DNA of 64,000 nucleotides from Fonticula alba ATCC 38817 (taxonomy: Eukaryota; Protista; Nucleariida), in assembly GCA_000388065.2 (NCBI GenBank), contig KB932203.1. The stretch is one strand, 5' to 3'. Position numbers and translations under genes: made by a program. Shown piece after piece: positions 1-64,000 of the stretch. The notes below the pieces were generated by a model that worked only from the letters and a program-made list of their open reading frames with translations, was not told the origin of the DNA and ran no database searches. The first letter of the stretch is position 1. The number at the start of each line of letters is the position of its first letter.

Positions 1-8
1 TCTCACAG

Positions 9-1190
9 GCGCTTGTGAATCGGCCAAAGTCGGCCACCCCGCGCCACTTGGCCCTTGGTGTGGCTGCCGTGACCGGGCTCCTTGCCGGCGGGGCCTGGCT
101 GGCCGGCGAGCAGTCTGCCCTTCGGCCAGCCCCCTCCCCCGGTTGCTGGGGAATGGCGCACCTCCATCGGCCGCTCGCCCTCTCTGCCACGCCTCCTTCT
201 AACCTTCAGCCCCCTGCTGACCCCCGGACACAGTCGAGTACTGTGGGAATGTCTGCCTCATCGTCCCAGCCGCACGACCTCGTGCAGGCCGCCACCCTTG
301 GCGAAAGCGCCGCCCTCACCACGGGCATTATCTTCGACTACGGGCCCGAGGAACAGGCCGCCGCCGCATCTCCACCACTCCCTGGCATGACTCGGGTCAC
401 GGTGCGTGTCCCGATTACCATGTGCTTTTCTCTCTCTCTCTCTCTCCACACCTCTCCTGCATACACGCACACACGCACACACGCACAAGCACGACATTAC
501 TTTGCCGTGCGGTCCCGCTCACCTCATCCGCCTGTGATACATAGATCGACCTCGCAGTGGCCATGCGTTGTGGGAGCTGCTCGGGGCTGGCGCGCCGGGC
601 TCTTACATCCATCCTCCAGTCTCCGGAGGCCAGTCGGGTGGTCTTTACGCCGGTGGCCATCGGCGTGTCACTCCCTGCCCAGCGTGTGCGCGTTGTGCTG
701 GACGTCCTGGCCGATGACAGCAGCTCGGCCGGCCTCCAGACGCTTGAGGACCTGATGGTGGCTGCCCTGGCCAAGGAGGAGCTGGAGGTCCGGCCATCCG
801 GCCGGTCAACCTCCCACGCGGATGGCGCCATTGTTGCCGAGTTCAAGTACGCCGAGTGGCCCGCCATCCCGACAGGCCCCCCTCCTTCCAAGACCGACGC
901 AGCTGGGTCCTACCTCGGGGAGAATGTCCTTGGCTTCGACACGCGAGCGGACCTCTGGTGGCCGGCCCTGCCGCCGGCCGGCACGCCGGCCAAGGGCATC
1001 TTCCGTGCCACGCAACACACCCCGGATCGGCTGCTGCTGCATGTCCGGGTGGATGGCCTCGCACCGAACCGCACCTATGGTCTCATGGTGCATGAGACCG
1101 GTGACGTGCGCGACTCCGCGGCCCCTCTGCGCGCTGGCGACTGTCTGCTCATTGATTCGCAGTATGTGCTCCCCTTAACCTCTGTGCCCT

Positions 1191-1243
<53 letters not shown>

Positions 1244-1733
1244 TCGCCCCCTTCCCCCTGTCCTTTGTGCATGTGCCTGACTTTTGCTCATGGAATCCCC
1301 CATCTATCTCTCTTGGTCCCTCTTGCTCGCCATCGGCCTCTCCCCCACGCAGACCCGTTGGCAAGCTGCTCAATGCCACTTCCGACGCCGAAGGACGCAT
1401 CCAATTCGATGGTCTATCGCCCCCCTCGACAGCTAGTCTGTCGATCAATGACTTCATTGGATATGTGGTGGTCTTGCATACGTTGCCGGTATGTGTCCCC
1501 CCCTCCCCCCAGAGCATGCTCTCCTGCGCCCCGCCTTTGCACCCTGCTCGAGTGACCCCTAACCAACCTCGGCATGCGGATCCACACCCTCTCCTGCGCG
1601 CCAGAACGACGACGGGCCCACCAATACCTCGCCGGCAGCCACGTACGCCGTGGTGGCCCGGTCTGCCGGAGCCGGCGAGAATCCGCGCCTCATCTGCGCT
1701 TGCGACGGGACGCCCGTCTGGCGTGGCGAGTAG
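9..1733 (+). CDS. CCS1: Copper chaperone for Cu/Zn superoxide dismutase (CCS); spliced, 5' end possibly outside the window
   Basis: Exons ~9-401, 545-~1161, 1353-~1488, ~1604-1733. Domain I MxCxxC motif (IDLAVAMRCGSC), SOD-like domain II (GLMVHETGD; ATSDAEGRIQF...INDFIG) and domain III CxC tail (AVVARSAGAGENPRLICACDGTPVW, TAG at 1731-1733). Confidence 0.9.
1193..1241. repeat. (TG)n microsatellite in a CCS intron, representative of many (TG/CA)n and (GA/CT)n tracts in the window
   Basis: Directly visible perfect dinucleotide run. Confidence 0.95.
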
Positions 1734-1781
1734 GACAGTCTTCCTGTGTTCCTCTCTGCACCCTCCGCATAAACAACCAAT

Positions 1782-1814
<33 letters not shown>

Positions 1815-2301
1815 CCATCCAAGTCCGCGGGCCCCTCCCTCCTTTTTGAAGCGGGCAAAAAAGCACGGGGACAGAGAGGCGGAACAAAAGAAAGACACCA
1901 GAGACAGAGGACAAGACGGTCGTGCACACAGCGCAACACACCCGAAGGATGTGCCTGACAGTCTAGGGTGACAGCGATGTACATGACCCACTTCGCCTCC
2001 GCCCGCCTCCCCTGGCGCGGCTTGCCACGCTCTTCGAAAAGGAGGAGGATAAAAAGCAAGCGCCGCCGCGGGCACAGCAGCAAAACGGCACCATGAACCA
2101 GGGAGGCTTGTTTATGTGTGTAACGTGCTGATAAGTGTGCGTGCGCACGCGTAGGGCACGAAAGGCAGGTGTGTAGTGGGGGGGGGGGGGACTCTCGAGG
2201 GAGGGCTCTGAACAAGGGGAGGGGGGAAGTGCCACCACGCGCGCGGCATGCCGCATTGTGGGGGGGAGAGGGCCACGGCGGCGAGGGAACAACACGCGCA
2301 T

Positions 2302-3382
<1,081 letters not shown>

Positions 3383-4183
3383 GGTGACAGGTACACGACA
3401 AATGCTCGGGAGAATCTGCTGAGGAGGGGGAGAACACAGGAATGTCAGGATTGGTGAGGGGTGCGAAGCCAAGTGCCAAGAAAGGAGGGAGGGAGAGAGA
3501 GAGAGAGATAGGAGGGAGTGCGACATGTCCCTGTGAGGCGCGGCAGGCGGTCCGGGAAGCGAGGCGTGTATGTGTGCGAGGGTGTACGAGCGCGGGCGCC
3601 CGATGGTGGAGGAGAATGGGTCACGCTCCCCACCGACACCATATACATGCGCGTGCGCGCGCGCGCACACACACACACACAGACATGCCTCCCGTCAGGC
3701 CAGTCACGCGCTAGGGAGGAGAGTCGACTGCGTGGGGGAGCCGAGAGGAGAGGGGGAGAATCACCGACATGGGGTGATATATACTGCATTGGTGTGAAGC
3801 AGGAGATGGGGGAAGAGGAGAGGGAGAGAGAAGAATCCAGTGTCGCCGCCTGTGGGCACAGGGCGGCTCTCCGACACTCCCGAGGGGGGCTCTCCACGAG
3901 AAGCCAGTGACACCGACAGGGCGTCTGTGGAGAGGGGAGGGAGGGGGGAGCCAGCGGGGAGCGCGCTCGCGCGCAGGCATTCGAGGGCGAATGGAGCAGG
4001 AGGGAGAGGGAAGAGGAGGGGGAGGGGGAGGGGGAAGAAGAGAGCACGAACCTCGACAACTGTGCGTAGGTCTGGCGGTGGGGGAGCTACGTGTGACCTG
4101 CCGACATTTCAATTCGCCGGGCGCTGGGGAGGGGCGGGGGCGCGCGTGGGGCCAAGAGAGAGCCAGCCACGTCGGGTCCGCAC

Positions 4184-4589
4184 GGGGGGGGGGGGGAGCC
4201 ACGCACACCACCCGTGTGCGTGGTGGTTCCCCCCCTCCCCCGAGCGGGGGTCGGGGGGCGAGGGCGCTCTCACATTCCCGCCTCTGTCAGACCACATTAC
4301 ACAGGGGCCGGGATATCAGCCCCGGCCCGGGAGGGGGCCGGGGGCAGCAAGGAGCGGCAGGACAAGCGTGGCTGGGGGCTCCGTCGGGGGGGGGGGGGGG
4401 AGCCACGCACACCACCCGTGTGCGTGGTGGTTCCCCCCCTCCCCCGAGCGGGGGTCGGGGGGCGAGGGCGCTCTCACATTCCCGCCTCTGTCAGACCACA
4501 TTACACAGGGGCCGGGATATCAGCCCCGGCCCGGGAGGGGGCCGGGGGCAGCAAGGAGCGGCAGGACAAGCGTGGCTGGGGGCTCCGTC
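4184..4589. repeat. Perfect tandem duplication, 204-bp period (189-nt core 4197-4385 = 4401-4589, each preceded by a G-run)
   Basis: The two cores read identical by eye. The G-runs are 13 and 15 nt long. Confidence 0.9.
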
Positions 4590-5397
4590 CCCGGTAGCCG
4601 GTCCTCCGCACGCGCGAGCGCGCGCGCGCGAGTGCGCACGCTCACGTTCGCCGCCACCCCCCCCTGGGTGTACCAATATGACACCCCGTGGCGGGCGGAG
4701 GTGCGCGCGCGCGCCCCCTCTACCGGGCGCGGCAGCCCTGACCCTCGGCCATCATGGGCAGGTGGCCGCCGTGGGGCCACAGCTGCCAGCGGCCAGGGCG
4801 CGCGGCCACATGTACCCGCCCACCGCGCGTCCGCCTGGACCCATTGTCGCCCCCCGCCCCCCTCCCCCCCCCCCCGTCCAGTGATGATACCGGCGTCGGT
4901 ACCTGTCTCCCCGCTCTGGCGTCCAGCCCCCCTCCCTCCAGGGGGGATGGGGAGAAAGATGGACCGTTGGGAAGGCGTGAGCTGAGAGTGGGTCAGCCCT
5001 GCTGGTGGTAGGGTGAAATGCGGGCCATTGTGGACTCTCAGCCCCGCCCCGGGCACGGAAGGTCAAGGGACAGCGGAGGGGGGGGGGGACGTGGGACCCG
5101 CCAAATGCAGGGTGCAATCCTAATCGGAGTTACACGGCCCTGGCGGGGACCCGGAAGAACACCCAGCAGCCCCGACCCTCGCGCCCTCAGACCGGGCGCC
5201 CGCGCCCCCAAACGCAGGGAAAAAAGGAAGCCAGAGGCGCGCAGGCGGGCACCGCGCCTGGCACACGGGGGGCCAACCGGGGGCGCGGGAACTCTTCGGA
5301 CCATGTGCGCCTCTCTCCTGCCCCCCCCCCGTCCTTGGAAAAGAGGGCGGGTAGGCGTCGCTCTTGGGGCTGGCTGGCTCGCTTGTACCGCTCTAGG

Positions 5398-5435
<38 letters not shown>

Positions 5436-7403
5436 GAGGGACAGAGGACAGGCCCGGGCCGAAAGAGGGACAACACACGTCGCGGTTGCCCCCGCAGGCC
5501 CGATGATGCGCGTTCAAAGCTCCTGGGCCCTTCCCCCTCGGCGCCCCCTGCCCGGGCGCGCGCGCGCGCGCCCACCAGGCTCGGGCGGGGGGAATCAACC
5601 GGGGCCTCCCGGGGGGGGGGGGGGGGGGGGGGGGGGCGGGACAGCAGCCCGGGAGGTTGCGAGCCATTGCCATGGCCACCCGGGCCAGCCCCGCCCTTCC
5701 TCCCAAGGCTGGCCAGGCTGTCAAAGGGACCTTGCCCGACTGCGCGCCCCTCCCCCCGTAACTCCGGCCGGGAGAATGGAGCTGACAAGGAGACGGGGCG
5801 CAGGGGGGGGGGGGGGCGCGTGCCCGCGCGCTGAAAGGAAAAGGCCTCGAGGGAAAGGAAGACACGACCCAGCGCCCGGGTGAGCCCCCTTCCGAGACTC
5901 CAGCCTCGTTACCCCCCGCGGCCTCGGGTAAACAGCGTGCACATGCGCGCAATCGGCCCTCACGTCGCGGCTGGCCCTCCCTGCCACACGCCCACGCGGT
6001 GCACGCACATGCCCTCTGGGGAGAGTTTTCTAGACTGTTTCAATCAGGGCACGAGAGGGTGCATCCATTCCCCCGGCCGCCCCCCCCCCCCCCCCCCCGG
6101 CCCCGCTGGCTCGCCTCGAGTCCTCGCACTCCTGTCCACATCGCCGACACACACACGGCGTCCTTCGCCTGTTCTTCCCCCTCAGGCCCTCCTCATGCTC
6201 CCCACCCAACGGGCAGGCCCGAAAATCTGCCCCAGGCGGAGCAAGACGGAAAGAAAGTGGGGGGGAGGGGGGGCGCGGGGCGATCACCCGCGGGCTGCGT
6301 CCCGCCCCCTGCACTCATGGCCGAAAAGATCCACCACCAGAAGGCTGGCACAAGGAGGACCACCCGCGCACGCCCTTCCCCTCTGGTATTTGGGCATCAT
6401 CTCCCTGTTTTGCCCCCCCCCCCCCCCGCCAGCCCAACCAGTCACGACGGCCCGACGCAGGAAAGGCCGCTTTTTAAATGCCCCCTCACATATAAGGTCC
6501 AAAATCCCAATGGACCTTTTCGCTCAACCCCCCCCCCCCCCATCACCCCTGCACCAGAATATCTGAGGCGCATTCTGGTGTGTGTCAACTGAATCTGATC
6601 AACTCATCCACATTTACCGCCCCAGAGACCAGTCACCAGCTTACACATCCAAGTTGGGCATTTCCTCCATGGCCGCGCCACGAAATCGGGGTTTAGCTTC
6701 CAAAGGAGTCAGACCCTGTCAGACCAACGGACCACTGAGGTGCCATCCCATGCGCTGGTATTTGTTCGGCCGCATGCGGTTGCCAATGGATGGGCCAACC
6801 TTGTTGGGGTAGAGCCGCGACGCAGCACACCTTTGAACCGGAAGCCCACTGCGACCGCCCGCGGACCCCTCTCTGTGTTCGGAGATACCCTCCCTCTTTC
6901 GGAGGTGCGTCACATGTCAAAACAAAAGCACATGGACGCCTCCACTGCCCACGGGATGTCTGTTCGTTCCCGGCTGCGGGTTTTCGCGTCCCTTGCCTCG
7001 CCTCCCGTGCCTTCGAACGGGGGATATCCCCTTGACGGATGCTCGACCATTTGCCTATGCGTAGGTGCGTGTGTGCGTGTATGTATGCGCATGAGTTGGT
7101 GTTTTATATTTCACAGCTAGGAATGATGGGTGGCATAAGTCCGTACACATGCGCGTTTAGCATGGGGGGGAGGGGGGAGATGCAGCGGCGGCAGGGCATG
7201 CACATGCGTCGTGGGGGAGGTAGATCTGGAAAGCGGCGTGTGCGTGTGTGTGTGCACAAGTATGTCTTTTGGGGAGGAGGCCGCGTCTATCGGCATGGGC
7301 CTCCTCCGCGAGGGGACACCACACAGATACATGCCATGGCACGCATGGACACATGCATGTGGTGGTAGTAGTACCGCCCCGCCGGCGGGAGGAGGCCACC
7401 TTT

Positions 7404-10243
7404 TTAGTCGGAGTCCATGGCCATGGTCAGGTCATCGGCCAGCATCGGGTCGCCGCCGTCATCGTCACCAGCCACCATCATACGCTCGCCATCGTCCTCC
7501 TCGTCCTCGGGATCATCCTCGGCGTCGGCCGCACGGATGCGGTCATACGTGAAGGACTCCGACCGCCAAACGGGGAACACGCGCTTGTAAAGGCTCATGC
7601 ACACCACATCCTGGGTCTTGAGAGGCCCATTGAAGAAGCACTTCATGTAGCCATGAGTACCGAGGGACTCCTTGATATGACCGATGCGACCGTTCTTGGT
7701 GTAGAGCTGGGCATGCACAGATGTCCATGTGTGTGTGTGTCGGAGGAGGGGGGGGGGGGCACACAGTGCAAACCCAAAGGGTGGTACTATGGTTAATATG
7801 AGGTCACATATGGGACACAATTGGGCACACCGGCGAAAGCCCCAAGCAGGAGGAGGCGGGAAAAGTCCCCCTCACACACACACACACACACACGCGATTC
7901 TGTACAGCATATCCCACCACCACCAGTCAGTACATACCTGCACGGGCTTGAACCAGCGGACATCCTCCGGGGTGTAGAACATGTACCGCACGGTGGCGGT
8001 GTTCCGGTGGACCTTGAACGGCTGACCGGTCAGGACAATGCGCTTGACCACCACACGGCGGGGGTTCACCTCGCGCAGGGACCCGGTGGCCAGGAGAATA
8101 GGCACACGGCCGGGGCCCTGGTCGTGGAAGAACAGCGCCGGGGCCGGCAGATAGGTGACCGGAGCAATGACCGAGGCCACCACGCTGCCGGAGAAGGCCG
8201 GCTGCAGGAAGCGCCGCATCCGGTGCTTGTCGCCGCCGCCATCGTCCGAGAAAACCGGCCGGCCGGTGATGCGCCGCGGGCCGCAAACGATCACCACATC
8301 GTCCTTGTTGGCGATGTGGTGGTCCCCGGAGGCCGAGTGGCGGGTCAGGGCGAAGTTCAGCACCGACAGCTTGCGCTCATGGCGGTGCAGACCATACAGC
8401 GACAGGACCGGGGTCACGGGCAGGTCGTCCAGGGCACGGCGCTCCTCCAGGAAGGACAGGGGAACCCCCTCCACGGTGATGGCCACATAATCGAAGGGGG
8501 ACACCGGGAACTCGGCGGACTCCTGCATGACGCGGCGCTGGGTGCGGGCGAAGTTCTCGAAGTCGAAAATGCGCGAGTACTCCACCGGCAAGTTCTCGAA
8601 GGCGTCCCACGGAGAGTGGCGGAAGCTGCCGAATGGATGGATGCCCCATGTGTGCGTGCGAAGTGTGGCGAGATGCATGGGGTCAGCACCGGCGCGCGAG
8701 CAAAGGCGCAGCATGGCACAGGTGGCATGGCAAGGAGCAGCCGGCCAGGGAGGATGGGCCACCGTGCGCGCACCTCTTCAGACCGCGGTACTTGCTGAAG
8801 CGATCACGCGCGCGGACACCCAGCGGGGTGTCGATCTCGTCCGGGAAGTGCAGGTCATCCTCGGCCGCCTCGATCTGGGCCGAGCGCTCCTCCTGGCGCT
8901 GGGCCAGGAAGAGATCCAGCTGACGCTTCTCCTCCTCCGGAGAAAGGTCCGTGGCCACGTGGCGGTCCTCGACAACCACATTGTCCAGCTCCTCCTGCTC
9001 ATGGGGGGTGTAGTCGCCGAGCTCCTCGCCGGGGAGGACATGGTCGCCACCGGTCGGGGCCTTGGCCTGGTACGAGACGAGGTCCTCGTCATCTTCGCTG
9101 CCGTCCTCGAAGTCGGAGTCTGTGCGGGGGGGACACACGCATATGAGTGTGAGTGGTGGTGGCGGTGGGGGGGGGGGGGAGCCGCCCCCTTGCAAGTGGG
9201 CGTTGGCCGGCGTGCATCTGCCCACACCACTCGGCATGTGTGCCCGGAGGTCACGCACCCACAATCCAGGCCGCCTGGTAGGAAGACATGCCCTTGGGCA
9301 CGCGGCGAGTCCGGCTCTTGCGATAGTCCTCACCATCGAACACCTCGTTGGCGGAGAACTGGCTCGAGTCCACGAAGCCACCGAAGTCCTCGTGGTCGCC
9401 AAACTGCCGGGATCCCAAGAGGGGAGGAGAAAGAGGGATGGGGGAGGCGCGTGTCAGTCAAGACGTCGTCCGAGGGGGAGTGGGGGGGAGGGTGCAGATC
9501 GCCCGCGAAGGCCCGTGCGAGCATGGGCGCACCTCGTCCTCATCACCGAGGTTGTTCTGCTCGTCGAACTCGTCCATCACGGTGTTCACCTCGATCATGT
9601 CATCGCGGTCCTCCGGCTTTGAGGCATCCAGCACGTCGAAGCCCACCTCCTCCGGGACATCGCCAACAATCGGGTCGCTACCGGGCAGTGCGACGGCCAG
9701 CCCGTGCGTGGACGCGGCGAGTCAGCAAGGATGGGCAGGGGGAGGCGTCGGAAAGCGAAAGGAAAGGGGAACAGGCAAGCAAGGACGCACAACTGCGTGG
9801 CCGGGCCGTTGGGCTGGGCGGACTCGATGCGGGAGATCTCAAAGTCACCGGCGTTGGGAATGTGCACCAGCTGGGTGGCGGCCATCGGCCAGCCGCGAAG
9901 GTACCCATACATCTTAACCGAGGCGGTGGTCGAATCCGGCGACTGGATGTACGGGACGAAGCGCTCGACCAGCATGTATGGGCGCATCTCGCGCCAGGTG
10001 ACCGCGCGCGGCAGGGTCTGCGACAGGGCCCGCAGGAGAGCATGCACCTCGGCATCGGTGTTGACGCCGAAGACGCGCTGCTCGTCGGCCGGGAAGCGGT
10101 TCTCAATGTACTTGACCGTGGCCTTGTGGGCATCGAGGCACTGCTTCGGGGTCATCTCGTCGGCATAGGTGTTGGCGACGACGCTGTGTCGGAGGGGGGG
10201 AGGGGNNNNNNNNNNGTTGGCGACGACGCTGTGTCGGAGGGGG

Positions 10244-10303
<60 letters not shown>

Positions 10304-11136
10304 AGGGGGGGGGGAGGGGGGGGAGAGGGGGGGGGGGTGTCGCACTGGACGGCCGAGGGGAGGCCCATGGCAAAGAGGGTGGAGATGAGGGTCTCGCCAA
10401 ACTCACTGGAGCTTTCGGTGGAGTCGTGGGCGAAGATGACGAAGTCCGCCACATTCAGGGCATCGATGATGCCGTAGATATCGCGCTGGGGGACATGCAG
10501 CAGGGTCATGATGGAGTTGGCCAGCTTGTCCACGCTGAAGGTGACGGGATCGGAGGACTCTGTGTTTTTTTTTCCCCGCAGAGGACGGAGGCAAGTCGAG
10601 GGGGGTCAGTGTCGAGGTGAGGGCCGGGGAGAGGTGGCGCGGAGGGTGGCAGGGCAGGCGCACCGGGATCGCCGCGGTGAACCTTCACCAGCGGGTGGTC
10701 CAGGATGGAAGACCAGATGCCACGGGGGTCCAGATTATCCGACAGGGGGACGATGGCGATGACACGGGGCGCGCCGCCCGGGCCGCCGTGCTTACGGCTG
10801 ATTGAGGCGATGTGCTGTGGCCGGGGGGGGGGGGCGCGAGCCGGGGAGAGCAGGTGTGTCAGGGGCAATGGCAAAGCAGGCGACAGGGGGGAGGGGAATC
10901 GCGCCGGGAGGGGCGTTCGCCCGGGGGCATGTGCCGCATACCATGCGCTTCTCGCGCTGGGCCAGCCGGGCCATGTTCCGGCGGTTGTTCTTGGAGGCGG
11001 TCAGCTTGGCCTTCGGGCCGTTGCCGTCGCGCTCAACGCGACCACGGTTCTCCGCCTTGATGGAGCCCTTGGTAGCATGGCGAGACTTGAAGGACTTATT
11101 GGCCTGCGACAGCCGGCCGGGGCGGTGGCCTGACAT
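7404..11136 (-). CDS. TSR1: Pre-rRNA processing protein TSR1 (BMS1/TSR1 family, 40S biogenesis); multi-exon
   Basis: N-terminus [24 protein letters not shown]. Also [42 protein letters not shown] and C-terminal [18 protein letters not shown]...[18 protein letters not shown]|[28 protein letters not shown]...[14 protein letters not shown] at 7404-7406. Confidence 0.95.
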
Positions 11137-11863
11137 CTTGCTGGGACACACCGCGGGCGGGCTGGTGTCGGGGAGAGGCGAGGGGAAGGGGGGGGGGNNN
11201 NNNNNNNNNNNNNNNNNNNNNNNNNNNNNNNNNNNNNNNNNNNNNNNNNNNNNNNNNNNNNNNNNNNNNNNNNNNNNNNNGAGGGAAAGGGGAAAGAGGG
11301 GGCTATGTTCATTGCGCCTGTGCACTTGACCTCCAGGCCGGGGGTGTTTTTCTCCCTCCCCCGGACAAAAGACGGGATGGGGGGGGGGGGGGGCTGCGCA
11401 TGGCCTCTCTCGGCTTTTGCCGTCCCCCCGCCCGCATCTTGGATCGCTGCCGTCTGCGGCAGGGCGACGCGGGGGAGAACCAGCCGGCGGGAGGGGAGGG
11501 CATGCGTGGCCAGCAGGCCGGGGCGAGGGCCGGGGCGGGGGGCGCGCGCGCGCGCGGTGTGGGGCCGGCCGCTCAACGCGCGCCCGGAGCACGCATGGGC
11601 TCCATCACGTGTGTCGGGAAAATTGGCACCTCTCGCCGTGCCGGGAGATCTTGCGACGACGACCGGCCTCGGAGCCAGGGGGGGGGGGAATGGCCGGATG
11701 CTGGCCAGCCCATGCAGGCCATTTCACGGTCCCTGGTGTTGCGTGGCCGAGGTTGCCCGGCCTTTGGTCCTGTCTCTTCCTCTCTCTCTCCACAGTGCCC
11801 CCCCCCCTCTCCTCCCCTGTTGTTCGCTTTACCCCTTCCTCCCCCTCCCTTCATCGCGGTGCC

Positions 11864-13762
11864 ATGTCGATGGACCTTTCTTCTTCGCGCCTCCTGCCGG
11901 TCGTTGCCGCAGCACTTGTTGGCTTGTCGGTGGGCCTGGTGAGCGCGTCGGCTCTGGTGGCGGCGCGTGCGCCTGCCGCGCCCGTGCCTGCGCCCGGCAC
12001 CGCCACCACCAAGCCCACTTCCTGCGGTGACCTCGCGGCCGACGGGCCTGCCACCGAGGATGACGAGGAGCTGATCCGCGAGCAGCTGGCCCGGAATTAT
12101 GCCTTCTACACGGAGGAGCAGATGTCTCGCATCCGTGCGGCCTTCGTGGTGGTGATTGGTGTCGGCGGCGTGGGCAGTCACGCGGCCATGATGCTGGCGC
12201 GCAGCGGTGTGCAGCGCCTGCGCCTGGTGGACTTCGATCAGGTAACCCTGTCCTCGCTGAACCGCCATGCGGTGGCCGAGCGGGCGGACGTTGGCCAGGC
12301 CAAGGTGGCCGTGCTGAAGGCGCACCTGGGCCGGTCGGCCCCCTTCGTCCAGGTGGAGGCCGTGCAGCAGATGTACACCCCGGAGTCCATGGATGAGATC
12401 CTGTCCGGCGGGCCGTCCTTCGTGCTGGACTGCATCGACAACACCTCGACCAAGGTGCACCTGCTGAAGTCCTGCCATGAGCGGGGTATCCCGGTGATCA
12501 GTGGCATGGGTGCCGGGGCCAAGGGCGACCCGAGCTCCATCCAGGTGGCGGACATCTCCCAGACGACGTGTGCGTCCCCTCCCCCCCCCCCCCCTCTTCC
12601 GTGTCTCTCCTTGCGCCGGGCGGGGCGACGGTGTGGTGGCCCCTCCTTGTTATCTTATTGATGGGGGCCTGGCGCAGCTGACCTTTCCCCTGTCTCCACC
12701 CTCCGCATCGGTCACTGTCGAATCCTTCAGATGACCCGCTCAGCCGCACGACGCGGCGTCTCCTCCGCAAGGAGGGCATCACCGAGGGCATCCCGGTGGT
12801 CTTTTCCACGGAGATCACCGACCGCAACCTCCTGCCGCTGGATGAAAAGCTGATGGCGCCGGAGGCCCCGGTAAGCCGGCTGTCGGCCAGCGATGCGCCG
12901 GCCCCGGGCAGTGAGGTCAAGGCTGCCGCGCAGGAGTACCAGATGATCCCGGACTTCCGTGTGCGCATCCTGCCGGTGTTGGGTGCGTCTCCCCTTCCCT
13001 CTCGCGATCTGCGCCTTTCCCTTGATCGCGCTCTCTCTCTCTCTCTCTCTCTCTGTATCTCACACGCATATTGGGCCTCCCTCTCTTCAACCAGGCACTC
13101 TGCCGGCGATGTTCGGCAATGCAATGGCCACTTTCGTGCTGCAGTGTCTGTCTGGTGTGGCCCCCCCGCGACAGATCGCCGTGCGTGGCCGGCAGGAGCT
13201 CAATGAGAAGATCCATCAGAAGCTGAAGATGCGCGACCGGAATGTCTACAATGATGAGTACGTTGTCATGAGGGGGGGGGCTGGCAACGGGCGATCGCCA
13301 GGATGTCCACCAACATGTCCCATGAGAGCGTGCCCGGTCTAATGCTCTGCTGTTTGTCATGGCCTCCCGGGGCTTCGTCTCTTGGCTTATCGGATGCCGG
13401 CACTTGGCAGCCCCCGCCACATGCCACTTGTCCACTCGGACACCGGGTACCTGGTGGATGAGGTGTGGTGTTGCCGGTCGGCGGTCAGCGGGTCGCCCGT
13501 CCGGCCGACGCTGGTCCGCTGGCGTCGGGAGCTCCGAAGCAGCGTGGACAACCTGGTGATCATGACCCAGGAGGAGGCGGACGCGCATGATCGATACTTT
13601 GCGGAGGATGCGCCGGCGGCCGAGGCAGCGGCCCTGGCGGCCGGGCAGTCGGTCCCCGAGGCGGCGGTGGCCCGTTTCGGTGGCCTCTACTCCGAGGAGG
13701 TGATTCGCCGGGTGGAGCGCCGTTTGGCCGAGGAGCGTCTGATCTCCGAGTTGCGCGTGTAA
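11864..13762 (+). CDS. TCD1: tRNA threonylcarbamoyladenosine dehydratase-like ThiF/E1 protein (yeast TCD1/TCD2, bacterial TcdA family) with N-terminal membrane anchor; multi-exon
   Basis: N-terminal hydrophobic segment, then DEELIREQLARNYAFY, VVVIGVGGVGSH, LRLVDFDQVTLSSLNRH, FVLDCIDN, VISGMGAGAKGDP, GIPVVFSTE and DFRVRILPVLG. Stop TAA 13760-13762. Confidence 0.9.
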
Positions 13763-13924
13763 CGCGGGCGAGCTGCATGTCTGCACGGTCCCCTGTCTTT
13801 TTTCAAACAAGTGTTTTTCCCCGCCCGGTTCTTCGTTTGCCAGTCGTCCCTTTCTTCTTCATCTTCGTTATCATCATCTCCTTCTTCTTCTTCTTCTTCT
13901 TCTTCTTTGCGCGCGCGCGTGCGC

Positions 13925-13968
<44 letters not shown>

Positions 13969-14043
13969 CTGGGCATGCTCGATGCTCAAGAAATCCCGAC
14001 CTTTCTTGGCCTTCAAGAGCCAATGGCGCTCCCTGTGGACCAA

Positions 14044-14131
14044 CCAACCATAGCTCAATTGGTAGAGCATCAGACTGTAGTGGTAAAAAGCAATTATCTG
14101 AGGGTCGCTGGTTCGATTCCGGCTGGTTGGA
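14044..14131 (+). tRNA. tRNA-Tyr(GTA) with 15-nt intron, copy 1
   Basis: Acceptor CCAACCA/TGGTTGG, A73, D arm GCTC-AATTGGTA-GAGC, anticodon stem TCAGA/TCTGA, loop CT-GTA-G^A with intron TGGTAAAAAGCAATT at 37/38, T arm GCTGG-TTCGATT-CCGGC. Confidence 0.96.
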
Positions 14132-14550
14132 TCCAACCNNNNNNNNNNNNNNNNNNNNNNNNNNNNNNNNNNNNNNNNNNNNNNNNNNNNNNNNNNNNNN
14201 NNNNNNNNNNNNNNNNNNNNNNNNNNNNNNNNNNNNNNNNNNNNNNNNNNNNNNNNNNNNNNNNNNNNNNNNNNNNNNNNNNNNNNNNNNNNNNNNNNNN
14301 NNNNNNNNNNNNNNNNNNNNNNNNNNNNNNNNNNNNNNNNNNNNNNNNNNNNNNNNNNNNNNNNNNNNNNNNNNNNNNNNNNNNNNNNNNNNNNNNNNNN
14401 NNNNNNNNNNNNNNNNNNNNNNNNNNNNNNNNNNNNNNNNNNNNNNNNNNNNNNNNNNNNNNNNNNNNNNNNNNNNNNNNNNNNNNNNNNNNNNNNNNNN
14501 NNNNNNNNNNNNNNNNNNNNNNNNNNNNNNNNNNNNNNNNNNNCTGCCAG

Positions 14551-14638
14551 CCAACCATAGCTCAATTGGTAGAGCATCAGACTGTAGCGGTTGTAAGCAA
14601 TTATCTGAGGGTCGCTGGTTCGATTCCGGCTGGTTGGA
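14551..14638 (+). tRNA. tRNA-Tyr(GTA) with 15-nt intron, copy 2
   Basis: Same mature sequence; intron CGGTTGTAAGCAATT; CTTTT trailer downstream. Confidence 0.96.
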
Positions 14639-14719
14639 CACTACTCTTTTGCCCCCGGCGCCGTTTGCGGGCCCGCCTTTCTCTTTTCTCGTCACCTTGC
14701 ATGTGGACCACATCCATAT

Positions 14720-14754
<35 letters not shown>

Positions 14755-14929
14755 GCAACACAGTCACACGTAACCTCCGATTGGTGGCGGTGCGTGTGCG
14801 CGTGCGTGTGCGTGCGCGCGTCCACGACGGCTTCCGTTTCGCAGTCCCTGCCACCTGGAGATATTTCTCCTGTCTGCGCCGTAAGCTCCAGGAGTCCTTT
14901 ATGTTCTGAGAAATCAAGTGCCGGTTCAA

Positions 14930-15017
14930 CCAACCATAGCTCAATTGGTAGAGCATCAGACTGTAGCGGTTGTAAGCAATTATCTGAGGGTCGCTGGTTC
15001 GATTCCGGCTGGTTGGA
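14930..15017 (+). tRNA. tRNA-Tyr(GTA) with 15-nt intron, copy 3
   Basis: Same mature sequence; intron CGGTTGTAAGCAATT; CTTTT trailer. Confidence 0.96.
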
Positions 15018-15308
15018 TCCTTCCTTTTGATCGTTTGGCCTGACGCATCTTTTGCACGAGGAGTCATCAAGGGGGCTGGGGGGAGGGGGTGTGAGGGAGA
15101 GGACCAGGGGGAGAGAGAGAGAGAGAGAGAGGGAGAGAGACGCGTGCTCCTGGGGTGTGGTGTCGGGATAGAGCGTCTGTCCGACATGATATGTCTCTTT
15201 GATCTCCCCCGGGGTGTCCGCCCACCCATTTCTCTCTCCTTGCTAAAAAAAAGTTCCCCCCATCCCCTCCTACCTAGAGGCGCACCTGTTGTCGGCAAAA
15301 GGGTAGTG

Positions 15309-15396
15309 TCCAACCAGCCGGAATCGAACCAGCGACCCTCAGATAATTGCTTGTAACCGCTACAGTCTGATGCTCTACCAATTGAGCTATGGTTGG
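15309..15396 (-). tRNA. tRNA-Tyr(GTA) with 15-nt intron, copy 4 (inverted)
   Basis: Reverse complement of the same tRNA; intron CGGTTACAAGCAATT; trailer CACTACCCTTTTGC. Confidence 0.96.
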
Positions 15397-15837
15397 TTGG
15401 GAGGTCAGACACCCAAAACGTCTTAAATAGATTCAGGTGCTTGCCCAGCCGCTGGCGCGCCTCGCCTTTTTCCCTCAGGCACCTGCCAGCCTCCCCCGGC
15501 TTGGGGGCGGCGCGCCTGTCCACCCTGTTACTGAGAGCCTGACCCCTCTGCCACTCGGCGCCGGGCGAAATGAGACGCAGCGGCCACACTGTGGGGCGGG
15601 GGGGAATGGGCCGCACGGCTTCTCAGCATGGCCCCCGGGAAACCGTGGCAGCTGGCCAGACGTGAAAGCAGTGCCAAAGAGTGCCTGTCTTCCACCCTCC
15701 ACTGCTGCCATCCTGAAGCACATATCCGCGGCCCTTGCGGGACTCAGGCAAGGGATGGAGGAAGGTAAGAAGGTGTCTCGTGAGGTGACTTCGAAATTCC
15801 GAAGCGACTTGAGCACCAGATGCTGGCGCTCTGCCAG

Positions 15838-15925
15838 CCAACCATAGCTCAATTGGTAGAGCATCAGACTGTAGCGGTTACAAGCAATTATCTGAGGGTC
15901 GCTGGTTCGATTCCGGCTGGTTGGA
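15838..15925 (+). tRNA. tRNA-Tyr(GTA) with 15-nt intron, copy 5
   Basis: Same mature sequence; intron CGGTTACAAGCAATT; trailer CACTACCCTTTTGC. Confidence 0.96.
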
Positions 15926-16847
15926 CACTACCCTTTTGCGGCTCAGGGCGCCTGCAGTCGGTTTTCTGCCGCTCATCGTTGCCAGACGGTGAGGAGGAGG
16001 GGGGGACTGCGCGACAAACAGCCGGGGTTCCTCCGAGAACCCGGAGGGAGGAGGAGGAGGACAGGAAGCCACGAGGAGAGAGAGGGGCGACTTGGACCGC
16101 GGGGAAGGAGAGGGGGGGGGGGGGGGAAAGGCCGGTGGCGGCACACCAGAGGGACCGATGGCTGAGTCTCGAACACCCGGGGGCGGGGGGGGCCGGGTGA
16201 TGTGCCTGCATTGCGCATCCGTGGATGTGCATTTTCCCGTGTCCCTTCCTTCTCCCCTCGGGGGCCCCTCGTGGCGGGTGGGTGGGCTCCCCAGACCGCG
16301 GAGATCCTAACCGCACGAGGGAGGGACAGTCTGCAGTCGTAGACTGTATACTGTGCTCTCGCTGAGTTTTCTAGAAAAGGGACGTGATACAGGAATAACA
16401 TTCCACAGGTACTCGGAGGCACCCCCCTTTGCCCCCCCCCCCCGGAAACCACTTTCCCTCCGCTCGGTCTTTTCTTCCCAGCCCTTCCTCAGTCTCGCCC
16501 AGGGAAAGCGCCGGCGAGAAGGGACGGGGCACTTGGGCCTGGGCGAGATTTGCATGCCGGGCCTCCCCCCCCCCCCTCTCTCTCTGTCCCGGGGAACTGG
16601 CCCCTCGTCCCTGTTCCGCAGGCGCGGCCACCAGGGAGGGGGGGGCGGGGACAGGGTGGGCAGGGGACCCCAGACCCGGACACACGCGCTCACACGCGCA
16701 CACCTGCTCCCCATTGTGGGTTTATGCTCTGCGCACGCGGCCGCGCGCGCGCGCGCGCGCGCGCATGCCCCGAACAACCTCCCCGGGGCGGACTCCGGCC
16801 GGCGGCCGCGGCCCTCTCAGAGCGCCTTCTTTCTACACAAGCACACC

Positions 16848-18092
16848 ATGGACGACTGGGGTGCGTGGCCTGCCCATTCCTTGCGGCCTGGGCCGATGCC
16901 GGCACTCGGCAAAAGACCGAGGCCACCGTGACTGACCGTGCGAACCCCGGCTTCCTCTCCCCAGATAACGACGACTTCGAGGTGAAGCTCAACGATGCTG
17001 CCCCCGCCTTCGATGACCAGCGCGAGCTGGAGGAGGCCGCTGAGCAGCGTCGCCTCGAGGAGGAGCAGAAGGCCAAGCTCGAGGTACGCACCCCGGTCCC
17101 CGACCGAGGGCGGGTTTAGCCCTGGGCCCCGGCCGCCACCCCTGCTGGCGCCCCCGTCGTGGCAATGGGGCGAGCGGAGGCCATGGCCATGCGATGGGCA
17201 CATTCATTGACCGGAGCCCGCTTCTTATCCACCTCCCCTTCCCTGTTGGCCCAAATTGGATCGATGCAGGCCGAGGCCGCTGCCGCCCGCGCCGCCGCCC
17301 GTGCCGCCAAGGCCAACAAGCAGACCGCCAGTGCCCCGGCCCCTGCGGCCGAGCGTCGCGCTGCCCAGGTCCAGGAGCAGATTGACGCCGACTGGAACGC
17401 CGCGTCCGACCTGTTCGGTGGTGCGCCCTTCTTCTCTTGCTTGCCGCACCGACAGCATTTCCAGGCAGTCCCCTCTCCCTCTCTTCCCCCCCCCCCCCCC
17501 CGCGGAGGCCCTGTAGCTGATCCATGTCCCCCCCCCCTCTTCCCCCCCCCCCCCCCCCCGTGCATCTAGACATGAAGACCACCATCTCTGATCGGACCAA
17601 GGCCGGCATGGAGGAGCTCGCCTCCAACATTGATCGCCAGATCGCCCCGATCAAGGTCCGTCTTGCGACACACTGCCCGCCCTTCTTCGAGCGCATGTAC
17701 ACACCGCGGGGGGCCCCCCTCACACTGCCTGTGACATATGTGCACGCATATGCCACCCACGCACACCCGCTCACCTGCAACTGCAGAAGCTTCGCTTCAT
17801 GTATCCCGAGTTCCTTGAGCGTCTCTTCCGCAAGACCGCCTCCGAGGCCTCTGAGCACGACCTGCGCCAGCTGTCTTCCATGCTCGCGCGCATGGCCAAC
17901 CAGAAGAAGGTTGACGTCCGGGCCAAGACCGCCGCCCCGAAGGCCGCCACCGCGGCCTCCAAGCTGCCGGATGTCGCCCGCCAGGACGACCGCATCGGCT
18001 CGCAGCTGATGGACTACTACGGCGGCGAGGAGGACGCCTTCGACAGCCACGACGATGAGGACGAGGCCGGCGACGACTATGACTTCATGTAA
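16848..18092 (+). CDS. EIF3J: Eukaryotic translation initiation factor 3 subunit J (eIF3j/HCR1); ~5 exons
   Basis: Starts MDDW|D, followed by a charged helical N-half, QEQIDADWNAASDLFG, YPEFLERLFR...DLRQLSSML and the family-typical acidic C-terminus ...EAGDDYDFM*. Confidence 0.82.
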
Positions 18093-21000
18093 GTGTCTGT
18101 GCACGCCCGCCCCCTCCCCTCGGCGCGGGGCCGGTCCGCCCCAGGCCGCCCCCTTCCTCTCTCTCTCTCCCTTGTCCCTTGGAGCAGCAATTGCTCTCTT
18201 CTCTCCCTCCCCCACCCCTTTTCCTCCACCCCTTCCCTGCGTTTGGGATGCGTGTGTATGCGGAGAAGGTGCCACCCTTTTCTTGATACATTAATATACG
18301 AAATCCCCCCCTCTCTCCCCCCCCCCACGCCCCAATGAGCAAGCAGCTGGCCTCAGCTCTGCCCCCTCTCCTCCTCGAGTGGTTGGGACGTGGAAAAAGA
18401 CCGCGACTCTGGCAAAAGGAGCGGGGCCAGGGAGCAGGGCGCGAGTGGTTCTCGCGGGTGGATTCCCTTGGCGAGAGGCGGGGGGTGGGGGTGGGCAGGG
18501 CCGGGCGGAGTATCTTCCTCACAGGGGGGGGAGCTCAGGAGGAGGGGGAAGGCAGAGAAGGAGAACTGGAGCGCCGCACAGCCCGCCCGGTGGATGGACA
18601 GTATGTGCCATGGGGGATCATGTGCCACATCATCTGAGAAGGAATGCAAATCACACGCCCAGGCACTCCAAGCGAGTTAAGGGCCGCGGGCTGGGGCGAT
18701 TACGGCTACGGCCGGCGTTATGAGCATGCTTCACCGCGGCCCGGTGGTGGGTTGTTCTCCCTGCTCCGGAGGGAGGTCCGCCCTTCCCGGGGGGCCAAGC
18801 GACACGGTTGGGCCCGCGGCCTCGGGGGGGGGGGGGGGGGCGTCCGGCCAGGAAAAAAAAGAAAGAAAGAAAAAAGGCGCCACATGCCCCCGTCCCCGGG
18901 CTGAGGGAGGGTGTGGTCGCCTCCGGGTTCTGCACCATTGGCCTTCCTGAGAATGTACGGTCCTCCGCGGTGGGGGGAGGGGACACCGGCGGCGGGGCCG
19001 CGGCGTGGTGGAGTATTCCTCCGGCGTAACGTGCTCTCTCCCCGCCCCCGCCCCCGCTCCCTCTCTCCCGGCCGGCCGGCGTGGTGCAGTGGCAGGGGCT
19101 GCACCTTTCCTGGCAACCGGTGTCCCTGGTGTTTGCCTCCGCCCGGGGGCAGGAGCCAGGCATACTGGCGACAGCGCGGGGACTTTTCTTTTTGGACCGC
19201 GGGTCTCGAGCATTTTGCGCCTCCCGCCCGGGGGGGGGGGGGGAGCGGGAGAGCCGCGCCCGGATGCCCTTTGCTGTGCCGCAATTCGGTCCAAAGGGCG
19301 CGCGCACCGGGAACGCTGCGTCCCCCCCCCCCCCCCGGTGTCCACCCCGCCTCCGGGGGTCCATTGACACTAGCAGGGCGCTCATGCATGGGAGGCCTGA
19401 AAAATACAGGTCTCCAGGCTGCATGCCAACGAATCTCGCGGCGCTTGAGGGTGCGGTCTTCCAACCGTGCGCCACCTGGCTCGGGGAGGGCCGCGAGCCG
19501 AGGCGGGGGGGGGGGGGGGATATATTATTATCCCTGGCCCTTCGCCGGAAGGGGGTGTCGGTTGCCATCCGACCGGTCCCCGGGCTCCGGGCCCACTCGG
19601 CGCATGATGTGCGGCGACCCGAGGGCCCGGCGTTGGCTGGGCCGACAGGGTGGGGCGGGGCCGGGCGGATGGACGTGGGCATGAAGTCTGGCCTTCAGCT
19701 GACCGTGTCCGTCCTGCGTGTGTCCGTGCGTGCGCCCGTGCGAGAGGCGCGGGGGGCATTCGCGTGCGTTCGGCTGCGCTCGGGCGGCCGCACCTTTTCG
19801 GCGTGCGTGCCGCTCTGCCGCTATTCGGCGTGTGTGTCTGCTGGCTGTGCTCGGAGTGTGGTGTTTCATTTGGAGTTGGTATTTTCAAGCTCCCCATTGA
19901 TCTGGCATCGGGTGAGAGGGTAATTTTGAGCGACTGCTGGGGCATTGGTTAGCCCGTCCTTCGGGCTCTTCTCGGCCCGCCCGCTGGCCTCGCTCTGCTT
20001 CTCCCTGCGGCAGGCTTTGGCTGCGCGTGTGTGTGGGGGGGGGATCTTTGACGGGGCTTCGCCACGTTATGGGGGCGGGGGGGCAGTCGCTCCGGCTCCT
20101 CCGCGCCCCGTCTGGATGGTCGGGTGGTGGCGCTCCCCCCCTCTCCCCGACCCCGCGCCTACCCCAGGACAGGTGCCCCCCGCTCCGTGGAGTGGCGTGG
20201 GGGCGGGGGGAGGCGGACGGCAAACATACGCACGCACGCACGCGCGCGCCCCGCCCCCCTCCCCCCCCCCCCCCCGGTCCCCTTCCCCTCGAGGAATTGG
20301 CCCACGGGAGGTGTAGGGTGTTCAGGAAAAGCACGATGACGGTGGGGCCTACCCTCTTTGTAGTTGGGCCTGCTTTGCGGGAGAAGGGGGCATTCTTGTG
20401 GCGCAAGCACGGCCCGGTGCCACTTTTGGGGCCAAGTCCTCTGTGTGCTGGCCGAGCTCGTCCCGGGCGAGCCGAGTCGGGGTGTGGCTGTTTGCTGGTG
20501 TGTCCCTGTGCTCTCCGAGAACACCCAGGCCATGGGCACCTCTCTGCCTGGGCCTCTTTCTCCCCCTCGGCGCCCCTGGCTCCCCGGCCCCGATAGGCCT
20601 TGCTGTGTGTATGTGTGTACGTGGGGGGGGGGGGGGGGACACGTGCAAGACGGCGCGTTCAGCAGTCGAAGGCATGCTACTCATCCGTGAAGGCCTCGGC
20701 CCGGGCCCCCCCCCCCCTCCCCCGCCGCTCCTCTTGTCCCCCACTTCCCCGCGGCATGCTCCTGACGTCGTGTCGAGTGCCCGAGGGGAGATGGAGCGGG
20801 GGGGCGGGGGGGCGGGGGGCGCATCCCTTTGGAGGTACCTATCGCGACGCCGGACCCCAGCGGGTCGCCCGAAACAGGTGGATGCTAGCGCACATGAATG
20901 CTGTGAGTGGCTGCCGGACGGCGAGTGGCCGGCCTTTTTTTCAATCCAGCAGGCAGCCATACCGGCCAGTGGTAGCACGTACTCCGGCCAATGGGCGGTT

Positions 21001-21295
21001 CGTCTTCCTTTCCGCCGTCTGTCTTCCCCCCGCCCGGTCCTTTTTGAGCCGTGGCCACCCGGGCAGGAGCCTCTGTCTCTCTCTCTCTCTCTCACACACC
21101 GTGCGTGTGTGGCGGGCAGTGGGTCTTGGATGTTGGGTCCTATGGCGGTTGCCCAGCCCCCCTCCCCTCTCCTGAGGATCTCCATATTGACAACTGAGCA
21201 ACCCATTAGCAATGTCCCCTTGGCAGTCGCGCCTTTCGGGCCCGCTATCCCCCCCCACACACGCCCGCCCGAGTGGCGCCGGGCGTGTTGGCCGC

Positions 21296-21332
21296 CGGGG
21301 GGGGGGGGCGGGGGGGGGGGGGGGGGGGGGGT

Positions 21333-21376
<44 letters not shown>
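21296..21376. repeat. Long G-homopolymer tract in an ORF-poor GC-rich intergenic region
   Basis: About 80 nt, almost pure G. Confidence 0.9.
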
Positions 21377-23624
21377 CTCTCCCTCGGCCGGAGGCATGCG
21401 GCCGGGGTGCGGTTGGTGGTCTTTTTCCGTCTTTCCCTCACGGCGCAGACCCGTCCGCACGGCCGCCCCCTCCTGCCGGGTGTCTCCCGTCCGGTCTGTT
21501 TCATATCTGCCAATCGAGAGCAAAGGCACCACGGGCGTCCGGAGGAGCCCCAGCCTCGCCGCCGGGCCGGGTCGCGCGAAGCCTTTTGGTCCTTCGGCCG
21601 AGAGCCGACCCGCCGCACGTCCAGAGCCCTGGACGGGTGCCCCCCCTCACGCTCGCGCCCCCCTCGCCGTGGCGGGCGTCCTGCCAAGCGGACATGGCAC
21701 TTCCCGACTACCCTCCCTGGGGTGGACACGCCGGGCGGCCAGCTCCGGCCCGTTCGGGCCCGACCGTGCGCACCCTACCCGGGAACCGGCTTCCACGGCC
21801 GGGGCCGGGCTGAGCGGGGGTTCATTTTGGCGCCAGCGCCGCCGTCGCCGCCACAGAGAGGGGTGTGTATCGGGGCCCCGTGTGCCACCAGCCGCCCCCG
21901 CTCGGCGCACGGCCGAGAGGGCTGGGGCGCGTTTCCTGCGAAGTGCCGCCTGACAGCGACGGTTCTAGGCCCAGCCGGCGGGAGAGCGAGACGGGGGAGG
22001 GCTGTGATCTGGGCCGCGCCCTGGTCCTGCTGGGGGTCCTGCTCGGGGGTCCTGGTGTCCTGGTTCCTGGCGGTGCCGGGGGCGACTTGGGGCGGGGTGC
22101 CTCGTGCAGAGGCTCCCGCGCAAGCGCGCGCGGGCGCCCATCCTCCCGGCGGTCGGGCCGGGGAGATGGCACACCCACCCCTCGTGCGAGTCTGGGCGTC
22201 CAGGCCCCCCGCTCTCGCCCCCGCGCCGCCCTCCCGCGAGGCGCCTCGCGGGCGATTGCCTGTCTCGCGCATCCCGGGCCAGCCCCCCCCGGTTGTCCCC
22301 CCCCCCCCCCCGCGCCGTACTGGGGGACGGTCAAGGTGCCCGGGGGTGCGCGAGACACGCGGCGTGGCGCGCCCCGGCGCCCGGATAGACCCCCCTTTTC
22401 CCCTCCCTCGGTCGGCCCTCGGCGGCCTGTTTACTAGTCACCATTTTTGCCTCCCATGCCCCCCGGGCCGGGCATCCCCCCGCCCGGGCCCAGTGTGAGC
22501 CATTGAGTTTTCTGGGCATGCCGGGGGGGGGGCGGGGACGCCCGGGACCGAGTTGTCGACCGGAGGCCGGACGTTCGGGCGGGCGGGCGGACGGGCGCGT
22601 GTCGCCCCGTAGTTCCGCCCCGAGCCCCGCTCGGTGGAGGGGTGGCCGGGCTGGCGGCGGGGCGAGGGGACACATCCTCCGGGCTGGGAATTTCCCCCGC
22701 CCCTCCTTGCTGTGCCGGCTCTCGCTGGCTGGCCACCTGCCGGCGCCCCTGCCGCCGTTGCCCGACGAGCCCGGCCCCTCCGTGCCCTCCTCGGCCGGTG
22801 CCCCAGTCCCACCATCGTCCGGAGGCGGAGTTGCGCGAGCCGGGCCCGTGCGGGAGATGAAACGAGTCTGTCGGGCGAGCACTCCCCCTTTTGCAGCCTT
22901 CTCAGGCCCCCCCCCCCCCCCCCCATGGGTGCACAGCATCCGACCGCACGCCGGCCGGCGGGCGACAGAGAGAACCCCGGCACCCGCGCATGTGCCGCCC
23001 TGGGGGGGGGGGGGGGGGCGGCCTGCAAATTATGCACCCGGCACGCGGCATGCACCTCCCCAGCACACGCGCGCACACGAACACATGGCGACCGATTCAC
23101 ATTCACGCTCGCGCCCGGGCCCGCCCGCGGGAGGCCGCCGCAGGTGGCCTGCGTTGCCCGGCGGGGGACACTCGGCCTGGAGGCAGGCCCAGCATGGCGC
23201 GCGATCGGGAAACCCCCCCCCCCCCCCCCCCCCGGCACCCGCCTCCAGACCGGCCCCCCTGCACCGGGGATCTCGCGCCGGACCCGATCGCGTGTGGAGA
23301 CCGATCTTCCCTCCGCCGCCGCGCCCCCACGCCTGGCGGCGAGGCGAGGGGCGTGTCTCACTGTCGGGGCTTTTTTTGTCGCACCCGACCACTACAGGGC
23401 CCCGCGCTGTGTCAGTTGCCTCTCTGCCGTCACTCGATCCGCGATCGGACTCCCTCCCCTGCCCTTCTACCCGCGCTTTCTACTTCCGCTTTTCTCCCCT
23501 CCCCCCCCCTTTCCGCTCTCGGGTCTGCTGCCTCTGCGATAGCTTTCCCCAAGCTATTCCCTGCCCTCTGCCGCTCCATATGCAACGCAGCTCCCCCCTG
23601 CAATAGCAGATCTGCCCTGATACC

Positions 23625-23630
<6 letters not shown>

Positions 23631-23706
<76 letters not shown>

Positions 23707-23710
23707 CGCG
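23631..23710. repeat. (TG)n followed by (CG)n, in a probable 5'-UTR intron (23626-23793) of the LRR-paracaspase gene
   Basis: Alternating purine-pyrimidine tract between a GTGCGT donor at 23626 and a TAG acceptor at 23793. Confidence 0.85.
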
Positions 23711-23809
23711 CCTCAATCCTCCTTCTCTCCTACACGCCTCAGTCAGCTGACCTATTGTCCCGTCCCCCGCTGCCCTGCTCCGCGCGCTTGTAGTTCTGAG
23801 CCTTTCTTC

Positions 23810-26800
23810 ATGGGTCATGGCGACAGCCCACACGTCCCCAAGTCGCCTCCTGGCGAGGCGGGGGAGTCGACAGCGCCTGACCGGCGGAGCCCCTCGCCGG
23901 TGGCCGTCCTCTCCAACTTCCTGGGGGATCTGGTCAACTTGACGGTCCTTGACCTGAGTGGTGCGTGTGCTTGTTCTGCATCGCATGGGCACACGCACGC
24001 GCGCACGCGCGCACGCAGGCCCATCCCATCCCGCCCATCCTCTTTCCTCCCTCGCCCTGTTCCTTTCTTCCTCTTTCCTCCCGCCTCCCTTTCTTTTCTC
24101 CCTCTCCTTTTGGCCCTCCCTTCTTCGGCCCTTCTTCTCCCTCTATCTATCTATCTGTCTGTCTGTCTGTCTCTCTCTCCCCCGCTCACTCATGACCACC
24201 GCATCCTCCGGCCATCTGCTTGTCTCGCCATCTTGTTGCAGGCGATTCTCTCGATGATTCGGCTTTCCTCCTGTTGATGGCCTCCCTTGCCGCACTCGAT
24301 GGCCCGCCCCTGAAGGAGCTCTACCTCGCCGGTACGAGCACGTGCTGCCCCCTTCCCTCCTCGTTCCCCTCCCCCCTCCCNNNNNNNNNNCCCGCCCCCA
24401 CTCACCCGTGCTGCTTCCTCCTCGCCCTGTATCGCTGCCCAGATCTTGGCCTCAGTCCTCAGGGCTTTTCCAACGGCCTTCAACTTGTGTCTCGACAGTT
24501 GACCTGCCCGCCGAAATTGAGCGGCGTCCATTCCCTTTCACTTTCTTGTGCGCATGCACCTGCCACTCTCTTCGCCTTGACGTTGGACCCCCTTGCCTCC
24601 GGCTCGCGTACTCACTCGGCCGAGATGCCACCTCCACACCAGACAACTCCGTCGCCAGCATCCCCGCCTCACGGGCCCTTTGTTCCTTCATCGCCATGCT
24701 CCCGGAGCTGCAGCTTCTATTCCTCGAACGTGCGTCCACACTCTCCCTTCGCCGTCTCCTTCCGCTCTCCCCCCCGCTCCTCCTCCCCCTCCTCCTCGGA
24801 CCGATGTGGCTCCCCTACCCACTGACGCCCTGTCGTCCTCGCTTGGCACTTTTAGATATGGACCTCTTCCCGTGGGCCACGGAGTTCCTGCCTCTGGTGT
24901 TGCCCCACCTGCCTCAATTGCAGGAGCTCCGTCTCGATGGTATGCACCATGCTTCCGTTCACACACGCACACGCGCCCCCCCCCCCCTCCTCCCCCCTTT
25001 TCGTCCCCCTGAATATGTTGTCCCTTCTTGATCTTGCTGACCAGTCGATGAAATCCCCCCTCCCCCCCCCCCCGAACAAACACATCGTCATCTCCGCTCA
25101 GGCAACACCTGCACAGACATCGAGGTTGCCAGCATAGCCTACCAGCTCCATGGCAAGCCTCTCAGCCTCCTCTCTCTCCGAGGTAGTTCCCCTCCCATTT
25201 TGCCCCTTCCCTCCCCCCCTCCCCTTTCGCGTCTCCCCCTCTCTTTTCTCCTCTCTCCAGCCTCTCTAGTGCCGAGCCGACAGGGCACTTTCTTCTCTTT
25301 CCTCACTCTCCCCCCTCCTGCGCAGGCAATCCAATCTCCCTGAACCCCGATCTTGCTCCCTCCACTCCCCTGCTTGTCCAGTACCTGGACCTTTCAGGTA
25401 CGTACTGTGGCAGACTACCAGGCTATGTCCCTCCCCCCTTCCCTCCCCGCCATTTCCGCTCGCTTCCATTGACCATGCTCCACGGTTTCTGCTTCCTCGC
25501 CCGCCCTCGGCATTCAGAGTCAGGTCCTCTCTCCATTGGCCACCTATCGAGCTACTTCTTCCCAGGCACCTTGGTCCACCTGAGGCTCGTCTGTGCGTCG
25601 CCATCCGATGGTCCTGGCCCCCCGCTTGTCTTTCCCACCCTGCGCAGGATCTCACCGTTTTTTTTCTTCCCTTGGATCAGCTTCGAGCCTTGTCGAGATG
25701 CCGCCTGGACTTCGGTCGCCTGGCTTCCCTGCGCTTCGGATCCTGGAACTGTCCCATGGTGCGCTCTCTTTTCGCGTTCCCCCTCTGCTGTCTTGCGTGC
25801 GCACATATAGGCGCAGACGCAGATACACACACGCACACGCACACGCACACGCACACACACACGCACACGCACACGCACACGCACACGCACACGCACACAC
25901 ACACATACTCACCTCTGGAACTATCTCCAGTGCCTTTGCCCTCGATTACCACATCCCTCACGCATCTGCTCGGTCCAAATCTCCTTGTTCTGGATTTGTC
26001 ATGTTCGTGGCCGATCACTCGCTTATGCCCGCTTTTTCATGCCCGCTCCCTTGTGTTAGTATCCTGACACACACACACACACTTATCCAACAATCAGTCT
26101 GCAACCTGATCCCCGATGACCTGGCCCGATTGGCTCTCGAAAGTCGTCAACTCGGCAATCTGGCCTACCTGGACCTCTCCTGTGCGATCACCCTTTCGGT
26201 CAGCTTTCTTCCCACAGCGTGCCAGCGCCGCCTGATGCTGCCCCGTATCTGACCCTTCCCCCCTTGTTCTCAAACTACGTAACATGGCCGATGCAGCCAA
26301 TCCCCTGGTCACCCTCGATGCGCTGACGACCTTCTTCCAGCTGTCCTTCACTCACCTGCGCCACTTGCTGGTGTTGTTTGTTGATGGTATGGCCCCGATG
26401 CCCATCTCCTCTTCTCTCCCTCTTCCCGCCCCTCCACCGCCATCACTCACCCGAATAACCGGTTGTCCCCCCCCCCTCCTCCCCTCTTCCTCCCCAACCA
26501 GCGCTGTCCATCCCTGCGCCGGCTGTTGTACAGGCACTCCTCTCTTCAGTCCTTCCGCCCCTGCTCTGGATTTCCTTCCAATCCGAGAGCCCCCTTTGTG
26601 CATTCCCCTCAACCGATGCGGCCGAGCCCCACATCACCTCTCTCCTTCAAACTCTCATGCTCCCGGCACACTTTGGTCGGAACCTGGCCGGCCTACTGGG
26701 CTCCGCTCTGGAAAGTCCGCTGGCCGGCCTCGCCCCATGGGCCACCCGCCTCGGGGCCTTCCTGGCCGATTTGCCCAGGCAGGCATCCGCCCTGGTGGGC

Positions 26801-28967
26801 TTCTCAATGGCAAACGAGCCCGGCAGGCTGCCCCACATCCGGCACCTGGAGATCTCCCATCCAGGCCAATTGCGTCCGATGGATCCCGGGGGGGCACCCA
26901 TCATCCCCCCCAAGGCCCTTCCGGGCGCCGGGCAGCCGACTGTCACTTCGACAACTGCCACTTCCGACAACGGCGTCAGTGGCATCACCGATGAGGTCTG
27001 CACGGGCAGCTGCAGCCGTTCCGACGAAGCACCCCCTGTCGACCTGTATGTGCCTCGATTATTTTGTTCTTCGCTCTTCCTTTTCTGCCCCCCTTCCCCC
27101 CCCCCTGTCTTTCAATTGCTCGGGTTGCCCCTGCCCCGATCGCGCATCTCTTTCGGTTTCTTTCCCTCCCGGCGACTTACACCCCGCACACATGCGCAGG
27201 ACACACAATCGCACCTCCAGCCCCCTGGCGCCGGCGCCAAGTCCAGCGCGATTCCAGCCCTGCCACCGCATGGCACAGTCGCCCTTCTCTCATCCCGGGC
27301 CGGGAGGGGGATCCCTGCGCAGCCGCAGCGTCTCGCCCTCCCCCTCGTTGTCCTTTTCTTCGTCGTCCTCCTCCTCCTCCTCCCCCAGGTCGACCCCCCC
27401 GCCGGTGGGGTCCTCCCCGGAGCCGGCGTCCGTGGAGGAGGAGGGCGATGAAGTGGGCTTCCCCTCGCCGGTGTGCATGTGGCCGGCCCTTTCGGAGACG
27501 CCCCTTCCGGCACAGGTGCCGGCCCTCTGCGCGTTGGATGCCCAAGTCCCGGCAGCCGGCTGTGCCAAGGCCCCGGCCGCCAGGTGTGGCAGGACCCCGA
27601 CTGCCGGTGATGACAGGCCTCCTTCCCCGACGACGGCGGCCATGGCCACCAGCCGATCGCCCTCGATGTTTTGCCTCCCCCCCTCGTTGGAGGAGGGGCC
27701 ACCGGCGGTGCCGCCCCCCCTGCCGGGCTGTCCTCCAGCGGCGATGGGCCTGGCCCCGCGGTCGGGCCACCGAAAGCTGGGCCTCTGCATTGGCATCAAT
27801 GAGTACCAGCACTTCCCGCCACTTGGCTCGGCGGCCAATGACGCCTACCGCATTGGTCGGCGCTTTGAGGAGCTCGGCTGGTCCATCCGATATGTGATTG
27901 GCCTGGCCGGGTCATCGGGGCCCGGGGCCGGGGCCGGGGCCGGGGCCGCCAGCACCGGGGGGGCCGATGGTCCTCTGCCTCCTCGGCCGAATGCCGACTC
28001 GGGCTCTGCCACCCCGGCGGATGGTGGCTGGTCCGACACCACCGAGCCGATCTTCGACTATTTGCCCCCGGCGGCCGAGCTGCCGGTCGATGAGTTTGGC
28101 CGGATTCGCGGCGGCCCGGTCTCCACGCGACGCCTGCGCGCGGCGCTGTCCTGCCTGAGCCGGACCATTGCCACTTCGCCCGAGCCGTGCATTGTCTTTG
28201 TCTTCATCGCGGCGCATGGCTGCATGAACAGCAATGTCACCTATGTCCTGGGCTCGGAATGCCAATTCGACCGAGCATACCGTCTGGACCCGGCTGGCCT
28301 GATGCCGGTGGGGTTTGTGATGGGCTGCTTCCGTCACGATGCCAGCCAGTTGACCTTTGGCTTGTCGATTCTGGACATCTGCCAGACCCCGGCCCCGGTG
28401 AGCTGGCCACCGACCGAAAGGGGGCTCAGTGGTGGGCTGCTGCAGGGGCCCGGGGCCGGCCGGGCGCGCCTCATGCGAGCCTCATGGCCACCGACGGCGC
28501 CCTCGTCCGCGGGCCGGGGGGAGGCAGCCCGGCGGCACTTTGTCCGTGAGGAGGGGAGTGTGCGCTTGGCGGCCGGGGGCCGGCCCGCCTCGCCGCCCCT
28601 GCCGGCCCAATCGTCGCCGGGTCCCTTGTCTGCCGGTACTCGAGCCGAGGGGCTTCGCCTGTCGCAGAGCCTGGCGGCCTACTTCCAGCGCCGTTGGCCG
28701 GAGGCCGTGGCCCTGCCCCCGCAGAATATGGTTCTCTTTTACAGCTGCCTGCCGAAGGCCTTCTCGTACGAGCTATCCAAGCAAGAGCACAGCATCTTCA
28801 CGGTGGTCCTGCTTGAATACCTGTTCCAGCGTCGACGGTGCATCTTCTTCGTTTTGCAGCAGGTTGCCCAGCGCGTATCATATCACTCCCGGCGTTTGTG
28901 TCACCGCCGCGCGCAAAAGCCATGCATCGTACACGCATGCTCCAACTCCTTCGAGCTGTTCCCCTAG
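23810..28967 (+). CDS. LRR-repeat protein fused to a C-terminal caspase-fold (peptidase C14, paracaspase-like) protease; 14 exons, ~1126 aa
   Basis: Exons 23810-23960, 24242-24331, 24443-24547, 24643-24729, 24856-24939, 25102-25182, 25326-25397, 25518-25592, 25681-25758, 25931-26002, 26098-26181, 26297-26386, 26502-27045, 27200-28967 splice into one open frame. LRR cores: LVNLTVLDLSG, LKELYLAG, LPELQLLFLE, LPQLQELRLDG, LSLLSLRG, VQYLDLSG, LRILELSH, NLLVLDLS, LGNLAYLDLS. Protease motifs: RKLGLCIGINEY..L..AANDA, VFIAAHG, LSILDICQ, NMVLFYSC..AFSYE..HSIFTVVL. Confidence 0.85.
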
Positions 28968-29778
28968 ATCAAGCGCGTGCGAGGGAGGGCCAGGCACAGG
29001 CAGCGAGGGCGAAAGGGCGAAAGAAGGCCCGACGAAGAGATCAGCCACGCGCCAGGCCCCCTGGGGGGGCGGCTGAAGCAACCCCTGCTTCATCTGTGTG
29101 TGTCTCTTTCCTCCTCTCCCTTTCGCTCTTTCGCCCTCGCTGCCTCCCTCCCTCTCTCCCTCCCTTTTCCTTGCTCCCCCTTGTGTTTCCTTCTGTTGTG
29201 TCCTTGTCCCTTCGCCTCTTCCCTTGCCACCCTCCCCACACATGTGTATAGACAATCCTTTCTTCCCGCTGGCGCGTTTCTTTTCATGGTGTGATGGTGC
29301 GCAGCGTCCACAAGCACGGGGGAGGGGAGGGAGCGCAAGCAGCCAGAGCAATGGTGTTGTTGTATGTATACAGGTGTATTTAGAAGAGAGGGGGAGGGAG
29401 AGAGAAAAAAAGGCAGGTGCAGCAGAGCACTTGCAGGCCTTAGATCATCGCAACATATGCATGCGTGTGTGTACGTGTGTGTGTGTGTGTGCGCGAGCGT
29501 GGGTGGGTGCATTTGCGTGTGCGCGTGCTTGCTCCAGCAGAGGCGCGAAGGTCGCACACGGCCGCGCGCGGCGCGGACTCAGCGAGGGAGAGTATGGTAG
29601 AAGTCCAGTGCTGGCGCATGGCCGACGCACGCACACGCACGCGCACACCGGGATGGCGCGGCGGGGAGAGGCAGCAAAGCCGGAGGGCGGAGGGACTGTC
29701 TAGGTGTGTGTCCCCCCTGCGCGCTCCTCTTTCCGGACAGGTGGCGGACAGCAGCCCGACACGGCCGGGCCCGAGCCC

Positions 29779-30292
29779 TTACTTGTTCGCGCGCCAGGTC
29801 TGGCGCTGGCCCTGCTGCGCCTCGTGGTCGCGCAGGATCGTGTCAATCATGTCCGGGGTGAGGGTGAGCTGGCCATCGGCCGCGCTCTGGGCCAGGACCT
29901 TGGCCTGGATGGAAATGCACAGCTTCGACAAGGACCGGCCGGAGAAGCCCTCCGTCTCGCGGGCAATGCGCTCCAGGTGCTCCTTGGTGATGGCGCTGTG
30001 ATCGATGCGCTGGCCCTTCGGCGAGACATAGTCCGCGATGTACTTGTGGAAGTACTGGTTGACCAGCTTCACGCGGGAGTCCAGCTCCGGCAGCAGGAAG
30101 GGCACCATCTCGTCCATGCGGTCGTGCACCGCGCTATCCAGGTGGTCCGGCTGGTTGGAGGCCAGCACAACCATGTGCTTGTCCGACGCCTCACCGGTCA
30201 GGTAGAGGAAGGAGTTCAGACTGGCGCGCAGCTCCTCGGAGATATGGGACTTGTCGCGCTTCTTCAGGAAGGCTGGGCATGACAGCATGGCA

Positions 30293-30375
<83 letters not shown>

Positions 30376-32012
30376 CAGTCCATCATGCGCGGATCCCCGC
30401 CTTGCGGAGGGCGAAGAAGCCGGCTGGGGCAGGCGCGGCCGAGCGACCGGGCGACCGAGCAGCAAGAGCATCGTGGCGCACCCTCAGCCTCGTCAATGAA
30501 AATGAGAGTCCCATTGCGCGAGGTCTTGGCCCAGTTGAAGAGGTTGTGGAGCTCCGTCACACCGGACGTCCCGAGAGGGACAATATCACCGCCCGTGATG
30601 AGGGCATACTCGAGGCCACTCTTCTGGGCCAGGCTCTTGGCGAACATGGTCTTACCGGTACCCGGGGGGCCATAGAGCAGGAGGTTACGCAGGGGGGCAT
30701 TGTTGCGCTTGGCATTCATGGTCGACACGACGATGGACTCGAGGCGGGCCTGCTCCGACTGGTTGAGGACCATGTCACGCAGAACGGCCGAGGACTCCGG
30801 GCGCTTGGAAATCAACTTCCGCGCGAAGACCAGCGGCTTCTTCAGGGCATTGGTGCGAGAGGTCTCGCGCACCAGCACCGGCGCATTGATGCGCAGCATG
30901 ACATACTCGCGCAGGACCTTGGCACCGAAGTAGGAGGCAAAGCCACCGGCAAACAGGAGCGACGTGGTGACAACCGCCGCGCGGATGCGGTTCGGGTCCG
31001 ACAGGAAGTCGCTCAGCTCATCGGAAATGAGGGCAATCCGCTCGCGCGTCAGCAGCAGCGCCGTCTTGCGTTCCTCCTCGTGGCGCAGTCGCGCATGGGC
31101 GGCGCGGATGTCATGGTTCACGCGCTCCTGCTCGATGCGCCCCTGGGTCTCGTGCTGGATTTTGGACATCTCGGTCTCGCGGCGCATTTGCTGCTCCATC
31201 TGGGCCGTTTCGCGGCGGGCCTGCTCCTGGCGCTCGATCGAAGCCTCCTGCATTTGGAGGGTCTCCTGCTGGAGCTGCTTGCGGGCGGCGATCTCGCGCT
31301 CCTGGCGCTCGTGCGCCGCGCGGTCCTTCGTCTGCTGCCGGTGGTTGATGTGGGAGGTTTCCATCTCGATGGTCTTGCGCCGCTCCTCGTGCTCGATCTG
31401 AATGCGACGAGCCTCCAGGTCCCGCAGGCTTGCCATGGCATCGGCGCGCTCGGCCTCAAACTGAGCCCGGCGACTGCGCTCGCGCTCCAGCGACAGGGTG
31501 ATGGCATCGCGCCCGTGGGGGCTATTGTCGAGTTCCCTGTGTGTGTGAGGGGGGAGAAGGGGGGGGGGGAGGGAGGGAGGGGCAGCATGGCCGGAGGGAC
31601 AAGAGTTGGGGCAGCGAGGAGGGGAATGGGGGGCGGGCAGATCAAGGTCAAGGGAGGTTAGGCAAGATGTTCTACAGCCACCGAGGGCGCATGTGGTCAT
31701 TGTGGATGGGCATGCATGCATATGTGTGTGTGTGTGTATGTATGCATGTCGATGGGTGTGCGAAACAGCCATACACCCGAGAGCGAGACGGGGGGAGGGG
31801 GTGTGTGTGGGGGGGGGGGGGAGAACGCACTTGGCAGCCTCGGCGGCACGCACGAAGGCCTGCGAATCGAACAGCTGGGTGGGGCTAATGTTGGTATTGG
31901 TGCTGGAGTTGGTCGCGGTCTCGGCCGGAGCGGCAGCCGGGGCGGCAGCCGGAGCGCTGCTGGCGTTGTTGCCGGAGGGCTTGGAGCCGCCGCCACCGAA
32001 AGCAGAAAACAT
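29779..32012 (-). CDS. ATAD3: Mitochondrial AAA+ ATPase ATAD3
   Basis: FDSQAFVRAAEAAK|ELDNSPHGRDA (ATAD3 N-domain), long coiled coil, TM segment, Walker A LLLYGPPGTGKTMFAK, ITGGDIVPLG, Walker B IFIDEAE, VVLASNQP..LDSAVHDRMDEMV. TAA at 29779-29781. Confidence 0.95.
30292..30374. repeat. Poly-G tract (poly-C on the sense strand) in the last ATAD3 intron
   Basis: About 83-nt homopolymer. Confidence 0.9.
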
Positions 32013-33912
32013 GGTTGCTGAGAGGGGGGAAAGGGATCACCCGACTGGGGTGGTAGGCAGGAGGCACAGCACAGGAGTGAGACGATGAAGGGTCAAGGGA
32101 AGGGGGGGGAAGAAAGGGGAAGGAGCGGGAGGCAAACAAACCTTGGCTAGAGTCAGAGAGGGGAGGAGAAAAAGAGGCAGAGGGGTAGGGGGGTGGAGGG
32201 GGAGAGGGGGTGTGTCCGCTTCGCGCCGGACAGCGCCCATCCCCGGGGCTGCTCCCTTTTTCCCCGGTGCCCGGGCGCGAGAGCCGCGCCAGGGGGGGCG
32301 AGTCATTCTGAGGGGGAGCAGGGGGGGGGGAGGGGGGGGGGGGTGGACGCGGCACCCTGAAAGGCGCGTGGGCACGCACACACACACGCACACACGCACA
32401 CGCACCGGGCGCACCCGGCCGCCCGGCGCGACTGCCAGCTCTCTGCCGCCAGCTAGAAGACTGTGCTGGAAGTATTCCCCCAGTCACCGGCGCGGCTGGG
32501 GGCGCAAGCCGGGCCTTCTCCGACCGGGGGGAGGGGCTCCCTCGCCCCGCCCTCCCTCTGGACCCGGAGGGCCCCGCTGGCTCGGCCCGCCCAACGTGGG
32601 CCCACTGACAGCCAAATGGCGGAAGCTGAGCTGGAGAGGGGGGGCGGGGCAGGGCGGGCGGGCAGCGGCCTGTACACGCACGCATGGGTCCCTGCCCGGG
32701 CCCGGTCGTGCATTGTCAGTAACCTCGGGCGAAAATGGGCGGGCCCGAAAAACGTGTGCGGCCGCAAGGTATATTGTGCCCCGCGCGTGATCCTCCACCG
32801 GGAGGATCACGCTGGGTGTCTGGCAGGGTTCGCCCGCCCCCTGCTTGAGGCCGGCGGGCGCCGGTGATATCACCGCCGCAGGCCGGAGAGAGGTGATGGG
32901 CTGCCTTGCATCTGTCCGTTGTGGCAGCGAGGGGCCGCGGAAAGCGGAATGTGATCGCCCCGATCGGGCGGCGGGGGGGGGGGGATGCCGGACCGGGAGG
33001 GACCGGCCTCGCCCGCCCCCTGCCCCCTTGGACGGTGAAGGGAGAAAGAGCAAGCGAGAGAGATAGAGCCTGGCCAGGGGGCGCGGGGGCTGCCAGGGCT
33101 GGAGGACAAGACGCACACTGGGAGGCAGGCTGTTTTGGCGATCAAAACACCTGAGCCCAGCCGGGCGCCTGTCCCTGTTGCTTGCTTGGGTCTTTGGTTT
33201 CCGCCCAGCTGTTTCTCGCGGCCCTCGTTCTTTCGCCCTCGCCGCGGTCGGCGGTTCCCCAGGGGGTGGAGGCCGGCCCGGGCAGCAAGGAGGGCGGTGC
33301 GGTTGGTCCACCGGCCCGCTGTCCCCCCTTAATTACTCTCCCCGAGGGCGGGGGAGAGAGGGAGAGGGAGAAACGGAGGGGCGTCTGTTTGTGCCTTCCC
33401 GGGCCCGGCATACCAACCGATCGCCCGATCGGAGCTGGTGGGAGAGGGGGTGTCGATTGCGTGTCTCGATCTTGTGTCCTTGCTCGAGTAAACACAAGGA
33501 CGGTGCCCCCGCGTCACCGGGGGGGGGGGGGNNNNNNNNNNNNNNNNNNNNNNNNNNNNNNGGGGGGGTTGAGCGGGGCGATTGCCCCTGGACATCGGTG
33601 CATGGCCTGCATGCCCGGGGGTGCTGTGATGGGCACTACGCTGGACCCCCTCCCTCCGCCGCCACACCAGCCCCCGGGTCCCACAAGTGGCGGGCGCGGC
33701 ATCGGCCCCGGGCCTGTTGCGAGCTGCCTGGCGCCTGTCCAAAGCACACCGCCTTGCCGGAGCCAGGATTACCGGCGGCATTCCCATTCCCCCCCCCCCC
33801 CTTCACCACACGCTCACCCAGAGCCGACCCACATTTTCGCACTCGCGCCCCGTTATCTCCTATCCCTCCCTCGGCCCGGCGCACTCGTCCTCCTTTCCTT
33901 CCCCCTCCCAGC

Positions 33913-35108
33913 ATGACACCCCCCCTCGGCCACCTCGACGAGGTGACCGTCGGCCAGGATGGCCACTTCGCCGATGCCCAGGGCCGGCGCCTGCTTTTGC
34001 GCGGTGTCAACACCGGTGGCGATTGCAAGATGCCCACCCGGCCGGCGTGGCATGGCGCGCGGCCGGGGTCGGCTGCCGCGGCGGGGGCGCTTCCCCTGTC
34101 GCCTCCTGGGGCGCTTCCCCGGGCGGAATTCGGCGATGGTGACGGTGACGTCGGCGTGGCCACCAGCGCCCCGCCCGATGTCTTCTTCAACACGGAGGCC
34201 ATTTCCTTTGTCGGGCGTCCCTTCCCCCTGGAGGAGGCCGATGAGCACCTGGCCCGGCTCCGGCGCTGGGGCTTCCTCTTCCTGCGGTTCCTCATCACCT
34301 GGGAGGCGCTGGAGCATGCCGGCCCCGGGATCTATGACGAGGAGTACATCCAGTACCTGGTGGAGGTCCTGACCCGGGCCCGAGCCCATGGCATCCGGGT
34401 TTTCATCGATCCCCATCAGGATGTCTGGTCGCGCTTCAGCGGCGGCTCCGGCGCCCCGGCGTGGACCTTTGACCTGGTCGGGCTGTCGGTGAGGAAGTTT
34501 GCCGCCTGCGACGCGGCCATCGTCCAGAACACCTGGCACCTGCACCCGGCGGCCGGGCACACCCCCGAGCGCCGGGCCATTCGCCAGGAAAATGCCGAGG
34601 CAGCCCGGGCCGGGCGCTTTGTCGGCCGCGGCTACCCGAAGATGGTCTGGCCCTCGAACTACTACAAGTACGCGGCGGCCACCATGTTCACCCTCTTCTT
34701 CGGAGGGGCCACCTTTGCCCCGGAGTGCCGGATCCCCGAGAACTACACCACCAACCCCGGGCCGGATTATGTCCCCGGGCCGCTGGTCAACATCCAGGAC
34801 TTCCTGCAGGCGCGCTACATCGGAGCCATTGCCCATCTGGCGCGGCGCCTGGCCCCCTTGGGCGTTGTGGCCGGCTATGACACCTTGAATGAGCCCTCGC
34901 GCGGGTTCATTTGCTGGCCTCGAGTGTCGGAGCACGGGGGCCCCCATCAGATGCTCAAGCTGGAGTCCACCCCGACTGCCATTCAGGGCATGCTCCTCGC
35001 CAGGTACATGGTTCTCGGGCCGTGGCACGGTCTTGCGCCTCTTCCCCATGCCCCTGCTTGCGTCTGGCTCCTCCCCCCTTCTGTGTCTCTTCCCGTCTCT
35101 CCCCCCCC

Positions 35109-35148
<40 letters not shown>

Positions 35149-38100
35149 GCCCCCTCCTTCTGCTGATTCCCCGCGAAAAGTGGCCACACGATCGAGGTGC
35201 CCTACTTCTCGCGCAGCGCACTCACCGGTGCCCCAGTGCGCGATGGGTCGATCCTGGTCAATGCAGTACGCGCATCAGCCTTCCACACCGATCGCCCGGC
35301 GCCTGCCAACCCGACTGGCGGGTGCGTCTGGCGCGCCAATGGCGTCTGGGACTATCAGGCATCGCCGGCCGGCGGGGCTGTCTCCCAGGCCGAGCATGAT
35401 GCCCTGATCAATGACCCGGGTACGCTCTTGGGGGCCTTCTTCCTTTCCCCTCACCGCCCCCTATCCCCCTTTCCCATGGTGTTGGTCCTGCCGGTGCTGC
35501 TGGCTGTTGCTGACCGAATGCCACCCGTGGTGCCTGCGCCGGTTCCCTGGGTGTGTACCGTGCTGCATAGCTCTCCAAGCGAAGCTCATCAAGCGCGATG
35601 ATTACTTCAGCGCCGACGACCAGGGCAAGCCTTACGACTTTGGTCGGGACTTCTGGCTGCCCTTCTGCCAGGCATATGCCGCGGCCATCCGTGAGGCCGA
35701 TCCGAAGGTGCGCTGCACGCCCGCTCCTTTTCGCCTGCCTTTCGCACCTCCCCCGGGCCTCCCTTTTAACCGCCGCAGTTCCCTCGGACCCCCCCTCCCC
35801 CCCCCCCTCCCTCTCCCGGCCAAAGGCCATTGTCTTCCTTGAGCCGGAGGTCGGCATGACTCTCCCGCCCTTGGGTCCGGAGCAGCTGAAGGTCCCGCAT
35901 CCGGTGGCTTATGCCCCGCATTGGTATGATGGCATCACCCTATTCAATAAGCAGTGCGTCTCCCGTGGTTTGCCCACCTTGCAAGGACTTCCCCTTTTCC
36001 CATGGGCCCCTCTCGAAATTGACCCCCCCCCCCTCCTCCCCCGCCCTCCCCCGCCCTCCCCCGCCCGCCGGGACTGGGTGCTTGTGCAGTTTCTCCAATT
36101 GGACCATCGATGTCGGGGGCCTGGGAGATGCCGGGTCCGACATTGCCGCCAACTTGGGGGCCGTCCTGCGGAACATTTGGATCGGCCCGCAGTCCGTGCG
36201 GGACTCCTTCAGTGTGCAGGTGGGCCGGATCAAGGACGCCGGCCGGGATGCCTTCGCCGCTGGCGGGAGCACCAGCGAGGATGGCACCTCGACCGACGGC
36301 TCGGTCTTCCAGGCGCCGATGCTGGTTGGCGAGTGCGGTACCCCGCATGATCTGCGCACTGCCCAGGCCAATAGCCCGAACTGGGTGCGGCTGTCCGCTC
36401 GCCGGCAGACCATCGCCTCCCTGCTGCCGGTGATGGAGCTATCCACGTACCTGGAGCTGGAGCGTCAGACGGCCGGGGCGTCGGGGTCGGCTGCGCCCGG
36501 CGCCGCTCTCGCCGGCAGCGCCCCGGTGGCCGCCGGCGAGCAGCAGCCAGCGCCGGCCACCATCACGCCGAATGCCGACAACGATCTGGAGTCCGCTTCA
36601 ACCGGGCTCGGGTCCTCGGCGCCTCTGATTGGCACGCCTTCGGCTTCGGCCGCGCCGGCGACCGCCGCCTCGACGACCACGGCCACGGCCCTGGCGCCGG
36701 GCCCTCTGGCGGCCGGTGGCGGCCGGCTGGCCGGCTTGCCGCACCTCGGCCAGGGCGCCCGCATCCAGGCCCCGCGGGAGGTCATCTGGTCGGAGCCGAG
36801 CACCGAGGAGGAGGACGTCTGCCGGGCACTGGATGCCACCCTGTCGGCCATGGACCAGAATCTGGCCTCCTTCACGGCGTGGACATACTGCCGGACAAAC
36901 TCCGGCGCCGGGCGTCTGGGCCTGGACCCGCATCGGCCCTTCCCCACTCACGCCGAGTGGACCGGCGGCGACATGTGGAATGACGAGGATTTCTCCGTGT
37001 GGTCGGGCGCGCGTGCGCGTCTTGAGCAGCACCTGGCCACTACCGTGGCTCGGCCCCGTCCTGAGGACCACTCCGGCGATGAGCAGCAGCCCCTTCGAGG
37101 CGAGGTGCCGCAGGTTATGCGCGATCAGGAGTGCCAGCAGCCCGGCTGTCCCGGGTGCGGGGCCACCGCGCTCCTCCCCTCGCCCGAGTCTCCGAGCTCG
37201 GGCTTCCTGCCTGGGTGCGCCTATCTCCCTCATGCCCATTTCGATCCTTTCTCCTTCTTTCTCCTTCTTTCTCCTCCCCCCTCTCTCTCTATCCTCCCCC
37301 AGGCTTCTCTCCTCCGTTCTCTTGTTCGACCCGGCCCCGCGTCAGCCGCTCTAACCCCACTCCACCTTCCTCGGCTGGCGCCTCCCGCCCGCCGCGCCCG
37401 CGCCTGCTACTCCTGCCGGATACACAGCATGTTTAAGGCCGCCATGAGCATGGTCAGCCGGCCATTCAGCCGGACGACTCTTCCGCCGCACTGTTTCTTC
37501 CGCCAGACCGCCGGCGTGGCGGACCAGGAAACCGGGCGCCCCGATGCGCCGCTGCCGCCGTTCTTCCGCAGCCGACTGGACATCGGCGGCCGATCGCTGC
37601 ATGCCTCCTCCCGGCCGTATGCCATCAAGACGGTCGGCGTGCCGATGTACCACTCCTTCAACATGTATTCCGGTGTCTTTGAGCTGCGGTACTGCTCCAC
37701 CGGAGTCGATGCCCACGGCCGGCCCCAGGTTCAGCCCTTCGACAATGGCGGGGAGGATTCCCTGGCCACCGAGATCTACCTGCCGCCTTACCATTATGGT
37801 GAAAGCGAGGAGTTGTGCGTGTGCCTTTGTGCCCCCCCCCCCCCACCTAGTGTTGGTGTCCTTCGCCTGATCCTTTCCCTTGTTTCGCTTTCCCTTCTAA
37901 CCCCCCCCCCCTCTGCCCGGCCCTTTCCAGCTTCCATGTTGAGGTGAGCGATGGCACCTGGCGCTTCCTGCCCGAGCGCCATGTTCTGCTGTTCATCCAT
38001 TCGAGCGCCCAGCCGATGGCCGGCAGCAAGGGCACGACCCTGCCGGATCGTGTCCACTCGATTCGCATCAGCCGCAAGGCCCTGCCGACGCTGGGTGCCA

Positions 38101-38267
38101 GCTCCTCGATTGGCGCCTCTGCCAGCCCTACCGCCGCAGCCGCCACCGCCGCCGGCACCACTCCGGTTCCGGCCCCCGAGCCAGCTGTTGAGGCTCCAAC
38201 CGAGCCCACTGCCGATGAGCCCGCTGCCGATGCGCCCGCTGCTGAGACCGAGGCGGCCTCCACTTGA
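33913..38267 (+). CDS. Glycoside hydrolase family 5 endoglycoceramidase-related protein (fungal EGCrP / yeast Egh1-like glucosylceramidase or steryl-beta-glucosidase); multi-exon
   Basis: DAQGRRLLLRGVN, FVGRPFPLEEADEHLARLRRWG..LRFLITWEALEHAGPGIYDEEY, IDPHQDVWSRFSGGSGAP, YPKMVWPSNY, acid/base YDTLNEPSRG (Glu 34891-34893), YAPHWYDG, nucleophile LVGECGTP (36331-36333), WNDEDFSV. Confidence 0.9.
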
Positions 38268-38716
38268 TGAGTTGGTGTCAGGAAACAAAGGCCCCCCCCC
38301 CCCTCCACCCCCCACGCAGCGCATTCGATTTTTCTGCCCCTTTTCCACTTCTCGGCCCTACATAGCGCCATATTCTGTGTCTCTCCTTCGTTGAGGAGAA
38401 ATATACCGTGTTCAGTGAAGGGACCCGCGCTCGACAACTCATGCGCATCGAGACTGTGTGTGTGTGTGTGTGCGTGCGTGTACGTGTGCGTGTGTCATCG
38501 CGCCGCCGGGTGGCTCTCGGTGAACAGGAGTTGGGAGGGAAGTATATTATCTCTTTTCCTCGCTCCCCCCCCGTGCGCATGGAGTGAGGGAGAAGGGGCG
38601 AAGGGCCTTGGATGGCCGCCGAAGAAAGGGAAAGGATGGTGTAATGGAGGGGGGGGGGGGGGGGGGAGGAGGAAGAAGAGGGAGAAAGCCACTCGCGTCC
38701 CGTCATCCATCGTGTC

Positions 38717-41700
38717 TCAAAAGGTGGATGACAAATCGGGACTCGACTGGATGAGGCACCGGATGGGGGCCGGCCGAGCACTGACATCCGACGGGGCGGT
38801 GGCCGACGAGGAGTCCCGCTTGAACACCGGGTCCGGGGTGTTGGTCTCGTTGAAGAAGCCGAAGGAGCAAGGCCCATACTTGACGCCGGCGTTGTACTCG
38901 TGCGTGGTGGCGATCTTGAAAAGGATGTTGTACGAGCTGTATGTCCGAGAGGCGAGGGACAGTCGCGAGCAGAACTCGATCTGCAGATAAACCGGCGCCC
39001 CCCGCCCCCCCGGTCAGATGCACGGTGGAGAGATACCAAGCAGAGCACACCCGGGTCAGTCATCCAATGGAGCAGGGCAGGGGAGAGGCAACGCGCGAGG
39101 AGAGGGGGCGCAGCCATGCACGGCCAAGCACGCACCACATTGAAGCCCTCGGCCATGACGAAGATGTAGTCCAGCTTGGGCATGTTCTTGACATGGACCA
39201 GGAGAACGCCATCCGAATCGAGGCTGGCACCGACGCCAGTCACATTTGACAGGGGAATCCGGGCATTGAGCTTGGCATTTGCCCGGCCGTCGCGATTCAG
39301 CACATACAAGTTCTCGCTGGTAAGGACAAGATCCCGATTGACGGCCTTGAAGTTGGACCGGTGGCGCTTCTGCACCCGATGTGAGAAGAGAACTGACTCG
39401 TGTTCGCTGTCGACGATGCTGCTCCACCAGGGAGAGGTAGCCACATTGAGGAAGTCCCCGACGAAGGGCCGGGCCACGCTGCGTAGGCACGCACACACAC
39501 GGGAAACATGCCAAGCATCGGATTGGGGGTCAGCACAGCATCGAGGGGCAGAAGAATGGGGAGGCCGCACTCGGGGCGCGTAGCAAGAGCGGGCGTGCGA
39601 GTGTGCATGTGCGTGCGCGCGCGGACGGGAGAGAGAGAGGGAGAGAGGGAGAGAGGGAGAGAGGGAGAGANNNNNNNNNNNNNNNNNNNNNNNNNNNNNN
39701 NNNNNNNNNNNNNNNNNNNNNNNNNNNNNNNNNNNNNNNNNNNNNNNNNNNNNNNNNNNNNNNNNNNNNNNNNNNNNNNNNNNNNNNNNNNNNNNNNNNN
39801 NNNNNNNNNNNNNNNNNNNNNNNNNNNNNNNNNNNNNNNNNNNNNNNNNNNNNNNNNNNNNNNNNNNNNNNGGGAGAGAGGGAGAGAGAGGGAGAGAGAG
39901 GGAGAGAGAGGGAGAGAGAGAAAGAGCAGACCGGCCCGAGAAAAGCAGCGATCAAGGAGGGAGGAGAGGAAGAAGAGCAAACGAGGGCGCTGTGCGCACC
40001 TGGAAGGGTAGTCCGTCCGTTTGGACATGAGATTGCTGGCCTCCAGCTTAAGCTCCAGCACGCGGCGACGCTCGGGCGACAGCTGCCGGCGGTAGAGGGC
40101 CAGCTGCTGCCGGCGGTACATCGGGTAAAGGAGGGCCGAGCAGTCGGCCACCAGGGGCGAAAGCAGACGCCAGGCCGGCGTGTCGGGATGCACTGGCTGC
40201 TGGGCGGCGACCGATTGCGAGCGCGTGCTCCCGAGCGACGCGCTGCGCGGGGTCACCAACGGCCAGTGCTCCTTCTTCAGGCCGGCCGGCCCGGCGGCCG
40301 CCACCTCGGCCGCCAGGGCCAGCAAGAAGCGCCGGCGCCAGCGCAGGCGATACTGCTGCTGCAGGTACGTGGCTGCATGCTTGGGGAAGGACCGTTGCAT
40401 CCGGCGGAATTTGATGCGCGCCAGGGTGCCCCGCACGCAGGCCTGCACGATGATCACCTGGTCGCGATAGTCCAGATAGTTCATCCGGTCGTTGTAGCCA
40501 CGCCAGAGGGCCGCCAGCTTGGTGGCCGCCTGGCGCATGGCCAGGAACCGCCGGCGGTAGACAAACCGCAGGGCACATGCCCCGATCAATGAGGCCATGC
40601 GGTCCTTCGACTGGTTGCGCTGGCTTTCCAGGTCGGCCACGGTCGAGGGGTTGCGAATGAAAATCTTGGTCTTGCCCAGCACATAGACATCCTTCTGCAG
40701 GCTGGCCGCTTCGGACAGATTGGCCCCGCCGAGCTGGCTGCTCGAGGCCGAGGGGGAGGACGAGGCAGTCGGGGCGGCGGACGTCTCGGCTGCCGAGGTC
40801 TCGGCCGCGGTGTCAGCCGCCGCGGAGTTCAGGGCATTCGCGGCCGGGGCGCCGCCGGATGTGGAGCCGCTGCTTTCGCGCCGGAGTTGCACGCCGGACT
40901 CCGGGAAAGCCGCCTGCATGATGTCATGCACCGCCTGTTCCAGGGTCAAGCCCTTCTTTTTGTAGCAAGGCCAAGTGGTGGGGGCAAGCTATGCGGGGCC
41001 AGGGTGCGATGGAGTGCGAGTTAGGCATGGGGCTGGGCCGACGACCGGGGGGGGGNNNNNNNNNNNNNNNNNNNNNNNNNNNNNNNNNNNNNNNNNNNNN
41101 NNNNNNNNNNNNNNNNNNNNGGGAGCGACATTCGAGGCCAAGGCGCACCATCTTGTAGCGCTCAACGAAAGTCTCAAACGTTTGGCGGAAGCAGAAGCCT
41201 GCCCGACGAACGCGAACATTCTCCAGAAGACTGTGAGCCAGGCAGGGGGGGGGGGGGCAACAAAAGCGCGTGGCCATGTAAATGGGGCGAAGAGGTCCGG
41301 CGGCCGGGCGAGACGAAGCGGGGCGGAAAGACCAAAAGCGCAAGGCCGATGCGGCCACATACCCGAGGTAGCGAACCTGGTGAGAAACCAGCTCCGCATC
41401 AAACATGTGAGGCTGCTGCTGGCCATTGGGCTTGATGCAGCGCACATAGTGCGGGTGTTTGGAGAGGAGGTTGTTCATCAGCTCGTCCATGGATTTCTGT
41501 CATCCCGAGGAGGAGGAGGAGGAGGAGGAGTGGGAAGGGAAAGGGGCATGTTAGAGCCACGGGGCCGGTGGGCAGGCGAAGAGCAAGGCAAATGCGGCTG
41601 GAGGGTCGGGCCGGGAGGAAGGGCGAAAAAGCCAGTCGTACCCGGAAGCTGGAGCTGGCCGAGAGGGGCCGCTTCAGATCCACGGTGGCCGGGCCCTCGG

Positions 41701-43913
41701 GGAAGAGTTGGCTATTTGTGGCGCGCACACCAAGGAGGGAGCAAGGGATTGGGAGAGAGAGAGAGAGAGAGGCGGGGGAGGGGGAGACAGGAGAAAAGGG
41801 GAGAGGCTGACGTCAGTACGTGCATGCATGGCAGGTCATGTGGAGGAGGCACGAGGGGCAGGAGGGGCAAGAGAAAGGAAGGAGGGGGGAGGGGGGGGGG
41901 GGGGAAGTGAGGGCAAAAGTCGCCGTGGGTTTGGCCAACACACGCACCGAACAATCTCCAAGGTGGAGGAGTTCATGCAGTGCTGGAGGTCGCGGAAGAG
42001 GGTGTCGCGGTTCTTCTCGACAAAGAGCTCGGCCTCATACTGCACATCGCCAGCGTAATGCTTCAGGCGGAAGTCACATGGGCCGAGGGTCTTGTCACTG
42101 CGGTGGTTGGCCCGGGTGACGAAGTGCGGGTGCTCACCGAAGGCCATGTTTAGCTTGGCCATCAGGGTGCCGGTGGTCACCTCGCCGGGCAGCAGGCACT
42201 CATCATCGAGAAGATCGATGATACCATGCTTGCGCTGTGGGGCATTTATGTGTGCGTGTGCGTGTGCGTGTGCGTGTGCGTGTGCGTGGGGGGCAGAGGC
42301 GAGAGGGAGGACGGATGTGTCAGGCCGGAGGGCAGGGGTCATGCCGGGAAGGGGGGAACGCGCCACGCCGGTGACAGCAGGGCAAAGGGAGGGGGCCATA
42401 AAAGGGGCGGGCAGCGGACCTCCTCGATGAGCTTGCAGATGATGGCGTTGTCGAAGAAGTCCACCGGGGAGTTCCACTGGACACCCTCGCGCTCGTACTC
42501 CAGCTGCTCTTCGCGCAGGGTGCGCTCGATGAACAGCTGCTGCAGCTTCTCGTTGCAGTAGTTGATGCAAAACTGCTCGAAGGAGTTGGTCTGCAGCACC
42601 TCAAAGCCGTAGATGTCCAGCACACCGATGACCGAGCCGCGGGGCTCCCCCTCGACGGCCCGGCGGACGGTGGGCTTGATGGAGGCCAGGGTGGCTTGGT
42701 ACTTCTTGCTGTCGGCCAGCATGGCCTGCAGGCGGCGGCGGCGGCGCTCCAGCGGCGTCAGGGCCGAGCTGGACCGGACATTCGAGCCGGAGGGGGACTC
42801 CCGCAGGCCGGCCCCCCCGGCCGAGGCCTCCGAGTGCGTGGAATGCACGGACTGCCGGTCGGCATCGGCGTCGACCAGCGACAGGCCGGACGCCGCACGC
42901 GACATGCCGGCCGGGCTGGTCACCCCGGACGCGGCCGCCGCCTCGCGGAAGCGCGCCTCCACCACATCCCGGCGGATGTTGCCGTTGATGGTGTGAACCA
43001 CATGCGAGAAGAGCCGATCGTAGATGGCCTTGGCCAGGGCGTCACGCGAATTGACCGCGGCCTTGAGATTGAGCCCGACACGCATGTCGGCCCCGGCGCG
43101 CGAGGAATCCTTCACGGTCCGGTGCGTCAGCGAGAAGGCCAGCGCCGTGCGGTCGACCCCGAGCAGCCGCGCCGCCATGTCGAAGTGGTGCCCATCGACC
43201 ACGGTGGCCGCCGAGGGATCGGCCCCGGGGAGGGCAATCCCCTGGGGCCAGCCCGGGCCGCGGATTTCCACATTGCCCAGGTGCAGGACCGCCGCCACCA
43301 GCTGGTCAATGGCGTCAATTTGCTCGGCGGTGAAGCCGACCGTCTGCATGGCATCGCGCACGGCCACATGCTCCAGTCGGTCGTTCACCCCGTCGATGGA
43401 GTAGACCGAGCCATAGGCGCCGAGGTACTTGTACTGCTCGGGGTTGTTGGCCAGGCCGAGCTGGTCTGTGGAGTGGGGCAGGGTGGGGGCAGGATNNNNN
43501 NNNNNNNNNNNNNNNNNNNNNNNNNNNNNNNNNNNNNNNNNNNNNNNNNNNNNNNNNNNNNNNNNNNNNNNNNNNNNNNNNNNNNNNNNNNNNNNNNNNN
43601 NNNNNNNNNNNNNNNNNNNNNNNNNNNNNNNNNNNNNNNNNNNNNNNNNNNNNNNNNNNNNNNNNNNNNNNNNNNNNNNNNNNNNNNNNNNNNNNNNNNN
43701 NNNNNNNNNNNNNNNNNNNNNNNNNNNNNNNNNGGGGGGAGAGAGGAGGGAGAGGGGGGAGTGGGCTCCAGCGAAAGGGCGTCCAGAGGCGCACCCAGGC
43801 GCTCCGGGGTCGATCCACGCAGGAGCTGATAGAATTTGTGGAAGTTGCGCTCGCCTGGGGCGTGGTGAATGACGCGCGACTATGGCCAGGATGTGGGAAG
43901 ACGGGAGTTAGGA

Positions 43914-43950
<37 letters not shown>

Positions 43951-45157
43951 GGGAGGGAGGATCGGCGGGCCGGAGACCGAGATGCCATGCCCAGAAGCAC
44001 CTTCTCCAGGAGATCTACAGGGGAGGACACGCGTGCCAGGCCGGCAGGGGGTGACAAAAGAGGGTTAGTGTGCGTATGGGAGAGAGAGAGAGAGAGAGCG
44101 GGAGAGAGGGAAAGGGCGCAGGAGGGAGGAAAGAGGGAGGGGGCGTGTCACGCACACTGGGTGATGACACCACCAGCGGGGGAGCCGCGGAAGTCGAACT
44201 CCAGGTCCATGTACTTGCCCTGTTGGCCGAGGCCAGGGAGAGGGGGGGGAAGAAAGAGTTAGCGCCTGCGCGAGGGCACGCAGAGAGTAGGACAGACTGC
44301 CAAGCCGAGGGGCTACGCACAAAGCGGGAGGAGTTGTTGTTTCGCGAGGTCTTGGCATTGCCGAAGGCTGACGCATGATAAGAGGCCAGGCGACGGCCGG
44401 ATGGGTTGGAGGGCGCGTTGGTGAGTGGGCAGGGGGGCGGGCAGGGGGGCACGGGGAAAGGCGGACGCACCCTCGAGCACCGGGTTCGCATTGAGCAGCT
44501 GATCGCGGATGGTCTTGATGCGTTCGCTGTCACTGCGGACACTGGTGGCCGCGATGTAGCGCATGATCAGCTTCGATGCCTCGGTCTTACCGGCACCCGA
44601 CTCGCCGGAGATGAGAATGCACTGATCCTCACCGCGGTCGCGCATGTTCCGGTATGCCGAGTCGGCGATCGAGTAGCTGAACAGGGGGGGGGGGACCGCG
44701 GCGCATGGCAGGGGGAGGTGTCAGTGGGGCAGACAGAGCACGCAGAGAGAGAGAGAGAGAGAGAAAGAGAGGGGGGGAGAGAGGGGCGGGCCCCGCCGAG
44801 GAGGACGCACATATGCGGCGGAAGGTTGTACGAGCTGTTGGACCGGTACTGGTCGATAACCCGGTCCGAGTAGAGATCGCCCATGGACCGGTACGGGTTG
44901 ACTGCCACAACAACATGGCCGATGAAAGTCTGGGCGGAGGGGCGGGGAGCGGGGAGCGGGGGCAAGGTGGGAGAGGGGAAGAGGGTCAGCGGGCAGCCGG
45001 GCTCGGGGGGGGGGGGGACCAGGCGAGCCGAGTAGGGGCATACGTAAATCTCATTGGCCTTGAAGCGCGTCTCGAGGTTCTCGACAAAAAGCTTCTCGGA
45101 CACCTCGGCCATGAGGCCGAAGTCCCGGAGCCCGGGCTCATTGAGCTCGACGCTCAT
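38717..45157 (-). CDS. MYO1: Class I myosin, short-tailed (motor + IQ motifs + TH1, no SH3 seen); many exons, three N-gaps
   Basis: MSVELNEPGLRDF..LFVENLETRFKANEIY|TFIGHVVVAVNPY, P-loop ILISGESGAGKTEASK, LE|AFGNAKTSRNNNSSRF|GKYM, RDALAKAIY, IGVLDIYGFE..NSFEQFCINYCNEKLQQ, FRLKHYAGDVQY, PHYVRCIKPN, LGKTKIFIR, IQ-like repeats and TH1 (VLFSHRVQKRHR..VNRDLVLT). TGA at 38717-38719. Confidence 0.93.
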
Positions 45158-47891
45158 TGCACAGCGGGAGGAGAAGGGTTGGGGAGGGCTGGCCAGGGGG
45201 CAAGAGGAGAGAAGGGGGCGCGGGGCAACGGGAGCAGGGCGAAAAAGGGGTGGAGGAGAAGGGGGAGGGGGGGGGGGGGAAGGAGCTCCAGTAGGGAAAG
45301 CACGCTGGCGGGGGAGATCCCCGCCCCCGGGCGCCGGGGCACTGCCCGATGACTCGATCCCCCCCCCCCCCCCCTCCGGGGGTGCCTCGAAGGGTGGTGG
45401 TCTGGACGCAGGTGGGGGGGGAGTGGAGCACGCTGCCGCTCGCGATCCGGTCACGTAGGTGCGTTGTCCCACGTTGGGGGGCGGGCTGCGAGCGGGGGGG
45501 GGGCTCTGCTCGACCCGGCCCTGGCGTCGAGACATCGCGCGGGCGGGTGGCGGGACAATCGGCCAGCCGGGGGCGTGCGGACTGGCGGAACCGAGGCAGG
45601 CGTACCAGATTGCCCTGGCAATGGGGGTCGTTATTTCGGGGTCGATCCGTCGGTTTCCGCGCGGGCGCGCGGAAACACACGCACACGCCCGCCCGCACCC
45701 ATGTGCGCGCACAGACGCAGGCGCTTGCCCCCCAAACACAGGGCGGCGGGACTTGCACGCGCTGACACCGGCGTGTGTGTATGTGTGTGGGGGGGGGGCG
45801 GGGGTGGGCGGGCTCGGGCTTTCCGGCCGGCAGTGCGAACACGGAAAGGGCGCCGCGCATGAGCTTATCTCGAAAATCAATGTGCATAACGGAAATTGGC
45901 AAACGGCCGGGATTAATGAATGGCCGCCCGGGTCCGGGCGCTCGTCGGACCGGGGGGAGACGCGAGAAGCCGCCCTCCCGAAGGGCAAGCGCCCGCGGTC
46001 AGCTAGCGGTCATCCCCGGTTTCTGCCTGCCGGCCTGCCTGCGATGTGTCCAGGACAAGGTGCCAGGGGGTGGCGGGGGACTGCAGAAGCCCGCCGGCAG
46101 GCGGACCTGGGCACCCGCCGGCCGGAGTGGCCCGGCGGTGACCAGGCACGCCCCCTCAAGAGAGCGAGAGGGAGGCACCGCGCACGGCGCCTGTGTCCGG
46201 GGAGGGGGGGGGGGGNNNNNNNNNNNNNNNNNNNNNNNNNNNNNNNNNNNNNNNNNNNNNNNNNNNNNNNNNNNNNNNNNNNNNNNNNNNNNNNNNNNNN
46301 NNNNNNNNNNNNNNNNNNNNNNNNNNNNNNNNNNNNNNNNNNNNNNNNNNNNNNNNNNNNNNNNNNNNNNNNNNNNNNNNNNNNNNNNNNNNNNNNNNNN
46401 NNNNNNNNNNNNNNNNNNNNNNNNNNNNNNNNNNNNNNNNNNNNNNNNNNNNNNNNNNNNNNNNNNNNNNNNNNNNNNNNNNNNNNNNNNNNNNNNNNNN
46501 NNNNNNNNNNNNNNNNNNNNNNNNNNNNNNNNNNNNNNNNNNNNNNNNNNNNNNNNNNNNNNNNNNNNNNNNNNNNNNNNNNNNNNNNNNNNNNNNNNNN
46601 NNNNNNNNNNNNNNNNNNNNNNNNNNNNNNNNNNNNNNNNNNNNNNNNNNNNNNNNNNNNNNNNNNNNNNNNNNNNNNNNNNNNNNNNNNNNNNNNNNNN
46701 NNNNNNNNNNNNNNNNNNNNNNNNNNNNNNNNNNNNNNNNNNNNNNNNNNNNNNNNNNNNNNNNNNNNNNNNNNNNNNNNNNNNNNNNNNNNNNNNNNNN
46801 NNNNNNNNNNNNNNNNNNNNNNNNNNNNNNNNNNNNNNNNNNNNNNNNNNNNNNNNNNNNNNNNNNNNNNNNNNNNNNNNNNNNNNNNNNNNNNNNNNNN
46901 NNNNNNNNNNNNNNNNNNNNNNNNNNNNNNNNNNNNNNNNNNNNNNNNNNNNNNNNNNNNNNNNNNNNNNNNNNNNNNNNNNNNNNNNNNNNNNNNNNNN
47001 NNNNNNNNNNNNNNNNNNNNNNNNNNNNNNNNNNNNNNNNNNNNNNNNNNNNNNNNNNNNCACACACACACACACACACACACACATGTGCGCGCGCGCG
47101 CGGAAATCCGCGCACATACACGCCCAAAGGGACCGGTGCCGCGCTGCGCCTAGGGTTGATTTAGGGTAGTCGGTTGGCATTTGGGAAGCCCCCCGGCTGC
47201 CGGCGGACCCGCGCCAGCGATCACCCTCCTCCCTCTGGACCGGGGGGAGGCACACCAAGCCGCCATACCGCCCCACCCAGAGGCTGAGGCCGAAGCGAGG
47301 CGGGAAGCCTGTTCGATGGACACGATCATTGTGTGCGTGTGTGTGTGCGGGGGAGGGGGGGGGGGATGATGTTTCACCTCATTAACACCAGGGCGGCCCG
47401 GCGCGCCCGCGGCCCGGGGGGAGGCTGGCGGGTACTGCGCGTTGGCGATGGCGTCGCCCCCCCCCCCTCCCCCACTCGCCACCACTTGGGGGGAGGTGAG
47501 CACAGTGGCCGGGGGAATGTGCGAGCCCGGGGAGAAGAGGCTGGCCCCCAGCACATGCGCATTTGCACGACAATTCAGGGGGATATTTGACAGCCATGTG
47601 GATGAGGCAGGGTTCTTGCCGACTCAACTTTACGTCAAAGGAGCGAGGCTTTGACGGAGGCTATGCCGTAAATCTCGCCGCTGGCCAGTGACCATCCTCG
47701 GCCAAAGGAGGGGCGTGCCGGACCAGCATGGGGGGGAGGGACAGTGTTACTTGCGAAGGGGGCGCGCGGTGATGCGGCCCAGGGGGGGAGGCCCGAGTTA
47801 GTGGGCAAGCAACATGGACAACACTTCGGGCAGCCAAGGGCTTCCCCTCTCGAAGCCTTGGAACAGACGCTCGCAGGCCGAGGCTTCGAAG

Positions 47892-47960
47892 GCCATCCTT
47901 TCGCATACTCTCCGATACACACGATCATCAGCTGCTAAGGCTTTCTGCTCTCAGGAGGCT
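47892..47960 (-). ncRNA. Type III hammerhead ribozyme motif
   Basis: Minus strand: agCCU-C | CUG agagcagaaagccuuag CAG | CUGAUGA | uCGUGU guaucgga gAGUAUGc-type stem II | GAA | AGG. CUGAUGA = 47931-47925, GAAA = 47902-47899, CUC triplet with predicted cleavage between 47955 and 47954. Stem I CUG/CAG, stem III CCU/AGG. Position 10.1-11.1 is a U.C mismatch. Confidence 0.62.
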
Positions 47961-48778
47961 CTCTCAATGGGCGCCCGCCTTCGGGCCTTGTGTTGGCCGA
48001 GGGCCGGATTTGAGTACCCCCGCGTAGACGCGTGTCGCCCCCCCCCCTCTTGCCTGGGCCTTTTGCCCGTAATGGGTCCCCGGTACCGGGAGGCCTCCCG
48101 GCTCCCGTGCGACCCCGCATTCCTCCACCGATGGAATACTATTCCGCTGTGCCTGACTGCTTCACGGGATCCACTTATGGGGTGTTAACTGACCAGTGAT
48201 TCGATTCGCGGCGCTGGGGATGCCATGTCATCCGATGTAGCAGGGTTCTCACGGATCCAGTCTTACGTCAAAGGAGTGAAGCTTTGACGGAAGCTATACC
48301 GGAAATCTTACTACTGGTTAGGGACCGCTCGGGCATGAAGGAGGGCGTACCGAACCAGAAGGGNNNNNNNNNNNNNNNNNNNNNNNNNNNNNNNNNNNNN
48401 NNNNNNNNNNNNNNNNNNNNNNNNNNNNNNNNNNNNNNNNNNNNNNNNNNNNNNNNNNNNNNNNNNNNNNNNNNNNNNNNNNNNNNNNNNNNNNNNNNNN
48501 NNNNNNNNNNNNNNNNNNNNNNNNNNNNNNNNNNNNNNNNNNNNNNNNNNNNNNNNNNNNNNNNNNNNNNNNNNNNNNNNNNNNNNNNNNNNNNNNNNNN
48601 NNNNNNNNNNNNNNNNNNNNNNNNNNNNNNNNNNNNNNNNNNNNNNNNNNNNNNNNNNNNNNNNNNNNNNNNNNNNNNNNNNNNNNNNNNNNNNNNNNNN
48701 NNNNNNNNNNNNNNNNNNNNNNNNNNNNNNNNNNNNNNNNNNNNNNNNNNNNNNNNNNNNNNNNNNNNNNNNNNNNNN

Positions 48779-48808
48779 AGCTGCTAAGGTCTTCGCTCTC
48801 AGGAGGCT
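48779..48808 (-). ncRNA. 5' half of a second hammerhead motif; the rest falls in the N-gap
   Basis: Minus strand GAGCCUC-CUG-agagcgaagaccuuag-CAG-CU, ending exactly at the gap. Same cleavage triplet and stem I as copy 1; only the loop differs. Confidence 0.5.
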
Positions 48809-50678
48809 CCCGCAGGGAGTCCCCCTTTTGACCTTGGGTTGGTCGTGGGGTGGATCTGAGAACCCCGCGCGCACGCGTGTCTCCCTCCTTTCCTGGGCCA
48901 CCGAACTGGCCCGGTACTCGGCGGCCATCTGGCTGTCGATCTACCCCGCATTCCTCCTGAGGAGGAATGCCATTCAAGCATGCCATAATCTCCCACGGGG
49001 CCGTTCACGTGGGGATCTTGTAATTCAACCTGTGACTTGGTTTATAGAGATTGGGGGATACCACTACATCCGAACATTCTCGGCGTGACGGACTCGTATT
49101 CACGTGCGAGCCCCGCCTATCAGGGTTAAGTGCACCGGCACGCTGGCCCGGCCGCCAAAGGAGCAGAGGTAACGGGGGGGGGGGGGGCGCGGAACGCAGC
49201 CAGCCCCGAGGGCAGGGGGTCCCAGGGGGCGCCGGTCACCGGAGGGATATTCACGGAGGAGGGGCGGCACTTCGCCGAATTTGGAGACCACTTTGGAGGA
49301 TTTTTCCCCATCTGGGCCCTCCGGAGTGTCCCGATTCCGGGGGGGGGGGGGAGGGGGCTGGGCGTCCCCCCTCCCCCCCTTGCAACGAAGGGCCATCCGC
49401 ACGGTCCGAGGGGGAGAACTGGGCAGGACTCCCGGCGCCCAGATGCCCAGTCAATGAATTTCACTCTCCGGCCCCACATAACCCCCCCCCCCCCGGCTGC
49501 GTGAGAGAGCACACGCGTGAGGGCATATTTACGCGCTCCTGTGCCGCCCGTTCAGGTGTGCGGCCTCGACCGGTCCAGAGCGGCGGCGGACCCCTCAAAA
49601 GGGCGGGGCTTCTTCGCTGGCGTGCATCTTCCGGTCGAAAGGCCAGGCGCGCCTTGCTTTCTTCCGCGGTGGGGCGGTATCCTGGTCGCGCTTGTCAGCT
49701 GGCCGGCGACGGCCGGAAAGGGGCGGAAGGGGAGGGGCGGCGCATGTGAAACACGCCCCTGGGGGAAAGGCGGGATCGCCGCACTCGGGGAGATTCCACC
49801 CTTCTCGCGGACCTTCTAGATGTAGCCCGGGCCTCTTGCGTGTGCACCGGGGCTTTCGCCCCTGCCGGCGTGGGGCCGCCCGATCGCCTTCGGCGATCCT
49901 CCCTGCCCAGGGGGCGTGTTGTGCGCATGCGTGTGTGTTGGGCACCACACCAGATACCCATACGTGGGTCTCCCTGGGGGGGGGAGGGGGGGCCGATCAT
50001 CGCAAAAGCAATCTTCCCCAGATCTCCGCCAGTATGATCGACCTGATGTGGCCCCCGGCGCACCTCCCCCCGGGGAGGGGGGCGGGGGCGGGGGGGATGC
50101 GCTGCGCCGACCAGGGGGGCCGGTGGTTCTCTCCTCTTCCGTTTTTCCCGCGGGGGGCGAGGACCGTGCCCGCCCTGGGCGTGGTGTGTGTGTGTGTGTG
50201 GGCGCTTTGGCACTCCGCCCCCCNNNNNNNNNNNNNNNNNNNNNNNNNNNNNNNNNNNNNNNNNNNNNNNNNNNNNNNNNNNNNNNNNNNNNNNNNNNNN
50301 NNNNNNNNNNNNNNNNNNNNNNNNNNNNNNNNNNNNNNNNNNNNNNNNNNNNNNNNNNNNNNNNNNNNNNNNNNNNNNNNNNNNNNNNNNNNNNNNNNNN
50401 NNNNNNNNNNNNNNNNNNNNNNNNNNNNNNCCCCCCCGCGTCCCGGGGCATGCCTCATGCTCCGGATGGGGGAGTCTCCTTTCGTCGAGTGGTGAGCCTC
50501 TTAAGCATCCGCCCCCGGTGGCCGTGTGTACTCCAGCCTGTACAAGCCCAGCCACCTCACCTACACACCACAGGAGACTCTACCCTTTTTGCTCTCCTCC
50601 CCCCTCCCCCTCGTTCTGCCTCCCGCCTCTTCTCTGCGCCCGCCGTCTGTCGCAAGAATACAAACTCCCGACCGCGCC

Positions 50679-52486
50679 ATGTCTGCTGCCACTTCCTCTT
50701 CTCCCTCGCGAACCCCCCTCAATGTGGACCTCGTCTCGCTGATGTCCTCCTCGTCGACCCTCCAACCGTCAAGTAATTCGGCCGGGCAACCGTCGGCCGG
50801 CGCGGCGGGCAGCATCTCTGCCCCCGCGCCGGCTTCCGGTTGCCCGGCCAAGCGACCCCCAACCACCTCCTCCACTGTCCCTCCCGCCACCGCGGCCGGG
50901 ACGACTTCCACAAACACCGCCGCCTCCTCGGCCCCGGCCCCGGCTCGCATTGAGCCGAAGATTCGCATCGCGCGCGAGGACGAGGATGTCGAGCGCGCGG
51001 CCGAGCTGGTCAGCGCCGCCTTCCAATCGACCGCCCTCGCCGAGTGGTGCTGCATCGACCCCGAGGAGCGCTCCCTCTACCTGGATGCGCTGAATGGCGG
51101 GGTCGTTCGCCAAATTGGCCGCGAGGGCCCGGGGCTCGGGCACATTTTCGTGTCCGGGGACTTCAAGGCCACGCTCGTGTGCTCGTATGGCGCGTCACGC
51201 ATTGAGTTCCCCAAGGTCTACCCCAACCGACGGACCTTCGTCATTGATCGCCTTCTGGAGCAGGCCAACGAGGCCATCATGCCGCCAGACGACCATTGGA
51301 TCTTCGTCCTCTTCCTGGCCACCGCGCCAGATGCCCACGGGCGTGGCCATGGCCGGTCCCTCATGAAGGTGGCCTGTGCCCATGCCGACCAGCTGGGCTA
51401 CGCCATGTACCTGGAGAACACAACCTGTACGTTGTTCTTCTTTCCCCCAAATGCCCTGCCCTCCCTTTGCTTCCCATATATCCCCTCTTTCTCTCTCTCT
51501 CTCTCTCTCTCTTGGCCTGCAGAGTGGGCTTGCTTGCTCCAGCCAGATCCTGTCGCTCGGCTGAAGTGTGAAGCCTCTCCTCCGGGAGAAAAAAAAAACC
51601 ACATCATCCCGCCGGGCATTCCCCCATACTAACCCCTCCTCGGCATCATGTGCTTTGCTCCCCTTTCCCCCTTCCCTATCGGCGAAATGCACACACACAC
51701 ACACACCCACACACACACACACACACAGCCAACGAGGCCATCACCAAGTTCTACAAGTCCTTCGGCTTCCGGACTTGGCGCACGGATGTCCTCGATCCGC
51801 AAACCGACCTGGTGGTGCATTACATGCGCCGTGAGCCGCGTGTGGCACAGGCCAGCGTCGCTGCGCGCCTGGCCGCGGCGTCGAGCTCCTGTTCCCTGGC
51901 CCCCGGGCGCCAGGCCGGCGGAGCTGACGCCGCCCCGCCGAGCCCCCAGACTCTGGCCGAGGGCGCCTCGCGCCGTGGCCGGTCGCCCTCTCCCTCTTCC
52001 ATCGACCATCCGGACCGTGCGATGGCCTTCGCCGCGGCGGCCGACGCCGTGGTGTCGGTCCAGTCATCGGCCGCCATTTCCCGGAGCCGGCCCCCTCCGA
52101 CGGCCTTCACCCGCGGGAAGCCGGCGTCTGCTTCGGACCCGGTCATTGCGCCGTCGACGGCCTTCGACCCGGCCGCCGACCAAGTTACCGAGGCGACCTA
52201 CCACCACCTGGCCCTTGGGTCACCGGAGGCCGCCGCGGCGCTGGCCTCCATCTTGAACATCTCCTCCGGCTGCGGGCAGTGTGCCTGCGATGAGGAGGAT
52301 GGCGCCCCGCACTTGAACCACGAGACCGACTGCACCAGCGACTGCGAGGAGTTCGAGCTTGAGAACGTTCCCGAGGGCTGGCTCGGTACCGCATCGGCCA
52401 TTGACTCGGATGCTTCCTATTGCGACTTGCTGTCCAACGTCAGCGGCTCGGACAGCGGCCACAGCTGCGGCGAGGCATCGGACTAA
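50679..52486 (+). CDS. GNAT-family N-acetyltransferase with low-complexity N- and C-terminal extensions; 2 exons (50679-51426, ~51729-52486)
   Basis: Motif A WIFVLFLATAPDAHGRGHGRSLM. Motif B across the intron: MYLENTT|SNEAITKFYKSFGF. Confidence 0.85.
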
Positions 52487-53477
52487 TTCCCGCGCGCGCA
52501 CCCCTGCAGCACATCATATTTATATGATGCACCCTTTCGAATGAGATTGGCTTTTCTCCCCCGACAGTTCCGCCCCCGGGCTCCGCGGCCATACAAACAC
52601 ACACGCACACACACACACGCACACACACGCACACACACACACACACAAAGGACATGCGTGTGCTCCTCTCTATGTTGCTCGATATCACCTTCGTCGCGTC
52701 TGCCCCACTTCCCGCTCCCTCTCCCCCTCCGGGGGCGACGATCGTGACTCCCGGTCACGAGCAGACGAAAGCACCTTCGCCGGCGGTGACATCTGCCCGC
52801 GAAGGGGCATGCTCTCCAGGAGCGCAGAGGACCCCTCCAGATGTGTCTCTCTCCTCCGTATCCGGCCCTTTTGTGTGTGTGTGTGTGCCTGTGTGTATGC
52901 ATGTGTCTCCCCCACATGTCCCTCCCCTTCCCCCGCCAGTGTGTGCTGGCCCTTGTGTGTGTCTGTGTGAGTATGTCTCTCCGGCCTGAGGATGAGTGGT
53001 CCATGTCAGTGTAGCGGGAGCACGCTCATGAGTGTGCACCTTCTCCCCATCATATTTCCTCACAGATTCAACCCTCTGGGATCTCCCGCCTTCTTACTGG
53101 CCCGGCTGCCACGTGTCGTACGCATGCTCAAATACAAATGTGCATGTGTGCGTGCGCTGCGCGTGCGCGGGCCTCTCTCCAACACGGAGAGAACCAATAC
53201 ATCCGCAATTAGTGCACCTTTTGTGTCCCCCTGTGTCTCATTGTCGCGTGTGAATAGCCTGGCTCTCCTTCCTCTCACTCTCCCCTCCAACACCCGCATT
53301 CATCGAGCGGAAGTGGCGCGGGCCGTGTGGAGAGGATGCCTTGCCACGAAAGTCAAGCGGCCTGCCTGCTTTGCGCCATTGAGAGATCTATTGTTCATAA
53401 TGTACACCTGCCGAGAGGGGGGGGGGGGGGGGAGAAAAAGCGAAAGAAGAAAGAAGGGAATGGGCGAGGGTCTTCTC

Positions 53478-55195
53478 TCAGGTGGCATGGAGCCGCTTGG
53501 CGTCCGGGGCATCGGACTCCGCAGGGGAGCTGTCCGAGCGTGGGCGCTTGTTGGAGGGCGGAGCGGCCTCGGTGTCGCCGGCAGCCGAGGCAGCCTCAGC
53601 AGACTTGGCGCGCTCTTCCTTTGCCTTGCGGATGGCTGTCTGAAGGAGAGCATCCAGGGAATTGGCCGCCGGCTTGCCAGCTGGCCCGGCTGATGGAGCA
53701 AATGCCCGAGCAGCAACCACACCACGATACGTGCCCGTGCGGGTGGCTGCGGGCGGGGAGGGGAGGGGGGGGGGAGGGCCCAGAGGAGGGAAAGAAGGAC
53801 CGTAAGCGGGGAAGGCGGGCAGATGTGGCGGGAAGTAGGCAACGACGTCGGGCAGAGGCACGCACCACACTTCAGCAGCAGCTGGCTCGGGTTGCTGGAC
53901 ACCAGCATGCGGCTTGTGGACTGGTCGATGCCAAAAAGACAGCCCCTGGATGGCAGATGAAAGAGGATGACCAGGTGCGTGGAAAGGGAGGAGAAGGAGG
54001 AGAAGAAGAAGAAGAAGAAGAAGAAGAAGAAGAAGAAGACGTGCGTGAGCAACAACGGCGGCCGGGAGAGACGTGACAATCGGATGGACGCACAGGTTGG
54101 CCACATCGAGCGGACTACGAAGCTCTAGAGCGCGCATTGCCGCGCTAGAAAAGATGACATTCCTTCCCTTCGAGTGCCCGAGAAGGATGGAGGCCGTCTG
54201 GATGAGGTTTCGCCGGGATCCAGCATCTATGTTCGTTTTTTGGTTGTTTGTTTGTTTTGTGTTTGTACGTTTGGGAGGAAGAAGCACGGGGGCGGGGGCG
54301 GGAGACATGCCAGAGGAGTCAGGCGAAAGACGTTGAGTTGCGGAATGACAGCCGGGGTGGACATACCAGACAGGGCGGCGCTGTAGCACACCTCGAAAAA
54401 GAGACCACGCGAGATGGCCTGCGAAATGGGATTGCGGCGGAGGGGGAAGCCCAGCCGCCCTCCGGGAGTGGCCCCAACATCCAAACTAATCAGGTCGATG
54501 TCGAGGGTGTTGCAGCAGGCTGGATTCCGGAGCAGGGGCCATGCATGCAGTGACAGGAGGTATTAGTCGGACACCGACGAGTGGCACAGCCCGGGAGGGG
54601 AGTGAACGCACCGAGGAACATCTTTTCGGACAGCGGCTGGACGGCGACGATGTCATACGACGCGAGGATGCTGCTAGTCGAGCCCTGAGGCGTCGTATAT
54701 GCGCGCGTGAGTGGGAGAGGGAGAGAGAGAGAGAGAGAGAGACAGTTAGAAGGCACACATTGGTCAGGAACGCCGACAGAACAGGAGCAGCAGGGCACAA
54801 AGGGAGGGCCGGGCGAGTCGCACCAGTTGCGACGAATCTGACGGGTTATCCGAGACGTAGGTCATGCGGCTGAGCTGGCGCATGGTGCTCTGGCCATCGA
54901 TGTCAGCCTTGGATGGCTGACCGGCCGCGGCCGAATGGGCCATGCGGTTACCGGGGCGGGTGGCCGTAGCAGCAGGCGCACCACGAGCCGTCGACACGGG
55001 CAACGCCACGGGCTTGAAGGAGCACGTCTTGGAGTATGACCAGCCATGGGGGGGGGGGGGGGGGATGGGGGGGGGGCGGGAGGGGGGGGTGAGGGGGGGG
55101 GGGGGGAGGGGGGGGGGGGGGGGTGGGGGGGGGGGAGGGTGGGGTGGGGGGAGGGGGTGGGGGGGAAGGGGGAAGAGGAGGTGGAAGGGAGGAGG

Positions 55196-55249
<54 letters not shown>

Positions 55250-55605
55250 ATAGGACCACGGGTGGACACTGGCGCACATTGTTGTTGTTTAGCTTTCCAG
55301 ACATGTATGTGTTCACTGCAACAGCATGGAAGCCAACTGTGTCGACAATGTTAGCGAAGGAGGTAGGTCAGGTGGAGAAGTCGAGCACACGGACAGGCAG
55401 GTAGATAGAAATACACACACACACACACACGACTGAAAGAGAGGGACAACAGCATCTGATGGGGGAAAGGCAAGGGCGTACACTCATGGCTCCGGGCCAG
55501 CCGGACCGGAATGGGGTCCACGCCATCGCTGGACAGCTTCAGAATCCCAGAGGCCAGGGCCGAGAGGCTGTTGGTCGGCAGGTTCAGATCGTAGTATCGC
55601 TCCAT
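53478..55605 (-). CDS. RPP30: RNase P/MRP protein subunit p30 (RPP30/RPP1); multi-exon
   Basis: MERYYDLNL, RQLSRMTYVSDNP, ILASYDIVAVQPLSEKMF, LDIDLISLD..FPLRRNPISQAISRGLFFEVCYSAAL, RRNLIQTA..SKGRNVIFSSAAMRALELRSPLDVANL, LFGI. TGA at 53478-53480. Confidence 0.92.
54001..54039. repeat. (GAA)n trinucleotide microsatellite in an RPP30 intron
   Basis: About 13 perfect units. Confidence 0.9.
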
Positions 55606-56341
55606 CAGGGGCAGGTGGGCAGGCGGGAGGGGCGCCGTCAAAGGGGAGGGGAGAAGGAGAGAACAGGGACACGGGAGATAAGGCCAGCGAGGGAGGAGGG
55701 CGAGAAGGGAGAAGGGAGCCGGGTACTTGGAGCCCACAGTGCAGCTGGCAGGGAGGTGGGTGTCCTTTTCGGTCTCGGCCGGGTGGTGCGGGGGAGAACA
55801 GGGCGCGAGGCCAGCTCCCGAGGTGGGGGGAGATCGCGGGAGGGCCAAATGGCGCCTCGTGCATCGGGAAATGCCAACGATCGCGCGGCCTGTGTTTGTG
55901 TCTCGCATCCTCCCGGCCAGCGGCCCGCCGGGGGGAGGTTTAAATTGCCTGCCCCCGGGGCGGGGGGGAGGGGGGACGGTGACGAGCGTGCGCCCTCTTC
56001 CGCTCCCCTCCGGTGATGAAGTGGCATCGGAGATCTAGCCGGCCGTTTCGCCATGCTGGCGGACAAGGATCGTCGGAGGAGGAGGGCAGGCGGGAGCCTT
56101 CGTCGGCGGGTCGGCCTTGGAAGGCCCCAAGAAGGGGAACCTCTCTTCTTCCTGCCCACCCTCGGTATAGCTGCGCGTGTGGGCGTATACTCGCCCTCCC
56201 TCCTCTCTCTGTGCCTCCCTCCCCCCTCCCCCGCCTCGCCCCCGCTTCGCCCATTGTACCGCCTCCTCCCCCGAAAGGTCGCGCCTCTCCGTCTCTTCCT
56301 CCCCCTCGTAGGAGTTGCCTCGCTCTCAGACACACCCGAGG

Positions 56342-57752
56342 ATGGCCCTCCCGAATGACAGGCCGGCGCTTACGGCCGCCACAGCGTTGACCTTTTCGCG
56401 CGACGCCCTTCGACTGCATGCGGCCGCGTCTGCCGCCTTTTGGGCCGAGAAAGCCCTGGCGCTGAGCAAATACGAGGATGCATGCGACCAATCGTTGCCA
56501 TCCTCGTCGGCATCGGCATCGCCCCCGGTCGGCCCAAACCCCCACGCAGCCGGCGGCCACCCCGCACGCGATGTCGACCCCTCCGAGCATATGATGACCA
56601 CAACGCCGGGACGGCCGATCGCCGCCGCCATGATGACCCCGGCTCCCGGGGGCAAGCCGGATCTCGGTGGCTCGAGCAGCTTCTCGCCCCAGTTGTCATC
56701 CATGTTCGAGCACTCTTCGGCATTGGACGCCTTTTCGCCGCGTCTCAGTAGCTCGCTGCTGCCCGAGGCCTCGGACCCGGCTGGTGGGCCGTCCGGAATG
56801 CCGGAAGTCGGGCGCACTGCCACCGCAGCCGCCGCCTCGATCCCGCAAATTCTCCAGGAGTACGGGCTCCCGTGCGAGGCTCACTGCTTGCCTGGGCTTC
56901 TGGGCGGTCTGCCAGGCGAGGCGCCCTGGCGAGCTCTGCCGGCCACGGCCTTGGCCTTGGTGTCGCTGGCCGATGCGCATATTGCAGCTGGTGACCATGC
57001 CCGTGCGGCGGGCCTCCTTCAAAGCCACCTGCACCAGCACTCGGCATTTGGAACCCTGTCGCCGCTGCATTGGTCCGCGTGCAGCAGTGCCGGGGTCCTG
57101 GCCGGGGGGTCTTCCCCGCCCGGGGGATCACACGCGGACCAGACCAGCTCGCTGGCTCTTCACCCCTCGGTTCGCTATCGTCTGGCCTTGTGCCTGGTGC
57201 GCGCGCAGCCTCCTGTGCCCCTCGCGTGCCCTTCCAATCGAAGCACTGAGCACATCCGCGACCCTCTCTGACATGATCACCCTGCCCCTTGCTCGGGCGG
57301 CTAGTTCCAGCAGAAGTCCTTCACGGATGTGCTGGACCTCTACAATCCCTCGCTATTCCCATGTGCGCCATGCCGGACCTGCTTACCACCCATGGCTGGC
57401 TCCTACTGACATCCTCCTCCCTGTCCGTCCCTCTTGCCTTCTGTCTCTCTCTCTCTCTCTCTCTCTGCCCTCGCTCTTCCCTCCTTCGTGGGCCCACACT
57501 CGACCATGCCCGCGCCTGCAGCCTCGCCGGTGGAGTTGACGCCGCTACGCGCTCCGGTTCCCTTCCGGCCCCTGCTGGCACAGCTCCAGTTCCTGTGCGG
57601 CGCGGCGGAACTGGCTCTCGGCCGGCCGGACGCGTCGCGCGCGCACCTTCTTTATGCTCTGGCCATCTGGCCTCTCTGCATCGAGGCGGTGGATGCCTTG
57701 ATCGGGTATGGCCTGACTCGGCGCGAAGATGGTGCGTTTGCCCCCCCCCCCC

Positions 57753-57813
<61 letters not shown>

Positions 57814-60206
57814 TGGCGGTGCTCCTCCCGGGCGTGGCAGCTGTATTGACTCCCTCGATGGCGGGTGGGCGGGGGACCTTCTCACGCCAATCGCCAATGC
57901 ATGGGCCAGATCTCCGCATCCTGCGCATGGTCTCGCTCATGGCGCCTTTGGCAAATCTGGATCGCGATTTTGTCACCCTCTACCTGCGGAGTCGGCTGCC
58001 GACTGTGCGTCATTCCTGCCGATTCCCTGTGCCCCGTGCCGATGTTTTGGTGCCCTGCTGACGGGCCTTTGTGCTGGCGCAGTTTTCCCTCGGTCCGGTG
58101 AACAATGAGCTGGCAATTACCCGCCTCTGCCGGAGCCCCTACAATTTGTGTTTCGACCTGGAGACATTGATCGGCTTTTCGCGGTACCGACTGCTGAAGC
58201 ACGATGACATCGGCGTCGTGGAGCTGTCACGCCTGTGCGTCATCACCCCGGCAAGCTTGCATCCTTTGGTTGCGCCCTCTCCCCTGGGAGCCCCTTTTGC
58301 TCGTACTAATCGCGCGGAATGCACTTGCCCTGCAGCGTCCTGTCCACCGACCCCTTCAATACCGACATTTTGCCCTTCTACCTGGCGGCCCTCTTCCACC
58401 AGCAGGATGCGGCCGAATTGCTGGTAGTTGCTCACCGCCTGACCACGCGCATCCCACACCGGGCCATTGCCTGGTATGCGGCGGGCTTGCATGCGCTGGT
58501 GACAACTGGCCACAGCTTGTCTGCCCTGTCGGCGTCGGCGGTGGCCGCGGCCGATGCCACGGTCCTGGCCGGGCACGCGGCGGCAACTGGACTCGGGCGC
58601 GATCCGCTCGGGGCCGGTGGGCCAGGCACCGACGCTGGGGCCGGGGCCGGTGGTGGGATTTTGACTGCCGGACCTGGGTCCGCCAGTGCCGGGGCTGGTG
58701 GCGGTGGTGGCGGAGCCGCCGTGGCGCTGGACCACTTCCGCCGCGCTCGCGATCTGGATGCCAACTTCGCCGCTGTGTGGGTGGCCATTGGGCATGTTTT
58801 CTCGTCGGGCGGTGACGCCGACCGTGCGCGGCGGGCGTACGGCTGTGCGGCCGTCATCCAACGGGGGTACGCTCATGCTCCCATTCCCCTCGGTGCCGGG
58901 GCAGGGAGGCGAGGAGGGCGCAGGGAAACGGCCAGGGCATTCTCGCAAAGGGCTTGCAGCCCCCCTCCCCCCCCCCCTTCACCACTAACAAGCGTCTGGC
59001 AGGTCGCACGAGGCGTGGTTGCACGCGGGCGCGGCATCCCTGCACTTGGGGGATTTGGTGCGTGCGCGGAGGGCCATCTCCTTTGCATTGGCGTCGGCTC
59101 CCGGCCCGAGTGGCCCGGTGGCCGGGCTTGATCCGAGAGTGGCACCCTTGGCGGAGAATGCCGCCTTGCCGGGGTCGCTGCTTGCTCGGGCGCCCTCATT
59201 GGCTGCCTCGCCTCCTTGGGCGGGCGATTTCACCGCACTGAATGAGGCAGCCGTGCTGGCCACGGCCGACCACGAGTACGCAACCAACTTTGGCAACACC
59301 CTCCCTCCCCCCAAGCTCCCCGGCTTAGGCGATGGCCCCCTGGTGCGACGCTTCCTAACATGCGAACGGGCCTCCATCAAGTCTTGACAAGGCCGAGGCC
59401 TATTCGCAGGCCGCGACACAGGCCGCCACCGCGTGCGGGGCTAATCGCCTATCCGCGGCGTCGTGCTGGCTGAATCTCGGGCACATTCTGCGTCTCAAGG
59501 GGTGCGCCTCTGGTTTTCCTGCGGCAGGTGGGGGCAAGGGGCCTGGGAGATGTCTCCCCTGCCGGCTGGGACAGCCCCTGCGCGATGTCCTGCTAATGGC
59601 CTTTCTCCTCTTTCTTTTCTTTTTTTTCGCCCCCCCCCCCCCCTCAGGGAATACCATCGTGCTCGCGCTGCATTGGAGCAGGCTCTGCTGCTTAATCCGC
59701 GTCACGCGCGCGCACACGCCTGCCTCGGCCTGGTCTGCCAGAAGCTTGGTCTGCCTGCGGCGGCGGCGGCCAGCTATCACCGAGCGCTGGCTTACCGGCC
59801 AGACAGTCTCGGCGGAACCACCGGCGGCATGGGGGCCGTGTCGGCCGGGGCGGCCTCCTCCGTAGGATGGTCGATTGCGGGCTTCGGGGATTTGGGCTAC
59901 TCACCGGCGGCCGTGTGCTTGAGCCGGGCCGGGGGGATTGCCCCGCACTCGCTGGCCGCCGAGTGGTCGACCATCGGCTCTTTCGCGGAGATTGCCGCGG
60001 AGGAGGTGTGCGCTGCGGCCGAGGGGAAGCTTTTGCACGCGGCCACGCAGGGCCGCCCGATGGCGGCACCCGCGCCGCGGGACTCCTTGGCCGCCGCGGC
60101 TGCGGCCGTGTCCGGCACAAGCTCGTGGCAGGATTGGTCGGCAGATCGGTCGCAAACACTGCTTGGGTCTCTTCGGCACCAGGCTCTCGGCCGGGCGGAG
60201 AAGTAG
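56342..60206 (+). CDS. CDC16: Anaphase-promoting complex TPR subunit APC6/CDC16, divergent; multi-exon
   Basis: ASAAFWAEKALALS, DPFNTDILPFYLAAL..AELLVVAHRLT..P..AIAWYAAG, ALDHFRRARDLDANFAAVWVAIGHVFS..GDADRARRAY..AA, ALEQALLLNPRHARAHACLGLV..GLPAAAAASYHRALAYRPD. These match the order of Cdc16 TPR motifs. Confidence 0.75.
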
Positions 60207-60560
60207 CGACCTCATGCGGGATCGGCCCAAGTCGGCCCTGGTTGAATATACTTTCCGTGGGCCCCGGTGCACGCGGGCCGGCCAGTGGGCTTTATTCCTT
60301 TCTCGAGCTGCTCCGCCGCCTGCCCTCGCGCCCCAGCCTCACACTCGGCTTTGGGTTTGTCCCATCCGGACGCGCATCTGTACATGGGCATTCCCTTGCA
60401 CTTGGATGTCGGCTCAGGTGCCCGTGCAAATGGGCACGATGGGAGGCATGTGTGAATGTGCGGTTCTGTGGACGTGGGCGCGGGCCTGTGCGGCCGTGGG
60501 CGCGGACATTCCCCGGGGTGAAGGGGCTGGGGAAATTCTATTGTACAAAGGAAGGCGGCT

Positions 60561-61740
60561 TTAGTTGAAAAGCAGCGAGCCGTCAGTCGGCTGGAGGAGC
60601 CCAGTGTAGACGGCCACAGCGTCCACCAGGTTCATGAGAGAAAGGCCACCAAAAGTCAGCAGCTTGAGGAACCCGTAGCCGATGTGGCCCAGGTAGAAGC
60701 GGTCGGCACCGGTCGGCCCAAGAAGGAAACTTCGCATGCCGGGACGAGGGGAGAGGAGCGGGGGGAGGAGATAGGGGGGAGGAGATAGGGGGGGGGGGGG
60801 GAGGGACGAAGTCATCAGTAGGTGCCAGGAGCTGACAGGGGAAGAGCGGAGGCCGGGGCAGTGTGGGCGGCGGAGGGAAACCCCAGGAGGAAGGACATAC
60901 CTCAGCGCAAGGGTGGTCATCTGGTTGGCACCGCCCTGGTTGATCCATGTGCACGGACGGAAGGAGTCGAAGGAGCGCCGTCCGAGGCAGGCCTGGGTGC
61001 CGATGGCTGGTTCGCAAATGTGCCACGCATAATGGTGGTCTCGCAGGAGGGAGTTGCACGCAGGCTTCCGAGCCCCGGGGTCCGGGTTCTCCTGGTGGCG
61101 GTACTGCGGGTCCTGGGCGAAAACCATCGGCGAGGCTGGCAGGTCATCCGAATTGGCTGGCCGGCAGTGGAGCAGGTGTGCCGGCAATTGGTGGCAGAAG
61201 AGGCAGGGGGATTCGCGCTGGACCGTGCGTGGGCCCTGTGTACGCCTGGTCAGCTGGGGTCCGGTTATGGTGGGACCAGGAGCGGGGCGAGGGGAGCATG
61301 GACGACGCACAGTGCAGGCCACATGCGGCAAGGCGGTGCAGGAAACGGTGGCCTGCTCGACACCATATGCGCAAGAGGGGCTGGGCTCACACTCGAGCTG
61401 GAAGGGGTGGAGGGAGTCACACTGTGTGTGTGTTTGTATGTGTACATGTCAAGGGGTGAAGAAGGATCGACGGAGGGAGGGAGGGGGTGAGCATCGAGGC
61501 CGGGAAGGAGCACGCAGGGGCAAAAGGAAAGGTGCGCACAGCAGGGATCGACAGGGCAGCGAAGGCGCTGGCCGAGGTCATGGAGTCATGCGGCCGGGTC
61601 GCAGATTGGGCCATCGCTGGCGTGGCCGGATTAACCAATAGCACCAGCAACAGACCCGCAAGTGCCGGGAGCAGGGCAAACGGAGGGCACCATGGGCGGA
61701 GGCTGTGGCCGAAAGGCGCGGGAGGCGCTTCTGAAGGCAT
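60561..61740 (-). CDS. TM2D: TM2 domain-containing protein (TM2D2/TM2D3/almondex-like) with signal peptide; 3 exons
   Basis: Hydrophobic signal (FALLPALAGLLLVLLV), Cys-rich ectodomain (CLFC..C..CNSL..CEP..G..CLGRRSF..RPC), TM2 domain TTLAL|SFLLGPTGADRFYLGHIGYGFLKLLTFGGL..LVDAV..GLLQPTDGS. TAA at 60561-60563. Confidence 0.85.
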
Positions 61741-62903
61741 AGGGAGAGGCCGAGGCAAAGGCAGGGAGAGGCAGGGAGAGGCAGCGGGGGGNNNNNNNNN
61801 NNNNNNNNNNNNNNNNNNNNNNNNNNNNNNNNNNNNNNNNNNNNNNNNNNNNNNNNNNNNNNNNNNNNNNNNNNNNNNNNNNNNNNNNNNNNNNNNNNNN
61901 NNNNNNNNNNNNNNNNNNNNNNNNNNNNNNNNNNNNNNNNNNNNNNNNNNNNNNNNNNNNNNNNNNNNNNNNNNNNNNNNNNNNNNNNNNNNNNNNNNNN
62001 NNNNNNNNNNNNNNNNNNNNNNNNNNNNNNNNNNNNNNNNNNNNNNNNNNNNNNNNNNNNNNNNNNNNNNNNNNNNNNNNNNNNNNNNNNNNNNNNNNNN
62101 NNNNNNNNNNNNNNNNNNNNNNNNNNNNNNNNNNNNNNNNNNNNNNNNNNNNATGGTATCTCCCCCTCCAGGGTGTGTGTGGCCCCGCAGCCGGCCCGCC
62201 CCCGCCCCCCCCCCCCCCCTCCCCCCCCCCCCCCCCCCCCCCCCCCCCCGCCCCTGCCACCTTGCGGATGGCCCCTGGTCCTTTGGCGGGCCGGTTGACC
62301 GGGAGCCGGTGCGGACGGACGGTTGGCAGTAGGCCCCGGCCCCGGCCGCTCCCACCCGCCTGAGCCGCCCTTCTCAGATGCCCCCCCTAAAAAACAACAA
62401 ACACAAAGCCCACCACGATCAGGCGGAATCGCCGACCTGCGTGCCTTGCCTGCGAGCGTGTTTGTGTGCGTGCGCCTCTGCAGGCAGGCCACGAGAAAGG
62501 GGGCCCCTGGGAAGAATGTGTCCGACGAGCGGAGAAAGGCCGAACGAGCGAGGAGTAAGGGACCGGCGGCAGCCCTTTCGCTCCCTGCGCTTGGAGACAC
62601 AAACACCAAGCATCAAAGGAGTCCGCGTGGCATCCTGGCAGAGTGTATCTTGCGACATGCCCCCCCCCCCCTTCTCGATGTAATGCAAGCATCCATGCAC
62701 ATAGGCGTGTGTATTCCTTTACCACTCGCATATTTACGCTGCCGGGCCCTCTCTCCCTCCCTCTCACCCTCTCTCTGCCTCTCTGGCCCTTCAGAAGGAT
62801 ACGCGAAAACGGCCCAACCAAACAAAAGGAGGATACACAGGGAAAGGGAAAGGGTGTAATGGAGGAGGAGGGGGAGGGGGGAGGAAAGGGAAAGCCCATG
62901 CCC

Positions 62904-63944
62904 TTAAGCCTGCTGGGCAGCCTCGAGAGCGTGGCGCAGGTCCTCAACCAGGTCCACGGCATCCTCAATGCCGCAAGACAGGCGGATGAGGGTGTCGGTG
63001 ATGCCGAGGGTGGCGCGCTCCTCCGGGGTCAGGGCAGCGTGGGTCATGACGGAGGGCAGCTCGGCGAGGGACTCGACACCACCAAGAGACTCGGCCAGGG
63101 CGAAGATGCGAGTGTGCTGGAAGAAGCGAGTGGCGGTGGCCAGGTCGCCCTTGATGCGGAAGCTGACCATGCCACCGAAGCCGGACTGCTGGCGAGCGGC
63201 GATCTCGTGCTGCGGGTGCGAGGCGAGACCCGGGTAGATGACCTCATCGACCAGGGGCGAGGCGGCCAGGAAGTTGGCCACGGCGATGGCGTTCTTCTGG
63301 TGCTGCTCCATGCGCACGTGCAGGGTCTTCAGGCCGCGGTTGGCCAGGAAGCAATCGAAGGCCGAGGGGACGGCACCGATGGCGTTCTGCAGGAACTTGA
63401 GCTTCTGGAAGAGGGCATCGTCGTTCATGGCCAGGGCGCCCATGACGGCGTCCGAATGGCCGTTCAGGTACTTGGTGACCGAGTGCAGGACGATGTCGGC
63501 ACCGAGCTTCAGCGGGTTCTGGAAGTAGGGCGACAGGAAGGTGTTGTCGATGACGAGGATGGCCTGGGGGGCATGCTCGCGGACGAGGGCCGCCACGGCG
63601 GCGATGTCGATCACACGCAGGGTCGGGTTGGTGGGAGTCTCAATCCAGACGACCTTGGTGTTGGGGCGGACCGAGGCGGGCAGAGCCGAGGCCTCGGTGA
63701 TGTCGACGAAGGTGGTCTCGATGCCGTGGGGCTTGGCAACGCGAGTGAAGTAGCGGTTGGTGCCGCCGTACACGTCGTTCACGGAGATGAGGTGGTCACC
63801 GGGGGAGAACATGTTGACGATGGTGGCGATGGCCGCAGAGCCGGAGGAGAAGGCCAGGCCGTGCTTGGCGCCCTCGAGCGAGGCGACAGCCTGCTCGAAG
63901 GCAATGCGAGTGGGGTTGCCGGAGCGGGAATAGTCGTACGGGCC
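62904..63944 (-). CDS. CTH: Cystathionine gamma-lyase (PLP-dependent), last exon; upstream exon(s) outside the window
   Basis: GPYDYSRSGNPTR, FSSGSAA, DVYGGTNRYF, VWIETPTNPTLRV, VIDNTF.SPYFQNPL, PLP lysine motif HSVTKYLNGHSD, LAESLGGVESL, IRLSCGIED. CAG acceptor at 63947-63945. Confidence 0.96.
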   Translation of the reverse strand, partial: GPYDYSRSGNPTRIAFEQAVASLEGAKHGLAFSSGSAAIATIVNMFSPGDHLISVNDVYGGTNRYFTRVAKPHGIETTFVDITEASALPASVRPNTKVVWIETPTNPTLRVIDIAAVAALVREHAPQAILVIDNTFLSPYFQNPLKLGADIVLHSVTKYLNGHSDAVMGALAMNDDALFQKLKFLQNAIGAVPSAFDCFLANRGLKTLHVRMEQHQKNAIAVANFLAASPLVDEVIYPGLASHPQHEIAARQQSGFGGMVSFRIKGDLATATRFFQHTRIFALAESLGGVESLAELPSVMTHAALTPEERATLGITDTLIRLSCGIEDAVDLVEDLRHALEAAQQA

Positions 63945-64000
63945 CTGCGTGGGGGAGGGGGGAGGGGGAGAGGAGGGAGGGGGAAGGGGCAGGCGGGGTC

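Follow-up and report, generated by a model that had tools for sequence, protein, structure and literature searches.

The two head-to-tail units of about 630 nucleotides that lie between a myosin gene (minus strand) and a GNAT acetyltransferase gene (plus strand) of Fonticula alba are very probably LTRs of LTR retrotransposons, one old and one young. The locus is intergenic, and the window, i.e. the whole stretch of DNA that was analysed, covers 64,000 nucleotides of contig KB932203.1. The LTR identity is seen in the TG...CA ends with a terminal inverted repeat (TIR), the 5-bp target-site duplication (TSD), the dispersed near-identical copies and the collinearity that continues across an assembly gap. 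This removes a false lead: a first-pass annotation had read the units as a candidate retrozyme or viroid-like circular RNA element, and they are neither. The features of the locus, in window coordinates, are as follows.

47580–47599, plus strand: brief resemblance to the 3' end of an LTR (GGGGGAT...CCATGT), noticed by reading the sequence and lying outside any detectable LTR (no nhmmer match upstream of unit 1)
47603–48230, plus strand: unit 1, an old-lineage LTR, complete at 628 nt (TGAGGCAGGG...GGGGATGCCATGTCA), aligned end to end with families A and B
48231–48235: left TSD copy of unit 2, TCCGA, flush with the 3' end of unit 1 and identical to 49069–49073
48236–49068, plus strand: unit 2 overall, with an N gap inside; family A LTR, 624 nt, 99–100% match
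48236–48363, plus strand: left part of unit 2, LTR A positions 1–128, starting with TGTAGCAGGG; identity to reference copy L062:521-1144 is 99.2%
48243–48267, plus strand: 5' arm of the intra-LTR complementarity, LTR positions 8–32; partner at 48844–48865 (positions 400–421), from RNAalifold on the nine-lineage alignment
48266–48289, plus strand: hairpin CGTCAAAG-loop-CTTTGACG, present also in unit 1 at 47633–47656
48364–48778: assembly gap of 415 N, where LTR A positions 129–334 (206 nt) are expected if the copy is solo, or an unassembled interior if it is full length
48779–49068, plus strand: right part of unit 2, LTR A positions 335–624, ending with GGGGGATACCACTACA; 100% identical to the same reference copy
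49069–49073: right TSD copy of unit 2, TCCGA, identical to 48231–48235
49085–49089, plus strand: GTGAC, 11 nt past the TSD of unit 2; the motif stands at the same offset in 7 of 29 independent superfamily insertions

Two LTRs of different age

Unit 2 runs from TGTAG to CTACA between perfect 5-bp TSDs (TCCGA) and is a member of a young, recently active family, family A. Its left part recurs at 15 other genomic places and its right part at 12, always at 99–100% identity (16 and 13 places, respectively, with the window copy included), which amounts to about 15 near-identical insertions besides unit 2, dispersed in the 31-Mb genome. A further family, B, is found at about 30 places at 98–100%. Gap-free family A copies (C4:1312420-1313043 and C22:3508-4131) are 624 nt long with TGTAG...CTACA ends; these ends are common to families A and B and form a 5-nt terminal inverted repeat (TGTAG/CTACA). 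Perfect 5-bp TSDs, each of them different, flank all 16 of the 16 family A and B copies for which both flanks are readable. The genome-wide check for a family and for target-site duplications that the first-pass annotation had proposed is thus positive, and its view of the locus as mobile, retroelement-derived sequence is borne out. Two B copies (C1:4489587-4490587 and C4:2270955-2272103) consist of LTR-gap-LTR (N10) within one TSD; in one of these two copies the LTRs are about 1.3% divergent, which identifies them as the two LTRs of one element. The superfamily comprises at least nine LTR lineages, 54–86% identical, 593–628 nt long and collinear from TG to CA. The Fonticula alba genome has been reported to contain just 0.36% repeats; in the literature searched, the LTR family is absent and the species appears only as a bulk repeat figure.

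Unit 1 belongs to an older lineage of the same superfamily. A profile HMM built from the eight other lineages matches it end to end (E = 5e-79), its termini are TGAGG...GTCA, i.e. TG...CA, and it is collinear with family A at 64–66% identity overall; the closest other genomic copy is only 67% identical. We found no matching TSD for unit 1, the left flank being GTGGA and the right flank TCCGA, and with such mismatching flanks its history is more than a simple single insertion. Upstream of unit 1, the eight-lineage profile HMM (nhmmer) detects no LTR body even at E ≤ 10, and local alignment scores of this region against the LTRs lie inside or close to the range obtained with shuffled sequence. 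The terminal redundancy claimed in the first-pass annotation is therefore unsupported: in its third junction motif near 47580, GGGGAT and CCATGT are split by a 9-nt insert.

How, then, do the two units come to stand in tandem? That they are collinear, head to tail (47603–48230 and 48236–49068) and without a conserved ORF had been noted correctly. The 633-nt period had been extended too far: it holds for 47601–47693 versus 48234–48326 (76% identity), where it is produced by a 628-nt LTR plus a 5-bp TSD, and it is lost past the gap, where the spacing is 831–849 nt. Since unit 2 is 99–100% like dispersed copies, only about 65% like unit 1, and has a TSD of its own, the units do not form the concatemer of a single circle that had been supposed; going by these similarities, they are separate insertions of different age. 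An old and simple segmental (tandem) duplication of non-mobile DNA would also place two collinear units side by side, yet we consider it next to impossible: the dispersed 99–100% copies of unit 2 and its perfect TSD already refute it, and unit 1 is nearer to lineages elsewhere (64.5% to the copy at C1:3554171) than a local duplicate requires.

The gap in unit 2 and the missing interiors

The borders of the gap in unit 2 correspond to reference LTR positions 1–128 and 335–624, in the expected succession and in one orientation, and the same TCCGA at either outer edge links both borders to one insertion. We regard unit 2 as most likely a solo LTR left by LTR–LTR recombination. The corresponding stretch measures 206 nt in the gap-free family A copies. 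Should unit 2 be solo, the gap is too long by about 209 nt, and its over-estimated length calls for a local correction of the assembly. Breaks at comparable LTR positions are seen in further family A copies, whose gaps measure 405–550 N or about 3 kb. Some evidence favours unit 2 being a full-length family A element instead, its 5' and 3' LTRs scaffolded over an unassembled interior: the copies on C9 and C1 have N interiors of about 3 kb between the same LTR break points, B copies of the form LTR-N10-LTR exist, and contigs of the assembly regularly end inside these LTRs. We nevertheless think a full-length element unlikely here: the 415 N are of the same class as the gaps of 405 and 550 N in two further copies, far below an interior of 4–5 kb, and the left and right parts of unit 2 do not overlap, hence giving no sign of two LTRs.

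All LTR-type pol genes found in the genome have the reverse transcriptase (RT) ahead of the integrase (the gypsy order RT-RNaseH-integrase), a Pfam search of the genome finds no copia-type RVT_2, and the LTRs of the locus are probably of the Ty3/gypsy type. One degenerate frame with RVT_1, RT_RNaseH and Integrase_H2C2 (C1:158895-160652, plus strand) is followed after about 1.4 kb by a match to the LTR superfamily on the same strand (C1:162041-162230), the stretch between the two being known by position only. Families A and B might instead be non-autonomous LTR elements (LARD/TRIM-like, without gag-pol), mobilised by a Ty3/gypsy element elsewhere. None of the pol-bearing loci has one of these LTRs within 1.5 kb of it, and neither of the intervals that are candidates for full-length elements (C3:2711784-2717310 and C9:1044980-1051400) contains a Pfam RT or integrase match, as non-autonomy would predict. 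These intervals, however, are N where their edges are readable (L050), so that the absence of pol says little; every long A or B copy is interrupted by N, many with interiors of at least 1.3 kb, and the interiors are N wherever they were read. The degenerate RT-RNaseH-integrase frame, followed at a fitting distance by a related LTR, also speaks against non-autonomy, which we judge to be rather improbable.

Conserved stems inside the LTR

The long-range helix of the first-pass annotation (48243–48267 with 48844–48865) is real and kept across the nine lineages: 81–88% of the alignment cells are paired, as compared to 4–70% when the partner columns are slid by 1–3 positions. Covariation, which had also been claimed for it, is not borne out, as only one of the 22 pairs is compensatory and the RNAalifold term, at +0.32 kcal/mol for the nine-lineage alignment, gives no net covariation. 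The same alignment shows conservation of the hairpins CGTCAAAG/CTTTGACG and GCATTCC/GGAAT, as had been stated. The former keeps its stem in all nine lineages; its changes are mostly G.U wobbles on the plus strand, and none is two-sided. LTR A folds somewhat better than its shuffles (z = −2.8, 20 shuffles) and unit 1 does not (z = +0.9). The conserved stems may be replication or expression signals of the element, and not a ribozyme.

It is these stems and the long-range complementarity, together with the head-to-tail units and the folding of LTR A, that could be taken to point to a retrozyme or viroid-like element, whose RNA would self-cleave, circularise and be reverse-transcribed as a concatemer. 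Against this stand the absence of any Rfam match to a hammerhead or other self-cleaving ribozyme at E ≤ 10, on both strands, in 47060–49700 (unit 1 included) or in complete copies of families A and B, and the lack of a CUGANGA box conserved among the lineages, so that the ribozyme that the element had been said to bear finds no counterpart in the sequence. Furthermore, the two units are about 35% apart while unit 2 equals dispersed copies, each A or B copy with both flanks has its own 5-bp TSD, and neither the folding of unit 1 nor the covariation term favours a structured RNA. With no ribozyme, a 5-bp TSD, LTRs of 593–628 nt and only 5 bp between the units, we rejected the retrozyme identity, which is highly improbable.

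Insertion upstream of GTGAY

Exactly 11 nt downstream of the TSD (offset 16 from the LTR 3' end), GTGAY is present at 7 of the 29 independent superfamily insertions, the window copy included, and at any other offset it occurs in at most one of the 29 flanks. The excess is large (P ~1e-14, or ~5e-13 corrected for 56 positions), as calculated for a motif that was found by inspecting the same data in which it was counted. By group, the motif is seen in 5 of 11 family A insertions, 2 of 11 family B insertions and none of the older lineages. This suggests that integration of the superfamily is motif-anchored, which would explain two insertions on one site. Something that binds GTGAY, an E-box-like half site, or DNA close to it could position the integration machinery, so that strand transfer takes place at the 5 bp whose end lies 11 nt upstream of the motif. 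At our locus unit 1 would have inserted first and left the right-hand target copy and the motif intact; family A would later have reused the same 5 bp, yielding LTR-TCCGA-LTR-TCCGA and the apparent 633-nt period. We put such reuse under guidance of the motif at about an even chance. More tentative, and somewhat below that, is the fuller proposal that the superfamily targets the position 11 nt upstream of E-box-like GTGAY with single-nucleotide precision because it is tethered to a DNA-binding protein of the host, and that the complementarity of LTR positions 400–421 to the initial 30 nt is a possible genome-cyclisation or priming signal new for the clade. If true, the tether explains the pile-up of LTRs on the same 5 bp.

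A second flush case complicates the picture: on C22 a family A copy abuts the 5' end of an oppositely oriented B copy, and there is no GTGAY at that offset, so something besides the motif may favour LTR ends. An integrase might be drawn to a resident LTR end that resembles its own unprocessed substrate and insert in the adjoining 5 bp, the host motif not being needed. Two family A copies do sit exactly 5 bp from an older LTR terminus with the TSD shared (in this window, and C22:3508-4131 versus the B copy starting at 4137), further LTR-in-LTR nests, at C1:4741440 and C20:30416, are 13 nt and 29 nt away from LTR ends, and such nesting occurs despite the low reported repeat content. Still, the flush cases number only two, at least 12 of the 16 copies with both flanks are not beside another LTR, and the site in the window is already predicted by the motif; attraction to LTR ends thus seems unlikely to be the explanation.

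Comparison with known elements places the locus among LTR retrotransposons. Plant retrozymes carry a hammerhead in each LTR of 300–400 bp, a 4-bp TSD, a non-coding interior of 300–600 bp, a PBS (tRNA-Met) and a PPT (Cervera et al. 2016, PMC4918200); the likeness lies in non-coding LTR-type direct repeats, short TSDs and solo-LTR genomic copies, whereas the adjacent units described here are unrelated insertions separated by a TSD alone. With Ty3/gypsy (Metaviridae) LTRs our units share TG...CA ends with a short TIR, the 5-bp TSD, a length of about 0.6 kb, many dispersed near-identical copies and LTR pairs within one TSD, and the RT-RNaseH-integrase order is that of the sole LTR-type pol genes in the genome, families A and B being known from their LTRs alone. 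Ty1 reportedly has a 5'–3' complementarity of its RNA, CYC5/CYC3. As there, a short conserved complementarity links the start of the presumed U3 with the downstream LTR and could pair the ends of the genomic RNA; unlike there, a single pair covaries, and the parallel is pure analogy.

Finally, the targeting pattern is closest to that of Tf1, whose insertions cluster at positions −9 and +19 relative to the Sap1 motif: in both cases insertions fall at a distance from a short motif that is fixed to the single nucleotide, in intergenic or promoter DNA. Here, unlike in Tf1, the motif is the E-box-like GTGAY and is found at only a quarter of the sites; the likeness is one of targeting pattern, and a host factor for GTGAY is hypothetical. 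If confirmed, a compact, repeat-poor protist genome near the base of the fungal lineage would harbour a young LTR family whose insertion site is sharply defined and anchored to a motif, and GTGAY targeting would offer a handle on an unknown Fonticula DNA-binding factor. It would add a new natural example of targeted integration to Tf1 with Sap1, Ty1 and Ty3 at Pol III genes, and the Dictyostelium elements.

Anatomy of the two units

The two ~630-nt units had been read from the sequence as a tandem of retrozyme or viroid-like RNAs. Their layout in the window is as follows.

47603–48230: unit 1, 628 nt
48231–48235: TCCGA, left copy of the 5-bp duplication around unit 2
48236–48363: unit 2, left part
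48364–48778: run of N interrupting unit 2 (the other N runs of the window are 46216–47060 and 50224–50430)
48779–49068: unit 2, right part
49069–49073: TCCGA, right copy of the duplication

Both sides of the gap were searched against the organism's own genome (31.3 Mb, 214 contigs), where the left part has 15 further places and the right part 12, all at 99–100% identity. In the gap-free copies C4:1312420–1313043 and C22:3508–4131, 206 nt separate the two pieces, for a total unit length of 624 nt. Since the window sequence corresponds, in the same order and on the same strand, to positions 1–128 of this reference left of the gap and 335–624 right of it, the two sides are collinear portions of a single repeat; the run of 415 N is about 209 too long, provided that the gap hides nothing else. 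Contig ends recur at fixed positions within the LTRs (near 128, 335 and 396 in the 624-nt family, hereafter family A, and near 156, 445 and 546 in a second one, family B, with an LTR of 593 nt), and N runs at such breaks are poor size estimates.

The family A unit begins with TGTAG and ends with CTACA. The dispersed family and target-site duplications that the first-pass annotation proposed to look for are indeed present: with termini located in all fetched loci and then paired, a perfect 5-bp duplication, differing from site to site, was found in 16 out of 16 family A and B copies with both flanks readable. These features, TG...CA ends with a short terminal inverted repeat, a 5-bp duplication and near-identical copies scattered through the genome, make up LTR anatomy. 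In two B copies a single duplication encloses a partial LTR, then ten N, then another LTR; in one of these the overlapping LTR parts are ~1.3% different, so this copy holds the two LTRs of one element with the interior unassembled. Many further copies have N interiors of at least 1.3 kb.

Unit 1 aligns from TG to CA with family A, family B and six more lineages, and is matched end to end by a profile HMM built without it (E = 5e-79). It is 64% identical to family A, and no copy above 67% identity was found elsewhere in the genome. With unit 2 near-identical to a dispersed family and unit 1 lacking a close copy, unit 2 is thus a young insertion immediately downstream of an old LTR from a sister lineage. 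The length of the unit 1 LTR, 628 nt, and the 5-bp duplication that follows it add up to the 633-nt period. The period itself holds for a 93-nt direct repeat (47601–47693 versus 48234–48326, 76% identity), but not beyond the gap, where the spacings are 849, 845 and 831 nt; Tandem Repeats Finder reported nothing past simple repeats in the two-unit region.

A third 'junction motif' just upstream of unit 1 had been taken for a partial unit. It consists of GGGGGAT and CCATGT with nine extra bases between them, and an LTR body upstream of it is detected neither by local alignment nor, at E ≤ 10, by the profile HMM, which leaves the proposed terminal redundancy without support. We also rejected a third, older LTR at this place: local alignments are near shuffle level, their registers are inconsistent and the HMM is blank. 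Taken together, we consider it very probable that both units are ordinary retrotransposon LTRs and not a retrozyme.

Ribozymes and RNA structure

The suggestion that the element bears a ribozyme did not survive Rfam searches, which, at gathering thresholds and at E ≤ 10, returned no hammerhead, HDV-like, twister, pistol or other ribozyme in the window, in region 47060–49700 or at the loci with complete A and B copies; the matches obtained were chance microRNA-like ones on runs of G and C. A CUGANGA box occurs in a few lineages only, at varying places, and is not conserved.

The complementarity behind the long-range helix proposed for unit 2 is real, but there is little covariation in it. Across the nine lineages LTR positions 8–32 pair with 400–421 in 81–88% of cells, and sliding the partner columns by 1–3 as a control lowers the paired cells to 4–70%. 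Only pair 24/407 is compensatory, switching between A-U and G-C, both arms being otherwise simply conserved, and the RNAalifold covariation term of +0.32 kcal/mol for the nine-lineage alignment speaks against covariation. The hairpin CGTCAAAG/CTTTGACG, one of those proposed from the sequence, is present in all lineages; the few substitutions in it mostly give G.U wobbles on the window strand, which hints at constraint at the RNA level. Against 20 shuffles each, the fold z-score is −2.8 for the family A LTR and +0.9 for unit 1. Conserved stems and complementarity are the kind of signal that LTRs carry. In Ty1, CYC5 and CYC3 pair at the RNA level; by analogy, and speculatively, the 8–32/400–421 complementarity might join the ends of the RNA.

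Superfamily and genomic setting

Pol genes with the gypsy order (RVT_1 upstream of rve) lie on contigs C42 and C14, and no RVT_2 match was found in the genome. The best link between pol and these LTRs is positional: a frame at C1:158895–160652 (+) carries RVT_1, RT_RNaseH and Integrase_H2C2, and ~1.4 kb downstream of it, at C1:162041–162230, lie same-strand matches to LTR positions of about 335–485, the place expected for a 3' LTR. The LTR superfamily is likely to belong to Ty3/gypsy. That its families are non-autonomous and mobilised by another element is improbable in our view, given this link, even though none of these LTRs turned up within 1.5 kb of the pol loci. The 6.5-kb unplaced contig C42 (C42:439–6502) is nearly all one open gag-pol-type frame of 2046 aa (RVT_1 then rve); it contains no LTR of the superfamily, its 289-nt 3' tail included, and is single-copy in the assembly.

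At C1:575437–580266, family A halves with the common duplication TGAAG surround a 3.1-kb N run and 1.3 kb of GC-rich sequence. We rejected the latter as element interior, as it is unique and non-repeated; the scaffolder has probably put a contig in the wrong place here. The sequences adjoining the C2 copies were rejected likewise, being also unique.

As noted at first pass, the LTRs of the window lie between myosin and GNAT genes: Myosin_head matches (−) end at about 44.9 kb and the GNAT domain (+) starts at about 50.5 kb, and the LTRs therefore occupy a divergent intergenic region. Targeting of tRNA genes by these LTRs was rejected, with a tRNA gene within 1.5 kb at only 4 of 41 LTR loci. At C1:4670775 a B LTR directly follows an apparent 5' half of a tRNA-Phe(GAA) gene that ends at the anticodon loop, and a separate tRNA-Cys gene is ~750 nt away. 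A few tRNA genes, in tandem or inverted and perhaps with introns, also cluster in the window itself at 14044–15926: five 88-nt matches with equal Rfam scores, four (+) and one (−), within 1.9 kb, of which ARAGORN calls only two, as tRNA-Thr(TGT).

Published work on Fonticula alba gives a bulk repeat content of 0.36%, and the LTR families are not described in the literature searched. LTR clustering is far above the chance expectation for a genome with so few repeats. At least four superfamily LTRs are nested in the 2.3 kb of C22:2400–4700:

a 53-nt B-like stub
a B-like LTR with an insertion
a reversed LTR fragment
3508–4131 (−): family A copy
from 4137: B copy

A candidate downstream target motif and the abutting LTRs

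Of 29 independent flanks downstream of the LTRs, 7 (5/11 for family A, 2/11 for B) have GTGAC or GTGAT (GTGAY) starting exactly 16 nt past the LTR 3' end, 11 nt past the duplication, and at any other offset it occurs at most once. Taking 0.0013 per position as background, P is about 1e-14, or ~5e-13 after correction for 56 positions, for a motif that was found post hoc and is present at only a quarter of sites. The preceding bases tend toward CAYGTGAY or GCGTGAY. Besides this fixed motif, full E-boxes (CACGTG/CATGTG) are often present in the first 40 nt downstream of insertions, for example at the window copy (49099–49106), C2:3078413, C1:1161515 and C7:1311306. Upstream, G at −14 (20/32) and GTG at −16 (5/32) were rejected as a target motif, being only marginal after multiple-testing correction, and TATA-like runs keep no fixed distance to insertions.

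The GTGAC of the window copy (49085–49089) is one of the seven, and prior to the family A insertion the 3' end of unit 1 stood at the same distance from it. On the simplest reading, to which we give roughly even odds, something bound at GTGAY directed both elements to the same 5 bp: such a factor would have guided the element of unit 1 to its 5-bp target, and this first insertion, by sparing target and motif, would have allowed family A to insert at the same 5 bp. Against this reading, unit 1 has no matching left duplication (its left flank is GTGGA). It is also weakened by the C22 nest, where the family A copy directly abuts the B copy at its 5' end, in opposite orientation and sharing its 5-bp duplication with that end, with no GTGAY at the expected offset. 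LTRs are also nested near LTR ends at C1:4741440 (C1:4741233–4741453, 13 nt from the 5' end of the other LTR) and C20:30416 (C20:30416–30445, 29 nt from the 3' end). Such cases make attraction to existing LTR ends a serious alternative to guidance by the motif, albeit one that we hold to be considerably less probable.

The fixed-offset GTGAY is a modest and provisional new observation. Guidance by the motif would make targeting by these LTR elements comparable to that of fission yeast Tf1, which is guided to positions −9 and +19 relative to the Sap1 motif: in both cases, here for 7 of 29, insertions lie at a fixed distance from a short motif.
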